Both the position numbers and the translations under genes were made by a program. The notes beneath the pieces are model-generated. The model did no database searches. It was not told the origin of the DNA and saw nothing but the letters and a program-made list of their open reading frames with translations. A stretch of 64,000 nucleotides of DNA from Pseudovirgaria hyperparasitica. Lineage: Eukaryota. The stretch lies in NCBI GenBank assembly GCA_010093815.1, contig ML996583.1; one strand, 5' to 3'. Shown here in pieces: positions 1-64,000 of the stretch (within the stretch, counting starts at the first letter, position 1; each line of letters begins with the position of its first letter).

Positions 1-1098
1 CATCTCACGCCGCTCCATGATTTGGCGTGCTTTTTCAAGGGAATATCGACCGTCCATGCCTGCATCTTTGAGCATACCCTTCAAATGACTGATCTTTGCT
101 TTTGGCGTCACATATGGTTGAAGCTCCTTCCACCACATTTTTCGAATACCACATTTGACTAGCCACCCTTGTAGTCGTTTGATTTCAGCATCATTGGGAT
201 CTAAGTCGTCCTTGGCTTTGCTTGCCTTCCTAGCACCCTTCGCTGGCTTTTCTGATCGGGTCGCCTTGGTATGTGCGGTATTTCTACCTTTCTTCTTTGC
301 CGGTGGTTCATCGAGGACATCTGACAGCTCGCTCTCAGAGTCTACGGCAGCACTCTTCGAGTATGTAGGTGGCGTTTTCTTGGCATTGTTTACAGGCGAA
401 GGCTCATCAGGGACCTCTGAGAGCTCACTTTCCGAATTTACGGTGGTCTTTTTTGGGTCTTTCGGCCCATTCTTCGTAAGATTCTTCATGAGCTGGGATT
501 CACCAAGGGCATCGGGCAGCTCGCTTTCGGGGTCAGTAGCATCTGTCTTCGGTTTTGTCTCCTCTAAATGCTCTCCATCGCTGTCATCTCCAGCTTCCGA
601 TAGCGGACTGGTTTCCTCCTCTTCGTCAGCTTCGGACTCTGATGCGACAACTTTTCTCCTCTTTCGTGGTTCCTGTCTAGTAGCAGGAGAGGCGCGTTTC
701 ACGCGACTTTTGAGCTTTCCATCGATTGAAGGTTTTGTTTTCGGTTTCTGACTTCTCTTGGACTGTGGTATTGGCCTCACATCGTCCCGTTCTTCGCTGT
801 CTCCCGCTTGCTGCTCGTCTTGCCTGGTCTGCTCTTCATATTAGCGCAGGTATCTTTGCGGAAGTCGTGGCTGATGACGTACTACTTCTGCTTCTATGAA
901 CTCCTTGCTTCGATTCTTCCAAAGACCTTCTTTCAGATAGCCAGCCGGAAGACCTAACTGCGATTCAGCGGCAGCTCGCATCCGTTTGACCGTGAGCTCG
1001 TCATGGTTCCCAGCCTTGAATATACTGGTGATTGCACTCTTCAGGGCAGTGCGGATCTGATCATCAGAGACTGATACACGATCCTCAGAGTCGGACAT
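1..1098 (-). CDS. HIRIP3-like / DEK-C-like nuclear chromatin protein, 3' end runs off the window
   Basis: N-terminal helical domain (MSDSEDR...LTVKRMRAAAESQLGL...), intron about 829-882, acidic/basic low-complexity middle, and a C-terminal block IKRLQGWLVKCGIRKMWWKEL...LKDAGMDGRYSLEKARQI typical of fungal HIRIP3-like proteins. Confidence 0.6.
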
Positions 1099-2280
1099 CA
1101 GGATTATGAAGGTTATCAGAGAAGGTAGCTACGCGTGGCTGATGCGATGTCTTTACGTGCGGGGCTTACAACATAACGCGAATGTGGGTCGCGGGAAGCG
1201 GCGCGCATCGCGGATAGATTGATGGATCATGAGTGGCAGGATTAGCGCCTGACGTGCCCAACTAATCCTACAAAGAGAACCAAGAATCATAATTAAATTC
1301 AGGAACATGGGGAGGAACTCTATTAATGTCCGGTACTTAATGATCAGTTTGGTTTACAAAGCCATCCCTCGAGAATTTGATTTGTTACTCTCTCTGCTGA
1401 CGCAAATGCGATGGTGGTTCAGCCCGACCCAATTTGGATCCATTGGACTAGGTGCTGGAGCTGGCTACGTCATGGCACCTTTCCAAACTTCCAATGCCTC
1501 TTAGGGCTGGCTACAGCTTGGAAACCATGAAACATGGTTATTATGAGGGACCTAGCCAAATTTTCCCCTTGCCACGAAGCGGACAATTTGTCTCATCTGT
1601 TTGATCGCGGAGCGTTGTCGTGCCAATTAGCCTTGATGCAAGGTCACTGGCCGACAGTAATAATGAGGTGTGGTCACTGATGGAAGATGGAATGATCGTC
1701 CGCACGCAACGGCTGTCTAGCCCAGGTTTTAGGCTGTCCGCAGGCTTAGACAACAGCTGTGCCACCCCCGGCCGGGCCCTGTAACAACGCATGCCCTGGC
1801 TTGGTTGCTATTTTCCCTGCTCTGCGTTTCAAATAGCTCCAAGGAAAGTTCAAGAACCAAGGCCTGTTGCGCTGGCCTCTTGCCATCCCTGCCAAACTTG
1901 GACGCATTCCTGTTGTCATCACCAGCTCAACTATCTGTCCTTCGGACCACTACTAACCTCTTCACCTCTCTGTCTTTACACACTTTCTAACAACTCGTCC
2001 GGAACCTGACAAATCGTTCACCTACCTTATGTTAGGCGAATCTTTCCAAAACAACCAACTCAAGATACTCCACGCTTCGCATACAAACCACCTCATCTCG
2101 CTACGCTGTGTATCTTCATCACCATACTAGATCGATTCGAGAATGCAATAGACTTCTTCACCAATTGCCGCAGCATAACTATATACCCATAGCGACTACA
2201 CGTTTGCGCCCACACTTTAAGTCGATCAAATCCGCATATTCTTCCTCGAGGCTTTACGTAATTACCTATACGCCCTCAAA

Positions 2281-3981
2281 ATGTCTTCCGACGCTACATC
2301 TACCGGTGAAGGTCGCCTGCTCCTCGTTTCCAATCGTCTTCCTATCACAATCAAACGATCCGAGGAAGGAAAATATGATTTCAGCATGTCCTCTGGAGGA
2401 CTTGTCAGTGGTTTGGCAGGTCTAGCGAAGTCCACCAAGTTTCAATGGTATGGGTGGCCGGGAATGGAAGTTCCTGAAAATGAAATTCCTATCCTCACGA
2501 AGCGCTTAAAGGACGAATACGATGCTGTTCCAGTCATGTTGGATGACGAGCTCGCCGATAGGCATTATAATGGCTTCTCAAGTATGAAAGTCTCCATGGA
2601 ATAGTCTGATCTCAGAGCTGATTGAGCGTAGACTCTATTCTTTGGCCGCTTTTCCACTACCACCCAGGTGAGATCACATTCGATGAATCTGCCTGGAACG
2701 CCTACACGGAAGCAAACCGATTGTTTGCGAAAGCTATCGCGAAGGATGTGAAAGATAATGACCTTGTCTGGGTGCATGATTACCATTTGATGTTGCTACC
2801 ATCTATGCTAAGGGAAGAAATTGGAACCACGCGGAAGAATGTCAAGTTCGGCTTCTTCTTGCACACCCCCTTCCCCAGCAGTGAGATCTACCGCATTCTT
2901 CCAGTGCGCAACGAGATCTTGATTGGTGTTCTTCATTGTGACCTTATTGGCTTCCACACTTATGATTACGCCCGTCATTTCCTTAGCAGCTGCTCTAGAA
3001 TTCTGTAAGTATGACGGCTGGAAGTTCATGCACATGTCTGACATTGAGCAGTGGACTGGCAACAACACCTAACGGTGTAGAGTTCCAGGGTAAGATCGTG
3101 ACTGTGGGCGCATTTCCGATCGGCATCGACCCAGAAAAGTTCGAAGAGGGTTTAAAGAAACCAAAGGTTCAAGAGCGCATTGCCACTCTAGAACGTAAGT
3201 TCCAGGGTGTTAAGCTGATCGTCGGTGTCGATCGACTGGACTACATCAAGGGCGTTCCCCAAAAGCTACATGCCTTAGAGGTCTTCCTCACTGAGCATCC
3301 AGAGTGGATAGGCAAGGTTGTACTGGTACAGGTTGCTGTACCCAGCCGACAGGACGTCGAAGAGTACCAAAACCTCCGCGCTGTCGTCAACGAACTCGTC
3401 GGAAGGATCAACGGCAAGTTTGGAACCGTCGAGTTCATGCCTATCCACTTCATGCACAAGTCCGTTTCGTTCGACGAATTGATCGCATTGTATGCTGTCT
3501 CAGATGTTTGTCTCGTTTCCTCTACACGCGACGGTATGAACTTAGTATCGTACGAGTATATCGCCTGTCAACAGAAACGCCACGGTGCAATGATCTTATC
3601 CGAATTCACTGGCGCTGCCCAGAGCTTGAACGGCAGTTTGATCGTGAATCCATGGAACACAGAAGAGCTTGCCGACGCTATTCATGACTCAGTGACCATG
3701 GGAGACGAGCAGCGAGCTTTGAATTACCAGAAACTTGCCAAGTACATTAACAAGTACACTAGGTGAGTTGTTGAAACTCTGGCTCCGTATTTTTGACTAA
3801 CATACGCAGTGCTTGGTGGGGAAAATCTTTCGTCAATGAGCTTGTTCGTATCTCTGAGCAGGCCGACAAGAAACTCAAAGTTCGCACCCTTTCGCTCCCG
3901 GACAGATCAATCAATGATGGCCTCACGAATGTGCCCCAGGCCGTTGGGTCTCCAGTCGTGGAGAAGAAGGCTCTTCCTTGA
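2281..3981 (+). CDS. TPS1: Trehalose-6-phosphate synthase (GT20), 4 exons (introns about 2582-2631, 3005-3051, 3763-3809)
   Basis: RLLLVSNRLP, SSGGLVSGL, WVHDYHLMLLP, GFFLHTPFPSSEIYRILP, GVDRLDYIKG, RDGMNLVSYEY motifs; canonical splice sites join the ORF pieces. Confidence 0.97.
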
Positions 3982-4462
3982 TTTCCTGGATGTCCCTATA
4001 GAATATAAGTTTGCATGAAGGCGTTGAAGGGCCATTCATTAACAGCGAGATGAAGCGTTTCTGCACATGAACCCCTAGAGAGTCTTAAATACTTGTCTAT
4101 TCAAATGAACAACTATTACTAAAACAAAATTTGTAGCGATTGTGCATCTATAAATATGGCAAAACCTGTTCACGTGATTGCGCGATATAGCCGGGATTTG
4201 ACCGGATATCCCCGTGCTTTTCTATGGCACAAGGCAGGATCCGAAGTGCTCTGCGCTCCATGATAAGCGTCGTATCAGCCAAATCATAAAGGTTACAGCG
4301 AAGAAGGTCATTACACCGGTCAATCTGTGGTATTGGACTACGATCAAGAAGCTCCAGCTGATGAAATCAGTCAATCGAGGTACTACTCATATCGTGGCGG
4401 CCATCTAGCTCTACCTCTACGAGCTTTTCTATCAGGCCCGCAGATACCCTTGCTACTGCACA

Positions 4463-5134
4463 ATGCCACCACCAATTTTACATCGCAATTTTAATGGCGT
4501 CGTCGTGTCCGCTGGCAAGATGGACCGCACAGTAAAAGTACGAATAGCAACACAAACGTGGAACAAGAGAGTTAAAAAGGTATGAACTCTAAGGTATCTT
4601 GGAACACTATACAAAGGATCACAGAGCTAAAGCCTACGCTGTTAGCACTTCCCAGATGCAAAACACCACCTTGTCCACGACCCCGCAAACTCCGTCCGCG
4701 AGGGCGACGTTGTATCGATTCAATCTGGTTGGCGCAAAGCCCAACATGTACGGCACGTCGTAACAAAGATTTTAAGTCCTTTCGGTTCGCCGCTGGAGGA
4801 TCGACCACGCTTACCTACGCTTGAGGAGTATCGCGTGGCGAGGGAGAAGTTGAGGCTGGAAAAAGACGTGCGGCAAGCTACGAGAGGCCGTGGGGCAAGT
4901 GTAAAAAGGGTCGCTATAGCGCAGGTGACGGGCATGTTTGACAAATTAGGGGTACAAGAAACAGACGAGTTGAGGAATACTTTGCGGAAAAAGATGAAGC
5001 GGATGAATAAGAAACAAAAGGAGAAAATTCGGGCGATCGGACAAGATGGAGAGATTTTATTGAGGGAGAATCAGGTTGACAGGCTGGTCGCCAATCTCGA
5101 GACACCGCGAAGCGAGGACAAAGTTCACGCGTAA
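4463..5134 (+). CDS. MRPS17: Mitochondrial ribosomal protein uS17, 2 exons (intron about 4580-4646)
   Basis: Spliced translation GVVVSAGKMDRTVKVRI...HLVHDPANSVREGDVVSI...RHVVTKILSPFG is an S17 OB-fold signature. Confidence 0.8.
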
Positions 5135-5420
5135 AGGACTGTGTTTGACATGCAACGAGTAACGCTCTTTGAACAAACATGCCAAGGGCACTCAGTCTGT
5201 AAGATCCTGTACATATACTTGTATGACTAGTCTTTTCATGTAGGTCAATTCTCATGAAGCGTGATTGAGCTCGTTAAGATCAATCAAGTAGCGCTGAACT
5301 GATGCTAAACTAGAAGATATCCCGTTGTCCATTAATTATACCATGAATGCTGACCTCAATATACCGGCGGATCTATTCATAACTCCATGCGTCCAATCAC
5401 TCCCAGAAAAGTAGTCAATC

Positions 5421-6821
5421 TCAAGGGGATACGAAATCGACATCGTCCTGGTCTTCATGATCCGCGGCAAGAATGAAAGGATGCTGGAGCGCCTCATCTG
5501 CCGTTATCCTCTTCTGTGGATCACAATCCAACAGACGCTCCAGAAATCGAATGGCCTCTACTTCTTCTGGGTCGAGCGTTTCTATTCGCTTCCCATTTGC
5601 ATCTTTCTTCGTCCGTTCTGTGCACCACAATATAATCTTCTCGAAACCATATCCATTCTCACTATACGACGGAATGTTCGTCTCAAAGACTTGGCCATGC
5701 ATGATGGCCGCCTCACGTATTCGCTTGCGCCCGAAGACATTTGTCAGCTCGAGCAACGCATCAATGTCATCTGCACTGTGAAAGAATGGGAAGCGTTTGG
5801 CAAGGAGCGTGAGCAGCACTACTCCAACACTCCACATATCGATCGCACAGGTTTGCATTGTACACTTTAAAAGTACCTCAGGGGCCCGAAAACCTCTTGT
5901 TCCAGCCCGATTCGCACGCCGACTCGGTCGTGAATCATTTTTGGGATAACTCGGCTGTTGCTTAGTCCCTTGCGCGGCAGCTTCTTGTTGGTTCGCTGCA
6001 TATATGCTCGTGCGTTGCTTCATCATTCTTTCGTTTGGAGAAAAGGCGCATAGGCAAGTATGCCAATCCGTTCCTTCCCGCTCTGCGAGGCCGAAGTCGA
6101 CCAACACACCACGTGCATGTTCAGGCGAATATAGAAAGTTGGTTGGCTTGATGTCGCGATGGAGAATAGAATGACGATGTACAGAGCTGAGAGCGGTTAT
6201 CAAGCTTTGGAAGTATAGGCGCATATCGTGAATGGACATCTCGCGGAAGTAATCCCGAAAGTCACGGTGCTGGAAGTACGGGAGAATAGCAATGACTTGA
6301 TCTTTATCGCGGAAAGCAGTGATTAGGGGGCACACTGAAGGGCATTTCCTCAAATCGTGTAACAACTCGAGCTCATTGAGGATCCGTATCGGCGAGCTCG
6401 TCGCATAGATCTTCTTTATGGCAACATAATGGGCTCTGCGTCTGGGCTGTCGTTTCTCTTTCCTTCGATTTGGGGTCAAGTACCGGTTATTTTCCTTCTC
6501 TTCGATATCCCAGTCATTTTCGAAGTGGTCGTACAGTAGATCCTCTGCTTTGTATACTGTCGAGAATGTCCCTTCGCCGATTCGATTAATGAGTCTGTAC
6601 TGCTTCGTGATACCCTCGAAGCTGGCTGCAAATCGATCAATGTCTTCCTGAACCAGCTCATCGACCTCTTCCTCATCACTGCCATCGATTGTACATCCAC
6701 TTTCCTGCAGTGGATCCTGACTCTCCTCCATATCGTAATCCGACCCTTCCTCGGACTCATCGTGGAGTACCACCTCTTGCTGCAAATTCCTCGCCATTCG
6801 CGCCTTTACCATTGTATTCAT
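5421..6821 (-). CDS. CDC7: Cdc7/Hsk1 (DDK) Ser/Thr kinase
   Basis: IGEGTFSTVYKAED, VAIKKIYATSSPIRILNELELL, HRDIKPTNFL, DFGLAE, RRANRAGTRGFRAPEVL are Cdc7-specific. Confidence 0.95.
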   Translation of the reverse strand: MNTMVKARMARNLQQEVVLHDESEEGSDYDMEESQDPLQESGCTIDGSDEEEVDELVQEDIDRFAASFEGITKQYRLINRIGEGTFSTVYKAEDLLYDHFENDWDIEEKENNRYLTPNRRKEKRQPRRRAHYVAIKKIYATSSPIRILNELELLHDLRKCPSVCPLITAFRDKDQVIAILPYFQHRDFRDYFREMSIHDMRLYFQSLITALSSVHRHSILHRDIKPTNFLYSPEHARGVLVDFGLAEREGTDWHTCLCAFSPNERMMKQRTSIYAANQQEAAAQGTKQQPSYPKNDSRPSRRANRAGTRGFRAPEVLLKCTMQTCAIDMWSVGVVLLTLLAKRFPFFHSADDIDALLELTNVFGRKRIREAAIMHGQVFETNIPSYSENGYGFEKIILWCTERTKKDANGKRIETLDPEEVEAIRFLERLLDCDPQKRITADEALQHPFILAADHEDQDDVDFVSP

Positions 6822-7095
6822 GTATGAGAGGAATGAATTTTTGAGCTCAGAAATGAGTTCCCATGATACCGTAACGTGGAGAATGAGAAGTCGAAGAGTG
6901 CGGGGTGTTTGTTTGTGTATTGGCGATGCCGGCTTCCTCCTTTAGCGGTGCCAGACTTAATAGGGGCCAGGTTTTAGGCAAGGACAACTAGAGACACAAG
7001 TCGAGTCACACACATTAAACGACAATCTAGTTTCTTGCTACAATGAACATGTGTGATTGCTGCTGGACGTACCCCCTCCTGCAGCATGCTTTATG

Positions 7096-7106
7096 ACGCG
7101 ACGCGT
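7096..7106. promoter_or_regulatory. MCB-like elements (ACGCGACGCGT) in the divergent CDC7/CND1 promoter
   Basis: ACGCGT at 7101-7106 preceded by a second ACGCG; MCB boxes are known MBF sites in G1/S genes. Confidence 0.55.
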
Positions 7107-7249
7107 CGTGGTTGTGCCGAGGTACCTCCGGCGCATAACAATTGTCAACAAACATAGAACGATACCAATCGACAAAGAAGTTCAGACTTACTACGAACTG
7201 TCGACCTCTTCATGGGCAAGCCAGTCGTGGACTGGTTCCAAGATTCAAT

Positions 7250-10200
7250 ATGGCCGACCATGTTGACTTCAACATCTCTGACGTCCTGCGACAATACCAG
7301 ACCGACCCGGCCTCCGTAAACACCCCCGAAGCCCCATCCGAATTAATTGATTGCGAAAACGACCCGGACTCGTTAACTCCTGCAATCGTGAACGGAGCTC
7401 TCAATCCAGTAATAGATGCTATTGCCGAGAATCCTGAAGCAATAACTCGTGCGGCGAATTTTGATACTTTACAATTTCTACTCAAGTGTGTACCAACCAC
7501 TGCTCCAGGATGTACGAATTATATACATGAACCTAACGAAGAACTTTTTCGCAAATCTAGAATCGCCTTGCAAATCCCTCCGACTTCTCTGTCCAAGATC
7601 CTTGACATATTAGTATCTGCTCTGTCTTCGGAGACAGATGCTGCTCACGCTGATTTAGAAGCCGACGAAAGTGATACGGTCCCTCATCATAAACAGTTAC
7701 TTGAAATATATGGATTCTTGCTGCAATGGACGCTTTCTGCAGTTGAGACAAAGGCTGCGGAGAAGTCCGCAGCTGCTCCCCCAGCAAAGGGAAAAGGAGG
7801 GAAGGGTCCGAAGACCAAAGGCGCCAACAGAGATGGTAGTTGGGATTCGACCGCTCAGTTACAAACTGCGTTGGATGTTATGAGTAAGGTGCTGAAGTTG
7901 AAACTTGCAAAGATATTTCACACTACTTCAGAACGTGATACATTCGTTGGTCTGTTTACGAGGCCCGTCTACCTCGTCCTCGAGAGTGAAACAAGAATAA
8001 AGATCAAAGAAACTCGGATGCATGCATTCAGAGTGCTCTGTATCGCGATAAAGCATCATGGTCATGGTTTCGGTAAGACTGACACTTCTTCGTACTCAGG
8101 AGACCTACTAATTTTCAGGCGCTCAAACATCGATCATCCAGAATCTATCGTACTTCGAGCATCTTTCGGAGCCAATGGCAGAATTTTTACATATTCTATA
8201 TGAGCAATACGACTACCCACAACTTGCAGAAGACATTCTTCGGTAAGAGTCCGTCGTATGCGGGTGGTGGTTATGCTAATAAGATACAGAGAATTAAGCG
8301 GCAAGGAATTCAATAGCAATGATCTCAAGGGCCCTAAATCTGTGTCGACGTTCATTACAAAGATCTCTGAACTGGCTCCCCGGCTTGTCATTAAGCAGAT
8401 GACCTTGCTTGCAAAGTTCTTAGACAGTGAAGTACATTTCAAAGATCAAATCATAACGCTGTAACCTGTCTGACATGGCTACAGTCCTACACACTCCGCT
8501 GTGCGATCATTGAAGTATGCGGCAACCTCATCATCATGCTTACAAAACAAGAAGGTTCAGAGCGCAGCGAGCATACAGAAGGACAAATCAATGCATTCTT
8601 CGATGTCCTCGAGGAACGGTTTCTGGATGTAAGCCCTTATTGTAGATGTCGTGCCATTCAAGTGTACACAAAATTGTGTGATATGCTCCCGTTTGGTCTA
8701 TACACGGATCGACGCCAGAATGCTGCTGAATTGGCGGCCCGGAGTCTTGAAGACAAGACCAGCAACGCAAGGAGAAATGCCATAAAACTACTAAGCAAGT
8801 TAATCGAGACCCATCATTTCCGGGCCTTGAAGAATGTAGACGATGGTACCCTCTCACGGCACGGAGACCAACGAAAACCTGGATTTGAGACCAGACTGAG
8901 AAGTATAGAGGCGCAGATAGATGCGTTACGACCTCCTGTAGAGCTTCAGGAAAAATCCTCGGACGTGGATCCCACCCTAAACGCAAGCATGCTGCAAGAC
9001 GCGACCCAAATGGAAGGCATTGAACAACAACCCGAACCAATGACGGCAGAGCAGTTAGCAGCGGCAGCGAAGAAAGCCGAGGAGGAGAAGGAGACCGCAG
9101 AAAAGCTGGAGAATCTCCAAAATTTTAGACGGTATCATCTCGACGCGATAAAGTTTATCGTGGTTGTCGAGGAGGCTTCCGCCACTGTCACTCAATTACT
9201 CTCTTCTAAAAACAAGAGCGAAGTGATCGAAGCCATGGACTTTTTCCAGATTCTAGATGCCTACAAGATCGAAACCGCGAGTGTGGGCATCCGGCGTATG
9301 CTTCGGCTCATTTGGACCAAGGGTAGTAGTGACGAAGGCAAGGGCGTACAAGGACATTTGATCGATGTCTATAAGCATCTCTTCTTCGATGCTCCAGACA
9401 GTTACGATCCCGAGCATGCTGCACTCTTTGTTGCCAACAACATGACAAGTCTCACGTTCGGATCGACTCCTGCCGATCTTACATCCCTAGAACAACTCCT
9501 AAGCACCATGATGAAGGCAGGTTTGATCTCTAGTGCTGTTGTTGACAAACTTTGGCAAATATATAGCGTCTCAAAGAACATCTCCAAGACCCAGCGTCGT
9601 GGTGCCATCATTATCCTTGGCATGCTCGCAGTGGCCGACCCTGATATCATTGTCAAAGAAATGGAGAGATGCTTGAAGGTAGGCCTAGGGGCTTTGGGAC
9701 GTCAAGATCTCGGCCTGGCCAGGTACACATGTGTTGCTCTTCGCAGAATCAACAACCAGGCTCGCAAGTCCGACAAACCCACAGTTGGTTCAAACGCTCC
9801 CCATTTCGCCAAGCTATCGAACGACCATGCAATCTTGATCTGCCTAGCAGCTATGACAGAGATCGTTTCCGACGATAAAGAATGGTTTGGCTTAGCAGAA
9901 CAGGCGATCGGTGCCATCTATGCTCTATCCAAATTTCCAGATGTACTTTGTTCCAACATCATTCGGAGGAAAACGAGATATGTATTTCAGTCCAAAGCTA
10001 CTTCCAGACCTATGTCCCGAGATTCTGATACCGCCATGGATGTCGACGAGCCAGAGACCGCCATGCCTGTTCCACGCGAAGAAGAGAAAGAAGACATAGC
10101 TGAAGAGAAACAGAAGCCTGCAATGGCACTATCTCAATTATTGTTCATTGTTGGGCACGTCGCAATCAAGCAGATCGTCCACCTTGAGCAATGCGAACTA

Positions 10201-11257
10201 GATTTCAAAAAGCGCAAAGCAGAGAAAGAGAAGGCCGCCGAAGCTGCAAAATCTGAGCGACAATCCCTCGCAGCTGTAAATCAATCTCCTAAGAAGAGGA
10301 AACCTGGCGCAAAGAATACTGCTACACCACCCCCAGTCGCTCAGGAAGATAAGGATGAGCTCGACCTGATTGGAAGCACAACAGAGGATGATTTCACCGA
10401 TGCTATTGCCCACATCCGTGAGAGAGAGTTACTGTACGGCGATAAATCCCTTCTCGCAAGGTTTGGCCCCATGGTCGCGGACATATGTGCGAATAATACT
10501 TCATATGCCGACGCTGAGCTCCAGGCCCAAGCCGCTCTGTGTCTTGCAAAGCTCATGTGTGTGAGCAGCCAATACTGCGAGCAGCACCTAGACCTTCTTC
10601 TTACGATCTTAGAGCGTAGCAAGGACGCCACAGTGCGTAGTAACCTCGTTGTAGCGCTTGGTGACATGGCTGTCTGTTTCAACCACCACATCGACGAGAA
10701 TACCGACTTCCTGTACCGTCGCCTCAATGATCCTGATGGCAGTGTGAAGCGTACTTGTCTTATGACTCTAACGTTCTTAATCCTGGCCGGTCAGGTCAAG
10801 GTCAAGGGTCAGCTAGGTGAAATTGCGAAATGTCTCGAGGACGAAGACCGCCGCATCGCCGACATGAGCCGTATGTTTTTCACCGAATTCGCGACGAAAG
10901 ATAATGCTGTGTACAACAATTTCGTCGATGTGTTCAGTCTGCTCAGCTCCGATAGCAGACTAGACGAAGATGCTTTTAAGAAGATCATGAAATTTATCAC
11001 AGGTTTCATCGAGAAGGTATGTCGTGCATCACGCCGCGCTCCAGAAAATATTCGTCGACACAACATCCACTGACATCCTGACGCAGGACAAACACGCCAA
11101 ACAACTCGCTAATAAGCTGGCTTCTCGTTTACCTCGCTGTGAGACAGAGCGACAATGGAATGACGTTACGTATGCTTTAGGCTTGCTACCACACAAAGAC
11201 GAGGAGATTGGCAAGATTGTGACAGAGGGCTTCAAGGTTGTCCAAAGCGCCGCGTAA
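7250..11257 (+). CDS. CND1: Condensin complex subunit 1 (Cnd1/Ycs4/CAP-D2), multi-exon
   Basis: HEAT-repeat protein with Cnd1 C-terminal domain (VRSNLVVALGDMAVCFNHHIDENTDFLYRRLND...LILAGQVKVKGQLGEIAKCLED); several introns (e.g. 7486-7560, about 8072-8118, 8242-8289, 8432-8484, 11017-11086). Confidence 0.93.
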
Positions 11258-11695
11258 TGATAGCATGGGTACTATGACTGATATGAGCGTTGATCGGAGC
11301 GTTTGAAGCGTTTGGAGTTGGAGGATTTTTCATCAGTGCGGTCTCAGAGGATATGCTCTCATTGCCGGCAGCCATGGTTTGTGTTTTATGACAGCATCAA
11401 GTGGTGTTTTGTGTTTTTGTTCGCTGTTTCGCTCACTTGTTTTGGTATACGCGAGGGAGCTTCCTCCAACGCATATGCATTCACTGTCAATGTTCGAATA
11501 GAGATTCTGTCAATTCATCATGGCCCTATAATGGTGGCTTACACAATAACCACATACAGACGCCATCAGTCATTAATCGTTAATCCCAGCCTAGTTCCAT
11601 GGTCCTTATGTACATGAAGCCTCTTTCTGCTTCAAATTTGACGTAGCGGTACCACGCCGTCGTACAAAACCAATGCTCCCAGATGCACTTCTAGA

Positions 11696-12101
11696 TTAAA
11701 CATTGATCGACATCTGCTGGTCCTCCTCATACACCGGCATGTATTCGAGACTCTGTGTAGAAACGCTCTGGAGGACCTTGTCCGAAGTCAGTGCTGAGAA
11801 TCCCCTAAAGTCACACGTTAGCTTCAAGTCCCGTTTGCAGAGAGCGGGTACGATAACTTACTTGATGATGCGGTACTCGTGAGTGATGCGGCCACCCTAG
11901 GTTCGGATCAGTTTACTAGCCATGCGGAGGTCCAAGACGACTTACAGCTTCGACGATCGCGTCTTTGGCTTGCTGCATGATGTGACCGGGGGTGTTGTCC
12001 GGGAATGTGACGATGACGGTCTTAAGGCTGACAGGCTTGGCAAGAGCTTGCGCATAAGCGCAGAATAGCGCGACGAGGAGTGTGAAGAGGGAGAATTTCA
12101 T
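11696..12101 (-). CDS. Small secreted protein, peptidase inhibitor I9/propeptide-like, 3 exons
   Basis: Signal peptide MKFSLFTLLVALFCAYAQALA; spliced VIVTFPDNTP...AKDAIVEAGGRITHEYRIIKGFSA...YEEDQQMSINV matches the I9 fold pattern. Confidence 0.75.
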
Positions 12102-12831
12102 GGTGTCGGGTGTGTCAGTATTTCTGTGGAATGTATGGAGGTGTAGGTTTGTAGGTGCGTAGGTGTGGGAGCGTTATCTATTAAAGAAAAGGCTCATTAG
12201 CACCTTCCTGAGACAGAGCCATGAGTGGGAACTCCCTTGGGTAGTATGTCATCGAGCTTATTCAGTCCTTAGTCATTCAGCTGTGACTGGACTCGGACGG
12301 GATGTTGTGGTCCAAGCCAGCGCTTGTTCTTCCAGGAACATTTTCTGTTGATAACATTCTACACTGAGAGGTAATTCTCATTTTTGGACTGGAAACTTGT
12401 TATGTTCAGCTGAGGAATAACCCAAAATTGTCGCCTCATCATTGATTTACACCGTCCATATCCGTACATCTCTTCACGCCCCTTTTACGTGCGCCGATGC
12501 TGGCTACAGGTTTTGAGCTCATTACAGCCTGTGTTGCGCACTTACGCCTGTCCTGCTACTGTATTCTCTTATCTCTGGACTCTTGTTTAGCTTAGCATTA
12601 GACTGAGAGCCTGATACGGCCTACGCGTGAATTCCTTCAACTGGAGACTCTGGCCTGTGCCTAAGGATCTACAGCATCTGGTATGTTGTTCATCTTTCTT
12701 ATGAGTAAACAACACTTCAGAGGCTCATTCTCAACGAGCGTCTATAGTCCATGAACTTGAGAAAGTGTAATTCTCCTTGAGAAGTGCCTTACGCGCCAAG
12801 CGAACCAGCCTACAAATACCACACACACAAC

Positions 12832-14676
12832 ATGCCATTTCGATTTTCAATTCCATCTAAAAGCATGAGGCTATGGAGGGGCAAGCTTGTGATATCTCCA
12901 AGCTCATCTAGAACTTTGTCGATACTCTGTCGGGGTGAGAACCACTTGTTATCTATTGATACTATCTGTTAAGCATCATAGGCGATCGCATTGATCGCGA
13001 GGAGCTTTTCAAATATACGAACGGACGCTTCTTAGTCAGACATAAGGAACAATGCGACCAAAGATATCTGAAATTCGACTTGGACCAGCTTTGCGCTGTG
13101 GCCGCCTCTGCCGGCAATACTAAATCGCCTGTCCGCAAGATTGAGAAAATGGAAGGCGGTTTCAGCAAAGCATTACTCATGAGCAAAGAGGATGGAACAG
13201 AGGTCGTTGCTAAACTACCCTTCTCTATTACTGGACCCCCTAAGTACCTTACAGCATCTGAAGCAGCCGTTCTTCAATACTGTGCGTCCTCCATGTTTTA
13301 GATTGGAAATCTTGCGACTGATCTATACATCAACAGTGCATGATCACACCACAGTCCCGGTTCCCAAATTGCTCGCATGGAACGCCGACTCTTCGAATCC
13401 AGTCGGTGCCGAATATATTATAATGGAGAAGGCGGCTGGCTGCCAACTAGTCAAGAAATGGGGAGAGATGAAAGGCATAGATCCTCTCGAACTCATCAAG
13501 AACCTATGCCTGATTGAGGCTGATCTCGCGGCGATTGCTTTTCCGGCGAATGGAAGTCTTTACTTCCGTGAGTCGATGGGGACCGGCGACAAATACACAC
13601 TTCTATCCCCGGACCTGGATCCTTCTGGTCAATTTTGCATCGGGCCGTCTTGCGAGCGGTCATGGTTCGGTAAAGATGATACGGAATCTGTACAAGCTCG
13701 CTTCAATCGAGGACCATGTGAGTAATACTAGACCAACTCGCTTTCCTTACTAATGAGTTATATCCTATTAGGGCCCACTCTACCTGCTTTCGGCGTAGCG
13801 CTTGCCGAACGTGAGATTGCTCGGATTGAAGAGAACCCCAAAGTTGCTCCTCACGGACCACCACGAGGCTCTATTGAGGAACAGCTTGCCGCCTTGCAAA
13901 CGGCCAAAAAGGTCTTTCTTAACATGGGCACGGAGACACTTCCTGGACGCCTCGCGTGTCCGACCCTGTGGCATACTGACCTTCACATGGGAAACATATA
14001 TGTTAATAATGAAGAGCCTACCCAGATTGCCACACTCATTGATTGGCAGTCTACCGGGGTCTCCCCTTTGTTTTCTCAAGTTCGGTTTCCCGAACTCATA
14101 AACATTGACGAGGACTACAAGATTGGGCTCGAAATCCCACCGTTTCCGGACAACTTCGACGAGATGGACGACGACGATCAAGCGGTTGTTAAGTTCAAAC
14201 ACAAGCATAAATTGATGGGCAAGGCTTACGAGGCGGCCTGCGGTTTCAAGGTTCGAAAGGTCTCCGACTCCATAAGTCTTCCTCCTTTTTTTCGACAATT
14301 GTTTCTTCGTACCGGGGAGGCGCGGGAAGAGGGTATTGTACCACTTCGTCAATGCCTAATTGCAATTGCCCACATATGGAATGAAGCTCAATTCTCCAGC
14401 GACTGTCCATGCAATTTTAGTGCAGAAGAGATTGAAAAGCATCAGCAGGAGTTTTCACAATATAGGGATCACCACAGGCTCTTTGAAGTTGCCCGGCAGT
14501 GTTTGGATACCGATGATGACGGCTGGATCGCGCCCTATTACGACTTTGAGAAGAAGCAGCAGGAGAACAAGGAGGTTCTTGAACTTTGCATAGCTCACTG
14601 TGCAAAGTATGGTAAATCGGCCGAAGAGGTGCAGAGAATATGGCCGTACTATGAAGGGTTGAGCATTCATCTCTGA
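12832..14676 (+). CDS. Aminoglycoside phosphotransferase-like (AIM9-like) kinase-fold protein, multi-exon
   Basis: FKYTNGRFL, EKMEGGFSKALLM, TASEAAVL, NPVGAEYIIMEKA, LWHTDLHMGNIYV, LIDWQ motifs; start codon approximate. Confidence 0.8.
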
Positions 14677-15674
14677 TCAGTCATCATCAAGTCCAAGAGC
14701 TTATCAAGGACAAATTTGTGACAGTGCTATCAAAATGTCTTGAGTAGTGACTACAGATAATCTCACATGTGAAGTCAATGAAGGATGTATACTTCCCTTC
14801 GACGACTGGGGACGGATGTGCAAGAACACTATATCTTACACGACATACACCTATAGCTCTGGGAGAAATATCGTAGCAGCTTCGTTAAACGAAGACGAAA
14901 GAGTTGGCCAGCCCTTGTTACAGTGGTAAGAAGAGTCTAAATACTTAGGTGATCTTTGACTTATACTGCGTAATTACAGTCTTATAGATGTTTCGTATCA
15001 CTTCAAAGAACAAGCACAGATTGAACGACTAATCACCAACCTGGACAGGCACTACTTCCATACAGCATAACCTCACGATTTATGACTGGCTATCATCCAC
15101 TTCTTCTTATTCACGGCAACTTGAGGAAGATATCTGTGCTTGGCTGAATATTCTCCCAAAAAGGAAATCTGCATTTGACTGTGGTTATAATGTAATGTAA
15201 TGACAGGGTGGGCTGTCGAGTCAAATAATCCACGCTGAGCTGGAAAGCGACAACAGTGTTGAAACGACCTGAGGCGCTACGAACACCGGGTTGCAGGCGA
15301 ATCATTCTAGGGCATGACCTTGATGTCGAGGTTAATGAGCGAACGAGCTAGGCTAGTCTGCTGTACACTGGGTATGTCAAGGATGCTTCTCTGAACGTTA
15401 TATGGCAAATGAAAACTGCATACGGTATATGGTAATTTATGAAATCTTTCAAGCATCCATAATATGACGTAGGTATAGCCGGTAGACTCTAACTGCCCTA
15501 CCTATACGTCCTTTAGTAGTTCGTACTTACACTGTTATACTAGTCCGGATAATGATCTCATAGTTACTAATTAAAGAGGGGCGAGATTGAGAGAAACAGG
15601 AGTTCTTTATTACATAATCGGCCCATAGAAAGCTTCTGTTCAGCGTTACGTTATTTAGAAAATTATTACATATC

Positions 15675-16731
15675 ATGACCCTAAATACTGTGTCTGGCAA
15701 GGTCGCAATCGTCACGGGGGGAGGGTCAGGTACGTCAAGTAGTATAACAATTGTAGGAAGCCTTCTAATGACGAATATTCCATAGGCATTGGCCTTGCAT
15801 TCGTCCGCCTGCTGCAATCTAGAAACTGCAATGTTGTTATCGGAGATCTTTGCTTGATCGAAGAATCAAAGGTGCTCGTGGAAGAAAGCGCCGTTCGATC
15901 TGTCGCTAAAGTTCTATTTAAAGAAACAGACGTCTCAGACTGGAAGCAGTTGGGGGAACTATTCTCCTTTACAGAGAGTCATCTAGGTGTTCCAGACATC
16001 GTGTGTCCTGGCGCAGGAGTATTTGAGCCAGTATGCTAATCAACATCTCTGGCAAAAACCGGGCTGATAAAACGTGCAGAAATGGTCAAACTTCTGGGAG
16101 GACAGTGAGACAGACAGTTACAAGACAATTGCCATTAATTGCGAACACCCAGTGAAGGCCACTCGTCTCGCAATTCGGGCCTTTTTGAAAGCGGACAAGC
16201 CCGGCGTTATTGTCCATATATCATCGACCGGAGCGCAGGTTGCTGCATTGAACATTCCAATATACTGCTCAAGCAAGGCCTTCATCAGCCACTTCGTGCG
16301 TACCTTAGCATCTCTTCAGGCAGAAAACATCAAAGTAGTTGCCGTTGCCCCTGGGTGAGTTCGCTTAGTCTTCATTTTGGCGCATCAAACTTTCACTAAG
16401 CAGATTAAGAGCCGTAAATACACCATTATGGAGCAAATGGGATAATGAGGGCTCTGAGCGTGGGAAATCTGATAGGAGTGCTTGGGCTAGTCCGGCTGAG
16501 ATTGCTAAAGTCATGCTGGCTCTATGTGAAGATTCGCAGTATCAGGGAGGTACCGTTCTCGAGGCCTATGGTGGTGGCCGAATACGACGAGTCGAGATGT
16601 TGAACGATCCTGGCCCATCTGGGGCTGATATAGGAGTTGATGGTCGTCCAAAAGGACTATCAAGGGATGATCTGAATATTATGCAGGAGGAAATCCAGGA
16701 GCACTTAGCCCGTGAGCGGGGGAACGCGTGA
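15675..16731 (+). CDS. Short-chain dehydrogenase/reductase (15-hydroxyprostaglandin dehydrogenase-like), multi-exon
   Basis: GKVAIVTGGGSGIG Rossmann motif (spliced), VCPGAGVFEP, catalytic YCSSK, VAPG. Confidence 0.85.
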
Positions 16732-17050
16732 AGAATATCAGTTTTATGGGACGCGGGTTATCTCCAGGGTCTGTCAGGGGCAGCAAAGTTATAAGGTTAT
16801 GCATGCAAACAGCCATGAATGAGCACGCTTGATACCTGTTGGTGATCCATCTACGTTGATGGATGCATACCTGGTCCTTAGCTACTTGTGCCCCACTAGC
16901 GTGGGGCACCACCACTAGTACCGCCTGCGCTGGTCTTAGGCTTCACGTCCACAGTGTCTCTACGTTCCGGTGCGATACATACTTCGACCCCAACCTCAAG
17001 CTTCACACGAGAACCAGAGCTCGTACACGGTCCATCTTCTAGCAAACACC

Positions 17051-17400
17051 ATGCAGATCAAGTATGCCTGCTCCAGCTTCTTTCTGTTTACGAGTGTCTG
17101 AAGCTAACTTTGAGATCAGAGTCAGAACCCTCACAGGCAAGGAGATCGAGCTCGACATCGACCCAGAATTCAAGGTATCACGGATAAAGGAGCGTGTAGA
17201 GGAGAAGGAAGGCATCCCACCAGTCCAGCAACGTCTCATTTTCGGCGGAAAGCAAATGTAAAGCAGATCTTGTCCAAGCCTCAGTCCACAGGCTAATACC
17301 TTTGTCTAATAGGGCTGACGAGAAGACCGCCGCCGAATATAACCTCGAAGGAGGCGCCACTTTGCATTTGGTTCTTGCGCTGCGTGGTGGATCGGCCTAA
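17051..17400 (+). CDS. NEDD8: NEDD8/Rub1 ubiquitin-like protein, 3 exons
   Basis: [17 protein letters not shown]...[24 protein letters not shown]...[11 protein letters not shown](SA). Confidence 0.96.
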
Positions 17401-17859
17401 GTATGGCAGTATATGGGCAAGGGCATCATGAGATCAACGATGGGTGCAGCGATACTGCGAACTAGGCATATCACACTGGGGTGATGATGAATGCAGCGAG
17501 CAACATCACCAAGGATCGTAACACTACTGGATGAGGATTGGGGCGTTTGGATGATTTACTTTGTCATGACACAGCAATAAACACGATTTGGAGGCGCAAG
17601 GGCACATCAAACTATCCATCTGTCCTTGCTCAACTACGGCGCAATCTATGCAATCGGCTGACAAGTGTCGAAGGCTTCGAAGCAGAGAGCTATGAATCAT
17701 TTACCATTGCTCATAACAGGTACTTTCATTTAAATCATAACCCTTATTTGATGGACTGAAACAGAGATAACATGCCTAGCTCATATCAAGGCCCGGAACG
17801 CTAAAGTATACTTCAATAGATCGCTAATATGCATAGAGTTTCGTAAAATTAACTTGCGG

Positions 17860-18843
17860 TCACCTTTTAAAGCGACTCTGGTTTGGAGGCATGAACACGC
17901 TAACGTCTTTCTTCTTCCGCCTGAGCGGCCTGGCTGGCAAATTCGTCGGTGATGTTTGCCTATGTCCTGAGACATCTGTCTTAGAAAGGTTTGCGGTAAA
18001 GTTGGAGGATTTCTGAGGAGGCGGTGGTGATGGCGTCGGCGTCAAGCCAGTTGGACTACGACGTGGTGGGGGTATGTAAGAGACAGTCTTGCGCTTGATT
18101 GGAACGGGTTTGGTCTTGGATACTGCAATCTTGCGTGGAGGAGTAGCCGTTGGTTCATCTATTGATGCCATGGAGTCTCCGAATATGTCTTCATCTTCGT
18201 CGTCAAAGGAAAGCTTCCGTTTTGGAGCAGGCCTGCTGGGTTCGCTTTGGAGGATCTTTGGTACTTTCTTCATCTCCTGTGCCTCCTTGGCGGCTTTACG
18301 TTGAGCTATAAGGTCGGAGGAGATGGGTACCTTGTGCGGTACTGAGTTCGCAGCCTTAGTAAATGGCTTCCTTGTGGTGCTGATGATGCTTGGAGTAGAA
18401 CGTCTCAAGGGCGTAGTCCGTCGTCGCTTCGGGCCTTGAGTGATCCTTTCAGGTACAAATTGAGTTTTGTCCATACTTCGTTCGTCTTCAATACGCTTGA
18501 GTCGCTCAGCCAGATTCTGACTTGATCTTTGAGCTGCCTCTGCCTCCTGTTTTTGAAGATATTTGTAGAACTTGTACCAGTTTTTGCGTCCCCTCGCTTT
18601 GAGGTCCTCTGGATATTTGTGATAATTTGGAATTTCCTTGCGGATGATTGCCAACCATAGCTCGTCGTCTTTGCCAGCAATTTGCGGGCAGTTCTGCTCA
18701 AGCCGGTATAGTTGCTCCGGGTTATCAATTTTCCTGAGAAATGGTTGGCACCATTCGTACTCCAATGAACCAACGTCATCAACAGCAGTAATATTGCGGA
18801 CAACTGCTCTTAGCGCTAGTTTGGTCAAAGATGCGACCGGCAT
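17860..18843 (-). CDS. ELA1: RNA polymerase II elongation factor SIII subunit A (Elongin A)
   Basis: BC-box-like SLTKLALRAV, DVGSLEY...PEQLYRLEQNCPQI...DELW, basic low-complexity C-terminus. Confidence 0.8.
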   Translation of the reverse strand: MPVASLTKLALRAVVRNITAVDDVGSLEYEWCQPFLRKIDNPEQLYRLEQNCPQIAGKDDELWLAIIRKEIPNYHKYPEDLKARGRKNWYKFYKYLQKQEAEAAQRSSQNLAERLKRIEDERSMDKTQFVPERITQGPKRRRTTPLRRSTPSIISTTRKPFTKAANSVPHKVPISSDLIAQRKAAKEAQEMKKVPKILQSEPSRPAPKRKLSFDDEDEDIFGDSMASIDEPTATPPRKIAVSKTKPVPIKRKTVSYIPPPRRSPTGLTPTPSPPPPQKSSNFTANLSKTDVSGHRQTSPTNLPARPLRRKKKDVSVFMPPNQSRFKR

Positions 18844-19483
18844 TTTGATGACGACACACGGGCTGAGTAGAGAGTTCTTTTATCTACGATTTAAATGTAG
18901 ACGCCTCTAGCCAGAGAATTGCGAAGTAGATAGATGAGGTGTGAAGATCGAATGTCAAACGAGGTCAAACTGAATACAGTTCAAAGCACAGAAATGACAA
19001 CAAAACCGAAGAAAACAACAGTTGGTCTGGCCTGGTGAAATGTTCTCCAGAGTGGTCGCAATGTGGAGGCGTGTTCAAGCCTGGGAGAGTTTGGCAATGT
19101 TGTAGTCTTATGGTGTCTGACAACAATTTGATGTATTCACCGGTAGATGGTTCTGTGGAATATTGCAGAGTGGAAAAGAGTGTCTGTAGCATATTCGATA
19201 ATCTCGTTGGGCAGTGTTTGATAGTGTGAGCTAATTCGAGGTGAATGATTGATGTTCTTTCTCCAGCCACACACGTGCTAATTAATCCATCCATGGATCG
19301 CTAGCGCGCAGGGCGGACCAGTAATTACTGCGACGATCCATGAACAATAGCAACTAGACTTTCACATCTGCTCTGAATAGCTCTGCTCTGCTCTGCCTAA
19401 GTTCTCCGCTCCATGTAACAAGTCCCCTCGATCGCATCCTTCCGACAACCTGCGCGACAACCTATGCAACCGAAGTACGCAAT

Positions 19484-20555
19484 ATGACCGCTAGAATATC
19501 CAACAATTACGGCCTGCTGGATCAGGCTGAAGAAGGTTTGTCAATGGCTTGATCGCGACTGCCCGAGTACCAACCAATACATAGATGAAATCCACAAATC
19601 ACGACCATATGCTATTGAGACCAAGCCCTTTACGAGAATCGCAAGCCGACTGTTGCAGCCTACGTCGCTGATCAATCAACCGCCCGCTCATCTGCCGACT
19701 CCACCTCCAGACGGCAACACACTTGACGAAGAGGCCGCGGCGAAAACGGCAGACCGGCAGCAAATCGAGGAGCAGCGAAGGATATGGAGAGAAGAATGCA
19801 TGCTTGATTTTGCAGCCTTTGAAAGTAGCATTGTGCGCATTCAACTTCTTCACAATAGTAATGAAGTAGAGAGGGCGCGTTACGCGGCTGAGAAGCTGAA
19901 GATCCAGGAGACCATGCAAAGAGTCAGGGACAACACAACAGAACTTCACGTTCAACTCGAAGAAGCCCAAAACAAGCTTACACTTCGCAAGACTTACGAT
20001 CAGCTAGCTGACAAGATTCTGAGTAATCGCATGCTAAAGCCAAGAGAAGATCAACATGTCCAGTTGGAGAAGTTGAATTCTGAGATTGCTGAACTGGAGC
20101 GCGAGAAAGAGCAGTATGCGGAGACATGGACCGAACGGCGTAACCAGTTCAAGAGGATTGTGGAGGAAGGCAAGAATATGCTGCGTATTATCCGTGACGA
20201 GAAAGAAGAGGCTGAGCGTAAGGAAGGTATGGAGGGCGGCGATGACGTAGACGACGGTGAGGGTAGTACAGTACGTGGAGAAATAAGCCGAATGGGTACG
20301 CCAAAACCTGATGGTGCTGTTACTCCCATGCATAAGAGCAATAATGGAGATGAGAGTTCATCACAGCTTGCTGTACCTAAATCTCAACACGGCATGTCAG
20401 GATCGCCCGCTCACACAAGGAGCACAGATTTGTCACCTGTGGGACCAGAAGAGAAAGATACCCATGATACAGACATGACCAATAGCGAAGGAGAGATTGA
20501 GGAGGGCGAGGCAGATGTTGACTCTGATATCGGCGAGGCTATGGTCACAGAGTAG
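19484..20555 (+). CDS. THOC7: THO complex subunit 7 (Mft1/THOC7-like), 2 exons
   Basis: YGLLDQAEED-EIHKSR...EKPFTRI-like N-terminus; coiled-coil LDFAAFESSIVRIQLL...ERARYAAEK...YDQLADKI. Confidence 0.75.
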
Positions 20556-20745
20556 GAATTTCGCTACTATCATCGTCCATTGCATAGCGCGGTGTCGGGA
20601 TTTGCATGTTTTACATTCGTGTGGGTATCTATCATCTACCTCTGAGCCCGTCGCTATTAGAACAAGATTATGGATCGCTCAACTGGAAAGACGCACTTTC
20701 CACCATCAACGTACTCTGCGAAATCATCTATACCCGGAGAACACC

Positions 20746-21202
20746 CTAGGATGTTTTCAACAGGCTAGCCTTTGCATTCTCAACAGCCTCTTTTGCCTTC
20801 GTGACCTCTTCTGTGGCAGAAGAGTTGTCCTGCTCCTGTGCAGTTTCCTTGGTGGTGTCAGTTCCTTGTCTAGTGATCAACCAGAGTGAGTCTTTAGCGT
20901 CCGCTGTACTCACCATCTCTTGCTCCAACTTCGCAACAGCACTAGCAATTGAATTTCGCACCGTGGGTATCATGACTTTAGTTTCTTCTAGAGCTTTTTT
21001 CTACTAAAAGGTTAGTAGCTCCCGGCGTCTAAGTCCTTCCTTTTCATGCCTCTTGCTTAATTTCGTATTCGTCACCGTTTGCATCCTCGAGTTTCTTGAT
21101 GCTGGACTCCTGTTGCTCGAGCTCTTTGTGATAACTGAGCTCTTCCTTGACAAGTCGATTGACAGATGAAGTAGCGATTGCGAGCTTCGAGGGTGGAGGC
21201 AT
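20746..21202 (-). CDS. TBCA: Tubulin-folding cofactor A (Rbl2/TBCA), 3 exons
   Basis: MPPPSKLAIATSSVNRLVKEELSYHKELEQQ...ALEETKVMIP. Confidence 0.88.
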
Positions 21203-21332
21203 TGTGGATAGAGGCAAAATATCCGTGGCGCTGCTTGATCGGATATCCTGGTACGTTGGACTGAGGGGCATAAGGTATGAGGTAAGTCGCCTAGATTCCG
21301 CCAAGCCTATTTAACGAAACAGGTTAGTCTTG

Positions 21333-21364
21333 ACGCGAGCCCGCGATCGAAAGTCGCGACGCGT
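21333..21364. promoter_or_regulatory. Cluster of MCB-like CGCG elements upstream of MCM4
   Basis: ACGCG, CCGCGA, TCGCGA and ACGCGT (21359-21364) within about 30 bp, roughly 100 bp upstream of the MCM4 ATG. Confidence 0.6.
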
Positions 21365-21465
21365 CGACTTTTACCCGCCCGCATAACCATTTGTTCTTGG
21401 CTCGCCATCATCTTCCCTCACTCACACTCACATCTCAACCTCCCAGTGTGGTTTGTCACGCTGCC

Positions 21466-24400
21466 ATGTCTTCCCCTACGTCAAGACGTTCTCAGAGGTC
21501 ATCGCAAAGTGGTACTCCTCGCCGCAAAGGTCGACAGTCACAGGTCCCTTCCAGCAGCCCAGCCCCCGTAACAGCAGATGAGCAATTACGATCAGAAGCC
21601 TCCAACAGGTCGAGCGTTCGAGGAACCCCGCGAGCTTCTCGTCTGCAACAGACTACAACAGCTTCATCTCCTCTGTTCTATCAGTCATCTCCAGCCAAAG
21701 GCTCTGGTGCAGCAAATGGTGCGGGTGCCAGCTCACCCCTGAGGCGGGGTGCTGGAACAGACGGCGACAGAACCCCAAGGCCCTCTAATCTTACGGCAAG
21801 AGGTAATATGTTCATGATCATGGCCATCGCTTTGCCTAACCATTACCACCAGATTCGTCCCCCATCCGATATGCCTCGAGTTCCAGTGCTGCGCCACGAA
21901 CAGGTCAACAAGGGACCGATATCCGTAGCGAAAGCAGCGGTCTCTTTGTTCGATCTTCGATATCTGGCCCTCCGGGCACAACAGCGCGCAATCGACGCAG
22001 TGATATCAATTCTGACCTCGTCGCGAACAGCTCTCAGCGGCGTCGCAGGCTTTTCGTTGACGAGAATGGAGTTGCCGTCGAAAATGACGGCGGCCCATCA
22101 GACGCTGCTACTTTCTCCAACCTCGATCCAGGTACTTCCGACGCAGATGTACTTGGCGGCGCTTCAACTAGAGTCATCTGGGGTACCAATGTGTCCATCC
22201 TTGACTCGATGAATGCCATGAAAGATTTCCTGATGCGATATCAGAAAAAGTATCGAATGATCAAAGATGGGGATCTTGATAAGGACGAACAGATTTCAGC
22301 CGACCACCCAGGAAATACAAAGGAGTACGTCGAAATGATGAAACAAATGCTTGACATGGGTGTAACGGCCCTCAATCTCGATGCCAGAAACTTGAAAGCC
22401 TATCCGCCGACCCGCAAGCTTTGGCACCAGCTGCAATCATTTCCCAATGAGATCATCCCACTCATGGATGTGGCTGTTAAGGACTGTATGTTGGAGCTGG
22501 CCGAGAAGAAGATGAACGACGTGCGAATGCAAGGTCCTCGAACTCAGGCACGGCGACAAGCAAGCTCAGTTCCACCTATGCCGAGCTCAGATATTGACAA
22601 TCAAGGCCAACCTTCTACCCCCGTTGCATCTGCAGAAATTCCAGATCTTGTTAGGGAAGTAGACACCAAGATATACCGGGTTCGCCCATTCGGTCTGGAC
22701 AATACCATCAATCTGAGAGAACTGGATCCAGGAGATATGGACAGGCTCATCAGCGTTAAAGGTCTTGTCATTCGCACAACGCCAATCATCCCGGACATGA
22801 AGGACGCATTCTTCCGCTGTGCAGTTTGCAGACACACAGTCAAGGTCGACATTGACCGTGGAATGATCGCGGAGCCCACAGTCTGCCCTCGCGCTGTTTG
22901 TGCCTCCGCAAACTCAATGCAGATCGTACATAATCGTTCGGGGTTTTCAGACAAGCAAGTCATAAAACTACAGGAAACCCCGGATAGCGTTCCTGACGGC
23001 CAAACACCACATGCCGTGTCTCTCTGTGCGTACGACGAACTAGTTGATGTTTGCAAAGCCGGTGATCGTGTAGAAATCACAGGGATCTTCAAGTGTAGCC
23101 AAGTACGCGTCAACCCCCGCATGCGCACCGTCAAGAATATCTTCAAGACATACGTGGATGCTTTACACATCCAGAAGGTCGATAAGCGCAGAATGGGTAT
23201 TGATGTGTCCACGATCGAAGAGGAACTTGCAGAGCAGGCCGCTGGCGGCATGGAAGAGACTCGCAAGGTCACTCCAGATGAGGAGGCGAAGATCAAAGAA
23301 GTCGCCACTCGGTCTGACGTTTACGAGCTGCTGTCACGATCTCTTGCACCGAGCATTTACGAAATGGACGACGTGAAGAAGGGAATTCTTCTTCAACTGT
23401 TTGGCGGCACGAACAAGTCGTTCCAGAAGGGAGGAAGCCCGAAATATCGGGGCGATATCAATGTGCTTCTATGCGGTGATCCATCAACTGCCAAGTCTCA
23501 GCTACTTCAATACGTCCACAAGATTGCCCCCAGAGGAGTATATACCTCGGGCAAGGGATCTTCTGCTGTTGGTTTGACGGCTTATGTTACGCGCGACCCA
23601 GAGACCAGACAGCTTGTCCTTGAATCTGGAGCTCTTGTGCTTTCTGACGGTGGTGTATGCTGTATTGACGAGTTTGACAAAATGTCTGAAAGCACACGGT
23701 CGGTCTTGCACGAAGTTATGGAACAGCAGACGGTATCAATTGCAAAGGCAGGAATTATCACGACATTGAACGCCAGGACGAGTATATTGGCCTCAGCCAA
23801 TCCTATTGGCAGCAAGTACAATATCAATCTGCCAGTTCCTCAAAATATCGACCTGCCCCCAACCCTCTTGAGTAGATTTGACCTAGTGTACTTGGTCCTA
23901 GATCGAATTGACGAGCAGAACGATCGACGCATGGCTCGTCACTTGGTCGGCATGTATCTTGAGGATACCCCTGAAAACGCTAGCGCAGCAGAGATATTGG
24001 TAAGGATTGCTAACCAGAAGCTTTCTGGTACCGACGCTAACTTGGTTCTCAGCCTGTGGAATTTCTCACATCATACATCTCGTATGCGCGCACAAACTGC
24101 CATCCTACTCTCACAGAAGCCGCCACGAAGACTCTGGTCGACTCGTATGTTGCACTGCGCGCGCTCGGATCCGACGTTCGAGCTGCAGAACGTCGAATCA
24201 CGGCCACGACGCGTCAACTCGAGAGTATGATCCGTCTAGCCGAGGCTCATGCCAAGATGCGACTGTCGAGTATTGTTGAAGAATCAGACGTTGTCGAAGC
24301 GGTGCGTCTCATCAAGTCTGCTATCAAACAAGCCGCGACAGATGCGCGCACTGGGCTGATTGATATGGGGCTCCTTACTGAAGGGACCAGTGCCAGCGAG

Positions 24401-24637
24401 CGCAAGCGCAAGGAAGAACTCCGTGCTGGTGTGCTGAGCATTGTGGATGAGATGTGTGGAGGAGGTGGTGCGGCTCGAGTCAGCGAGGTTGTTAAGAGGC
24501 TTGGTGAGGCCGTGAGTGCTCAGATCGAGTCACAGGAGGTGATGGACGCGCTGAAGTCGTTGGAGAGCGAGGGACGCGTGATGCTTGGTGGCGATGGCGC
24601 AAGGAGGACTGTCAGGAGAGTCACGGGCGTTGTATGA
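21466..24637 (+). CDS. MCM4: DNA replication licensing factor MCM4 (Cdc54), 3 exons
   Basis: S/P-rich N-terminal tail, zinc finger, GDPSTAKSQ Walker A, CCIDEFDKM Walker B, SRFD arginine finger, TATTRQLESMIRLAEAHAK. Confidence 0.97.
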
Positions 24638-26470
24638 GCATGATAATTAAAGGTTATGTGGATTGATTGTATCAGCTGGGGGTAGCATGAGATGGCGACG
24701 ACAATGATCACGACAACGACGGCGGCATGGAATGGTATAGCATGGCATGGATTACTGTGGGTAATGAGCTCAGTGGTTTCGGTGGTGGTATCAAACCTTG
24801 TATTGTCTTTGCTCTGCTGCATGTCTACATTCTTATCATAGGCCCTCCCTCTTTTCCTCCTCTTTTCGACTTCTTTCAAGGCATTCAGGGATGCATACTA
24901 TGCGACTGATCTGCTGCTTGAGAAAACCCACATGATGGCTAAGCTCGACTCGACTCGAGATGCTGCTAGTCCTTAACACAAATTCAATTTCTGCACTCTG
25001 TTTCGAGCCAGAATTCGCTCTACGTTTGTTACCGATAGAGGGGCACTGATCTTGTAAGGGCGTTTTGGACCCCTTGGAACCTCATGTCTGTGTGCGTGTG
25101 TGTGCATGCATGCCCGAATATCGCCCGGTTTCCGCCTACGCCCTTCCGTCCCTGAGCCTGGTCCAAGCACCGGGTGCGTACTTATGAGCATGGGATTCGC
25201 TCGCAAAAGGGGTGCGTATATCTAGTACCATCCGCCACCACCGCTCTGGCCCTGCAGCCCTATAGGGTGGATCCATGCATGTCGCCGGGTGACCCTGATC
25301 AGATACACGCACAGAAATAGGACATGTCTGTTCTCCAGGGACATTGCTTATTTCTCCAAGGAGTAACCTCCCTGTCTTGATATCGTCGTCGTAGTCGGCG
25401 AGGCAGGTCAGGAAAACATTTGCGTACCGAAAGGAAAGGAATGGAGGCAGACTGACACGTGAAGACGGTATGGTTCACAGGGTGCAGGTTGTGGGACTGT
25501 GCACATGGATTCATATGCGAGAAATCTATGTGATGTGTGTGAAAGACAGTTCGATCGAGATCTAATTGGATGACGCCCTTTTCCGTTCCTTTGGATACTT
25601 ACTGTTGCTGTAAACATGGTTGGACTGCTAACGGCGGTGCTGCTCGCCGCGTGCAGGGGCTCGTCCCGGTGGATGATGATGCTAGCTAGTGAGGTGAAGG
25701 TGCTCGACGATGATGAAATATTGTTTCTTCTTCATGGAATCCTTGCATAGATTTTTTTTCCGGCATAGGGCCAGTAAAAGGAAATTTAAAGATTCAAGAA
25801 ATAGAAAGGGACCGGATCAGGGGGTCAGGGTGGGTCGTCCGGGTGTTCGCGAACCCTGATGTATTGTGATTGGAGACGCAGTAACACCTGGTACCTGACA
25901 AGGCGAGGTGAGAGAGCTACTACTGTAGCGCTTCACATATAATTAGAGATAGAATCAGATATAGCTAGAAAGATAACGGTACATAGGATATACTTTATGT
26001 ACGCCGAAGTACGCCGAAGTTCAAGACTCCGCGTATAACTCGTATACAAGCTAATACCATCTGGGTTGGTTTGGCAGGTAGGGCTAATTAGCGGCGAAAA
26101 GCAGGGAGCTCAAGCCTGCCTGTCATGTCGGCTGTGCCACGCGGGACTTTCGGTAGATCGGCGATAGTTGATCGCCTGCACGGGGTCCTAATGCAGCTGT
26201 GGATCCGCTCGCTTCTGCAGGCGCCGTTGGGAAGTGGAGCCCGTGTTGTCGTCCCCACCTAAGTAAGGTAGTAACTACCTTAGTACACTTTCGTACCATA
26301 CACACTGCACACCACTACCTACACCCACGCCCGGTAATTCCACGCTCCAGCTCCCTCTCCCACCTACTGTGCCCAACTACTGTGTGCATCAGATCTCTCG
26401 ACACTCGAGCAAAAGCTCGGACCGACTGCAAGAAAGACAAACTCATCCTCTCTGTCGATGTAGAGATACC

Positions 26471-27266
26471 ATGTCCATTGCAGCTACTAAACAAACAATG
26501 TCTTCGCCCAAGTACGAATACACCAGTCTGTCCGATTCTCACGACGAGATGAAGGAGGACGGTCTCATCGCTCGTCCTCATGCTTCCCATACTGGGATCA
26601 ATCGATGGGGCTTCTTCGCTGCCGGCGTGTTGTCGACGCTCGCTGCAGTCTTCGTCGTCTGGGTCGTCAGTCTACATGTTCACATCCCAGCACATAACTC
26701 TGAAGCTGATGGTACGTCAATGCCTTACAAAATACAAGCAAATATACATCTATTCCCCCCAATAAAATCGATCTATCTACTGCTACACAACTGAGCCAGT
26801 TTATGCCAAACTAACGAACACATCAGCTCTCCTCCTCCTCCGCAAACCACACTTCATGACACACGCCACTGAGTCCATCTACGCCGTGCCACAATCCGTG
26901 CAGTCCGACGAGGACTGGCGTCTGCTCTTCCCACTGCGCGGTGCCCGCTTCACGAGCGAGGACGAGGCTCGCCCGTTTACGCTGTCTGTCTTCCACCAGC
27001 TGCATTGTCTGGCCAGTATCCGGCGCGTGTACTTTGACCTGCAGACGGGCGAGGGCAGTGCTATTGATGCGTCGACACATGGGCATATCCGGCACTGTAT
27101 TGACTTTCTGCGGCAGGTGGTGATGTGTAATGCGGATCGCACCAAGGAGATTTATGGGACGGATAGCTTTGAGGCGCAGCATATGTGTTACGATTGGGAT
27201 GAGGTTCTGGAGAGTACGGAGCCGTGGACGTTGGCTCTTGAGGACAAGGATGAGGATGAGGAATAG
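26471..27266 (+). CDS. DUF3328/UstYa-like oxidase 1 (about 226 aa; exons 26471-26711, 26827-27266)
   Basis: N-terminal TM helix (WGFFAAGVLSTLAAVFVVWVV); SVFHQLHCL and HIRHCIDFLRQVVMCNAD = two HxxHC motifs; C-terminal HMCYDWD. Confidence 0.92.
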
Positions 27267-27412
27267 GGGGGCGCGTTATTTTGTGCTGCTAGCTCAGGCT
27301 GTGAGACAGATTGGACTTATGTCGAGTAGTATAGGGAGAAGAAATGCTTATCATGATGAAGCGAGTATTTTATGACGCACAACACGACGGAAAACTTAAT
27401 TTAAGACGTATG

Positions 27413-28390
27413 TTACAAAGTCGGATTCTTCAACACACTCATCTCCTCCGCTGAGATCTGCCTGTCTGCCGTTGATGCCATCAGCGCATCCCAATCCACA
27501 CAGCGCTCCAGGATGCGCGTGCCGTTGACCATAGGCTTCGTGCTTTTATCCCAATACATAGTGATCAGGTCTGAGACGTCAGGGTGGCACATAAGAACAG
27601 CCCTGAGCCGATCCATGCAATGGTCTGCTCCAGTCAGCTGAACAGTTTCCTGCTGGATGCCTCTTCTACATGGCCAAAAGATGGACATATCTTTTTTTAA
27701 AAAAAAAAACCAGAAAGGAACAGTGCAAAACTTACCAACATGCTCAGAAATGTACTTCACCTCATACTCGGTAGCATTGGGATAGTAGTAATCGCGGTCC
27801 TTCCACATACGCGCAAAATTCAGACAGTGCAGCTCATGAAACACGCCCAGCCAGGCAAGATAGCCACTGTCGCCGCTACCAGCATCATCAGTATCTCCGT
27901 CGCCGCCCATGGCAACGCTCGTGCGGCCATTGCGTGCCAGTTCGGCTGCGGTGACGCGGATGCGTTTGCGGTCCAGTAGCGAGTCCCACTGTGCGTCCAT
28001 GTCTGGCGTTGGCGGGCCAAAGTAGCCGCTTGTGGAGCGCAGTTCCTGTGGCGTGGATGCGTACTGGATGTCGAGGCTGGGGATGGCGAGGAGGGCTGTC
28101 TGGCCGGGTGCTGGGTAGTCTGCGGCGTGTGAGTGGAAGGGGAAGAAGGAGGCATTCGTGTAGATGTAGAGCCAGGCGAAGAAGGTGTAGCAAAAGATGA
28201 GGAGTGTGTGTATGATTACAGAGCGTGTGAGATGGGGCATTTTGGATTTTAGAGGGGTTGTGTGGGTGCGTTGGAGCCATGGAGTTGTGTCGTCGATGTC
28301 GTTGTCATCGTCGTCATTGATGGTGGTGCTGTTTATGTCGGTGTCGAAGGAGGTGGTGGATTTGAGGAGGTGGGCGTGTTCGATGGCCAT
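27413..28390 (-). CDS. DUF3328/UstYa-like oxidase 2 (about 288 aa; intron 27625-27735)
   Basis: TM helix (SVIIHTLLIFCYTFFAWLYIY), YFGPPTPDMDAQWDSLL, GYLAWLGVFHELHCL; after splicing EHVDHCMDRLRAVLMCHPD; CVDWD. Confidence 0.92.
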   Translation of the reverse strand: MAIEHAHLLKSTTSFDTDINSTTINDDDDNDIDDTTPWLQRTHTTPLKSKMPHLTRSVIIHTLLIFCYTFFAWLYIYTNASFFPFHSHAADYPAPGQTALLAIPSLDIQYASTPQELRSTSGYFGPPTPDMDAQWDSLLDRKRIRVTAAELARNGRTSVAMGGDGDTDDAGSGDSGYLAWLGVFHELHCLNFARMWKDRDYYYPNATEYEVKYISEHVGKFCTVPFWFFFLKKDMSIFWPCRRGIQQETVQLTGADHCMDRLRAVLMCHPDVSDLITMYWDKSTKPMVNGTRILERCVDWDALMASTADRQISAEEMSVLKNPTL

Positions 28391-29089
28391 GGTGTTTTGT
28401 TGGTGTGAGGTAGACTTTGATGTGCGATGGTAGGCAGTGGGAATGACTGTGGTATCGCGATTACAAGGACCACACGTCTGGAGTGTATCTTCAGTCTTGT
28501 GGATGTGGAAGCTTGCTCAGTATTCTGAGAGGCTGTAGTAGAAGGAAGGGGGACTAATCATTGACGAGGCGCATGGACCATATCCAAGCTCACGAAGAAG
28601 TGCAAGTGTATGGCTCGCCTACAGCATTTGAGGGGTTCCTGCCGTTCACGGGTGTATTACCGTTGTTTCCATATTGCCATGATGCAGAAACTAAAACTAG
28701 TCCCCAAGCCAGGGTCCCCAGTCACACTTTCATCCCGTCACGCCATGCTCCTGTCCATGCGAGGTATTCCTCGCCGATGTCAGCCTTTCCAAACGACTTT
28801 TCACCAATGATTTTTCATCCCTTCACGTCGACTTCGTTTACGGGTGCACTGTCATATCGGGCCAGAGCGGTATATCCCGTCTGTTGTGTTCGTGCATGGG
28901 CCTCGCAAAGGTACACCCCCCTTGAGGGATACCACTTCTTACGCGGGCCCAAACGTGTCATTTCAGCGCGACCCAATGGATTATTGTGAACCCTTATTGA
29001 ACTAGGTGTTCTTGATACGAGGTACTCTTCAATTGTCGTCCTAGGATAGACAGGAAGTCATGCCAAGCAGGCTGTTGGATGCAGACGCC

Positions 29090-29168
29090 GATGCTAGATG
29101 CTAGATGCTAGATGCCAGCTGCTCAGATGCTAGATGATGGATGCTGGGTCCTGGATCCCAGATGCTAA
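29090..29168. repeat. GATGCTA 7-mer tandem repeat (about 4 contiguous copies plus degenerate copies)
   Basis: gatgcta-gatgcta-gatgcta-gatgc at 29090-29115, further gatgct(a) copies to about 29168. Confidence 0.8.
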
Positions 29169-30633
29169 TGCAGGTGATCTACAGGTCCAGTGAGCAATCT
29201 GAGATCTTCATGTCAAGGTTGCATGCAGGTGATGTTCCTCCAAGGTTCGGTTCTTAGATAAGGTAAGGTTGGTATTTGAGTGCTTAGGTAATTCTAGTGT
29301 GAAGCTTTGCGTAGCGCTAGGACGCTTACGGGACTAGCGCCATCGGCCCGTTCTAGGTAGACATATCGGCGACTCAACGTCGCGGCCAGAGAAGCTGTCT
29401 TCATGTTACTTTCTACATAGTGTATCTGTCGTAAGAGACATCGTATTGACGAGTGTTCTTACACATACATCAGATCATCACCGCTCCTTGCGTCAACTCT
29501 TTTGCCTTCTTCCCAAGACGCCACCAGTCACCACCACCAGCTTCACTACCGCATCCGTACACCCTTGAGGGGTCAAGATAGTTCCTTGGAAGGCTGTGAC
29601 TCCCTTAGATCCACGAGTGTTTACGATCTTCTATTGCTCCCCCTCCCTTGGTAGCAGTATCAAAGGTAATCTGAGTCTGGGCACATCCGTCTGGTCCACA
29701 TTCATTCTCCATTCCAAGATCAGTGGTAACCACAGCGTTCTACTGGCTCGGGACCATTCCACTAGAACAGTGAGAGCAAGGCCGGAACGCCCTTCGTAGC
29801 TGGCTTTACATGGTGTTCCTGCCGCGTATGGCGCCAAGTAGTGTGGTCAAGGACGGTCACGATGGATGTACCAGAAGCTCCGTCGGCAGCGTTATTGACC
29901 CGATTCCTGCGCCCGCTATCAAAAATCTGACTCTATCTCATTGGCGTAATGCTGATAATAGTCTGGTGCTGCTCATGCAATGCATCCGGTAGGCTTTTCT
30001 ATGCGCTGCGTCCGGCTTGTTATGCTCTGATCCCGTCTGCTTGGTCCGCTTCACATCAAGACCACATATGATTGTTCAATAATTGCACCCAATGCTACTT
30101 CCATATTCCACATGAGCACAAGCCACTTCCCTCTCGGGAACTCGTCATGGGCACGTATTCGCCGGGCTCTTATCTTTTCACCCACATTCCACGCTAGCCC
30201 GACTTCCTTCATGTTTTTTGAGCGTGCTCGTTCTGCCTCCATCTTCCGATCACGTTGCGTGCGCTCTCAAACTCTTCACCTCTGGTTTACTATCCTGTTG
30301 TACGGCACAGCTTTTAGTCAGTCAGCTCTTCGTGTACGTTGGGCTCTCAACTCTGGATCCCAACCATCCATGCCATATCGGTAAAAGGAGATTCTATAAG
30401 CCTTCCCCTTCCAGACGACCAGACTCGCCACCCAGAAAACGCTTTGTTCACCGTACACCCCATTCGCCAAGCATCTCAAATACTATAAACGTCGCTCTCA
30501 CGTCCATATTTAAAATTTTCTTCCACTGCTTCTCTGTCCCAAAACCCTCGACTTACCATCCAGTCCTCACGCTTTCAAAGTACAATACCTATCAATCTCC
30601 ATTCAAGAACCAGCCAACCACTTTGATCTCAAC

Positions 30634-31372
30634 ATGCAGTTCATCACCACTGTTGCCCTTATGGCTGTTATAGCTACCGGTACTGTTGCTGCCCCTACGA
30701 AGCTTCACGTTGGTGAGTAGATCCCAATTTTCCTTGCTGCATATATACATACCAGCTTTCCACATACTAACAACTACCCAGCGCACCTCGTCTCAAAGAC
30801 TGTCGCTGATGATGATGTGGTCTATCCTGAGTACAAGCGCGGTGACACTGGTAAGCCTTTGAGCATACAGTAATTTTCCAGATAGAGCTTGCTAACGGTT
30901 TTTAGTGTCACGCAACTTGGTTGATGACGACGTAGTCTATCCTGACTATAAGCGTGGTTTGGTTGACGACGATGTTGTCTACCCTGACTACAAACGTGAC
31001 CTGGTCGACGACGATGTTGTCTACCCTGACTACAAACGTGACCTGGTCGACGACGATGTTGTCTACCCTGACTACAAACGTGACCTGGTCGATGATGACG
31101 TTGTGTATCCCGACTACAAGCGCGATCTGGTTGATGATGATGTGGTCTACCCTGACTACAAGCGCGGTCTGGTTGATGATGATGTGGTCTACCCTGACTA
31201 CAAGCGCGGTCTCGTCGATGACGATGTCGTATATCCTGACTACAAGCGCGACCTGGTTGACGACGACGTTGTTTACCCCGACTACAAGCGTGACCTGGTC
31301 GATGATGACGTTGTCTATCCCGACTACAAGCGTGACCTGGTCGATGATGACGTTGTCTATCCCGATTATTAG
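30634..31372 (+). CDS. Kex2-processed repeat protein (KEP), putative dikaritin RiPP precursor, 204 aa; exons 30634-30712, 30782-30850, 30906-31372
   Basis: Spliced: MQFITTVALMAVIATGTVAAPTKLHVAHLVSKTVADDDVVYPEYKRGDTVSR followed by 11 x (N/G/D)LVDDDVVYPDY separated by KR; signal peptide ending VAA-P; introns GTGAGT..TACTAAC..CAG and GTAAGC..GCTAAC..TAG keep frame. Confidence 0.93.
30914..31372 (+). repeat. Coding 42-bp tandem repeat x11 (precursor repeat units)
   Basis: Directly visible 42-nt periodicity; units 3 and 4 are identical at nucleotide level. Confidence 0.97.
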
Positions 31373-32284
31373 GCGTAAAAGTCATTCTCCCTTATCATTC
31401 TGACGGATTTTCCTTCATATATGGGCACGTCTCTTGATGTAAACATGGAGCTGTTGGTGCAAGAGTGTAACACTTCTTCTCCATGTTAAGAGCTGGAACA
31501 GCTATGGAATACTTTGATTGCAAGTTGCTGAGGGTCCTTTGATGGCTTAGTGTTATCATGGTCTTATAGTATCATTGACATATCAGATACATCATATCTT
31601 CATCTACCCATGTGACTACCGCATCTATTCGCCTGAACTCATTACCAATGACATACGCCATAGCTTCTTCCCACATCCATCGAACATTCAGAATCATCAT
31701 CAGTCCAGTTCTCAGCCAACCTCGTATTGCACCCAACATTCTTCACAGCCCCTCCTCTCGGAATATAAGCCACTCATCAGCAACCATAACAAACATCCAA
31801 GTCCAGAAGCGACCATCCTGCCGCAAGAAGCAACCACAGTTACCAAACTGCCTAGCTAAGCGCCGTGTATAATTTGAAATCCTCCGTGCCGCGAGCGCCG
31901 CCCAGTAGCTACTTGTTGATAACAAATTCTGTATAAGCGCCCTATAAGCGCTAAAAGTCGCGGGAAATACCCGCTGTTTGGGGGGGGGCTGTCCGGGTCC
32001 CGTCGGACATGTCAGGAGATATGTCTGACTTGGGACCGGAGCGATGTCTATAGCGTGGCATGGTATTACATTGCATGGCATGGCATGGAATGGAGGCTGA
32101 TGCGGGGGAGGACCCACAGGGCTGTGTGTGTTTGTATGTGTGTGTGTGTGCTATGGCTTGCAGGTAGGAGGTCTAGGCAGACGGACAGACAAACGAACTA
32201 TTCACTGATGGACCGTGTCTTGACGTTGGAGGAGGATGGTTTTGATTGGGGGGATTTTCCGAGGGGGGGACGGAAGGGTGTTGG

Positions 32285-32285
<1 letters not shown>

Positions 32286-32327
<42 letters not shown>
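32286..32327. repeat. (TG)21 microsatellite
   Basis: Perfect TG run. Confidence 0.95.
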
Positions 32328-32328
<1 letters not shown>

Positions 32329-32385
32329 TGATTTGAGTTTTTTGGTGAACGGGGTCGGATGGAGATGGACGGACGATGGACGATG

Positions 32386-32510
32386 GATGATGATGATGAT
32401 GATAATGATGATGATAATGATGATGATAATGATGATGATAATGATGATGATAATGATGATGATAATGATGATGATAATGATGATGATAATGATGATGATG
32501 ATGATGATGA
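32386..32510. repeat. (GAT)n / (GATGATGATAAT)x8 compound microsatellite
   Basis: GAT run with eight regularly spaced AAT interruptions. Confidence 0.95.
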
Positions 32511-33557
32511 AGGGGGGTGAGATCTTGGGCTTGGGGCTGTTGTGGTCGTTTGTGTGGGAGGGTGGTGGTGGTGTTGGTGTTTGTGTCGATGTTGTTGGTC
32601 GGATGAGGAGGTGGAGGAAGAGTAAAGTGATTTTTGGCTCTCTCTTGTGTAGTGCATGCATGCAGTGTGTAATTCCGGATTCGGGCAGGCGTCTATTGCG
32701 CTTCGCTCGCTTGGAGTGGGGAAAGTGATGTCGATGAGGAGGTACGTGGAGGTTGAAATGGGCCAATCACTTCAGACTACGCGTGTATCAGTCGTTGACA
32801 CGACACGATCAATTGTTGCCCTGGAAATAGCAAGTAATTTATGTATCAAGGGATACTCCGCCCTGTGTACCAATGTTATTGTCAGGTGATCTCCCAGGAA
32901 CGCAATAGATTCATGTTCTGAAACGCCCTCCGCAATCGTTATATGCTTCAAGGTCAAACCCTCCAGTTTCTCTGCATGGTGTTACAAGGATTCTCTGGCT
33001 GGAAGAATACAGGGCTGGTAGTTCGTACCACGTACATGTGGATCTCTGGATCATGACAGAGATGGTGCTGTGCCGTGGACGCGGCTCAACCATGCCGCTG
33101 GTAACTTCCTAGCATGGTCCTGTTGTTTAGGCTATTTTTTGGCGTTTACGTTACGCCTCCCGTGTCTAAACCTGTGCCGCGCGCCTAACTATATGCGAAG
33201 TTAGACTTCCGTCGGGGGACGTTGAAATACGAATCCGGGGGCGTATGGATAAGCCTCCGAGTGTCTGAGCCCATGTACTGTGACGGCTCTAGAGGTCACA
33301 AATCTAGACCCGGCCGAGACGGTCACGCTACAGTTTCTCTGAATACCGATGGATTGGATCGTGATGTATTGAATCGAAGACTTGATATGAAGTAGCAGAT
33401 ACATCGGGAGAAAGAGGTCCGTCGGTAGATCCACCACTCTAGTGCGGCGGCTAGCAACCCTATGTACCGCTGCAGACGTTGCGCCAACAGCGCCAACAAG
33501 CGCTCTAACGCTTTGCTATACGGAACATCGGGAACGTAGATGGTCCCGGAGCCGATA

Positions 33558-34701
33558 CTACTTCAAGTAGCGGTAGCATAGCGGACCACTATCTGTGTGC
33601 AAGATGTCACGGATACGCGTCTTAGGCCCAAGCTTATCAAGTTCCAGCTCGTCGTCGACCATAGTCCCAAAGATGGTTTCGGCACGGTGTTCTGGGTCCG
33701 CGAGCTGCCATTCTGCCCAGAGACGGTCGACCTGGCAGTGATGGAAGTAGAAGATTGGGTCTAGGAGAGATCAGTTACGATGTTCGTGTTCAAGAGAGTA
33801 ATTGGGCCATATACCGTTTGGAGAAGTGAATTCGAAGAATTCCCCCTGAATCCAGCGTGGGATGGCTTCATGTGCTGCAAACTCTAGTGTATTCCAGAAA
33901 TCGTAGTAGTCGTCCTTTTGCATGATGTCGTCGAGTTTCTCTGGTTGCAACTCTGCGCTGTACCTGTCAGACTTCTCGCCAGTCAGAAATCCTCGTGACA
34001 GACAGTGATGGGTTTCATTTGCACCGAAGCGAAGCGCCTGGTAGTGAGAGAATGGTCCTGTTTCGACACATCTTCCGTGACCCACAGACTCTTCACCTGT
34101 CCCATTGCCACCTATCCCATAAACATTGTCCCATACAGGAGCTTGATCGAGTGCTTCCCAGTCGAGAACCCAATTCCAGTATGGGATGGTGCCTTTAAAC
34201 CCACAGTGCGTCCGCAAGTCGTTCTCGAAATTGTGGAGCAGATAACGATGCCATGGCAGAAAAAGTGTTGTATCATGACCTATATCGAGTTTGTCAGAAA
34301 GTGTTCCATGATCTTTTCGAATACTTACCAATCTTGCCTGCATGGCTGTGCAAGTTTGCGTAGTCGCCGTACAGTGACTGATCGTCACGATAAAGTCCTG
34401 GAGTGGTCTGAAGGCACTTGATGGCGTCGATATACTCCAACTGTTCATCTTTGCGCAGATTACGCCATTCTCGGCGGAATTGGATCTTAGAACATCCTCC
34501 AGGCTCGCCGATATGCGTCGTCAGCGATTCAGAGTCTTCCTCAAATAGGCTGCGAGGAGAGAAAGTGAAGGCAAGCAGCAGATAGAAAATGAGGCAGGTC
34601 AAGCCTGTGGCAGATGCATACAAGAAGCGATTTGCAGTGAAGATCGACTTCTTTTGAGCAGCTTCAACTTCATAATCGAGGTCGGTCTTGAGTTCAGCCA
34701 T
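33558..34701 (-). CDS. Tyrosinase-like type-3 copper protein (UstQ/PhomQ-like), about 346 aa; introns 34280-34328, 33761-33814
   Basis: N-terminal TM anchor, C..RREWRNL..EQLEYIDAIKCL, CuA H..GHDTTLFLPWHR, IPYWNW, HCLSR, AAHEAIP, SPNDPIFYFHHCQVDRLW, LCYRY. Confidence 0.9.
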
Positions 34702-35787
34702 GATGAGTTTCAATATAACATAGTATTTGGAGGGAGCGTAGGCCGGGGACGTTGACAGAAGGGAGAGACAGCCACGCTACTCCGAAAAGAATCTGCTTAA
34801 AGAGCTGCAAAACTCTGACTCGTACCTACCTACTTTGGCTCAACGGAGAGCTTTGAAATGACGTGTGAAAACAAATAAAGCGGACACCTCAGGCACGACT
34901 GAAGAGGCACAGTATGGAATATCAACGACCACACTCTGAGGCGGTGCATGCTGATAAATACGCACAGCTCCACATGTTTGCTTTGACAGCCAAAATGGCG
35001 CTGCTCGGGCCGTCAGAGCCGCCGCCGTACGGCGTAGTCACTGTCACGTCTCAAGTCGATGTGTGATGTGTCTGATGGGAATACAATAAAGAGCTTGCTC
35101 GCCATCGTATCAAAACATTGTCGTAACACAGTCTTCACTCATCATGTACTTCACTGTAGGCGTTGGCGATGCTTTGGGGGCTCATTAAATGTGAAGGCGA
35201 AGAAAATAAGACTTACTTTCAATAAACCTTCCTTATGCTCAGACCCCTTTGCACACATTTAACATCATGCGATGTAAACGCCATCGACCTTTATCTTCGC
35301 AAACCATAACGCTTCTCTATGAATAGATTAGTGACTGATGGGCTTCCAATTCCTCTAGCAACTCTATGTTAGTATAGTATTTTAGCTTAGTACAGTAATG
35401 TATACTAAAGTTAGCTAAAATATAGTTCCGTGCACGGTGCATATATACTTAAATATAAAGTCATGCATATACATAAGCAAAAGCATATTTTTAGTGTGAT
35501 ATTCCATTGGTCTAGGAGAGAAAGTTCTATAACATGAGAGTGGTACTACTTTTCTTTCAAATCCATGGTCTGAGCTTGCTCACATAACTCGACCTGTCTT
35601 TTTACAATGTCTCACTAACCCACCACTGGCTACGAAAGTCCACAGAACATGCAGGAACTACCATGGGTGCTTGCTGGAGGACCCACTCTTCCCACACGTC
35701 AGTCCATACATATTTAGTTCTGGCATCCTCAAATGTTCTCGGTAGCCAGGCTAATTCGTTCGTGCGATCAACTCACCATTTTGTAGA

Positions 35788-37288
35788 ATGACTTCACCAG
35801 ATCCTTCCCTAGTTTCGGAGCTTACTGTAAAGGTCGCAAATCAGGCAGCCCGATATGCGGACTTTTTGAAATCTGGAGAGAACGACCAAGCTCCAGTCGT
35901 TGCTAAACAGCTCTCTGAAACCCGACTCGAGCTTCTTGGTTCCACTCGAGACCTTCACAATATCGTGCAAGGACCATTTGACTATGTTCGGGACGAACTG
36001 GCTGGCGTATGTTAAGACAAAACATCAAGTTGTGCTACTTCCTATTCTGATATTCCTAGCATTGCAACCTGATCTATCTTCATGCTGTGTACAAGTTCAA
36101 TCTGCATAAAGTCGTGCCTCTCGATGGAGACATCTCCTATCAAGAACTGGCACGCATATGCAAAGTCGAAGAAGACAAGCTTCGTCGGATTATCCGCTTC
36201 GCCATTACAAGACGCTTCTTCCAGGAGAAACGTGAGGGCTATGTCAGCCACACTGCGGAATCGAAAGTTATCATAAGCAAACCAGAAATGTTCGATTACG
36301 TCGGCACAATCTGTGAAGAGATGTGGCCTTCTGCCATACAGGTACAGCAAATCTGATATCCTGTTTGTCTGCCCGCAAATTTTGACTAACTCTCGAACTT
36401 ATAGGCTGTACCCGCTATGATCAAGTGGCCTGGGTCCGAAGAGCGAAAGCATTCGGCAGGTGATGTTGTACCCCTACCTTGTAATTTTACTAACACATAT
36501 AGGGCTCTGCTCTTGCCAATGGTAGTGAGCTTGCTATGTTTGACATACTCAAAGATCACCCTGAACGGGCGGCAAGATTCTCGCGCTTCATGAACATGTT
36601 CAGCTCGGCTCCGTTCTTTCGTTTCGATTTCCTCTGTGACGCGTATGACTGGAGCAATGTGACTAAGATGGTTGATGTCGGTGGAGGACACGGTGGACAA
36701 GCTATTGCACTCGCCCAGAAATTTACATCTCTACACTGCGTCGTCCAAGATCTTGCAGTCATTGACACCGAAAACGAAGCCTCAGAGAGAATTCCTGTTG
36801 AACTCCGGAGCAGGGTCGAGTTTCAGGGCCACAACTTCTTTTCGGAACAGCCTATCAAGGATGCAGATGTCTATCACTTCCGCTGGATTTTCCACGACTG
36901 GTCAGACAAGGATTGTGTAGCGATTCTCCGGGCTCTTATTCCAGCTCTTAAACCCGGCGCGAAGGTCATCATATCCGAAGGCGTCATTCCACGGCCTGGA
37001 ACAGTATCTCGCTACGTAGAAGGGACCATGAGGTGAGTTCCCTGAGGTCCCTGATTTCCCGTGCTACACGAAAATGAGTGCCGCACAAGTTTGTCATGCC
37101 ATGCGAATGCTAACATTCATGTTAGAGTTATGGATCTTGTGATGATGGAACTAAATAACGGCAAAGAACGAGATATGATTCAATGGAAGAATCTGTTTGA
37201 GACTGCCGACGAACGCTTCAGTCTTGAGGCTGTCAAGAAAGTAGAGGGATCCAGATTGTCATACATCATATACAACTGGACTGGCTAG
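35788..37288 (+). CDS. SAM-dependent O-methyltransferase (Methyltransf_2 family), about 414 aa, 5 exons
   Basis: Dimerisation region (LRRIIRFAI..FFQE..GYVSHTAES), VDVGGGHG SAM motif, HNFFSEQPIKDADVYHFRWIFHDWSD, NGKER. Confidence 0.92.
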
Positions 37289-37999
37289 ACGAATGCCATG
37301 ATACGATTCATGGACTAATCGATTCATCGCGTGAAAGGTTGCTAGAAGAGCTTGTGTATGGGCATAGAGTGTTAACCATGAGCTGCATGATAGCTGTTTC
37401 GAACATTGTAGTACGATGGCGTTGTACACGAGGAATACAAAAAATTTCACAAAACCCACGACGAATATCCTCGAAGACTGATGCCACTAATGAAGGATAT
37501 CGAACAATGTGTCATGGTTATCAGAATATTGACGTCTGGAAATCCTGACGGTAGGCTGGAGACGCGCCAAGACCACCTAGCCGGTCGGCCCCCAAATCAA
37601 CTCCATCACAGCTGAACAAAGGCAGAAGAAGCGGTTGTCTGCCTCTATTTACATTGGGAAGACCAATTTCTAATTTGATAGCCGTTGGTTTACAGACATG
37701 TTTTCAAGCAAAGACTTAAAGTCTCGATTTGATCGAGTCTCGGCAAAAACGCTCTCCGTTGGCGCTAGACAGTACCTAAGGAGTGTCAGTGAATATAAAG
37801 TAAGTACATCTAACACGTCCGACCTGGGATGTGTATGGAGCCGAGCCTCGTTATTGGCTCATGTTAAAGACCTCATCTTCATGCTGTCGCTCCGATTTGC
37901 ACGCCCCGCTTCCGCTTTTTCCACTACTTTGAAATTTACAACCAATGTCCTGGATTTGAAGTCTAGAAAGTCAGGATTCTGCGTTTATTATCTGACATA

Positions 38000-40177
38000 T
38001 TGCAGACTAAAGATCTCGCGGCGTTCACATACAGTCCACTTACTGGGCCGAGATGCATCCGGCTATTGCACATACAGGCCGGAGGAGACACTGATGCATT
38101 AACATGTGATGTCTCTGAGGTTGACCTGGATGCTGAACCAATTTTTGAAGCTTTATCGTACACGTGGGACCAGGATCACGCGTGGGATAACGAACCAGAA
38201 CCAGAATCAGAACGAAAGAGAAAGCCTATTCTATGTAACGGCCAATCTTGTGAGGTCACCATGAACTTGTATCATGCTCTCACAGAGTTTCGACGACGGA
38301 AGATGTACTCCCCTATCTGGATTGATCAGATTTGTATAAACCAAAAAGATGACCAAGAAAAGAATCTTCAGCTCGGCCTAATGGCTGAAATCTACAGGTC
38401 GGCGGTCCGAGTTATAGTCTGGCTCGGAATTATGTCTAAGACGAGAAATTCTGCGTTGGACTTCCTATTGGCTCTGCCTCCATTACCTGAGATAGACCAG
38501 TTACGTCGATCAAAATCCGTGCCAATGGTAGCTGAAGAAACAGATATGTCAGCCCCTTCTCAGCTGCCAGCACGCCCTAAAATGAGCAAGATTAGCCGCT
38601 CGTTTGATGTGATCAATACAGTTTCCAATGTACTCAGTGAGCAATACCACTGGCTCGGAGTTCTGCGTCTGTTGCGACGAAGCTGGTTCAACCGGACGTG
38701 GACTCTGCAGGAACTACTTCTCGCGCAAGACCTGCTGATAATGATGGGAGATCGTGATATACCCCCAGCAGTTCTTGCTGACGCTTCGAAGAGAGTCGTG
38801 GACTTCTACGCGAACGATCCCCTGATGTTCTCGGAGGGAGTGGGCCGAGATATCATCGATCGCCACCGCTACATGGACAGGATTCCAGCTTTTTTCAAGG
38901 CTAAAGAAGACTTTAAGCAAGGAAAGCGGTTTACCGCTGAGGACTACCTTTCCACCATCAGAGTACGCGGTGTTACGAACCCAAGAGATAAGGTCATCGC
39001 CGGTAAGGCAATTCTGGAGCACGATGTTGTGCCGGTAGCGGATTTTGATGCCCCTACCGCCAATATATTTATCAACTTTGCACATGTCCTTTATGAAGAT
39101 ACTGGAGTCTTTTCACTTTCGTTGGTTGGCGATACAGCTCCTGCAATAGCAGGCCTCCCCTCATGGGTTCCAGATCTGGTCCGCCCGTTGAGGCCGACAC
39201 CTTTGAAATATTGTGGCTGCTCAAGTTTCGATTCTCCGATTCCTGTACAGGGCAATGACATTAGGTTCGAAGACAAGACAATACATTTACGAGGCGCGAA
39301 ATGGGATGTGGTACGGGACATCGGTGAGACCAGTTGGAGCTGGGAATATTCTCTGTGGTATTTCATTCCTTACGACAAGCCGCCTGTGCCAATGCGAACA
39401 TGCTGGACTGATAACAAGGAACGATTCGGAGATATCTTCCCAGTACTAGAGCAGATGGGACCCATCTACAAGCCTACCGGAGAGCGGACAGCCGATGCAT
39501 TCTGGAAGACGCTGATCGGCAATATCCAATCGCAAAGTGCCAACGATGATGAGGCGTGGGGAGAGAGCTTCCGATTATACCTTTCATTCTCGCTCTGGCA
39601 GATCCGTCAGCTCGCTCAGCACAAGGACAATCCCATCATCAAGCTAGTAGACGGTTCTGATAAATGGCTGCCAAGCATAGTGACCGATGCGATCGAGGCG
39701 CTGGAGCACCGTCTCGCGCTCTACATGGCTCTAGACGAAGTCCAACACGACGAGACAAACACACCAAGGACATCGCTGCGCCAAACAATCCTCGACTTCG
39801 CACGCCGGATCTTCGGTACCGAGAATCTCAGCGAACTCAGCGCGTGGAAGGGCTACAAGGCCGAGACGAGCTCTGCCCTGCACGACAAAGGCCTGTATGA
39901 ACAAGTCCAGCTCTTCGGCAATGCCTTCACCCAGGTCTACGACGGACGAAGGATTCTGGTCTCGGAGAAGGGGTACATGGGCATCGCGCCAGAGTCCGTC
40001 AAGGTGGGAGATGTCATCTTCCTGGTTGCTGGGGCTGGGACGCCGTATGTCTTCAGACCCGTCAAAGACGTCGAGAACACATACACCCTGGTCGGCGAGG
40101 CCTATCTCCACGGCCTAACTCCCGACATCGTGTCTGCAGAGGGCGAGTGGAAAGTAGAAAGCATTACAGTGATATAA
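38000..40177 (+). CDS. HET-domain (HET-6-like) heterokaryon incompatibility protein; start uncertain
   Basis: IRLLHI, FEALSYTW, IWIDQICINQ..EKNLQLGLMAEIY..AVRVIVWLG, WFNRTWTLQE, LPSWVPD, C-terminal GYMGIAP..GD..PYVFRP..LVGEAYLHG. Confidence 0.88.
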   Translation: MQTKDLAAFTYSPLTGPRCIRLLHIQAGGDTDALTCDVSEVDLDAEPIFEALSYTWDQDHAWDNEPEPESERKRKPILCNGQSCEVTMNLYHALTEFRRRKMYSPIWIDQICINQKDDQEKNLQLGLMAEIYRSAVRVIVWLGIMSKTRNSALDFLLALPPLPEIDQLRRSKSVPMVAEETDMSAPSQLPARPKMSKISRSFDVINTVSNVLSEQYHWLGVLRLLRRSWFNRTWTLQELLLAQDLLIMMGDRDIPPAVLADASKRVVDFYANDPLMFSEGVGRDIIDRHRYMDRIPAFFKAKEDFKQGKRFTAEDYLSTIRVRGVTNPRDKVIAGKAILEHDVVPVADFDAPTANIFINFAHVLYEDTGVFSLSLVGDTAPAIAGLPSWVPDLVRPLRPTPLKYCGCSSFDSPIPVQGNDIRFEDKTIHLRGAKWDVVRDIGETSWSWEYSLWYFIPYDKPPVPMRTCWTDNKERFGDIFPVLEQMGPIYKPTGERTADAFWKTLIGNIQSQSANDDEAWGESFRLYLSFSLWQIRQLAQHKDNPIIKLVDGSDKWLPSIVTDAIEALEHRLALYMALDEVQHDETNTPRTSLRQTILDFARRIFGTENLSELSAWKGYKAETSSALHDKGLYEQVQLFGNAFTQVYDGRRILVSEKGYMGIAPESVKVGDVIFLVAGAGTPYVFRPVKDVENTYTLVGEAYLHGLTPDIVSAEGEWKVESITVI

Positions 40178-41244
40178 AGCACGTAGCAAAAACCCAAGCA
40201 TACTGCCTCTCCCATCCCCCACTCCAATGTGTCCCTCTGCCATTCTCCCCAATCATCGCCCCTAGTGCCTCTGGTGCGCCCAGCAATCAAAAGAAAAACC
40301 CTTTAAATTACAACGACCCAGCATCGCCAGCGCGCCGCACAACAAGGCGAGAACCCAGTCCCAATAATATGTCTACCAAAAGATTTGAAGGAAAACCCAC
40401 CGAGCCACGTAAAAGTGCACCGCTCCAGCTCTTCCTTCACGGCCATTGGCCAAACCGAGTTCGAAAACGGCAATTCCACCTCGCCATCGTCGAACTTCGC
40501 GTGTAAATCCCCGGTGTACTATTTCTTTGGCGTCGCGCACACGACACGTCAAGAGCCAGGCACACCCCTGATGCTTTCCGCACACGACGGGCTGGTAGCC
40601 TAAGGTTGCGGAAATGTCGCCTAGTGATAGAGTGGCGAGGTGGGCGAAAAGTAAGAGAAAAAGGCTTAATGGTATGGTCGGGAGGGTTGGATTGATGGTT
40701 TTGGGACATGTCGTCTGGTCGGCCGAGGCATAGAGGAAGCGTGAAAGGAAGGCTACTGGGTTTTGTGGTAGACTACGAAGCGCCGAAACCAACGTTTGGT
40801 TTGTGGGTCAAGGGAGGTAGTGTTTTCCGAGGGGAGTTTGCTTGCAAAGATGGGAGTTTATCTGGTTGGGGCTGGCACGCGGCGTAGATTTAGGGCCCAG
40901 TGTTTGTTGTGCCTCGTGATTTTGTGGGTGTATATACTCGTGGGTTTTGGCTTAGATCAAGGGACGCTTGGGCGAATGATTTGTTAGTAGGTGTGCGCTG
41001 AAGGCTCTTAGTAGAGGGCCGAGTCCCGACTCGTGAGCCCTACTTTTTCGACTGTCTGCATGCGGAATGAGTTGGTTTTTGTGAGGACTTCATGGTCACG
41101 CACTGAGCAGAGACGGCACTTTCAATAATGATGTCCAGCCTCGTGGGCCACTGCTAGACTGCATAGATAGACTCACATCGGAAGCTGCTGTAAGGTATCA
41201 GATGCAGCGAAACCATTGTTATCATCGCTCCACCCCAAGCGGAG

Positions 41245-42562
41245 TCATTGCTCTCCCGACGCAACAGCATACGGCCCATAGCCCGGTCGCGGAAATTTCG
41301 GACTGCCATCGTCATTCCAGTCAAACTTCTGCGCCCGCACCGTCCTCGCTTGCCACCCGTTCGTCGGGTTCCTCATGCCGTGATACACGATCCAACTCTC
41401 GCTCCCGTCCGGACTCGTCGTGAAGCTGGCGTGCCCGACACCGTACGCCTTCTCCAACGCGTTCTGGTAGAAGACGCAGCCGGCCGTGTGCTTCTTCCAG
41501 TCGTTGACATTCATGGGGTCTTCGCCGACGAGCTCGAGCTGGCCGAGACAGTAGTTGCGGTTGTCAGAGCGTGCAGCAGAGTAGATGACGAACATCTGGC
41601 CCGTCTGCGGGTTGACAAGCTGTTCGGGGCCTTCGTTGGAAGAGAGGCGGTCGTTCTCTTGCCGGCCGTAGGGCGTCTTCTCCCAGGGCTCTGACGGTGT
41701 GCTGAGGACGACACGCTCGGTGAAATTTGTTTCAACGGTCCAGGGGTTGGAGACTATGTGTGCCGATTAGAATCTTAAGACTCGTGTGGTGCTGTTGGGG
41801 GAGGTCTTACGTTTCTGGATGCAGAGATTGGCGGGCCACGCAGAGTAGGACTGGTACCAACAGCTGTAGATATGATACAGACCCGTGTCATGCTTGAAGT
41901 ATGTTCCGTCGATGGCGAACTGGTCGTATGTGTTGAGCTCGGCCTTCATACTGTAGTCTGAGTTCCACGCATCAGAGCCTGAGCTCTCGAGGACAAACAT
42001 ACGGTGCAGCACGGCAGGGCAGTTCCAGTAGCAGTACATTTCGATCTCAGGCGGTGGATTCTGATGCTTTCAGTCACTCTGTACTTGCAATTTAAGTGTA
42101 TGATACTTACGTCGCCCCTTGGATCGGCTGTGAAGATGACATACCACTTGTCGTCGAGTTGGTGCAGCTCTGGAGCCCATAGGCTTTTGGAGTAGTTCTG
42201 GCCTTCCTCGGGCGTGAAGATGGTCTTATTTTCCGCCTGTCGCCAATCTCTGTCAAAATTGTCAGAAAATACACTGCGCTTCAAATTTCATTGATTGACA
42301 GAGCTCACGTGAGGATACGGCTTCGATGGAGTACGATGTTGTCATTCGTGGAGAAGATCATGTAATACCAGTCATCATATCGGATCACCCATCTGGAAGA
42401 AGTCAGACCTATCTTTCTATTAAGGAGCTATACTTACGGATCTGCAGCCTCCCTATCAAGTATAGGGTTCATGTAGGTTGCATTGTTGCCCATTGGTGGC
42501 GTCTGAGTCACAGCCATAGCTGCCAGGCTAGCAAACGTCGCAATAAGAGCGCAGAACAACAT
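41245..42562 (-). CDS. Secreted glycoside hydrolase family 43 (arabinofuranosidase-like), multi-exon
   Basis: Signal peptide; NPILDREAADP, WAPELH, AIDGTYF, NEGP, YGVGHASFTTSPDGSESWIVYH motifs. Confidence 0.88.
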
Positions 42563-43632
42563 CTCGATACGTTGATTGAAGCCTCGACCGTGATGCAGAA
42601 GAGCGGAGAGAGCGTGGGCATGGTTTTTTAAAGAAGCTGCAGCGGGATCTGCGGGGACGATAGGTAAACAAAAGATACGATAGGTTAGACTGAGATGCAC
42701 GTTGGTCCGGTGAACAGCCCTGCCTGTGAAGTACCTGATCAGCCGTCAGACGTTGCATTAGTATCGACACGGCGATGAGGTTGGACTCCGCACTCGCATT
42801 ACAATCGAGATCCAATAGAAGCAATTATGTCAATGTCGTACAAGGTAGTGCCAACGGGCAGCTGACGGCTTAAGGTCCGTGTGTATCTATTTCCCCGCCT
42901 CATATCCAATATTCCGGGGTGCTGCGGGCAAATCTCATCTGTGTGTTGCGACCCTTGCGTCTACTGCTCAACACTCAAGCATCACGCACTGGTGCTCGGA
43001 TGGCTCCCATCATCACCACTTCGTGGCAACTGGGGCACATCATTCCCGCTTACCATAGCGTATAGGTATCTACGCTTGGTGAAAATAGACCTACTTGTCA
43101 GCACTCACGCTTCATAGGAACCTCATCAGAATAAAAACGACCAAAAGCTATTGCGCATTATAAATATCCTCAAGAAGGGGCTGTTAGTACTGGGCAAAGA
43201 TGCCGTGCTGTTGTACATCATGGTTCCGTAAGCACAGAGGAAAGTGATTTCATAACGGTGTAATGCTGAAACGTGTCCGGTACGCTGAGTGGCACGGTGA
43301 CTAATATGTTTTGCCATTCGAGCTTAGTGCATATACGAATAATGGCATAAATGTAATGGGGTCGAGGGTAAGTTTGTTGAGGCGAGTCGGATACGCCGAG
43401 TATATACGTGCGCGTCGACAAGCAGTTTAGGTAGAGACGGTGAACTTGAGATGACTTGGTATCGAAGCGTGGAGCTTAAGCATTCCGTATGGACTATACG
43501 TGATATTCATCTTCTGATATACGCTGCCAAATGATGCGCCTGGCTTCCCGGCAGAAGCCGTCTCGTACTGCTAGCATTCCCGCTCCGTTTTCGTGCACCC
43601 GTACCAAACACAAGCAAAGAAAGGAGACCCGT

Positions 43633-44454
43633 TCAAAATACAAGTGCGGCACCCTTAGTTTTCTTGTCACCACTGCGGAATTTATTAGCATGCGTCCAGG
43701 AGAACAGGACCTGCAAGCCAAGCTGAACAGGCCGAGGAAATTCACATACCCTAGCTCGAAGTGCTTGCAACGTTTGAGCGCCAGTTGAGCCTTGGTTTTG
43801 CATACAGTGCATTCCAATCTTAAGACGACCTTCTTCGTAGTCTTTGCTTTCTTGTGGAATACGGGTTTGGTCTGACCACCATAACCAGACTGCTTGCGAT
43901 CATAACGACGCTTTCCCTGGGCGAACAGTGAAGCCTGAATTTTTCGTCAGAATATGTCCGACTGTTGGGCTCTGGATTCATTTTCAGACGAACCTTGCCG
44001 GCCTTGTACTGGGTCACTCTGTGTTGGGTATGCTTTTTACAGCCTTTGCCCTTGCAATAGGTGCGGCGGGTCTTGGGAATATTGACCTGAACACCAGATA
44101 ATCAGTCAACCGCCCTAAATGCACCTATTGCACTCTATGTCCTCTACAAGTATCAACGTTGGGTGAATTTCTCGAGTGGTTCGGTAGTGATCCCGCGGTA
44201 TCGAAAACGGTCGTGATGAGATATGGAGGCGGTCAAGTCGCAATAAGGTATGGAGTATTAGACTATGTAAACTTGCGTATATAGCGACAAATGCCGATAA
44301 GAGAGGGCGTCGTGGGAAGTAATATCCGTTCGGATTATCGCATGTACCGATTTCCAGTTCACGACGGCGGCCGAATTCATCAAGTGTCGGGCTCAAAGTT
44401 ATTTCCATCTCTTGCAGGACAATTGGAACGCAGATAAGTGTATGAACTTACCAT
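43633..44454 (-). CDS. RPL42: 60S ribosomal protein eL42 (L42/L44), 4 exons
   Basis: ATG alone in exon 1; [66 protein letters not shown]...[21 protein letters not shown]. Confidence 0.96.
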
Positions 44455-44870
44455 CTTGACGGTCTTGAATGGTTGTCGTTTAGGTGTAGATATCGAGGCG
44501 AAGTTGTGGTGCTCCTGCACGATACTGAAAATCCAAGTGTGAATGTGGCCTGTGCTCTCGCTAAGACGGCCCGCTATCACGTGATAGTACCTCCGATATA
44601 TTCATTCAGTCTTCCATTAAACGCTTTCTTCCATCCCTTTCAATGCGCCAATGTCTCAAAACGATTCAAAATACAGTTGCACTGACGATACTAAGATCAA
44701 ATTCTATTAGGTCTAGTTCTCGTAAGTCCCTAGCCGACCAGTGCAACGTCAACGGCTTAATCAAGATACACGCGAAAATAATTGAACGAACTACAACACG
44801 TATGAAGGTGGACTCCTCCTACATCTTGTGGCTTTTGCTAGGCAGCTCTGCAATCTATCAGGCACATATT

Positions 44871-45685
44871 CTACAAGCCGACCACCGCGATGGTTCCCAT
44901 CAAAGCCCCAACCGCAGTCAGTCCAGCCCTTGTGTAATTATAGTATCTCCAATTACAGACCAACTTACGTAGATTCTCTTCTTCACCAAACTTAGAATCT
45001 ACGGCCTTGGCATGTAGATCCTCGGTCGTATTCGCCATGAAGAACATGGTGAAAGGCACGAATGCCGGTATAAAGACCGCAGCTCCTGTATAGAGCTCGA
45101 ACGCATACGAACTATGACGCAGAGGGTGTTTCCCGGCTGTACAGCCGTAATTAGCAAGTGCAATGCCAAGGACTATTTGACGAGAAAAGGCATCAAATGT
45201 CTCATGCGCAACGTGTGCTTCATTGGAGCAGACAGAAAAGCTGATAAGACTTCGATGAGATCGACAACCCACTCACCGTCAGTAGCAAGATATGAAAACG
45301 CCAGCGCCGAGGCCAGAGTAACCGACAGCGCTATCCGTCTTCCAAGGTCGTGCAGTTCGTTCCATTGCCGTGCAAGAATTGGCGCGGGCGATAGATGTAG
45401 TGGTGGGATGGCTGCATAGCTAATTGTGCTGAAGCCGCCTGTTTGGTGCATTAGCTTGGGTAGGTCAACACATGACAGCCAGAAGGAGATTCTGTCGATC
45501 CATTTGATCGCATGATGTTCACCAGCCTTGGGACTGAGATGGCTAGCAGATGCGGCTAAGTGATGGCTCGCCGGATTTGATAAGAACTGATATGTGTAAG
45601 ACAGCGACATACCGGTAATGAAGGCGGATGTTGTGATGCCTACGACTTGGGCAATTCGGAGAGATGCTGGGAGTTGTGACGTCAT
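44871..45685 (-). CDS. DUF1772 / anthrone oxygenase-like membrane protein, 3 exons
   Basis: AQVVGITTSAFITG, ILARQW..L...G, FVPFTMFFMANT, LVCNWRYYNYTRA pattern. Confidence 0.7.
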
Positions 45686-46241
45686 ATCGTTCTTCGCTGG
45701 CGGTAAACAGGCCTGAGGGGTTTTCCGAGGCTTCTTTCCGGTAACGTCGGAAGTGGAGCGTCGCTTTATGAGTCGAAGCAACAATCTTGCTGGAGAAGAG
45801 GTAATTCAAGATTTGTCACAGGGTTAGAACGAGATGGAGTAGCAGTGCAAGGCCAACGCAGGTCTGGGAAAATAAGATACGATTGAGAGCTGTTTATAAT
45901 GATCCGAAGGCGCAGCGCAGGATGAGGGATGAGTGAACATGCGACACCTAAACCAAACACGCGCAAGCCAAGGTCCAACATTCCGCCCTGCCCATTCATT
46001 GATAGGCAACTACTAGGAACTACGACGTGGGATGCCGGATAACGCGTATGCTATACCAAGGCCGAAACGCTGACAACACATAATCCGACCTAAGACACCG
46101 CCCAAGCCACTACCTATCGGACCCCTAGATGTGGTATCTCTGCTGCAAAAGAAAACACAAGCGCCAAGCCCCTATTTGAAAATGCGGCAATCGATGCGCT
46201 ATGCGCTCTTGAATAGGTACACCAAGAAGGCGAACGTGATA

Positions 46242-48403
46242 TTAATAAATCGGTCTTCCCTCGTCCCAGCTCTTCATCTCCATCTCCGATCTGTCTTGAC
46301 CCACACCAGCTGGGCTACTGCTAGCAATGCCTCCCAAGCTGTATTTTGAGCTCTGACGGCGGCCACTACTCGGAACACTGTCCAATGCGCCAACTGCACC
46401 AATCCACTCCCATACCCTGCTAACGTCTCCACTTCGCCCTTCGCGGACCATTGGTCGTACGTTGGAATTCTGCTCGACTTTCTTCTGCACCCTCTCCCAC
46501 AGCTTTTGCCGTCTACTGGCGGAGAACTCGTTGCGCAAGATATCGTCTCGCAGCTGGCCCATGCTGATCCAGTTCTCAGGAAAGGAGGTGCTATCATGAG
46601 CATGAAGCGCGGCCTGCTGAGCAAGACGGTCTAGAGCGTATGTTGCTAGATGTTTCGCTGTTGCTTCAGTTTTGCGACCCGACGTAATCTTGAGGTAGCC
46701 ATAGCCCCCTGTCATCCCGAAAAGTGCTAGTCCAACAAGCTGCCAAATATATCTTGCCAACGCGACTCGGAGGGATCGTCTGAGGGCGCATGATAGTCCG
46801 ATTTTCGCGGTGCTCTTGGAGGCGACAAGGCGGCTGGTATCGGTCGCTCTGTAGAAGTAACGACGAATCTGATTAGTTTCGTGTCGTGTCAGAAAGGAGG
46901 CGATTATGGAATGTGAAGGGCGACTTACTGGTTGACTGTACTGGTGATCTCATCTCTGCCTAAGATCTCTCCAATGGCTCCGCGCCAAAGATCTTCGAAC
47001 TCCGCATCTGACATTCCCTTTCTCTTCTTTTCGGAGACAGTTTGCTTCAGTTCGACCTCTGGAATCGCCGGTGATTCGATCTTCTTTCCCTGATCATCCT
47101 TTAGCTCTCCGCACTCATATTTGGCGTTACGCTCGCGCAGTTCCTCTACAGCTCGATCAGCGACCTGCTTGATCTTGCGGGTTTTCTCGCCATCTGGCTC
47201 GCAAGTCGGAGGAAATGGTACTATGCCAAACAATGATAGTGGATGCTCTTTCAGAATGAAATCAGTTTCGCAGGTCGTTTGCAGGTTTTCAGAACAGTAG
47301 GCATGTTGCGGACACGGCTCGCACTGGGGTCTGATGGGATCTGCCCATTCTGGAATTTCTACACCAGCGAGCTCTTGTGAGTGGTGGCCAATGCCACAAT
47401 AACCAACAGTCAACTTCTCCTGTCTCCACAATGCCGCTATGCCAACAGCCAAGGCTGTCAAGACAGACAGGAATGCAGGCTTAACAGCTGCAGGTCGTCT
47501 GGTCACTTGCTGTCGTCTCGCTGGCACGAGTCCTGTATTTCCTGCCAACGCGCGATCCTGCTCGAGCTCCAGCTGGGCATCAGGCGCGAACTCCTCTCCA
47601 GCTTCAGGCTCATCCGAATCTTCCTCTTCCTCTTTAGGGATAATTTGCGATACCGGGACTATAGATCTGCGCGATGAGCGCGATATTTGTTTGTCCTCAT
47701 CGTGTGCTGACAAAGGGACATCGGTCCGACGTCTGCTTGCTCCGCTTCTGCGCTTCTCATGCGCTTCTGGTGGATCTAATGTCTTGCGGCGAAAGTCGCG
47801 CTTAGGCTTTGCGTCTGGCATAAGGGGAGAACTTCCGCTCTGAAAGGGGTTGTCGGTTGTGAAAGGACTTTCCTCATCGTTGTTTTGGTGCGACTCCGAT
47901 TCAGAATCTTCTTCACTCTTGATGGTAGTAGCAGGGGTTGCGCTCATTCTTGTGCGACGCCGATTCAATTTATCCTCGACTTGTAGACTAGACTGTCTTG
48001 ACTGTTTACTTGCGACACTTCTTGCTGGCGTTCTCCGCCCTGGAAGCTCTATAGGCCCAGCCTCTTCACTGGGAGCCGCACGACTCCTTCGGGATGTTCT
48101 TGTTGTTGTGACAGGAGTGATATCGCGCTCAAAGTCTTCTTCCTCGTCTATTACAGATGCGTTACTTGATGGTACATCTTGTATGCCCCTCGTCGATCGC
48201 TTAGTTCTCGATCGCGCGGAGAGAATTCTCTTCGCCTGTGGTGACACATGCTCATTAAATAGGTCAATAAGCTGCGGCTTCTTTGATGATGATGGATAGT
48301 TGACATCGTGCGATAGGAGAATATTGCGCAGCCGGGGTACTGTCACAGAAGCGGGATCAAAGCCCGGCTGCAGGTAATCAAAATCTGGATCTGGAGTAGT
48401 CAT
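46242..48403 (-). CDS. SRC1: Inner nuclear membrane protein Src1/Heh1 (HeH/LEM + MSC domain), 2 exons
   Basis: DYLQPGFDPASVTVPRLRNILLSHDVNYPSSSKKPQLIDLF HeH domain; GYCG, CEPCPQHAYC, two TM helices, LWERVQKKVEQNSNVR...VWEWIG. Confidence 0.9.
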
Positions 48404-49542
48404 GATGCGTAAAGTTGGCCAGCGCAGATAAGGTGAGACACCGAGTAAACCTTCTCGCGCGTGCGAGTGAACGATGGAGGACGAGCGTCTCGTTGGTAGA
48501 TACAAGGATTTGCCGGGAAGGACTTTTAGAATGATGAGAGGCAAGCTATCTCAGTTGCGACGTAAACAAACACCTGTTGCAAGTCGCAACGCTGACGTCC
48601 ACTCTAGATTGTGTTTGGTAAGGCGGCTACCATTCTTTGCGCGCTAGTCACGTGGTAATTTCCGCTTCGCGCTGTCACGTGCAAAGTCCACACTTTCTCC
48701 CTGACGCAAATTCATAACTATATTCCGTAAACTCAATGGCTACTTTCAGCCAAGATTGATGAACGACCTTTCGACAACGATAAGAGATTCAAATTGAATT
48801 GGCCAGAAACAAAGTTGTGTATCAAAAAATCGACAGGTACCTGACTGATCAGCAGAAAACCTCAGGCTCTAAATGAGTGTCAATTTCGTTATTTAATGGT
48901 GTGATTCCGGATAGTGCCCCTCGGAAATCTATAAGAACATATTTACAGGAGAGGAGAGATATAACTGAAAAGCACGTTAAGCCTTCATTACACAACCTTT
49001 GTCAAGGTGATAGCATTATGGATACGTGTAGAGAGGAAACTTTACCGCCAACTGGCGAGCTTACATCTAGCAGGAGGAAGCTCATGAACGCGTCTAGTCA
49101 AATATATACAAACAGCTCTTCAGCACAAACAAGAGGAACGTATCTGGCAAGCATTGGGAAAGACGAAGAAGTCTTGCACACAAGGGTTTGTGTGAAGACA
49201 AGTGGGCAGGTGTATTGGACTTGCAACATGATTGCGACTTATGCAACACAGTGCGTACTACTGTGCTGGTAGCGAGTTGAAGGACGCCCCCGGCTCGGGT
49301 TCCCTCGGAGATCGTACACGTTGGAAGGAATCGACATTTCATTTGCCGAACTCAATTTGGCAGTCTTCATGCTCGGATCCCAGTCGTAATGAAGGCTTTT
49401 GCAGGGTCTGAAGCTCGATCATTACAGCTCACATGACATTAAGTATCGAATCGATCTGACGTTCGCAGTGTGGCTGTAATCAAATTTATGTAGATTTCCG
49501 TAGGGTAGGACACTGTACAATCGCGAGGTGAATGATGTCCTC

Positions 49543-50607
49543 TCAATGATAGAAAGAACAGGGCGTGATCGATCGCAGTCCGAATTCTCTTTCGACCTCT
49601 CGTAATGAAACACCATCTTCTTCAACCTTCTTCGCCATCACTCTCTCCTCTGTAAAGCAGTGTTAGATGATGCAGTTCCTTGAGTGGTATGATACTCACC
49701 TCGCCATATTGATACCAAGGCCATGAGTGGAAGCCATAGCAGTAACATGGAAAGAACTTGTCCGTAAGCCCAAGAGTTTTCATCTTTCCCGGTCATATAG
49801 ACGTCCGCGTTCGCTTCATGCGGAAATGCGTCCCCAACTTCAATAATCTGAACGACAATGGTGATACACGCGGCGGAGAGCACCCCAAGCGTGAAACACT
49901 GGATCAACTTCGTCGATTTCCCTTCCTTTATGTTCAGAAAGTATATCCCAAGCCCGAAGAGCAACATATGGCACATGATCACAATGATGATCAGTAGAAT
50001 CGGCTTCCCCCAGATAGGGTTTTCACTGATCGCCTCCTGTCCCAATGCTTTGTCCCAGGCGCACGCGATTGGCAGGGTCTGTACGAGTTTACGAAAAAGG
50101 AATCGCAGGAGAAACATTGCCACGACAAGACTGAGCATAGCATTCAAGCCCATCAATAGTTGACGTATTCGCTTCATCAGCCAATCTTCCCTATACTGCC
50201 TGAACAAGGTTATTGTCGTAGCCATGTGGCAGAACGTTGCAAAACAGCCTATAAGATAGACCATGTAGAAGTGATAGAAATCGAGAGAACCCATCTTGGT
50301 GAGACTGATGACGAGGACGCCGATGCCGGTGATAATCTGCTGGTCGGAAAACGCCACCAGTAATTTACGCATTATGATCGCGATGGCGTCCAGTTTACGC
50401 CGAGTCTCGCACAGAGGCTCAAACATGGTTATGAGGAAGGCCAAGGCCAGACAGAAAGCATTCATGATCATGAACGAGAGAAGGACCTGAAGACTGGTAA
50501 GTATACCTGACTCCGAGCTCTGATGCGGCACGTACGCCAATACCCCCAACACCGCCATCTCTTTCCACGCTGTCACGTCTAGTGCAGTCTATAGTGGTCT
50601 TAAGCAT
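49543..50607 (-). CDS. Uncharacterised fungal multi-pass membrane protein (SDQQ..TG family), about 3 exons
   Basis: DGGVGGIG|VLLSF, FSDQQIITGIGVL, YHF, ENSWAYGQVLSMLLL; multiple hydrophobic helices; ends approximate. Confidence 0.65.
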
Positions 50608-51989
50608 TAAGAAGGCTTTGCTGGCCACCGACGTGTAACGGAGGACTGGGCTGGATAGTGGAGACCAATGGGAGAAATGAAATAGGAGAGAAGAATAATA
50701 GAAGCCCGGGAACCCGTCTGCCGATCCGATACAGAGAAGCCGTTGGAATTTGGATAGCTTGTTGTCGATGGCCATCAACTGAATTGAACAAGAATGAACG
50801 CACAAAAGAGGACAGCGGGTGCAATTAGGTCGTGGGCGTACTGGAATGGTGACTGCGCAACCTTGGAAGGCTATCAAGAGTCCTCAAACTGCGGGGAATC
50901 AAGGAAGCCTGGAAGAGCATGTGCAGTAACGATGATCATACTGCTAACACTAGTGGGGGAAAGATCGATGCAAAAGGTCTTTCCTGAAGTTGATGAAGTT
51001 GGATACCGATCTCTAATGTGACTGTCGTTGTTGGCGAGTAGGTACAACGATAGGTAAGCTATAACTATGAGTGACTTTTGAAGTCGGTACGACGAAATAT
51101 GGACCTGTCTGCTGCCAGCAACATTGAGTATTCCATTGTTTTCACAATGGACTTGGACCTGTCTATTTGGCTGCCTAGGTAAGTGCACAGAAGAGCTAGC
51201 CGTCGATGGAATGAAGTTCTGGATGAAGTTATGAGTCCTAATCGCGCACCTCACATGCTTTATGCGAGACATCACATGGTGTTTTTGAAACTCTGATCTT
51301 CCTATGATCTCTGAGCACCGAGAAGCAGAAGCTTAGACGGCTCCCCACTGATAAGAAAGATCTCGGGCACCTCGACTACATATCTGATATTGCCGCAGAT
51401 AGGCACTTCGTGCCATTAACTGTGCTAGATCTGGACGTTCAAAACTGCACAACGAACTCCAGCCACTGATGTTGAGCAAAATAGTAGTATCGCAGACAGC
51501 GCATTATCGGGTACTTTGATACGTCTAACATCCTCTAAATGCTCATTCTCACACCCCTATTTCTGGTTGGCTCGTCCAATGAATCTAATACGTACAAAGA
51601 TAATTTATCTCTCACCCTCTTCAAGGTCATACGAGTTGTAGAAAAATTAAATTACAACAGATGAGATTTAGAACCTCCTAGAGCTCGATATGGGGGTGTA
51701 AGGACATGTTTCTGATCCGAAACATGTTCATTTCCCCGCAATCTAAATGTGTAAGCCTCGGACCGCGTGTCCGGTACTATTAAGGCTCTATCATATCAGC
51801 CGGTAGATTGCAGAATCGCGCTGCCGCACTCTATGTGTTAACTCGGCTTCATGGGCCTTCATTTGGATGATATGCTAGTGTGCGGTCTGCAATTTGAAGC
51901 ATAGATATATATATACGAACTTGTCTTCTTACTCTTTGCTCCCATCGTTGGTAACCACGCCACTTCATGACACAAGACAGCTTATTAGA

Positions 51990-53117
51990 ATGCTAGGCTA
52001 TTTCCTCTTGTACAGTGCCTTTGTTGGCTCAGTCTTTGCGGGCACAATAATATGGGATGGGCGTTTCAACGACATGACATCCTCCGCGGATCTCAACAAT
52101 TGTGAGTACTACGACGATGTTCATACTTTCTTTTCTCCCTGAATTGACCTCATCTGTCAGGGTCATGGGCCAATCAGGTTGGCAACTATCAGTACTACAT
52201 TCATGGCAGCGGTACTGTCGACAAATATTTGAACCTGGCTACATCATACAAAAATCCTGCCGATACAGGTTCAAAGCAAGGTGCCAAAATCACCCTCGAT
52301 AGCACTGCGAAATGGAACAGTGATATGTGGCGCACTGAACTTATCCCCCAGACTACCGCCGCAATCAACAAGAATAGAGTCTACTATCATTTCTCCATGA
52401 AGCGTTCTACCCTGAATGCTCCCAGTGTAAATCACGAGCACCAAGTGAACTTCTTGTACCCTTACCCCTCCTGTTACACCCTTGATGCCAGCTAAACCTG
52501 CCAGTGAGTCTCACTTTACCGAAATGAAGTATGGCTGGGTCAACGGCGAATCTGGCACATCGAATCCTAATCTGCAATGGTTCGTGTCCGGCCAATCCAA
52601 ATGGAGCACTCCCTTCGACGCAGAGGTATGGCACAACGTTGCCTACGAAATCGACTTCGCAGCTGGCTCTGTATCATTCTGGCACTCTACTGGTAGTGCG
52701 GCGCTCACGCTGACCGCCGGTCCCATTAGTACATCTACCTCCTCAAATGGTGCGGACTGGCACCTGGGCGTACTGCGACTGCCGCGTAGCGGATATGATA
52801 CCACGAATTCAGAGGATTGGTACTTTAGCGGTGTGTATGTTGAAACTGGTAGCTTGACGACAGGAGTGGCGAGCCCGGGAGTTGCAGGCGGAGGGATACC
52901 TGTAGTGAGCTCTACGCTGACGAATGCGCTGCCAATAACTATGGTGCCCACAAGTACTGTACGGACGACTCTTATCACGTCTTCAAAGCCGGTTGTGACA
53001 GGCACACCTGTGGCCCAGTATGCACGGTGCGGAGGGGCGTCGTATACAGGATCGACTGTTTGTGTAACGCCATATAAGTGTGTCCAGCTGAACGATTATT
53101 ACTCGCAATGTCAGTAA
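51990..53117 (+). CDS. Glycoside hydrolase family 131 with C-terminal CBM1, 3 exons
   Basis: Signal peptide; [59 protein letters not shown] linker; [30 protein letters not shown] (CBM1). Confidence 0.92.
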
Positions 53118-53505
53118 CTTGGTGTATGGAGCCCATCAGATTATGAACGAGAGATTCCATAGCTATGTTGGGTCCAAGTGTACTCACGGATTCCGGGATG
53201 ATAGTATAAAGCCAGTTCCGGTATTATATATATGATCCATCTAACTATGAAGCTTTTTCTTTTCTCAATTGGCTAAATCGACGAGTCGGCACGCCAAAGC
53301 ACACTTTCACCTCTAACATACGGCCCTTACACTATTCCCAGTACACCGGAGCCCATACATTGACATTATGCGTTGTGATTTCTATGCTGAGCATGCTGGA
53401 CATTCTAAAGGTACATAACCTCCCATGTGTAGAGTTGGAAGATAAGCTATTGGTACATGGTCATTAGTGCGATCATTCGTAAGATATTAACTCCTCCTTC
53501 CCGAA

Positions 53506-55918
53506 TCAGCCGATCTGAGATGGGTTGATGCTCATCTTAGCTCCACGACGAGCGATACTCTCTAGTTGTGCCGCATCAAGACCAAATGAAACACCGATGC
53601 GCATAAGGCGACCTGCTATCCACATCCGCTGCTGTTCCGAGACGTTTGGGACCCTGTTGCATACAAAAAGTGGCCAGGCGAGGAAATATGCACCTAGCGC
53701 TTCGGCAGCTATGATCCATCAGCTGAGGCAGGCTTGTCAAGGTGTTGGACTGACCTTTATTCTCGTCTCCCGTTGTCCTTGGCCTACTATGCATGTCGAA
53801 GCTCATGTGGAAAGGGACTGAGGAGCAGATATCATTCACCATCTGCTGAGACGTGTATTGGGCACGTAGCATCTCGAAGTCCGAATTTTGGCCCATATCG
53901 CCGATGATACTTAAGCAGCCCATGATGACAATCTGGCAAAAGATACGGGTGACCCGATAGTCATTCTGGATGTTCGAGACGAACACGTCGTTATATATAT
54001 GCTGTGGGCCAGGCCATTCGGGACAGAGCATGATGTCAGTATCAGAATCTTCGACGATGGAAATTATTTGAGGATTCCAAGTGGATGGAAGCGTCGCTGC
54101 CCAGTTCTCTAGACCGGCATCCATTTTCTTTGTGCTCTGCAGTAAAGCATTTACCTCTGTCGAAACATCTCCAGATGCTTGGCCGCTCTGTAGAGTTTCA
54201 AAGCGGCTTCTGATCTCTGGCAGTTCCATGGATATCATGGTGAGACGATTGGCAGCGTTTTCTTCGGTGTCCTTGCCTTTCCAACCATTCTCGCCTGGAA
54301 ATGTGTCTACGGGCTTCTTCCTCTGGACGCAGTTAGTGAGCTATTAACAGTCAGTATGATTCAAGCTGTTAAAGACATTTGCGCACCATCATCGATCTCA
54401 CCGCACGAAATATGTTGTAAGATTGGGGATTATTGAACTGTTCTGTGCCCCGCATCTTGACTAATGCCACGGCGCCGTCAACGTGATGATTCCAGTTTTG
54501 TGTTTCCAGCTCACTTGTCGATACGATTTCCTGTTCTTGAGTTAGTCTGGCCGAATTTGAGAGGCCAGTAGAAGCAATTCCGGAGAGAATGAAAGAGCGA
54601 GCCCTGGAGGCTTGACCAAATCCAGCAGCCAGGGCGGCAGAGCGAGCATAGACGATATTGGATTCGACACTTACTTCGTATAGCGAGAAGAGAAGTATCG
54701 AAAGTAACGTCTCGTCGGACTTGGCCTTGACTGGATCTCTGAGAGCCTCGTTTACCTTGTGTAAAGCTTGCCCGTATATGACCCTTGCTTGACGGAGAAC
54801 GTCATTCCTTTCCGGGTAGCGTCCGAATGCAGATAGTGCGACTGCATGTGTAGCATCCTGTAGAGGCGATCTGGTACCAGCTTTGAGGTATACCGGTCCA
54901 AGATATTCAAGGAATCCTCGTACACTTTCGGCCTCTCTTGGCAAATGTACAAAATTGTGAAAGAAGAACGATGTAGCTTGAGTTTGCGTTGAAGGATTCA
55001 GACTGGGTAGAATTGTTGGTGTAAGTAAGTCTGCTGTCATAGACAATTCTTGTCGTGCTATTGGAAAAAGTTCCTCTGGTTCGCTGCCTGGCGTCAATGA
55101 TGATGCAGATGAACTTTCACCGTGATATGATGCTGGAGATCGCTGAAGCGTAGGAGAAGTAGAGGTCGGAGATGATTTGCTGCTTTTATGTTAGCTTCAT
55201 GTACATAGAGCCACAGAAAAGAGCTCTCAGAAAGTTGCAGGAAGTACAAAAACATGCCGGCAGTAGAAGCAATTTCAGGATTCACACGAATAGGTTCCAC
55301 AAAGTAAAAATTCACAAGACCCGTGTGACACGATAAGTTCCATCATGTCTCGCTTGAGGATAAACACAGATGAAGATGGGCAGAGTCTGCTGAGGGTGCC
55401 TCTGAACAAGGGACAAGTGCAAAATATTCACTTCGAGATCTTTTTGGGAGCACATCCATATTCAAGACGTGTGGTATTACCGGCTTGAACAACTGGCTCA
55501 ATCGTGTCACATCATGCCACCTAAATCGCAAGGGGTACATTGTCGCTGTATAGTGATGGGTAATGAGAGGCCTAGTATTGACTTTCGAATAGCATGGCAG
55601 GCTTCAGAGGAATAGAACATGATAGCGCGTGGAACATACTTGGAGGAATAAGAATTCTTAGACGTCGACGAGCGTTGAGCACGCCGCGCCAACGCGACAT
55701 TCTCATTGCGGAATATAAGGTCGAACTCGTCAGGGTAGCCAGGGCAATTGCGCGCAGACTTTAGGCATTGTCCGCAACTCGGCCGTTCTTCGTCACACTG
55801 CATCGTTTAAGCTTGATTGGCCTGGGAGCTATATGCTGCCGGTGGGGACATGACTTACTTTTATTCGACGAGACTTGCACATCTGACATGCCCTTGACGG
55901 CTTGCCGGTGTATACCAT
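53506..55918 (-). CDS. Zn(II)2Cys6 transcription factor with fungal TF domain, multi-exon
   Basis: MVYTGKPSRACQMCKSRRIK|CDEERPSCGQCLKSARNCPGY; SDETLLSILLFSLYE, HVDGAVALVKMRG, DICSSVPF, LAWPLF. Confidence 0.88.
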
Positions 55919-57613
55919 GGCGGCCAATTAGAGGTGGGCGTGATTCCAGTAACTGAGTACCATTGACATGAAGAAGACAAGACTCTATGCCTCAAGTGTG
56001 GAAGCTTAGGGAAGGACTAAGACAGCGTCAATTATCGATGAGTAGCAACTTAACCTGAAACGCATATATGTGTATTGTACAAGCACACCGAGCACCAAAA
56101 TAGAACCTTGCGATGATAACAGTCGTCACCAGATGAAGCCACACGAGAATGCATGCAGCTTTGTGATGGTCCGAGGCAGTTGACGCAACATAGAAGCCTC
56201 GTTTTCCGCGTAATGCCTGACCATACAGCGACCCATAGTAACAGCCACCCGGGCCGTGGACGTCAGACACACAAGCTCCGGCGGCTTGCGATGACTAGAA
56301 GAAAGGGCAAGAAAAGGAGAGATCAAGTGTGGAGATAGGTCAACACATGGACCAAAGAAGGAACAATAGCCTGTAGGACTCGACGATGGATAAACGGCAG
56401 AAACGTTGTACCGGTCCCGGCGGGAACGAAGTGACTATGCAATGGACGTTGACGTTTGATACCTGATGCCAAGATTCGCAAGCTCTTCCATATTGGTCTT
56501 AGTCGCTTCGCCCAGGCTGAGGCTGCGAACCAAATGCGTAACACAGTCCACACTGTCACCGTACGACTGGAATTAGTACAGCACCTGTTCATGAGCCATA
56601 GTGTCGGAGCCGGAGAGTATGCTTGTATTCCAAGCCGAAGCATCAGGTACGAGTGGCTGTGCCTGAGCATCGCCAGGCATTTAGACCCCTATACTTTGCA
56701 AACTTTGCAATCATACAGATCATGTGGCTAAGGTGTTCAATTGCTATTCGTGCATTGCTCCTTATCGACAGAGTTTGTACTTGTCCGTCAGTGACTCAAC
56801 TTAGTGTGTGCCGAGATGAAGTACGTATAGCATATCCCAATTCAACCGCTGGGACGGATTTTCGATCTCGCCAACAGCCACAGACCCATGACGTTCCACG
56901 AGTCTCAACCGCCATTGTCCCGAATGGCATATATGAGAATCAAACACCACACTGTGAGCCTGATGTGTTCGACGGTCAAAAAATCGCTGACGTTAAGCTC
57001 TCGCTTACCTCGTATTGAGGATTGCACGGCGCCCAGTATAATGACGCGGCCTGTCTCGGCTGCAGATGCTAAGCCTCTTAGGTACGAAAAACCCTGATGC
57101 CTGACATTTTTGGTATTGTGATGATGCAGTTCATGTCGATTGAAGATAAATATGCGCTGCCGCGAAAAGACTACGTACCTACTATCGTCAATACCTACTT
57201 TGCTAACCTGCAGGTTCCGCGTGGCCAGAAGCAGGCATAATCGAGTCCTGGAAAACATGTTTTATGGCAGGTTTCGCGATTAGCTACATGGCGCTCACCA
57301 AACAATGTTGGTATTTGAAATGCCTTCCATGTATGAAAATATGGCTATGCCAATACGCAGACTTGGCTTGCATACACTGTTATCAACCTACGATTGATCC
57401 GCAGCTTTTCCTGTCTTGTCTGTCGAGGTTCCGAATAGCCTTTATGATGATATGATGAGAAGATTGAGATATTGATGTGTTAAAACATCCGTGAACGATA
57501 TCGAGTTGCTTTTTCTCTCGACAGACTTGAGCGCCTTTGTCCGAAGTAGTGATACACTGGTCCGACAAACGCACAGGGCTGGAGTTTTCGATGACTATGT
57601 CCCATATCCCATC

Positions 57614-59466
57614 TCAGTAGCCTGGCAAAATCGTTAGCTCCATGTTCTTCGATAGCAATGTTGATCTGATTGACTTACCGCTTTGCTCCTTCCTCTGATC
57701 CGTGTCATCGTCATTATCATCATTATTTGCTCCCTTCCTCCATTCTGAAGCACTTCCCTTTGCTTCGCTCATGGCCTTTGCATCACCTCTCAGCTTCTCG
57801 AAATAAGCTTTGATATCCTCTGCGCCCACGGCTTCCCCACTTTCCGCAAAAGGTTTGAGAAAGGTCTTAACTTTGTCTTTAAGCTGAGCGTAGACCATAG
57901 CCCCTTCAATAGCTCTGACTCGATCCATGTTGCTGAAAGCTGCTTCTCCCCTGTCTAAGAGACTTCCGGTCCCAACACTTCCGCCCGCTGCTGCCTCTCC
58001 GTCATCGGACATGGGCGGTTCATATGTCTCCTCTTCTTCGATGAGTTGCGGATTCTGTTTCAGTAGGGGAAAGCAATCTGAACATTTACACATATGTTCG
58101 CGAAAGTCAACCTTCAAGAACAACGAAATTTGTCCGGCTGGGGCAGGAGCTAATGAGGTCCGCTTGCATGACGCAGGATTCTGACTGCCACTCGCATTAG
58201 CTACAGTGAGAAGTAGCTCAGGAGAACATAGTTCGGACTTCTGGCGCTTAACGCCATCAGCCGCGACTTCTACTTCATCGTCTGCTGGAGACTTTCGCTT
58301 TCTTGAATTATCTTCTGCCTTCGTATCAAAGTCAGAATGAGAGTCGATAGGCTGTGAAATGATCTTCGCTGGCTGTCGCGTGACGGGACCATCCTTCTGG
58401 TAGGGTACGCCATCGAGATATCCAGGTGCACCGGAATACTGCTTGATCCACGGAAAAGCGTCTGCACATTTGTAGCAAATGAGATACTCGAAATCATCTT
58501 CTCTTGGGAATCCGTCCGGTACAATTTCGTCGTCGTCATCATCTTCATCTGTTTCGTCATCGACCACGGGCGGAGCTCTATCGGTATCGCTCGTAGTAGT
58601 CGTACTTATCGTGCGATTCTCTGAACCGTTCTCTTGAATTGTGCTTAACCCATTGGTTGCTTGTCGATCCTTATCGTCGTTGGTCTTCCTGCATGCCTGC
58701 TTTATCCGTTCGATTTCAGCAACATGCTTCCTCCAATCACTTCGGCCAAATCCAACAAGGCATTCGGAATGCCACCAATCTTCTCCGCATCCTCCTTCTT
58801 CGACTGTGCCTAAGCCCATACACTGGAACATGGTACCCTTTTCTTGGTGTGGATCATAGTCTTCCCCGCAGCCGCAGAATCTGTTTTGAAAGTTCTGATT
58901 GTATCTGTTGCTCTTTGCCGGCGCTTCACCGGTTATATTGCCCTTGATGCCAGTAGCCTCATCTCGTCTTAAAGTGCAAGGGGCAGACGTCGGTAGTCGA
59001 GTAGTGCCACAGTCGCAGACAAAATTACGCTTGGCGAACAGCTCGACTAAGGTATGTTCGCCATGGCACGAAATGGAGCAGGAGTAACACACACCCGCTG
59101 GTGTGTAGGACTCGTCAGGTGTTCGCGGGGGAGGATTACAGGTCAGGCAGGAAAAGAGGTTCTGTTTCAATGCGCCGAAAGGTCGAGTACATGTATCGAA
59201 TTGCTGGAATCATTATCAGTACGCGTTACTCACGTCCAAAGTATGCATACGTATGGGAGGGCCTCGCGCGCATCGGCTTCAAGTTGTAGTTGACTACTGA
59301 TGAATCTGAAAGAGAGTTGCGGTTAGTTTGTGTATGGCATGGACTATTGTCAAGTCCTCAGTACTCACTCTGCAGCTGTTTGTGAGTTTTCGGATTGTTG
59401 CGATATGCTATTTGACCTGTGGAGGTCGGCTTGCGCCTGCGCAGCCATATCAATGCGGCTTGCCAT
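57614..59466 (-). CDS. UBR7/Mlo2-like UBR-box + PHD-like zinc finger protein
   Basis: QLQLEADAREALPY, CYSCSISCHGEHTLVELFAKRNFVCDCG, YNQNFQNRFCGC, CGEDWWH, LKDKVKTFLKPFAESG. Confidence 0.87.
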
Positions 59467-59590
59467 CTTCGTGCAGCAGACACAGAGCGAAGTAGTAGTT
59501 GTAGATTTCAGTAAGAAAGAGTGCGATGATGCGCCGTTTCTTGAAGGCTGAAGTTTTTGTTAAGTCCTCGAAGTATAATGTTATACACAA

Positions 59591-59705
59591 GGCGCGTCGC
59601 ATTTGCGCGGCGATACGAGGCCAAAGTCCGGTTCGCGCTAAGCTTCATTTGGAGTAAATTGAAGCGCGCCCGCGCGTGTTCTTGGCACATCTCCAACGCG
59701 TCGCG
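59591..59705. promoter_or_regulatory. MCB-like CGCG elements in the divergent UBR7/MCM2 promoter
   Basis: GCGCGT, CGCGCGT and ACGCGT (59696-59701) clustered upstream of the MCM2 ATG. Confidence 0.55.
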
Positions 59706-59826
59706 CCGTTCAGTTTCCCCTCTGTCCAAGCGCTGAGCCATCATTCAACTGTGAACACCACCACAACATTCCCGTCATCTACATCAGCGCCTGTGACTCT
59801 GTCTAGAATACTAATTGAAACTCGCA

Positions 59827-62587
59827 ATGAGGTAGTCTCTGCCCGTAACATTTCTATGACTCCAAAGTACTGATATGACATAGTTCCCCTCTAAGACCTA
59901 GCATGTCGTCTGCGAATCGAGGTCCTCGTCCAGCAAACTCCCGCAAGCGCTCGAGAGAGCCTGAAGACGATCTTCCATCATCTGCCGCACACCCTCCTTC
60001 AAGCCGTAAGTTTGACAGTATCTTCGTCCTAGGTCATTTTTGTTGACCACCCTAACAGCACCTCCTTCTTCACCGCCGGTTTTCCCTGGAGGATTTGAAG
60101 ACGATGACGAAGCAGGAATAGATCCGGACGACGATCCAATCGGTGATATCGACGATGCTGATGAAATGGCCGAAGATGAAGCTGGAATAGATTTATTTGC
60201 CGACAACTTCGATAAAGATTATGCAGAGGCCGACAATGACGGATATAGAGGACGTGACATCGACGATGAAGGCGATTACGAAGAGCTCGATCCTGCAGAA
60301 CGTAGAAAACTCGAGGCAGCCCTGAACCAGCGCGACAGAGCTCTCGCTCGAGCTCGGAAAATGCCATCTGCCTTCCTACCAGACGACGATGATGATGGCG
60401 CGGTCGATCTCATGCGACAACGCCGTCGCAGACGTGGGAGGTACGATGAGGATCAAGACGAAGAGATGGACGTGATGCAAGAGGAACTCCCTATTGAAGC
60501 CCTCCAGGATGTCAAGGCGGCAAGTCTGACAGACTGGGTCGCACAAGCTGCTGTCGAGAGGACCATCGCAAGGGAATTCAAGGCATTTCTGACGACATAT
60601 ACAGACGAACATGGCACTTCCGTGTATGGTACACGAATCAGAACACTGGGAGAAGTCAACGCAGAATCTCTGGAAGTCTCCTTTGACCATCTTTCTGACT
60701 CTAAAGCAACGCTGGCCTACTTCTTGGCCAATGCACCCTCAGAAATGCTCCAAATATTCGATCGCGTCGCTATGGAGGTCACGCTGCTCCACTATCCAGA
60801 CTACGAGCAGATTCATTCTGAAATCCACGTACGAATCAGCGACCTGCCCGTTCAATATACACTTCGTCAACTTCGTCAGACCCATCTCAACTGTCTTGTG
60901 CGAGTTAGTGGTGTGGTAACTCGCCGTACAGGCGTATTTCCTCAGCTTAAACTTGTCAAGTTTGACTGTCAGAAGTGTGGTATTACGTTGGGGCCATTCC
61001 AGCAAGAGTCGAATGTCGAAGTGAAGATTTCTTACTGCCAGAACTGCCAGTCCAAAGGCCCCTTTACTTTGAACACCGAAAAGACGATATACCGGAACTA
61101 TCAAAAATTGACCCTTCAGGAGTCTCCGGGAACTGTTCCTGCAGGCCGTTTGCCCCGGCAACGTGAGGTCATCCTCCTCTGGGATCTGATTGATTCTGCC
61201 AAACCCGGGGAAGAAGTTGAAATTACTGGAATCTACCGTAACAATTACGATGCGCAATTAAATAACAAGAACGGTTTCCCAGTGTTCGCTACGATTCTCG
61301 AAGCCAACTATGTTGTCAAGTCCCATGATCAGTTGGCCGGCTTCAGGCTCACAGAAGAAGATGAACGTGAGATCCGCAAATTGTCCAAGGATCCGAAGAT
61401 TGTGGACAAGATCATTGCTTCTATCGCACCGAGTATCTACGGTCACACTGACATCAAGACTGCCGTCGCGCTTTCTTTATTCGGAGGTGTGAGTAAAGTA
61501 GCGCAAGGAAAGCATGCAATTCGTGGTGACATCAACATTCTTCTACTTGGCGATCCTGGTACGGCGAAGTCACAAGTACTAAAATATGTTGAGAAGACGG
61601 CACATCGCGCTGTTTTTGCTACAGGTCAAGGTGCTAGTGCTGTCGGTCTGACGGCCAGCGTCCGCCGTGACCCTTTGACAGCAGAATGGACGTTAGAGGG
61701 CGGTGCTTTGGTCCTCGCGGACAGGGGCACCTGTCTGATCGATGAATTTGACAAGATGAATGACCAAGACCGAACATCCATTCACGAAGCTATGGAGCAG
61801 CAAACGATATCCATATCCAAGGCCGGTATCGTCACCACCCTTCAGGCTCGTTGTGCGATTGTAGCAGCTGCCAATCCTATCGGTGGGCGTTACAACAGCA
61901 CCATCCCATTCTCTCAGAATGTCGAGTTGACAGAGCCTATCCTGTCTCGTTTCGACATTCTTTGCGTGGTGAGAGACACTGTGGACCCAAGCGAAGATGA
62001 GCGTTTGGCGAACTTCGTGGTGAACTCGCACGGTCGTGCCCATCCTACCAATGCTGCAGGCAGCAATCCGAACAACCCAAATGTTTCTTCGGCTATGGAT
62101 GTTGATGTCGAATCAGACTACCCGAAGCAGGAGGGCGAGATCCCTCAAGAACTACTCAGGAAGTACATTCTATACGCTCGTGAGAAGTGCAGCCCGAAAC
62201 TGTACCAAATGGATCAAGACAAGCTTGCTCGTCTGTTCGCAGACATGCGTAGAGAGTCTTTAGCTACTGGAGCATACCCGATCACTGTAAGTTACCCGTA
62301 TTGACGTTGTCTTACAGAATCTAATCAGATCCCAGGTTCGTCACTTAGAAGCCATCATTCGTACCGCTGAAGCGTTTGCCAAGATGCGTCTTTCTGAATT
62401 CTGCAGCTCGGTAGATCTCGACCGTGCCATTGCTGTCGCGGTTGACTCGTTCGTGGGCAGTCAGAAGGTCAGCTGTAAGAAGGCACTTGCTAGGGCGTTC
62501 GCCAAATATACCCTTGCCAGACCTGGGGCTGTGAAACCTACAGGCCGGGTCTCAGGAAGGACGCAACAGGTCAATGTACGGGTATGA
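59827..62587 (+). CDS. MCM2: DNA replication licensing factor MCM2, 4 exons
   Basis: Acidic N-terminal histone-binding region, RVSGVVTRRTGVFPQL, GDPGTAKSQ, CLIDEFDKM, SRFD, PITVRHLEAIIR. Confidence 0.97.
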
Positions 62588-62784
62588 GGTTGAGTTTACT
62601 AGCGAAGGCGAATGGTATGGAAAGGGACGATACTCTGGGGTGACGTGTTTCAGAAGGGAAGATGAAGCATGAAGGAGTTCTGGGTTATCCGTACCACTAG
62701 CACTGTTCTACGGAAGATTTAATGTACATGTACAGGCTGTCGAAATATCAGATTTACACAACGAGCAATGTTTATATACATCAG

Positions 62785-64000
62785 TTACTGCCAAGCCTCG
62801 TTGACGAGAATCCCAAATGGATCCCTATCCCTTTCGCTTACTTCCACCTCGACCGTCTCATCACTCATCGCTTCTTCATCTCCGCCTGTCTCTTCCTTCC
62901 TGATCTTCTCCCACTCCTCCTTCACAGTCTCCAACAACTGCGCCCGCAACACCCCGTGCAAGAACCCCCTCTCCGTATTACTATGAAAAAGCGTAACGAC
63001 ACTTTGCCCACTTTCAATCGCCGCCAACGCCTCATGATGCGACAACTCCCCGGTAAACAACATATCAACACCACTCAACCCCGCAAACAGCGAGCCCCCG
63101 CTCCCCGCACAGATGCCAACCGACTTTACACTGATCTCGTCAACTGCCTTACCCTGGGGAATAGCAATCGGGAAGCCCTTCGGATTGCCCACGCCCGCCG
63201 CCACGCGCTCGATGAGCGCTGCAAGCGGCTGTGCTTCGGCGAAACGCACAATGCGGCCCATGCCTGCTCCCGGGCGGTCGGGGAAGTCGACGGGCTTGAT
63301 GGGTGCGCGAGTGTGCTTTGTGACACCAAGATTTAGTGCTGTGTTAACCTGTGATGCAGACGGGTAGTGCTGGAGCTGGAACGTGGGGCGCTTCTGGGTG
63401 AAGGGGTCGTCAGTAGGCTTGGTGCTGGGGGTGGGTTGGGAGTGCGAGGGGTTTGGAGGAGTTTGGCCAGTTATGATGTCTGCGAGCCAGTCGCCTAGAC
63501 CTCCGGGAGCGCAGTCAATGGCAGTATGAGGGGAGTAGACCTTTTGATGGGTTAGTGGTACCGGGAATAGGAGAGATTTGGGAAGGACATGCGCTTATGC
63601 CTGCTGCGGCCAAGCGTAGGAGAGATTGTTGTTGGCTGTTTGCGAGGGTGATTGATTTGAGACCACGGAATATTATGGGATCTGATGGCATTAGAGGCGA
63701 GAAGTCAATGGTCGTGAGTGGACATACGGTATGCTATTATAATCGAAGCTTTTCGTTCAATTGCTTCATCCGTTACCGCTTTCGTGAGATCGACAGTGAG
63801 AAGCACTGAGTTCCTTTGTCGGCGCGATGGATCAAAGGGAGCTTCGAGTAACACTTTGGTCATCAGTACAACGGTTATAATTGAATTTTGAAATCATGAA
63901 CAGACGCCCTGTATTGTCCCATGCCTTCTCCGCCAAATCCTCCGGATAGCTGTACTTGTCAGTAAACAAGCTCTAGGAGGAGCAATGCAAAGATGGACAT
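62785..64000 (-). CDS. NIF3: NIF3 (NGG1-interacting factor 3), 5' end outside window
   Basis: YPEDLAEKAWDNTG, YSPHTAIDCAPGGLGDWLAD, GMGR, VGICAGSGG, TGELSHHEAL, HSNTERGFL, VSERDRDP. Confidence 0.9.

What the first reader, a model, noticed from the sequence alone, without database searches (positions are those of the whole stretch)
26471..37288. Putative dikaritin-type fungal RiPP biosynthetic gene cluster with an unfamiliar core
Seen: within about 11 kb lie two DUF3328/UstYa oxidases, a secreted KR-delimited repeat precursor, a TM-anchored tyrosinase-like gene and an O-methyltransferase. Known: precursor + DUF3328 (+ tyrosinase, methyltransferase) is the architecture of the ustiloxin (UstA/UstYa/UstYb/UstQ/UstM) and phomopsin clusters; asperipin-2a uses precursor + DUF3328. 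Inference: this cluster makes a Tyr-crosslinked cyclic peptide. The unit xLVDDDVVYPDY differs from the cores I know (YAIG, YVIPID, FYYTGY, GLKLAF), so the product may be undescribed.
Basis: partly seen in the sequence, partly recalled or inferred. Interest (0 to 1): 0.93.

Follow-up and report, generated by a model that had tools for sequence, protein, structure and literature searches.

The report
Expressed fungal peptide cluster, new core
A fungus that parasitises rust fungi carries a compact, transcribed five-gene cluster of the ustiloxin/phomopsin kind whose repeated peptide (…VVYPDY) matches no described product, so it probably makes a new modified peptide of a known class.

Summary
Pfam confirms two UstYa/DUF3328 genes, a tyrosinase-family gene and a PF00891 methyltransferase around a secreted precursor. 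The precursor has 204 aa, 12 units and 11 KR sites. Contigs of runs X3/X4 skip every predicted intron, so all five genes are transcribed and spliced. In the repeat, 13 of 14 positions never change residue although each varies synonymously (341 synonymous against 31 non-synonymous pairwise codon differences).

Two enzymes are 100% identical to Pseudovirgaria hyperparasitica proteins. Flanking genes are housekeeping, with no peptidase, transporter or regulator.

- Short secreted relatives carry [YW]PD(x)Y plus a dibasic site in Botrytis, Sclerotinia and lichen fungi.
- One metagenome contig (L040) repeats the five gene kinds with a different Tyr-ending core.
- The tyrosinase-like enzyme has Pro where the second CuB histidine should be, as do most close relatives.

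No searched paper text holds the motif.

Verdict: a real dikaritin-type cluster and a new variant of a known kind. Product and crosslink are inferred only.

The parts
26471..27266 (+). UstYa/DUF3328 gene 1 (226 aa). Exons 26471-26711 and 26827-27266. N-terminal TM segment; motifs HQLHC and HIRHC.
   Evidence: Pfam PF11807 66.4 bits. Model. Intron 26712-26826 is skipped in contigs of X3 and X4. Hydrophobic segment 48-66, KD mean 2.40.
27413..28390 (-). UstYa/DUF3328 gene 2 (288 aa). Exons 28390-27736 and 27624-27413. N-terminal TM segment; motifs HELHC and, after splicing, HVDHC.
   Evidence: Pfam PF11807 103.4 bits. Model. Intron 27625-27735 is skipped in an X3 contig only, depth 4. KD mean 2.01 at residues 58-76.
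28457..29223 (.). Unspliced transcribed stretch between UstYa-2 and the precursor. Strand and function unknown; not assigned to the cluster.
   Evidence: X3 contig 28457-29223 (depth 13.6) and X4 contig 28665-29221. The 143-aa frame 28558-28986(+) has no Pfam family.
30634..31372 (+). Precursor (KEP) gene, 204 aa. Exons 30634-30712, 30782-30850 and 30906-31372. Signal-like N-terminus, 12 units, 11 KR sites, ends ...YPDY-stop.
   Evidence: Model with GT..CTAAC..AG introns. Both introns are skipped in an X3 contig, depth 5.9. No Pfam family.
30914..31369 (+). Array of 11 units xLVDDDVVYPDY(KR), 42 nt each; x is D, G or N.
   Evidence: TRF: 30918-31359, period 42, 10.5 copies. Codon table: 13 of 14 positions invariant in residue; 341 synonymous against 31 non-synonymous pairwise differences.
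33558..34701 (-). Membrane-anchored tyrosinase-like gene (346 aa). Exons 34701-34329, 34279-33815 and 33760-33558. CuA H118/H126/H135; CuB H261, Pro265 in place of the second His, then H286/H287.
   Evidence: Pfam PF00264. Model is identical to P0001, 346 aa, 100%. Introns skipped in X3 (both) and X4 (one). Pro aligns with the His of hemocyanin CuB sites. Residue positions.
32871..33557 (-). Long 3' untranslated part of the tyrosinase-like transcript, with an intron that has alternative donor sites (32972-33028 or 32972-33035).
   Evidence: X3 record 19 and X4 record 24; joints 32971/33029 (X3) and 32971/33036 (X4), ends CT..AC.
35788..37288 (+). PF00891 methyltransferase (414 aa). Exons 35788-36006, 36060-36341, 36405-36455, 36503-37032 and 37126-37288. 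The third intron (36456-36502) is GC..AG. SAM motif VDVGGGHG at 241; FHDWSD at 314.
   Evidence: Pfam 90.6 bits. All four introns are skipped in X3 and X4 contigs, and the 47-nt skip restores the frame. The model equals P0175, 414 aa, 100%. Motif positions.

Best explanation
This is a working ustiloxin/phomopsin-type (dikaritin, 'ust-RiPS') RiPP gene cluster of Pseudovirgaria hyperparasitica, reduced to five genes.

Shown: the genes, their families, their splicing and transcription, and amino-acid-level selection on the repeat.

Inferred mechanism:
1. The 204-aa precursor enters the secretory pathway.
2. The housekeeping Kex2 protease cuts after each of the 11 KR pairs, giving 12 near-identical 12- to 14-residue peptides, and a carboxypeptidase trims the KR.
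3. The two membrane-anchored UstYa oxidases (each with two HxxHC motifs) and the membrane-anchored tyrosinase-like protein oxidise and crosslink a tyrosine side chain to a beta-carbon, closing a macrocycle.
4. The PF00891 methyltransferase adds one or more methyl groups.
5. The acidic N-terminal part (xLVDDD) is recognition or spacer sequence removed by unknown proteases.

My best guess for the core is the C-terminal YPDY (or VVYPDY), because Y/W-P-D and a Tyr directly before the dibasic site or stop are the most consistently kept features among the relatives I examined. Which atoms are linked is open. Rough odds:
- 40%: a ustiloxin-like ring from Tyr9, via an oxygen installed by the tyrosinase-like enzyme, to the i+2 residue (Asp11).
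- 35%: a link from the C-terminal Tyr12 oxygen back to Pro10 or Tyr9, as in asperipin-2a.
- 25%: something else.
For: - Families: UstYa x2, Tyrosinase and Methyltransf_2, all above Pfam's curated cut-offs.
- Precursor: signal-like N-terminus, 12 units, 11 KR.
- Selection: 13 of 14 unit positions invariant in residue with synonymous variation at every position; 341 synonymous against 31 non-synonymous pairwise differences.
- Expression: contigs of X3/X4 (one sample, one study) skip all 10 coding-region introns of the five genes at GT..AG or GC..AG ends. X1/X2 show no joints.
- Annotation: my enzyme models equal public proteins of 346 and 414 aa at 100%.
- Boundaries: housekeeping flanks, MCM4 on one side and a HET gene on the other.
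- A second cluster: metagenome locus L040 holds methyltransferase, UstYa, a signal-peptide gene with two units ending ...GDEY before RR or the stop, a second UstYa, and a tyrosinase-like gene with the same His-to-Pro change, all within about 6.5 kb. The unit-ending pattern occurs in 1 of 80 loci, at that place only.
- Methyltransferase relatives: 7 of the 120 listed carry PF11807 in the same gene model. One such UstYa part aligns to UstYa-1 around its second HxxHC motif, 18 of 31 identical.
- PMC7329392 (passages): a tyrosinase is indispensable for ustiloxin and phomopsin cyclisation.
Against: - No product was observed; all chemistry is by analogy.
- The core lacks the Y-x-I of ustiloxins and phomopsins (PMC7329392).
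- The tyrosinase-like protein has Pro at the second CuB histidine, so it may not hydroxylate tyrosine as a canonical tyrosinase does.
- No peptidase, transporter or regulator is present in 64 kb, and the protease for the N-terminal part is unknown.
- Only 1 of 80 metagenome loci with a related tyrosinase carries the full gene set; UstYa hits occur in 4 of 80, two of them (L028, L029) apparently copies of one stretch, and methyltransferase hits in 1 of 80. Many of these loci are short. L040's core also differs.
- No methyltransferase hit was named ustM or phomM among the 120 listed, so N-methylation is not supported by name.
- Expression comes from one sample. The precursor and UstYa-2 joints are seen only in X3, at low depth.
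- One relative has Trp, and others Ser or Thr, at positions I treat as conserved.
Confidence: 0.75

Rival explanations
1. The repeat protein is an ordinary Kex2-processed secreted protein that releases unmodified linear acidic peptides (signal, pheromone-like or surface peptides), and the oxidase and methyltransferase genes next to it serve something else.
For: Most KEPs have no DUF3328 neighbour: 22% do, according to the abstract of PMC7329392. In the 80 metagenome loci, related tyrosinase-like genes mostly stand without UstYa, which was hit in 4 of 80. No product data exist.
Against: Five genes of exactly the kinds used in the ustiloxin early steps sit within 10.8 kb between housekeeping genes. 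The same five kinds recur in L040 around a Tyr-ending repeat peptide. PMC7329392 reports DUF3328 genes enriched near KEP genes, with tyrosinase genes accumulating only when DUF3328 genes are present (passages).
Confidence: 0.1
2. The cluster works, but the tyrosinase-like protein is not a tyrosine hydroxylase. Lacking one CuB ligand, it acts differently (single-copper chemistry, a scaffold for the UstYa pair, or oxidation of another residue). The product is then an asperipin-like phenol-O ether without an added hydroxyl, or a scaffold with no known counterpart.
For: Pro265 stands at the second CuB His and aligns opposite His in solved hemocyanin sites. Of 24 aligned relatives, 17 have Pro, 4 Ser and 3 His there. 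Of the 43 of 80 metagenome loci where the motif was located, 22 have Pro and 11 His. The window and all UstYa-linked loci (L028/L029, L040, L059) carry Pro. Asperipin-2a forms Tyr-to-beta-carbon ethers with a UstYa homologue and no tyrosinase in its four-gene cluster (PMC6514808 passages).
Against: The other five histidines and the flanking motifs are conserved. I could not obtain UstQ or PhomQ to see whether they share the substitution; if they do, it is the normal state of RiPP tyrosinases. Three of three Pro among independent UstYa-linked loci is not significant against a background near one half.
Confidence: 0.12
3. It is an orthologue of an already characterised cluster (ustiloxin, phomopsin, asperipin, victorin, epichloecyclin) and the product is known.
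For: Same gene kinds as the ustiloxin early steps.
Against: The core is neither YAIG/YVIG/YVIP nor FYYTGY (cores as given in PMC7329392 and PMC6514808). The best non-self tyrosinase relative is 49% identical and the best methyltransferase relative 54%. No searched paper text holds the motif or links this species to RiPPs.
Confidence: 0.03

Closest known systems
Ustiloxin cluster of Aspergillus flavus, early steps (ustA, ustQ, ustYa, ustYb, ustM)
   Same: Secreted multi-copy precursor with KR sites, two DUF3328/UstYa proteins, a tyrosinase-family protein and a methyltransferase. This is the set that passages of PMC6514808 say yields the first intermediate and its next derivative. The unit length of 14 residues resembles the 13/14-mers described there.
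   Different: The core is YPDY/VVYPDY, not Y-A/V-I-G. There is no P450, flavin monooxygenase, PLP enzyme, transporter or regulator. The tyrosinase-like protein has Pro at one CuB histidine. I do not know whether UstQ does too.
Phomopsin cluster (phomA, phomQ, phomM, five DUF3328 genes, S41 peptidase)
   Same: Precursor with core repeats flanked by KR, tyrosinase essential, methyltransferase present (PMC6514808 passages). That the phomopsin core runs directly up to the KR site, as YPDY does here, is my recollection and comes from no call.
   Different: Two rather than five UstYa genes. No S41 peptidase or zinc-finger regulator in the window. Different core.
Asperipin-2a cluster (aprA, aprY, aprR, aprT)
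   Same: The hexapeptide core FYYTGY has aromatic residues at positions 3 and 6, as VVYPDY does. Ethers run from Tyr side chains to beta-carbons (PMC6514808 passages).
   Different: That cluster has no tyrosinase or methyltransferase. It has one UstYa gene, a reductase and a transporter.
Lichen 'Clan R1' clusters (PMC12048977)
   Same: Two UstY genes with HxxHC motifs, a tyrosinase and an O-methyltransferase (passages). Relatives of the precursor and of the methyltransferase occur in lichen-forming fungi.
   Different: The authors found no repeat precursor and report a conserved FGE-sulfatase gene. I could not read any lichen DNA, so homology to this cluster is untested.
Metagenome locus L040 (unnamed fungal contig)
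   Same: All five gene kinds within about 6.5 kb. Tyrosinase-like protein 47% identical, also with His-to-Pro. Methyltransferase 40% identical. Precursor with an intron just after the signal peptide and units ending in Tyr before RR or the stop.
   Different: Only two units. The core is V-N/D-F-D/E-S/A-V-G-D-E-Y, not YPDY. Gene order differs.

Membership tests
Dikaritin / ust-RiPS gene cluster (criteria of Ding et al. as quoted in PMC12048977) | Precursor with an N-terminal leader or signal and repeated core/recognition motifs | tested here: met
   204-aa model with a hydrophobic N-terminus, 12 units and 11 KR. No signal-peptide predictor was available; the call rests on the sequence.
Dikaritin / ust-RiPS gene cluster | Multiple DUF3328/UstYa proteins with two HxxHC motifs | tested here: met
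   Two genes, PF11807 at 66.4 and 103.4 bits. Motifs HQLHC + HIRHC and HELHC + HVDHC in the spliced models.
Dikaritin / ust-RiPS gene cluster | A tyrosinase gene in the cluster | tested here: met
   PF00264 at 75.5 and 38.4 bits. It is non-canonical at one copper ligand; see the tyrosinase rows.
Dikaritin / ust-RiPS gene cluster | A methyltransferase gene in the cluster | tested here: met
   PF00891 at 90.6 bits. 414-aa model equal to P0175.
Dikaritin / ust-RiPS gene cluster | A transporter or peptidase gene in the cluster | tested here: not met
   None among the 88 ORFs of at least 110 aa scanned outside the five genes. PMC12048977 notes that later definitions drop this criterion.
Dikaritin / ust-RiPS gene cluster | Product is a side-chain-crosslinked (Tyr ether) macrocyclic peptide | not testable with these tools
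   Needs mass spectrometry or NMR of culture extracts or a heterologous host.
Ustiloxin/phomopsin subgroup | Core Y-x-I-x, cyclised between Tyr and Ile (PMC7329392 passages) | tested here: not met
   Every unit reads Y-P-D-Y or Y-P-E-Y; there is no Ile at i+2.
Kex2-processed repeat protein (KEP) | Signal peptide plus tandem repeats delimited by dibasic sites | tested here: met
   Processing itself is not tested.
Type-3 copper tyrosinase (PF00264) | Profile match above the curated cut-off | tested here: met
   There are 52 matches to solved tyrosinases, catechol oxidases and hemocyanins at E up to 0.001.
Type-3 copper tyrosinase (PF00264) | Six histidine copper ligands (three CuA, three CuB) | tested here: not met
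   CuA H118/H126/H135 and CuB H261 and H286/H287 are present. The second CuB position is Pro265, aligned opposite His in hemocyanin sites. The ligand assignment rests on my knowledge of the family.
Cation-independent O-methyltransferase family (PF00891) | Profile match, SAM-binding glycine-rich motif and the His of the HDW motif | tested here: met
   VDVGGGHG at 241 and FHDWSD at 314. Whether it methylates O or N is not testable here.
UstM/PhomM-type alpha-N-methyltransferase | Close sequence relationship to UstM or PhomM | tested here: inconclusive
   No hit named ustM or phomM among the 120 listed of 142. Most hits carry generic names, and I had no UstM or PhomM sequence to compare.

The most novel reading that the evidence does not exclude
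This may be the first expression-verified member of a separate dikaritin subfamily. Its features would be:
- peptides whose units end in Tyr directly before the Kex2 site, with the motif [DE][DE]-x-[VI]-[AV]-[YW]-P-D-(x)-Y;
- a minimal five-gene set that includes a five-histidine tyrosinase-like enzyme;
- a macrocycle not seen in fungi so far (Tyr-Asp, Tyr-Pro or Tyr-Tyr ether rather than Tyr-Ile).

The same peptide family in Botrytis cinerea, Sclerotinia nivalis and lichen-forming fungi would then mark unrecognised clusters. Unannotated precursors of this kind could be the 'missing precursor' of the lichen Clan R1 clusters.
Probability: 0.35. Interest if true: 0.72.

Novelty: new variant of a known kind. 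Interest (0 to 1): 0.55.

Why it matters
Dikaritins include potent antimitotic peptides: PMC6514808 describes phomopsins as targeting the vinca domain of tubulin (passages), and PMC7329392 calls both phomopsins and ustiloxins tubulin inhibitors (passages). New cores can therefore mean new macrocyclic scaffolds and possibly new bioactivities.

- This cluster is unusually small and clean: five genes, all transcribed, bounded by housekeeping genes. That makes it a convenient system for asking what a UstYa pair plus a tyrosinase-like protein do to a substrate that is not Y-x-I.
- The His-to-Pro change, seen in most close relatives, bears on the open question of how the tyrosinase partner contributes to cyclisation.
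- The precursor relatives in Botrytis, Sclerotinia and lichen fungi suggest a wider peptide family that I did not find in searchable paper text.
- The precursor here is apparently absent from two public protein collections. Annotation-based genome mining would miss such precursors, which may explain why precursors were not found in the lichen clusters.

Against this, thousands of KEP/DUF3328 pairs have already been catalogued, so the finding extends a known class rather than opening a new one.

Tried and rejected
- **Word-indexed protein search with the repeat exon**: no hit at E up to 0.001 among proteins of 84-270 aa.
- **ESM Atlas with the same exon**: no usable hit.
- **Earlier findings of this scan**, by place, sequence and words: nothing.
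- **Whole genome of the window**: not held, so I made no genome-wide count of UstYa genes or KEPs and did not look for Kex2.
- **Sequencing runs**: no listed holder is on record as RNA. X3 and X4 are of unstated kind, and I call them RNA-derived only because their contigs skip introns. Stretches without X3/X4 cover (31576-32443, 35048-35481) say nothing by themselves.
- **Metagenome loci with related tyrosinases** (80 loci, 600 kb):
  - 0 of 80 hold two PD(x)Y[KR]R sites within 40 residues.
  - A general scan for dibasic-rich repeats gave 27 ORF rows, none a convincing precursor.
  - L028 and L059, which have UstYa hits, show no repeat ORF.
  - Paired HxxHC motifs were found in 1 of 80 loci, L040; that filter drops motifs next to a stop codon.
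- **My first methyltransferase model** broke the frame at exon 3. The RNA-derived contigs showed a 47-nt GC..AG intron instead, so I dropped the pseudogene idea.
- **Comparing UstYa-1 with the L040 UstYa ORF** through protein comparison failed on stop codons. I used local blastp instead.
- **Ding et al. 2016** (PMC4822579) is not held. What I say about it comes from other papers' passages.
- **Structure and complex prediction** were not run. Coordinates cannot be measured here, and enzyme-substrate pairs are poor cases for the complex test.
- **S. sclerotiorum chromosome-3 candidate RiPP cluster** (PMC6941272): I considered whether it corresponds to the Sclerotiniaceae YPDY peptides. The text gives no gene list, so this stays a lead.

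Full report
**What is there.** The window is fungal DNA with short GT..AG introns. Pfam scans of stop-to-stop ORF pieces (11 pieces, 5 without any family) place four enzyme genes around a tandem repeat:
- UstYa/DUF3328 in 26766-27266(+), 66.4 bits.
- UstYa/DUF3328 in 27413-28516(-), 103.4 bits.
- Tyrosinase in 33558-34520(-), 75.5 and 38.4 bits.
- Methyltransf_2 in 36503-37036(+), 90.6 bits.

All four exceed the curated cut-offs. Tandem Repeats Finder reports one array at 30918-31359 (period 42, 10.5 copies, 88% matches, no indels).

**Gene models.** I built models from splice consensus. The precursor has exons 30634-30712, 30782-30850 and 30906-31372 and encodes 204 aa. It begins with a hydrophobic signal-like segment. 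Then come one VADDDVVYPEY unit and eleven xLVDDDVVYPDY units, with 11 KR pairs, and the last unit ends at the stop codon.

**More than chance.** The eleven 42-nt units differ at many third-codon positions. Residues 2-14 of the unit nevertheless never change, and every one of these positions shows synonymous variation. Pairwise there are 341 synonymous and 31 non-synonymous codon differences, and all the non-synonymous ones fall at position 1 (D/G/N). Selection therefore acts on the peptide LVDDDVVYPDY-KR itself.

**Expression and splicing.** The run search listed two DNA-like runs that may be the source of the window (X1, X2) and two runs of unstated kind from another sample and study (X3, X4). 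Laid on 25500-38500, X3/X4 contigs skip precisely the introns I had predicted:
- UstYa-1: 26712-26826 (X3, X4).
- UstYa-2: 27625-27735 (X3 only, depth 4).
- Precursor: 30713-30781 and 30851-30905 (X3 only, depth 5.9).
- Tyrosinase-like: 33761-33814 (X3, X4) and 34280-34328 (X3).
- Methyltransferase: four introns (X3, X4).

X1/X2 show none of these joints, so X3/X4 are RNA-derived. My first methyltransferase model broke the frame. The contigs show a 47-nt skip that fits a GC..AG intron at 36456-36502 and restores a 414-aa frame. This is expression evidence from one sample only, and contig depth cannot rank genes.

**Organism and annotation.** The tyrosinase-like model is 100% identical to a 346-aa protein named 'Di-copper centre-containing protein [Pseudovirgaria hyperparasitica]' (P0001). 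The methyltransferase model is 100% identical to a 414-aa 'O-methyltransferase' of the same species (P0175). The species is a dothideomycete, described as a mycoparasite of rust sori (abstract of PMC3317363). The precursor was found neither by the word-indexed search nor by the exhaustive representative search, whose best hit is 36% identical. It therefore appears to be missing from those public protein sets.

**Extent of the cluster.** Pfam on the other 88 ORFs of at least 110 aa shows housekeeping or unrelated genes on both sides:
- One side: trehalose-phosphate synthase, a kinase, condensin, elongin A, THOC7 and MCM4, ending at 24637.
- Other side: a HET-domain gene from 37967, then GH43, a ribosomal protein L44 gene, a Src1/Man1-type gene, GH131, a UBR-box gene, MCM2 and NIF3.

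There is no peptidase, transporter, regulator, P450 or flavin monooxygenase. The cluster is thus a five-gene island of 10.8 kb.

**Anatomy of the enzymes.** Both UstYa proteins have an N-terminal hydrophobic segment and two HxxHC motifs: HQLHC/HIRHC, and HELHC/HVDHC, the last formed only after splicing. The tyrosinase-like protein has an N-terminal hydrophobic segment (residues 27-45, KD mean 1.87) and the CuA histidines H118, H126 and H135. In the CuB site only H261 and H286/H287 are present, and the second CuB histidine is Pro265. Alignments to solved hemocyanins put this Pro opposite their histidine. In an alignment of 24 relatives, 17 have Pro, 4 Ser and only 3 His at this column. In the 43 of 80 metagenome loci where the motif could be located, 22 have Pro, 6 Ser, 2 Thr and 11 His. 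The methyltransferase has the glycine-rich SAM motif and the HDW histidine and no strongly hydrophobic segment.

**Relatives of the precursor.** The exhaustive search gave 145 hits at E up to 0.001, most of them long repetitive proteins of low identity. Eight carry two or more copies of [YW]P[DE](x)Y followed by a dibasic or KQ pair. These and one more are short, and the complete ones begin with a signal-like segment. Source names:
- Sclerotinia nivalis: four units ending VVYPDY-RR or VIYPDY-RR.
- Botrytis cinerea BCIN_03g05260, 'Secreted protein': VVYPDY-RR, VVYPEY-QR and IIYTDY-RR.
- Xylographa vitiligo: six units ending AVAYPDGY-KR.
- Seirophora scorigena: AIAYPDAY-KR.
- Rusavskia elegans.
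- Unnamed records carrying AVAYPDSY-KR and VAWPDY-KR.

The shared pattern is two acidic residues, a small residue, V/I, A/V, Y or W, P, D, an optional residue, Y, then a dibasic site. I could not read the DNA around any of these genes.

**A second cluster.** A scan of metagenome contigs with the tyrosinase alignment returned 80 loci. Local tblastn with my spliced models found UstYa in 4 of 80 (L028 and L029 look like copies of one stretch, plus L040 and L059) and the methyltransferase in 1 of 80. L040 holds, within about 6.5 kb:
- a PF00891 methyltransferase;
- a UstYa gene;
- a small gene with a signal peptide, an intron directly after it, and two units ending ...GDEY before RR or the stop;
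- a second UstYa gene;
- a tyrosinase-like gene with the same His-to-Pro change.

An ORF pattern of two acidic-Tyr endings before a dibasic site or stop occurs in 1 of 80 loci, exactly there. Identities to the window are 47% (tyrosinase-like), 40% (methyltransferase) and about 40% (C-terminal part of UstYa). The core differs, so L040 supports the cluster type rather than the YPDY family. Of the 120 listed methyltransferase relatives, 7 carry a UstYa domain in the same gene model, mostly from Xylariales. These are probably adjacent genes merged by annotation. One such UstYa part aligns to UstYa-1 around the second HxxHC motif, 18 of 31 identical.

**How it most likely works.** Passages of PMC6514808 state the following:
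- ustQ, ustYa and ustYb together give the first ustiloxin intermediate, and adding ustM gives the next.
- UstA is thought to be cut by Kex2 into 13/14-mers first.
- PhomQ is essential, and PhomM methylates the N-terminal amine.
- Asperipin-2a (FYYTGY) has ethers between Tyr side chains and beta-carbons.

PMC7329392 says a tyrosinase is indispensable for ustiloxin and phomopsin cyclisation. By analogy, I infer these steps here:
1. Secretion of the precursor.
2. Kex2 cleavage into 12 peptides.
3. Oxidative crosslinking of a Tyr by the UstYa pair with the tyrosinase-like protein.
4. Methylation.
5. Trimming of the acidic N-terminal part.

All of this is inferred. The Y/W-P-D triad and the terminal Tyr are the most conserved features. 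I therefore favour YPDY as the core, with either a Tyr9-to-Asp11 ring (i to i+2, as in Y-x-I peptides) or a ring from the terminal Tyr back to Pro10 or Tyr9. My explanation of why a tyrosinase is needed for the ustiloxin-type link, namely that the ring oxygen is the added meta-oxygen, comes from my own knowledge and from no call. A PF00891 enzyme could equally methylate a catechol oxygen or an amine, and no hit name settles this.

**Comparison and novelty.** The cluster meets four of the five criteria quoted for dikaritin clusters; peptidase/transporter is the one not met. It fails the Y-x-I feature of the ustiloxin/phomopsin subgroup. No paper text in the library holds:
- VVYPDY, DDDVVYPDY or VYPDY (94 papers held at least one of the four terms, which in the 30 listed was only YPDY, in unrelated contexts);
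- the relatives' motifs in a fungal context;
- the Botrytis gene identifier;
- a link between this species and RiPPs.

Searches on DUF3328 and dikaritins found nothing closer either: one search returned 45 papers with 30 listed, and one search covered papers since 2023. Supplements, including the KEP catalogue of PMC7329392, and most subscription journals were not searchable. That catalogue counts 7878 KEPs, 1758 of them with DUF3328 neighbours, so a predicted cluster with a new core is a new variant of a known kind.

**Verdict.** What lifts the finding above the ordinary:
- direct evidence of transcription;
- the wider YPD(x)Y family in plant pathogens and lichen fungi;
- the non-canonical copper site;
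- a possible link to the lichen clusters whose precursor was not found.

Interest 0.55.

Noticed in passing
window 28457-29223: An unspliced transcribed stretch lies between UstYa-2 and the precursor, seen in X3 (depth 13.6, above the UstYa-2 contig) and X4. Its longest frame, 28558-28986(+), has no Pfam family. It could be a long leader, a non-coding RNA or a small species-specific gene.
   Followed up: partly
window 36456-36502: The third intron of the methyltransferase is a GC..AG intron of 47 nt. A GT..AG reading breaks the frame, while the RNA-derived contigs and the public 414-aa protein agree with GC..AG.
   Followed up: yes
window 32871-33557: The tyrosinase-like transcript has a roughly 600-nt 3' untranslated part containing an intron with two alternative donor sites, 57 nt in X3 and 64 nt in X4.
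   Followed up: no
window 33558-34701 (residue 265); proteins P0002-P0022; loci L001-L076: A whole subfamily of fungal tyrosinase-like proteins carries Pro (or Ser/Thr) where the second CuB histidine should be: 21 of 24 aligned relatives and 30 of the 43 of 80 metagenome loci where the motif was located. Most of those loci show no UstYa gene nearby.
   Followed up: partly
proteins P0176, P0178, P0180, P0182, P0183, P0184, P0216: Public gene models from Xylariales and Neopestalotiopsis join a UstYa domain and the PF00891 methyltransferase in one protein. These are probably merged neighbouring genes, which would mean that the methyltransferase-UstYa pairing is conserved there.
   Followed up: partly
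window 30634-31372: The precursor gene appears to be absent from both public protein collections searched, although the neighbouring enzymes are present at 100% identity.
   Followed up: partly
window 37800-40177: The HET-domain gene next to the cluster lies on RNA-derived contigs of much higher depth (1477.7 in X3, 590.2 in X4) and has a 206-nt intron at 37800-38005.
   Followed up: no
window 32119-32521: Dinucleotide and trinucleotide microsatellites (CA-type runs and a long run that reads as poly-Ile/poly-His in translation) lie between the precursor and the tyrosinase-like gene. The DNA contigs break there.
   Followed up: no
PMC6941272 (Sclerotinia sclerotiorum, chromosome 3): That paper describes a co-expressed, infection-induced candidate RiPP cluster with paired DUF3328 genes on chromosome 3 (passages). 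The Botrytis relative of the precursor carries a chromosome-3 identifier. Whether the two correspond is untested.
   Followed up: no
window 44874-45272: An ORF piece on the minus strand matches the anthrone oxygenase family (PF08592, 48.4 bits) about 7.6 kb beyond the cluster, among housekeeping genes.
   Followed up: no

Follow-up and report, generated by a model that had tools for sequence, protein, structure and literature searches.

A transcribed three-exon gene for a probable dikaritin-type RiPP precursor and its enzyme neighbours in Pseudovirgaria hyperparasitica

We analysed a 64,000-nt stretch of contig ML996583.1 (hereafter the window) from the rust parasite Pseudovirgaria hyperparasitica (Dothideomycetes, Acrospermales), in which positions 30634-31372 hold a real three-exon fungal gene, laid out as follows.

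30484..30633, + strand: 5' untranslated part, covered by the spliced contig from run X1
30634..30712, + strand: exon 1, with the start codon, signal-peptide-like residues 1-20 and the start of the pro-region; ends in phase 1
30713..30781, + strand: intron 1, 69 nt, GTGAGT..CTAAC..CAG, branch A 11 nt from the 3' end
30782..30850, + strand: exon 2, with pro-region and the first, variant core copy (DDDVVYPEY-KR)
30851..30905, + strand: intron 2, 55 nt, GTAAGC..CTAAC..TAG, branch A 10 nt from the 3' end
30906..31372, + strand: exon 3, with 11 core copies x-L-V-DDDVVYPDY separated by KR; TAG directly after the last copy

The three exons join into one frame of 615 nt (79 + 69 + 467), which starts with the ATG at 30634, encodes 204 aa and ends with TAG at 31370-31372. 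Read unspliced, the frame from this ATG meets a stop at codon 29, and the long repeat frame (30896-31372) lacks a start codon. No ATG occurs in 30484-30633, so that 30634 is the first start codon of the spliced molecule; its context is CTCAACATGC, with A at -3. An earlier note on this DNA had proposed both introns, a 204-residue product and an additional twelfth repeat, and all of these were borne out: the introns have GT..AG ends and CTAAC, join the exons in frame and are both skipped by a contig of run X1, the arithmetic and coordinates are right, and the additional repeat lies in exon 2 as a D-to-E variant. A Pfam scan of the exon 3 product gave no family.

Public records list no RNA run for 30450-31520, and the sole run holding the stretch is X1, a public run of unrecorded kind. 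It yielded one 387-nt contig that is 100% identical to the window (0 differences) and is placed on 30484-30711, 30781-30849 and 30905-30990, so that exactly 69 and 55 nt are missing from it, each gap bounded by GT..AG. In both introns and upstream of 30469 the depth was zero, with the exons and 5' leader covered, which is the pattern of cDNA rather than of genomic DNA. The support consists of this one contig (word depth 5.9) from one study, in a comparison that covered 30450-30990, and it establishes the existence of the spliced form but says nothing about its abundance. Starting as it does at 30484, the contig cannot show the true transcript start. A TATAAA hexamer (30484-30489) begins at the first base of the contig; it was rejected as a promoter TATA box on account of this coincidence, and the transcript probably starts further upstream, or its start has nothing to do with the hexamer.

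The spliced protein contains DDDVVYP(D/E)Y 12 times: exon 2 encodes a single copy, the one with Glu, and exon 3 the other 11. There are 11 Lys-Arg sites at a spacing of 14 residues, and the stop codon comes directly after the last Tyr of the final copy. The protein has the tandem repeats and Kex2 sites of the Kex2-processed repeat proteins, a precursor type defined by a signal peptide plus Kex2-separated repeats (PMC7329392; SignalP was part of the original definition). Predicted Kex2 fragments are 26, 20 and 14 residues long, the 14-residue form occurring nine times, with a final fragment of 12 residues. At the DNA level, TRF reported an array at 30918-31359 with a period of 42, 10.5 copies and 88% matches. 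Exon 3 holds 10 complete units of 42 nt, which differ from one another in 16 columns; 13 of these are at third codon positions and 13 fall in codons whose residue is constant, while at the protein level the unit varies only in its first codon (N/G/D). This shows that the repeats are constrained at the peptide level while their DNA drifts.

The possibility that the spliced form is not a functional mRNA, and represents either transcriptional noise or a DNA-level intronless copy in run X1, gains something from the unrecorded kind of the run and from joints supported by one contig, but we consider it extremely unlikely. X1 covers what a cDNA would cover and neither introns nor upstream DNA, GT..AG is exact at both joints, which re-establish a single long frame, the peptide-level constraint on the repeats is strong, and the same gene plan recurs in two metagenome loci (L001 and L002, described below).

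Exon 1 supplies a hydrophobic N-terminus. Mean hydropathy is +1.99 over residues 3-20 versus -0.82 for the rest of the protein, the segment reads ..AAPTK at its end, and small residues occupy -3 and -1 for cuts after either A19 or A20. Its n-region lacks a basic residue, and a cut after A20 would place Pro at +1. On the basis of hydropathy, the -3/-1 rule and likeness to the N-termini of related proteins, one of which carries the name 'Secreted protein', the segment appears signal-peptide-like. Thus the N-terminal hydrophobic segment that had been proposed to be gained by splicing is present, and its role as a signal peptide is suggested by these same three features.

Within 6 kb of the precursor lie two UstYa/DUF3328 genes, a gene for a membrane-anchored tyrosinase and an O-methyltransferase gene.

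26471..27266, + strand: UstYa-1 (UstYa/DUF3328), PF11807 E 4.5e-18; 226-aa model with a predicted intron at 26712-26826
27413..28390, - strand: UstYa-2 (UstYa/DUF3328), PF11807 E 2.1e-29; 288 aa; motifs HELHC and HVDHC
33561..34701, - strand: tyrosinase-like (type-3 copper) gene with at least 2 introns; N-terminal hydrophobic anchor at residues 26-44
about 36060..37036, + strand: O-methyltransferase-family gene (Methyltransf_2), PF00891 E 1.2e-25

Both UstYa proteins carry two HxxHC motifs, which in UstYa-1 are HQLHC and HIRHC and are accompanied by a hydrophobic segment at residues 48-66. After removal of a 37-codon intron, UstYa-2 is identical over 288/288 residues to P0147, which is EJ05DRAFT_170796 of Pseudovirgaria hyperparasitica. 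This intron (27625-27735, - strand, 111 nt) is in frame and stop-free, so that the whole gene reads as one ORF, and the HVDHC motif spans the exon junction and so exists only in the spliced form. Apart from its self-match, UstYa-2 is closest to a Letharia lupina protein at 42% identity, with further matches in Lobaria and Loekoesia; overall, its nearest non-self relatives come from lichen-forming fungi and Sordariomycetes at no more than 42% identity. Many UstYa homologues are named 'Tat pathway signal sequence' at source, which looks like an annotation artefact for N-terminally anchored proteins.

The tyrosinase gene, 2.2 kb from the precursor, matched PF00264 in two pieces (E 1e-20 on 33774-34520(-) and E 2.3e-9 on 33561-33770(-)), and its relatives in the PDB are catechol oxidase and tyrosinases. 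For both UstYa proteins and the tyrosinase, the best 19-residue Kyte-Doolittle means (2.40, 2.01 and 1.87) lie in N-terminal stretches, in agreement with the earlier description of TM-anchored DUF3328 and tyrosinase-like enzymes as the setting of the precursor. The nearest solved relatives of the methyltransferase are O-methyltransferases for phenols and small molecules (GedA, DnrK, LepI and caffeate OMTs).

Pfam scans of 56 of the 170 ORFs of at least 90 aa across the window and of 77 ORFs of at least 45 aa in the cluster gaps returned no peptidase or transporter domain, and in the gaps no further domain was recognised. The scanned ORFs of the cluster region likewise contained no P450, flavin monooxygenase or PLP enzyme. 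On one side the cluster is flanked by MCM4, THOC7 and elongin A and on the other by HET, GH43 and RPL44, which are housekeeping or apparently unrelated genes; the HET-domain (heterokaryon incompatibility) gene at 37967-40177 (+) immediately follows the methyltransferase. We also observed, between the tyrosinase and the precursor, a (TG)21 microsatellite (32286-32327) and a 12-nt repeat, GATGATAATGAT, present in 10.4 copies with 98% matches at 32386-32510. Several reading frames, on both strands, stay open across 32173-32771, and Pfam gave no match there. In the 2.2 kb that separate UstYa-2 from the precursor, the heptanucleotide GATGCTA is repeated 11.7 times (29078-29171).

Considering the gene, its transcript and its neighbours, we regard it as very probable that the locus is a transcribed three-exon gene for a 204-residue dikaritin-type (ustiloxin/phomopsin/asperipin) RiPP precursor. 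A Kex2-processed repeat protein could also release unmodified linear peptides of a signalling or pheromone-like kind, its neighbouring enzymes being unrelated to it: for 6120 of 7878 such proteins no DUF3328 gene lies nearby, and the type includes some pheromones (PMC7329392); the core in the window has no known product. Against this, two UstYa genes lie directly upstream of the precursor both in the window and in the distant relative L001, and the core, being acidic and rich in Tyr, fits the description of the DUF3328-associated types (PMC7329392). We consider the linear-peptide explanation highly improbable next to a dikaritin-type precursor.

We also searched for relatives of the precursor. 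An exhaustive protein search with exon 3 as query gave 145 matches at E <= 1e-3, and 16 of these, chosen for shortness or high identity, were inspected. Nine were short proteins with a [YW]PD(x)Y-dibasic repeat, two (P0048 and P0065) were doubtful and five were unrelated repeat proteins; the remaining 129, mostly long proteins at 10-35% identity, are probably repeat artefacts. VVYPDY-RR cores were found in P0018 (a hypothetical protein of Sclerotinia nivalis) and P0088 (Botrytis cinerea BCIN_03g05260, named 'Secreted protein' in UniRef), and also in a match outside these nine, P0146 (Sclerophora amabilis). P0024 has a VAWPDY-KR core, in which Trp replaces the first aromatic residue, and A(I/V)AYPD(S/A/G)Y-KR cores occur in P0006, P0015, P0019, P0035, P0125 and P0126. 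The precursor and its uncharacterised [YW]PD(x)Y relatives have in common acidic residues ahead of the core, a dibasic site behind it and similar N-termini. They differ in that the relatives have 2-7 copies rather than 12, the closest cores are followed by RR rather than KR, and a larger subgroup has an extra core residue (YPDSY, YPDAY, YPDGY) that is absent from the window core. P0024 and the metagenome precursors of L001 and L002 end right after Tyr, like the window precursor.

Other searches were less productive. A word-index protein search with exon 3 scored 7999 candidates, none at E <= 1e-3; Asp-rich words had probably overwhelmed it, given that relatives of suitable length did emerge from the exhaustive search. 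Neither search returned the precursor itself (the exhaustive one lists 50%-cluster representatives), and the ESM Atlas gave no usable match to it. A literature search on the locus tags of the Botrytis and Sclerotinia relatives found nothing. A putative cluster with paired DUF3328 genes and a tyrosinase has been described on chromosome 3 of Sclerotinia sclerotiorum (PMC6941272), and its connection to the Botrytis relative is only a lead.

Supporting the gene model, an alignment of the first 66 residues with 10 relatives showed that in eight of them a hydrophobic N-terminus closes with a small residue followed by Pro (..CAPTK, ..AAPTN and ..AAPTG are examples; the window protein has ..AAPTK), P0006 and P0015 among these eight having been trimmed to an internal Met. 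P0125 and P0019 lack the pattern. Since it is shared by eight of the 10, exon 1 encodes the normal N-terminus of the family.

Scanning metagenomes with exon 3 alone gave 41 pattern matches and no confirmed locus; scanning with P0035 gave at least 596 pattern matches, from which two loci, L001 and L002, were confirmed. Both have a 64-nt exon 1 (Met, a hydrophobic stretch and ..AAPVA), a predicted 71-nt GT..AG intron in phase 1, the phase of intron 1 in the window, and a second exon with seven AVAYPDSY cores and a stop directly after the last Tyr. The genes around the L001 precursor, in positions of that locus, are as follows.

5694-6689, + strand: methyltransferase
7161-8122, + strand: UstYa
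8222-9143, - strand: UstYa
9873-10312, + strand: precursor
11198-12247, - strand: methyltransferase

The UstYa pair of L001 is convergent and just upstream of the precursor, as in the window, and is inverted relative to the window pair, its genes matching UstYa-2 (35%, E 1.8e-37) and UstYa-1 (33%, E 4.6e-16) in tblastn. Its two methyltransferases are of the Methyltransf_11/25 type, other than that of the window. No tyrosinase was found within 10 kb on either side of L001 among ORFs of at least 90 aa or by tblastn with pieces of the window gene, and a tyrosinase may therefore not be needed for the [YW]PD(x)Y core family.

These findings bear on whether the precursor is acted on by the two UstYa oxidases only, in the style of asperipin-2a, with the tyrosinase and the O-methyltransferase serving another substrate or none. 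L001 keeps the UstYa pair beside a precursor with no tyrosinase match within 10 kb on either side, asperipin-2a needs a single DUF3328 protein and no tyrosinase (PMC6514808), and P0024 has Trp in place of the first aromatic residue. On the other hand, the window tyrosinase lies 2.2 kb from the precursor and has a membrane anchor like those of the UstYa proteins, a tyrosinase with two UstY proteins and a methyltransferase constitutes the ustiloxin core set (PMC6514808), and the gene set also matches the make-up of the lichen Clan R1 clusters (PMC12048977); the scan of L001, moreover, was confined to ORFs of at least 90 aa and tblastn with window pieces. Overall, we judge a UstYa-only pathway unlikely and favour a dikaritin-type precursor on which the tyrosinase probably acts as well.

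Of the known systems, the one most like the locus is the ustiloxin core set; the lichen Clan R1 clusters are similar to it as well. UstA, from which ustiloxin B is made in Aspergillus flavus and Ustilaginoidea virens, likewise has a signal-like N-terminus, tandem cores (16 in UstA and 12 in the window), acidic residues before the core and KR after it, and its gene is accompanied by a tyrosinase, two DUF3328 proteins and a methyltransferase (PMC6514808). In that pathway ustA with ustQ, ustYa and ustYb gives the cyclic core, which ustM methylates (PMC6514808). Compared by description, the window core differs from that of UstA in reading VVYP(D/E)Y rather than YAIG and in lacking Ile two residues after Tyr; it is also followed immediately by KR or, in the last copy, by the stop, and the window methyltransferase belongs to the O-methyltransferase family.

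PhomA and the phomopsin cluster, like the dikaritin definition of Ding et al. (2016), share the signal-like leader, the KR-flanked repeated cores and the presence of a tyrosinase, a methyltransferase and several DUF3328 proteins (PMC6514808, PMC12048977). Unlike the window, phomopsin has the core YVIPID, and no S41 peptidase, zinc-finger regulator or transporter was found by the window genes. AprA, the asperipin-2a precursor (core FYYTGY), is similar in its aromatic-rich core ending in Tyr, and in this system a DUF3328 oxidase makes ether links from Tyr side chains (PMC6514808). L001, with no tyrosinase match, resembles the asperipin-2a system as well. The asperipin cluster comprises a single UstY homologue with a reductase and a transporter, and lacks a tyrosinase, whereas the window has two UstYa genes, a tyrosinase and an O-methyltransferase. 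The Clan R1 clusters of Parmeliaceae have two UstY homologues, a tyrosinase and an O-methyltransferase, a likeness to the window in gene content (PMC12048977). They also carry an FGE-sulfatase gene, which was not seen in the window, and that study found in them no precursor with repeated cores, which the window does have (PMC12048977).

We compared the locus with the five dikaritin components of Ding et al., as listed in PMC12048977, and found a precursor with a leader and repeated cores, a tyrosinase and multiple DUF3328/UstYa proteins. A methyltransferase is present too, but belongs to the O-methyltransferase family, compared with an N-methyltransferase in ustiloxin and phomopsin. PMC12048977 states that methyltransferases of the O-methyltransferase family had not been reported from dikaritin clusters. 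No transporter or peptidase component was found in the scanned ORFs of the window and the cluster gaps; working dikaritin clusters can also lack these, and DUF3328 is now taken as the class-defining enzyme (PMC12048977). Among the precursor types of Umemura 2020, type G-6 is Tyr- and Asp-rich, with DUF3328 in 46 of 49 cases, and the window core family may correspond to it (PMC7329392). A full-text literature search on the core motifs of the window and its relatives, with subscription papers outside its reach, returned no relevant paper. Together, these comparisons place the precursor in the known dikaritin/KEP kind and not in a new kind of system, with a core family that is undescribed in the searched literature.

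The likely route to a product, with its signal cleavage site and Kex2 processing, can be read by analogy from published ustiloxin-type precursors (PMC7329392, PMC6514808). The N-terminus would direct the precursor into the ER and be cut off near A19/A20. The membrane-anchored UstYa pair, probably together with the tyrosinase, would then oxidatively cross-link a Tyr side chain within each core; dikaritins as a compound class have a macrocycle closed through an ether bond from such a side chain. Kex2 in the Golgi would cut after each KR, and a carboxypeptidase would remove the KR. The final copy ends at the stop after Tyr, as also in P0024, L001 and L002, and the mature C-terminus is thus most likely Tyr. 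Because the predicted Kex2 fragments of 26, 20 and 14 residues differ in their N-terminal extension, a common product would need N-terminal trimming after Kex2 cleavage, with YPDY, VVYPDY or something longer as the end point. The methyltransferase may carry out a methylation, for which a catechol oxygen produced by the tyrosinase is a plausible site.

A broader reading joins these observations, and we offer it tentatively, as possible but rather doubtful. The [YW]-P-D-(x)-Y cores that end at a dibasic site or a stop might represent an uncharacterised dikaritin subclass that is spread across several ascomycete classes and made by a conserved UstYa pair. The product of the locus described here would in that case gain an O-methyl-DOPA feature through the tyrosinase and a catechol-type O-methyltransferase, and similar small, intron-split genes might be the 'missing precursor' of lichen Clan R1. 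To our knowledge, an O-methyl-DOPA feature is not known in dikaritins.

Dikaritins include potent tubulin-binding mycotoxins (the ustiloxins and phomopsins), and we know of only a handful of dikaritin cores with a known product. The locus offers a compact candidate five-gene cluster with a transcript-supported precursor, which makes it useful for natural-product discovery. It also illustrates how such precursors escape ORF-based or automatic annotation, the putative signal peptide being encoded by an exon of 79 nt that an intron cuts off from the rest of the frame. The database models of several relatives look wrong too: P0006, for example, has what seems to be a false N-terminal extension of 113 residues, and P0019 continues into an unrelated C-terminal part of 270 residues. 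All of this bears on reports of UstY clusters 'without precursor' (PMC12048977). The 32 extra N-terminal residues of P0015 look like a similar error, and in P0035 an unusual stretch of 18 residues, possibly a retained intron, separates the signal from the first repeat.

What the first reader, a model, noticed from the sequence alone, without database searches (positions are those of the whole stretch)
31334..31372. Core prediction VVYPDY: stop codon replaces the last KR, and Tyr spacing matches asperipin-2a
Seen: the last unit ends ...YPDY-stop, with TAG exactly where AAG (Lys) sits in other units. Every released unit would therefore end in Tyr with no follower. The first residue of each unit varies (N/G/D) while DDDVVYP-x-Y is invariant. 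Inference: acidic xLVDDD is the leader/recognition part and VVYPDY is the core. Its Tyr3/Tyr6 spacing equals that of the asperipin-2a core FYYTGY, in which (as I recall) a DUF3328 enzyme forms aryl-ether links from Tyr6 to Tyr3 and from Tyr3 to residue 1. That predicts a mono- or bicyclic peptide, further hydroxylated/halogenated and methylated.
Basis: inference. Interest (0 to 1): 0.8.

Follow-up and report, generated by a model that had tools for sequence, protein, structure and literature searches.

The report
Unannotated fungal cyclic-peptide precursor, VVYPDY core
The flagged bases are the last of twelve repeats in a spliced, unannotated fungal gene that very probably supplies the peptide VVYPDY to neighbouring oxidases and a methyltransferase, one member of a so far undescribed family of ustiloxin-class peptide gene clusters found in three classes of fungi.

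Summary
Window 31334-31372 encodes DLVDDDVVYPDY followed by TAG, in the codon slot that holds AAG or AAA (Lys) in the ten preceding units. The unit closes a three-exon gene (30634-31372). Spliced contigs confirm both introns. The product has an N-terminal hydrophobic signal-like segment and 12 units, xLVDDDVVYP(D/E)Y-KR.

The gene sits among two convergent UstYa/DUF3328 genes, a tyrosinase and an O-methyltransferase. This makes it a dikaritin-class RiPP cluster.

The new result is a family of 25 related precursors from lichen fungi, Botrytis/Sclerotinia and metagenome contigs, with 144 units of the form [V/I]-x-[Y/W]-P-[D/E]-(x)-Y-KR.
- Conservation starts exactly at the V/I, and the residue before it varies.
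- 7 of 25 precursors end in Tyr directly before the stop.
- 16 of 19 metagenome loci carry the same UstYa pair, 10 carry the methyltransferase, and none carries a tyrosinase.

The VVYPDY core prediction is therefore supported. The asperipin analogy is only partly supported. The Tyr3/Tyr6 spacing occurs in 4 of 25 precursors, and the enzyme set and unit layout differ from the asperipin cluster. Nothing supports halogenation.

The cross-link pattern remains inferred. The motif was absent from the papers I could search. Interest is moderate.

The parts
26471..27266 (+). UstYa/DUF3328 gene 1 ('UstYa1'), 225 aa. Exons 26471-26711 and 26827-27266. N-terminal membrane segment. Two HxxHC motifs (HQLHC, HIRHC).
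   Evidence: Pfam PF11807, E 4.5e-18. The 115-nt GT..AG intron is skipped by contigs of runs X3 and X4. Spliced translation. Motifs and hydropathy. Counterparts lie in 16 of 19 related loci.
27413..28390 (-). UstYa/DUF3328 gene 2 ('UstYa2'), 288 aa, convergent with gene 1. Exons 28390-27736 and 27624-27413. N-terminal membrane segment. HELHC and HVDHC; the second motif spans the intron.
   Evidence: Pfam PF11807, E 2.1e-29. The 111-nt intron is skipped by a contig of run X3. The spliced product is identical to P0001, annotated 'hypothetical protein EJ05DRAFT_170796 [Pseudovirgaria hyperparasitica]'. Motifs.
30634..31372 (+). Precursor peptide gene, 204 aa. Exons 30634-30712, 30782-30850 and 30906-31372. 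A hydrophobic N-terminus (signal-peptide-like) is followed by 12 units.
   Evidence: Translation. Both introns are skipped by a 387-nt contig of run X3 that starts at 30484. Hydropathy. It is absent from the 5.8-billion-protein collection (0 hits, not even itself).
30817..30834 (+). First core copy, VVYPEY (Glu variant), in exon 2. It is preceded by TVADDD and followed by KR.
30914..31372 (+). Tandem array of eleven 42-nt units, (N/G/D)LVDDDVVYPDY-KR. The last unit lacks KR.
   Evidence: Tandem Repeats Finder. Per-unit table and synonymous/non-synonymous counts.
31334..31372 (+). The flagged terminal unit, DLVDDDVVYPDY, plus a TAG stop in the Lys-codon slot.
   Evidence: The same arrangement occurs in L003 and L013-15.
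33558..34701 (-). Tyrosinase gene, 346 aa under my model. Exons 34701-34329, 34279-33815 and 33760-33558. N-terminal membrane segment. It lies between the precursor and the methyltransferase.
   Evidence: Pfam PF00264, E 1e-20 and 2.3e-9 on two exons. The nearest solved structures are catechol oxidases and tyrosinases. Splice sites were inferred by eye from GT..AG, branch sites and frame and were not checked against RNA.
35788..37288 (+). O-methyltransferase-family gene (Methyltransf_2), at least 4 exons; the limits are approximate.
   Evidence: Pfam PF00891, E 1.2e-25. The nearest solved structures are phenolic small-molecule O-methyltransferases (8pha, GedA 7wh9, DnrK). Homologs of about 45% identity lie beside the UstYa pair in 10 of 19 related loci.

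Best explanation
The flagged bases are the terminal unit of a 12-copy, Kex2-processed precursor of a UstYa-dependent (dikaritin-class) RiPP. The host genome is most likely Pseudovirgaria hyperparasitica.

Proposed route:
1. The precursor enters the ER through its N-terminal hydrophobic segment (inferred).
2. A Kex2-type protease cuts after each KR in the Golgi, and a carboxypeptidase trims the K and R. This is established for yeast alpha-factor and assumed for ustiloxin; here it is inferred. Every unit, including the last, then ends in Tyr.
3. The two membrane-anchored UstYa paralogs, each with two HxxHC motifs, oxidise the conserved block V1-V2-Y3-P4-D5-Y6.
4. The acidic spacer xLVDDD serves as recognition or spacing sequence and is trimmed back to V1.

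My best guess for the chemistry is one aryl-to-beta-carbon cross-link between the aromatic residue 3 and the tertiary C-beta of V/I at position 1. This i,i+2 geometry is the one used, in reverse order, by ustiloxin and phomopsin (Tyr1-x-Ile3). A second UstYa-catalysed step would involve the invariant C-terminal Tyr. In this species a tyrosinase would then hydroxylate a Tyr ring and a phenol-type O-methyltransferase would methylate it.

What is shown: the gene model, the array, selection on the peptide, the cluster composition, the family and its synteny.
What is inferred: processing, cross-link positions and tailoring.

Sub-odds: dikaritin-class precursor 0.9; core = VVYPDY 0.7; a V1-Y3 link 0.45; exactly the asperipin bicyclic pattern 0.2.
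For: - Gene model: the spliced contigs of run X3 give one open frame with a hydrophobic N-terminus and 12 KR-delimited units.
- Selection on the peptide: 296 synonymous against 31 non-synonymous codon differences, all of the latter at unit position 1.
- Cluster: two UstYa genes (PF11807), a tyrosinase (PF00264) and a Methyltransf_2 gene lie within 10 kb. No other Pfam domain was found between 24.6 and 38 kb. Both UstYa proteins carry two HxxHC motifs and an N-terminal membrane segment, as does the tyrosinase.
- Family: 13 database proteins and 11 translated loci share the unit. In 144 units from 25 precursors, position 1 is V (58) or I (86) with no exception, and position -1 is variable.
- N-termini are homologous too, with A-(A/V)-P-(T/L/I) after the hydrophobic stretch (alignment A1).
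- Synteny: 16 of 19 metagenome loci hold one UstYa1-like and one UstYa2-like gene, convergent as in the window, 1-4 kb from the precursor. The three loci without them are contigs of 1.2-2.7 kb. Ten loci also hold the O-methyltransferase homolog.
- Tyr-stop terminal units occur in 7 of 25 precursors.
- Literature: UstQ, UstYa and UstYb make the first cyclic ustiloxin intermediate and UstM methylates it (passages of PMC6514808).
Against: - No product has been seen, so every chemical step is inferred.
- Tyrosinase is absent from all 19 related loci even at E<=5, including the 7 loci with 10 kb on both sides. It is not part of the conserved machinery, and its role here is a guess. It counts as a cluster member only because it lies between the precursor and the methyltransferase.
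- Within the array, LVDDD is as invariant as VVYPDY, so this species alone does not separate spacer from core.
- One relative has Trp at position 3 in 4 of 4 units (P0044). A phenol-oxygen ether cannot be general for that position.
- The methyltransferase class is not constant in the family. L014 has a Methyltransf_11/25 enzyme instead.
- Runs X3 and X4 are not on record as RNA. That they are transcript assemblies is my inference from the GT..AG skips.
Confidence: 0.7

Rival explanations
1. VVYPDY is made into an asperipin-2a-like bicyclic peptide by phenol-O to C-beta ethers, Tyr6 to Tyr3 and Tyr3 to Val1, installed by DUF3328 enzymes alone.
For: - Tyr sits at positions 3 and 6 as in FYYTGY.
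- Related clusters lack a tyrosinase, so the conserved oxidation is tyrosinase-independent, as in asperipin.
- Two UstYa paralogs could each make one ring.
- V/I is invariant two residues before the aromatic residue.
Against: - 21 of 25 family precursors have YPDxY, which would change the second ring size, and one has Trp at position 3.
- The cluster has neither the reductase nor the transporter of the apr cluster, and the units have 14 residues rather than 8.
- The asperipin residue assignments are recalled and were not seen in any passage I read.
Confidence: 0.2
2. A ustiloxin/phomopsin-type product. The core starts at Tyr (YPDY). A tyrosinase-derived ring oxygen is linked to the beta-carbon of the residue two positions on, and the N-terminal Tyr is N-methylated.
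For: - The enzyme set is the one that makes ustiloxin F: tyrosinase, two UstY proteins and a methyltransferase.
- The 14-residue unit matches phomopsin.
Against: - There is no Ile or Val two residues after Tyr; the residue there is Asp. V/I-x before the Tyr is invariant in 144 of 144 units, which a YPDY core leaves unexplained.
- Relatives have no tyrosinase.
- The methyltransferase is of the phenolic O-methyltransferase class. Passages of PMC12048977 say O-methyltransferases have not been reported in characterised dikaritin clusters.
Confidence: 0.08
3. The peptides are released as linear, unmodified Kex2 products (pheromone-like or other secreted 12-mers or 6-mers), and the neighbouring enzymes act on something else.
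For: - Most Kex2-repeat proteins have no DUF3328 neighbour; 22% do (abstract of PMC7329392).
- The whole 12-mer is under selection.
Against: The precursor and the UstYa pair stay together in the window and in 16 of the 16 related loci long enough to judge. This holds across three arrangements of the pair relative to the precursor.
Confidence: 0.07
4. The Tyr-stop is only a neutral truncation at the edge of the array (an AAG-to-TAG nonsense change) and says nothing about the core boundary.
For: - TAG differs from AAG by one base, and CGT follows after one extra G.
- 18 of 25 relatives end otherwise, and those with a readable end mostly keep a final KR plus 3-11 junk residues.
Against: - The same ending arose with different codons in at least three lineages seen at DNA level: TAG here, TAA in L003 and TAG in L013-15.
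- It is neutral precisely because nothing after Tyr is needed, which is the point at issue.
Confidence: 0.3

Closest known systems
Asperipin-2a pathway (aprA/aprY/aprR/aprT, Aspergillus flavus)
   Same: Both have a Kex2-repeat precursor with a hexapeptide core ending in Tyr directly before KR, Tyr at positions 3 and 6, and a DUF3328 oxidase beside the gene. The related clusters here work without a tyrosinase, as asperipin does.
   Different: Here there are two conserved UstYa paralogs, a tyrosinase and an O-methyltransferase, and no reductase or transporter. Units have 14 residues with an acidic spacer rather than 8. Position 1 is aliphatic V/I rather than Phe, P4-D5 are invariant, and spacing to the last Tyr varies across the family.
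Ustiloxin and phomopsin pathways (UstA/UstQ/UstYa/UstYb/UstM; PhomA/PhomQ/PhomM/PhomY)
   Same: The enzyme classes match: tyrosinase, two or more UstY proteins and a methyltransferase. Units are 13-14 residues with an acidic stretch before the core. An aromatic residue and a beta-branched aliphatic residue sit two positions apart.
   Different: The order is reversed ([V/I]-x-Tyr rather than Tyr-x-Ile), so the core does not start with Tyr. The methyltransferase is of the phenolic O-methyltransferase class. There is no P450, FMO, PLP enzyme, S41 peptidase or regulator. The tyrosinase is missing from all related loci.
Lichen 'Clan R1' dikaritin-like clusters of Parmeliaceae (PMC12048977)
   Same: They hold two UstY genes, a tyrosinase and an O-methyltransferase. 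No repeated precursor was found by the authors (passages). The best non-self relative of UstYa2 is a Letharia lupina (Parmeliaceae) protein at 42% identity.
   Different: Clan R1 also has an FGE-sulfatase and places the O-methyltransferase between the two UstY genes; neither is so here. Orthology was not tested. The related precursors I found come from Teloschistaceae, not Parmeliaceae.
Plant burpitides such as cyclopeptide alkaloids (BURP-domain copper cyclases)
   Same: These are a functional analogy only. Repeated cores and an aromatic side chain cross-linked to the beta-carbon of an aliphatic residue two positions upstream are recalled knowledge, not drawn from any passage I read. PMC12186524 was seen as a search listing and abstract only. 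It describes copper-dependent BURP cyclases that cross-link side chains, and its title says a peptide recognition sequence guides this.
   Different: The enzyme family and kingdom are unrelated. Nothing was tested here.

Membership tests
Dikaritin-class fungal RiPP (UstYa-dependent, Kex2-repeat precursor) | A UstYa/DUF3328 gene next to the precursor gene | tested here: met
   Two PF11807 genes lie 2.2-4 kb upstream of the precursor.
Dikaritin-class fungal RiPP (UstYa-dependent, Kex2-repeat precursor) | Two HxxHC motifs in the UstYa protein (criterion as relayed in PMC12048977) | tested here: met
   UstYa1 has HQLHC at residue 137 and HIRHC at 167. UstYa2 has HELHC at 185 and HVDHC at 217.
Dikaritin-class fungal RiPP (UstYa-dependent, Kex2-repeat precursor) | Precursor with an N-terminal ER signal peptide | tested here: inconclusive
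   A hydrophobic 19-mer lies at residues 3-21 (mean Kyte-Doolittle 1.8) and is followed by AP, as in relatives. No signal-peptide predictor was available.
Dikaritin-class fungal RiPP (UstYa-dependent, Kex2-repeat precursor) | Repeated core units delimited by dibasic Kex2 sites | tested here: met
   There are 12 units, 11 followed by KR and the last by the stop.
Dikaritin-class fungal RiPP (UstYa-dependent, Kex2-repeat precursor) | A cross-linked peptide product | not testable with these tools
   This needs mass spectrometry or NMR.
Asperipin-2a type | A single UstYa homolog as the only oxidase, with a reductase (aprR) and a transporter (aprT) | tested here: not met
   There are two UstYa genes plus a tyrosinase. 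No reductase or transporter domain was found between 24.6 and 38 kb.
Asperipin-2a type | 8-residue units (core plus KR, no spacer) | tested here: not met
   Units have 14 residues with a 6-residue acidic spacer. The 8-residue figure comes from PMC7329392.
Asperipin-2a type | Tyr at core positions 3 and 6 | tested here: met
   This holds in the window, but in only 4 of 25 family precursors.
Asperipin-2a type | UstYa protein orthologous to AprY | not tested
Ustiloxin/phomopsin type | Core begins with Tyr and has Ile two residues later (Y-x-I) | tested here: not met
   The core is V-V-Y-P-D-Y, and the residue two after Tyr3 is Asp.
Ustiloxin/phomopsin type | Tyrosinase plus two or more UstY genes in the cluster | tested here: met
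   Met at Pfam level only. Orthology to UstQ or PhomQ was not tested.
Ustiloxin/phomopsin type | An alpha-N-methyltransferase of the UstM/PhomM kind | tested here: inconclusive
   The methyltransferase is Methyltransf_2, nearest to phenolic O-methyltransferases. No UstM or PhomM sequence was available. PMC12048977 states that O-methyltransferases are not reported in characterised dikaritin clusters.
Lichen Clan R1 cluster | Two UstY genes, a tyrosinase, an O-methyltransferase between the UstY genes, and an FGE-sulfatase | tested here: not met
   The four enzyme classes are present, but no sulfatase domain was found and the O-methyltransferase is not between the UstY genes. Sequence orthology was not tested.

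The most novel reading that the evidence does not exclude
The [V/I]-x-[Y/W]-P-D-(x)-Y precursors define a fourth structural group of dikaritins. It has a 'reversed' aliphatic-then-aromatic cross-link topology and is made by a conserved pair of UstYa paralogs. It has been maintained across Dothideomycetes, Leotiomycetes (Botrytis, Sclerotinia) and lichen-forming Lecanoromycetes. Because these small intron-bearing genes are mostly unannotated, the same family may be the 'missing' precursor of the lichen UstY/tyrosinase/O-methyltransferase clusters for which no repeat precursor could be found.
Probability: 0.3. Interest if true: 0.65.

Novelty: new variant of a known kind. Interest (0 to 1): 0.5.

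Why it matters
- Only a few dikaritin scaffolds have been solved: ustiloxins, phomopsins, asperipin-2a, victorin and the epichloecyclins. Genome surveys list thousands of Kex2-repeat proteins with no defined core.
- Comparison across 25 precursors fixes both ends of a core without any chemistry. It also ties that core to a specific conserved pair of UstYa enzymes, which makes the reactions of two uncharacterised UstYa lineages directly testable.
- The family occurs in Botrytis and Sclerotinia and in lichen fungi. The window's host is, from recall, a hyperparasite of rust fungi. The product may therefore act in fungus-fungus or fungus-host interactions.
- The precursor is missing from the protein collection I searched. 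This shows why RiPP mining that relies on annotated proteins, such as the lichen survey, can fail to find precursors.

Tried and rejected
- Word-indexed protein search with exon 3 gave 0 hits. The exhaustive representative search was needed instead. Of its 145 hits I fetched 20 and kept nine short proteins that carry the motif. The other 125 were not inspected; I assumed they were low-complexity matches from their length and low identity.
- No RNA holder is listed for the locus.
- No whole genome is held for the window.
- Ding et al. 2016 is not held. What I say about PhomA, PhomQ and PhomM comes from review passages.
- The motif strings VVYPDY, VYPDY, YPDYKR, VVYPEY, DDVVYP, AYPDSYKR, AYPDAYKR and VYPDYRR, and the tag BCIN_03g05260, occur in no held paper. 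The four strings VVYPDY, YPDYKR, VYPDY and Pseudovirgaria occur in none of the three held supplements of PMC7329392. Neighbouring Botrytis locus tags led nowhere. The putative RiPP cluster on Sclerotinia sclerotiorum chromosome 3 (PMC6941272) could not be linked to this family from the text.
- UstYa2 has no relative among solved structures.
- I looked for a halogenase, P450, peptidase, transporter or regulator in the cluster and found none.
- I looked for a conserved gene between UstYa2 and the precursor and found none by tblastx. ORF 28558-28986 has only noise-level matches.
- I considered spacer removal by an alpha-factor-like X-Ala/X-Pro dipeptidyl aminopeptidase. Position -1 is A or P in 115 of 144 units, but it is D in the window and S in the Sclerotiniaceae, and spacer lengths are not always even. 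I rejected it as a general rule.
- An automatic splice search for the tyrosinase gave nothing, so I built the model by eye.
- Alignment A1 was too diverse for the locus scan. A narrower alignment, A2, was used.
Full report
**1. What is at the coordinates.**
Window 31334-31372 reads DLVDDDVVYPDY followed by TAG. It is the eleventh 42-nt unit of a tandem array. Tandem Repeats Finder gives 30918-31359, period 42, 10.5 copies and 88% matches. In the ten earlier units, codon 13 is AAG (7) or AAA (3) and codon 14 is CGT or CGC. In the last unit, codon 13 is TAG.

**2. Gene model.**
- The array is exon 3 of a gene that starts at ATG 30634.
- A 387-nt contig of run X3, starting at 30484, skips 30713-30781 and 30851-30905. 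Both skipped stretches are GT..AG.
- The same runs skip a 115-nt intron in the first UstYa gene (X3 and X4) and a 111-nt intron in the second (X3).
- The DNA-like runs X1 and X2 show no skips.
- The kind of X3 and X4 is not on record. I infer that they are transcript assemblies.
- The product has 204 residues. A hydrophobic N-terminus is followed by TVADDD-VVYPEY-KR and then eleven (N/G/D)LVDDD-VVYPDY units. Ten are followed by KR and the last by the stop.

**3. More than chance.**
Every codon from unit position 2 to 12 shows synonymous variation, yet no amino-acid change occurs at those positions in the 11 exon-3 units. Over 55 unit pairs there are 296 synonymous and 31 non-synonymous codon differences. 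All the non-synonymous ones are at unit position 1. Twelve of the 15 variable sites are third codon positions. The peptide sequence is therefore under purifying selection, and this includes LVDDD.

**4. Surroundings.**
Pfam scans of all stop-to-stop ORFs of 95 residues or more in the window (145 of 152; seven repeat-derived ORFs were left out) and of 79 smaller ORFs between 24.6 and 38 kb gave five cluster genes:
- UstYa gene 1, 26471-27266 (+).
- UstYa gene 2, 27413-28390 (-), convergent with gene 1.
- The precursor.
- A tyrosinase, 33558-34701 (-).
- A Methyltransf_2 gene, about 35788-37288 (+).

Both UstYa proteins carry two HxxHC motifs. They and the tyrosinase have an N-terminal membrane segment. 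No halogenase, P450, peptidase, transporter or regulator domain was found there. The flanks are housekeeping genes: MCM4 ends at 24634, and a HET-domain gene and a GH43 gene lie beyond 37.9 kb.

Spliced UstYa2 is identical to a protein annotated in Pseudovirgaria hyperparasitica. The precursor itself is not in the 5.8-billion-protein collection.

**5. Relatives of the precursor.**
- The exhaustive search of 1.84 billion representatives gave 145 hits. I fetched 20 of them.
- Nine of those 20 are short proteins with repeats of the same motif and, where the N-terminus is present, a hydrophobic leader. The other 125 hits were not inspected.
- A profile search added four more.
- The named members come from Seirophora villosa, S. 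scorigena, Rusavskia elegans and Haloplaca sp. (lichen fungi), and from Sclerotinia nivalis and Botrytis cinerea B05.10 (BCIN_03g05260, 'secreted protein').
- A scan of metagenome contigs with a five-sequence alignment gave 19 loci. Many are near-duplicates, and I count about five distinct precursor types.

**6. Where the core begins and ends.**
I tabulated 144 units from 25 precursors, 77 of them distinct. The pattern fixed only aromatic-[P/T]-[D/E]-(x)-Y plus a dibasic site or an end, and left the two preceding positions free.
- Position 1 is V (58) or I (86), without exception.
- Position 2 is A 121, V 18, I 3, T 1, S 1.
- The aromatic residue is Y 139, W 4, H 1.
- The residue before position 1 varies: A 109, D 12, T 7, S 6, P 6, N 2, R 1, M 1.
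- Positions -2 and -3 are acidic in 117 and 134 of 144 units.

Conservation thus starts exactly at the first Val of VVYPDY.

At the other end, 7 of 25 precursors stop directly after the last Tyr. At DNA level, L003 has TAC TAA where internal units have TAC AAA CGT, and L013-15 have TAC TAG. P0044's contig is only 471 nt long, so its end may be a contig end. Of the other 18, those with a readable end mostly carry KR plus 3-11 unrelated residues, and several are truncated or run-on annotations.

**7. Conserved machinery.**
I ran tblastn with the window's enzymes against the 19 loci.
- One UstYa1-like and one UstYa2-like gene, convergent as in the window, lie 1-4 kb from the precursor in 16 loci. 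The other three loci are contigs of 1.2-2.7 kb.
- Each query matches its own counterpart. In L014, for example, UstYa2 scores 134 bits on one gene and UstYa1 scores 65 bits on the other. Two paralog lineages are therefore retained.
- In L001 and L003-L012, the order UstYa1(+), UstYa2(-), about 2.3-2.6 kb, precursor(+) is the same as in the window.
- An O-methyltransferase homolog of about 45% identity lies beside the pair in 10 loci.
- L014 has a Methyltransf_11/25 enzyme instead.
- No locus has a tyrosinase, even at E<=5. This includes the 7 loci with 10 kb on both sides.
- tblastx found nothing else conserved.

**8. Reading.**
The conserved module is the precursor plus two UstYa paralogs, usually with a methyltransferase. 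The tyrosinase is an addition in this species. I count it as a cluster member because it lies between the precursor and the methyltransferase.

An invariant beta-branched V/I two residues before the aromatic residue mirrors the Tyr-x-Ile pair that is cross-linked in ustiloxin and phomopsin (passages of PMC7329392), but in reverse order. From recall, that reverse order is the one asperipin-2a uses between residue 1 and Tyr3. I therefore favour a link from residue 3 to the C-beta of residue 1, with a second UstYa step at the invariant last Tyr.

The methyltransferase is nearest to phenolic small-molecule O-methyltransferases among solved structures. O-methylation of a Tyr or hydroxy-Tyr ring is thus more likely than the N-terminal methylation seen in ustiloxin (passages of PMC11285071). 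All of this chemistry is inference.

**9. Against the asperipin analogy.**
- The 3/6 spacing holds in 4 of 25 precursors, and the rest have YPDxY.
- P0044 has Trp at position 3.
- The apr cluster has one UstYa homolog, a reductase and a transporter (PMC6514808), with 8-residue units (PMC7329392).
- The passages I saw give no residue numbers for the asperipin links.

**10. What is in print.**
- The motif strings and the Botrytis locus tag are in none of the held papers. Four of them were also searched in the held supplements of the Kex2-repeat survey and were absent.
- The lichen RiPP survey included Seirophora villosa and Rusavskia elegans (supplement list). It reported that no repeated precursor could be found for its two Parmeliaceae UstY clans, one of which combines two UstY genes, a tyrosinase and an O-methyltransferase (passages).
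- The best non-self relative of UstYa2 is from Letharia lupina, a member of that family, at 42% identity.
- This is a lead that the family found here could be that missing precursor. I could not test it.
- Ding et al. 2016 and bioRxiv supplements could not be read. A list of predicted cores there might already include this motif.

**11. Verdict.**
This is a real, expressed and unannotated dikaritin-class precursor. Its VVYPDY core is supported by comparative evidence, and it belongs to a family with a conserved UstYa pair that I found described in none of the papers I could search. The ring pattern is open, and halogenation has no support. Interest is moderate: the system is of a known kind, but the family, its reversed motif and its spread are new.

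Noticed in passing
window 28457-29223: Unspliced contigs of runs X3 (767 nt) and X4 (557 nt) cover the spacer between UstYa2 and the precursor. The longest ORF there (28558-28986, +) has no Pfam match and no relative in the 19 loci. It may be a long 5' UTR of UstYa2, a non-coding RNA from the shared divergent promoter region, or a small orphan gene.
   Followed up: partly
window 32176-32771: Long simple repeats lie between the precursor and the tyrosinase. They include a trinucleotide run that reads as poly-Ile, poly-Ser-Leu or poly-Asp-Asn depending on frame, and a dinucleotide run reading (CV)n or (TH)n.
   Followed up: no
L004 11162-13036; L014 18218-20116; L016 6181-8082: An aromatic amino-acid lyase gene (PF00221, E about 1e-129 to 1e-131) lies within 0.8-8 kb of the precursor in all three lichen-type loci scanned. 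None is in the window. It could be plain synteny or a cluster member.
   Followed up: no
L016 12942-14579; protein P0039: A cytochrome P450 gene lies directly beside the UstYa pair in L016. The Rusavskia elegans annotation P0039 fuses five precursor units to a P450 domain, which is probably a mis-joined gene model of two neighbours.
   Followed up: no
protein P0044 (95 aa): This family member has Trp in place of the first Tyr in all four units (VAWPDY). A simple phenol ether cannot form at that position. Its contig is only 471 nt long and its organism is unknown.
   Followed up: partly
window 37967-40174: A HET (heterokaryon incompatibility) domain gene lies directly after the methyltransferase. 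It is probably outside the cluster.
   Followed up: no
window 28641: There is a single G-to-A difference between the window and the run X3 contig, which comes from another sample of the same coded organism. No differences were listed elsewhere in the 26000-30960 stretch where X3 covers it (27 of 30 bins).
   Followed up: no
window 1-25000 and 41000-64000: The flanks are ordinary housekeeping genes: trehalose-phosphate synthase-like GT20, a protein kinase, condensin Cnd1, elongin A, THOC7, MCM4, GH43, ribosomal L44, Man1/Src1, GH131 with CBM1, a UBR-box protein, MCM2 and NIF3. The five-gene cluster is a small island among them.
   Followed up: no
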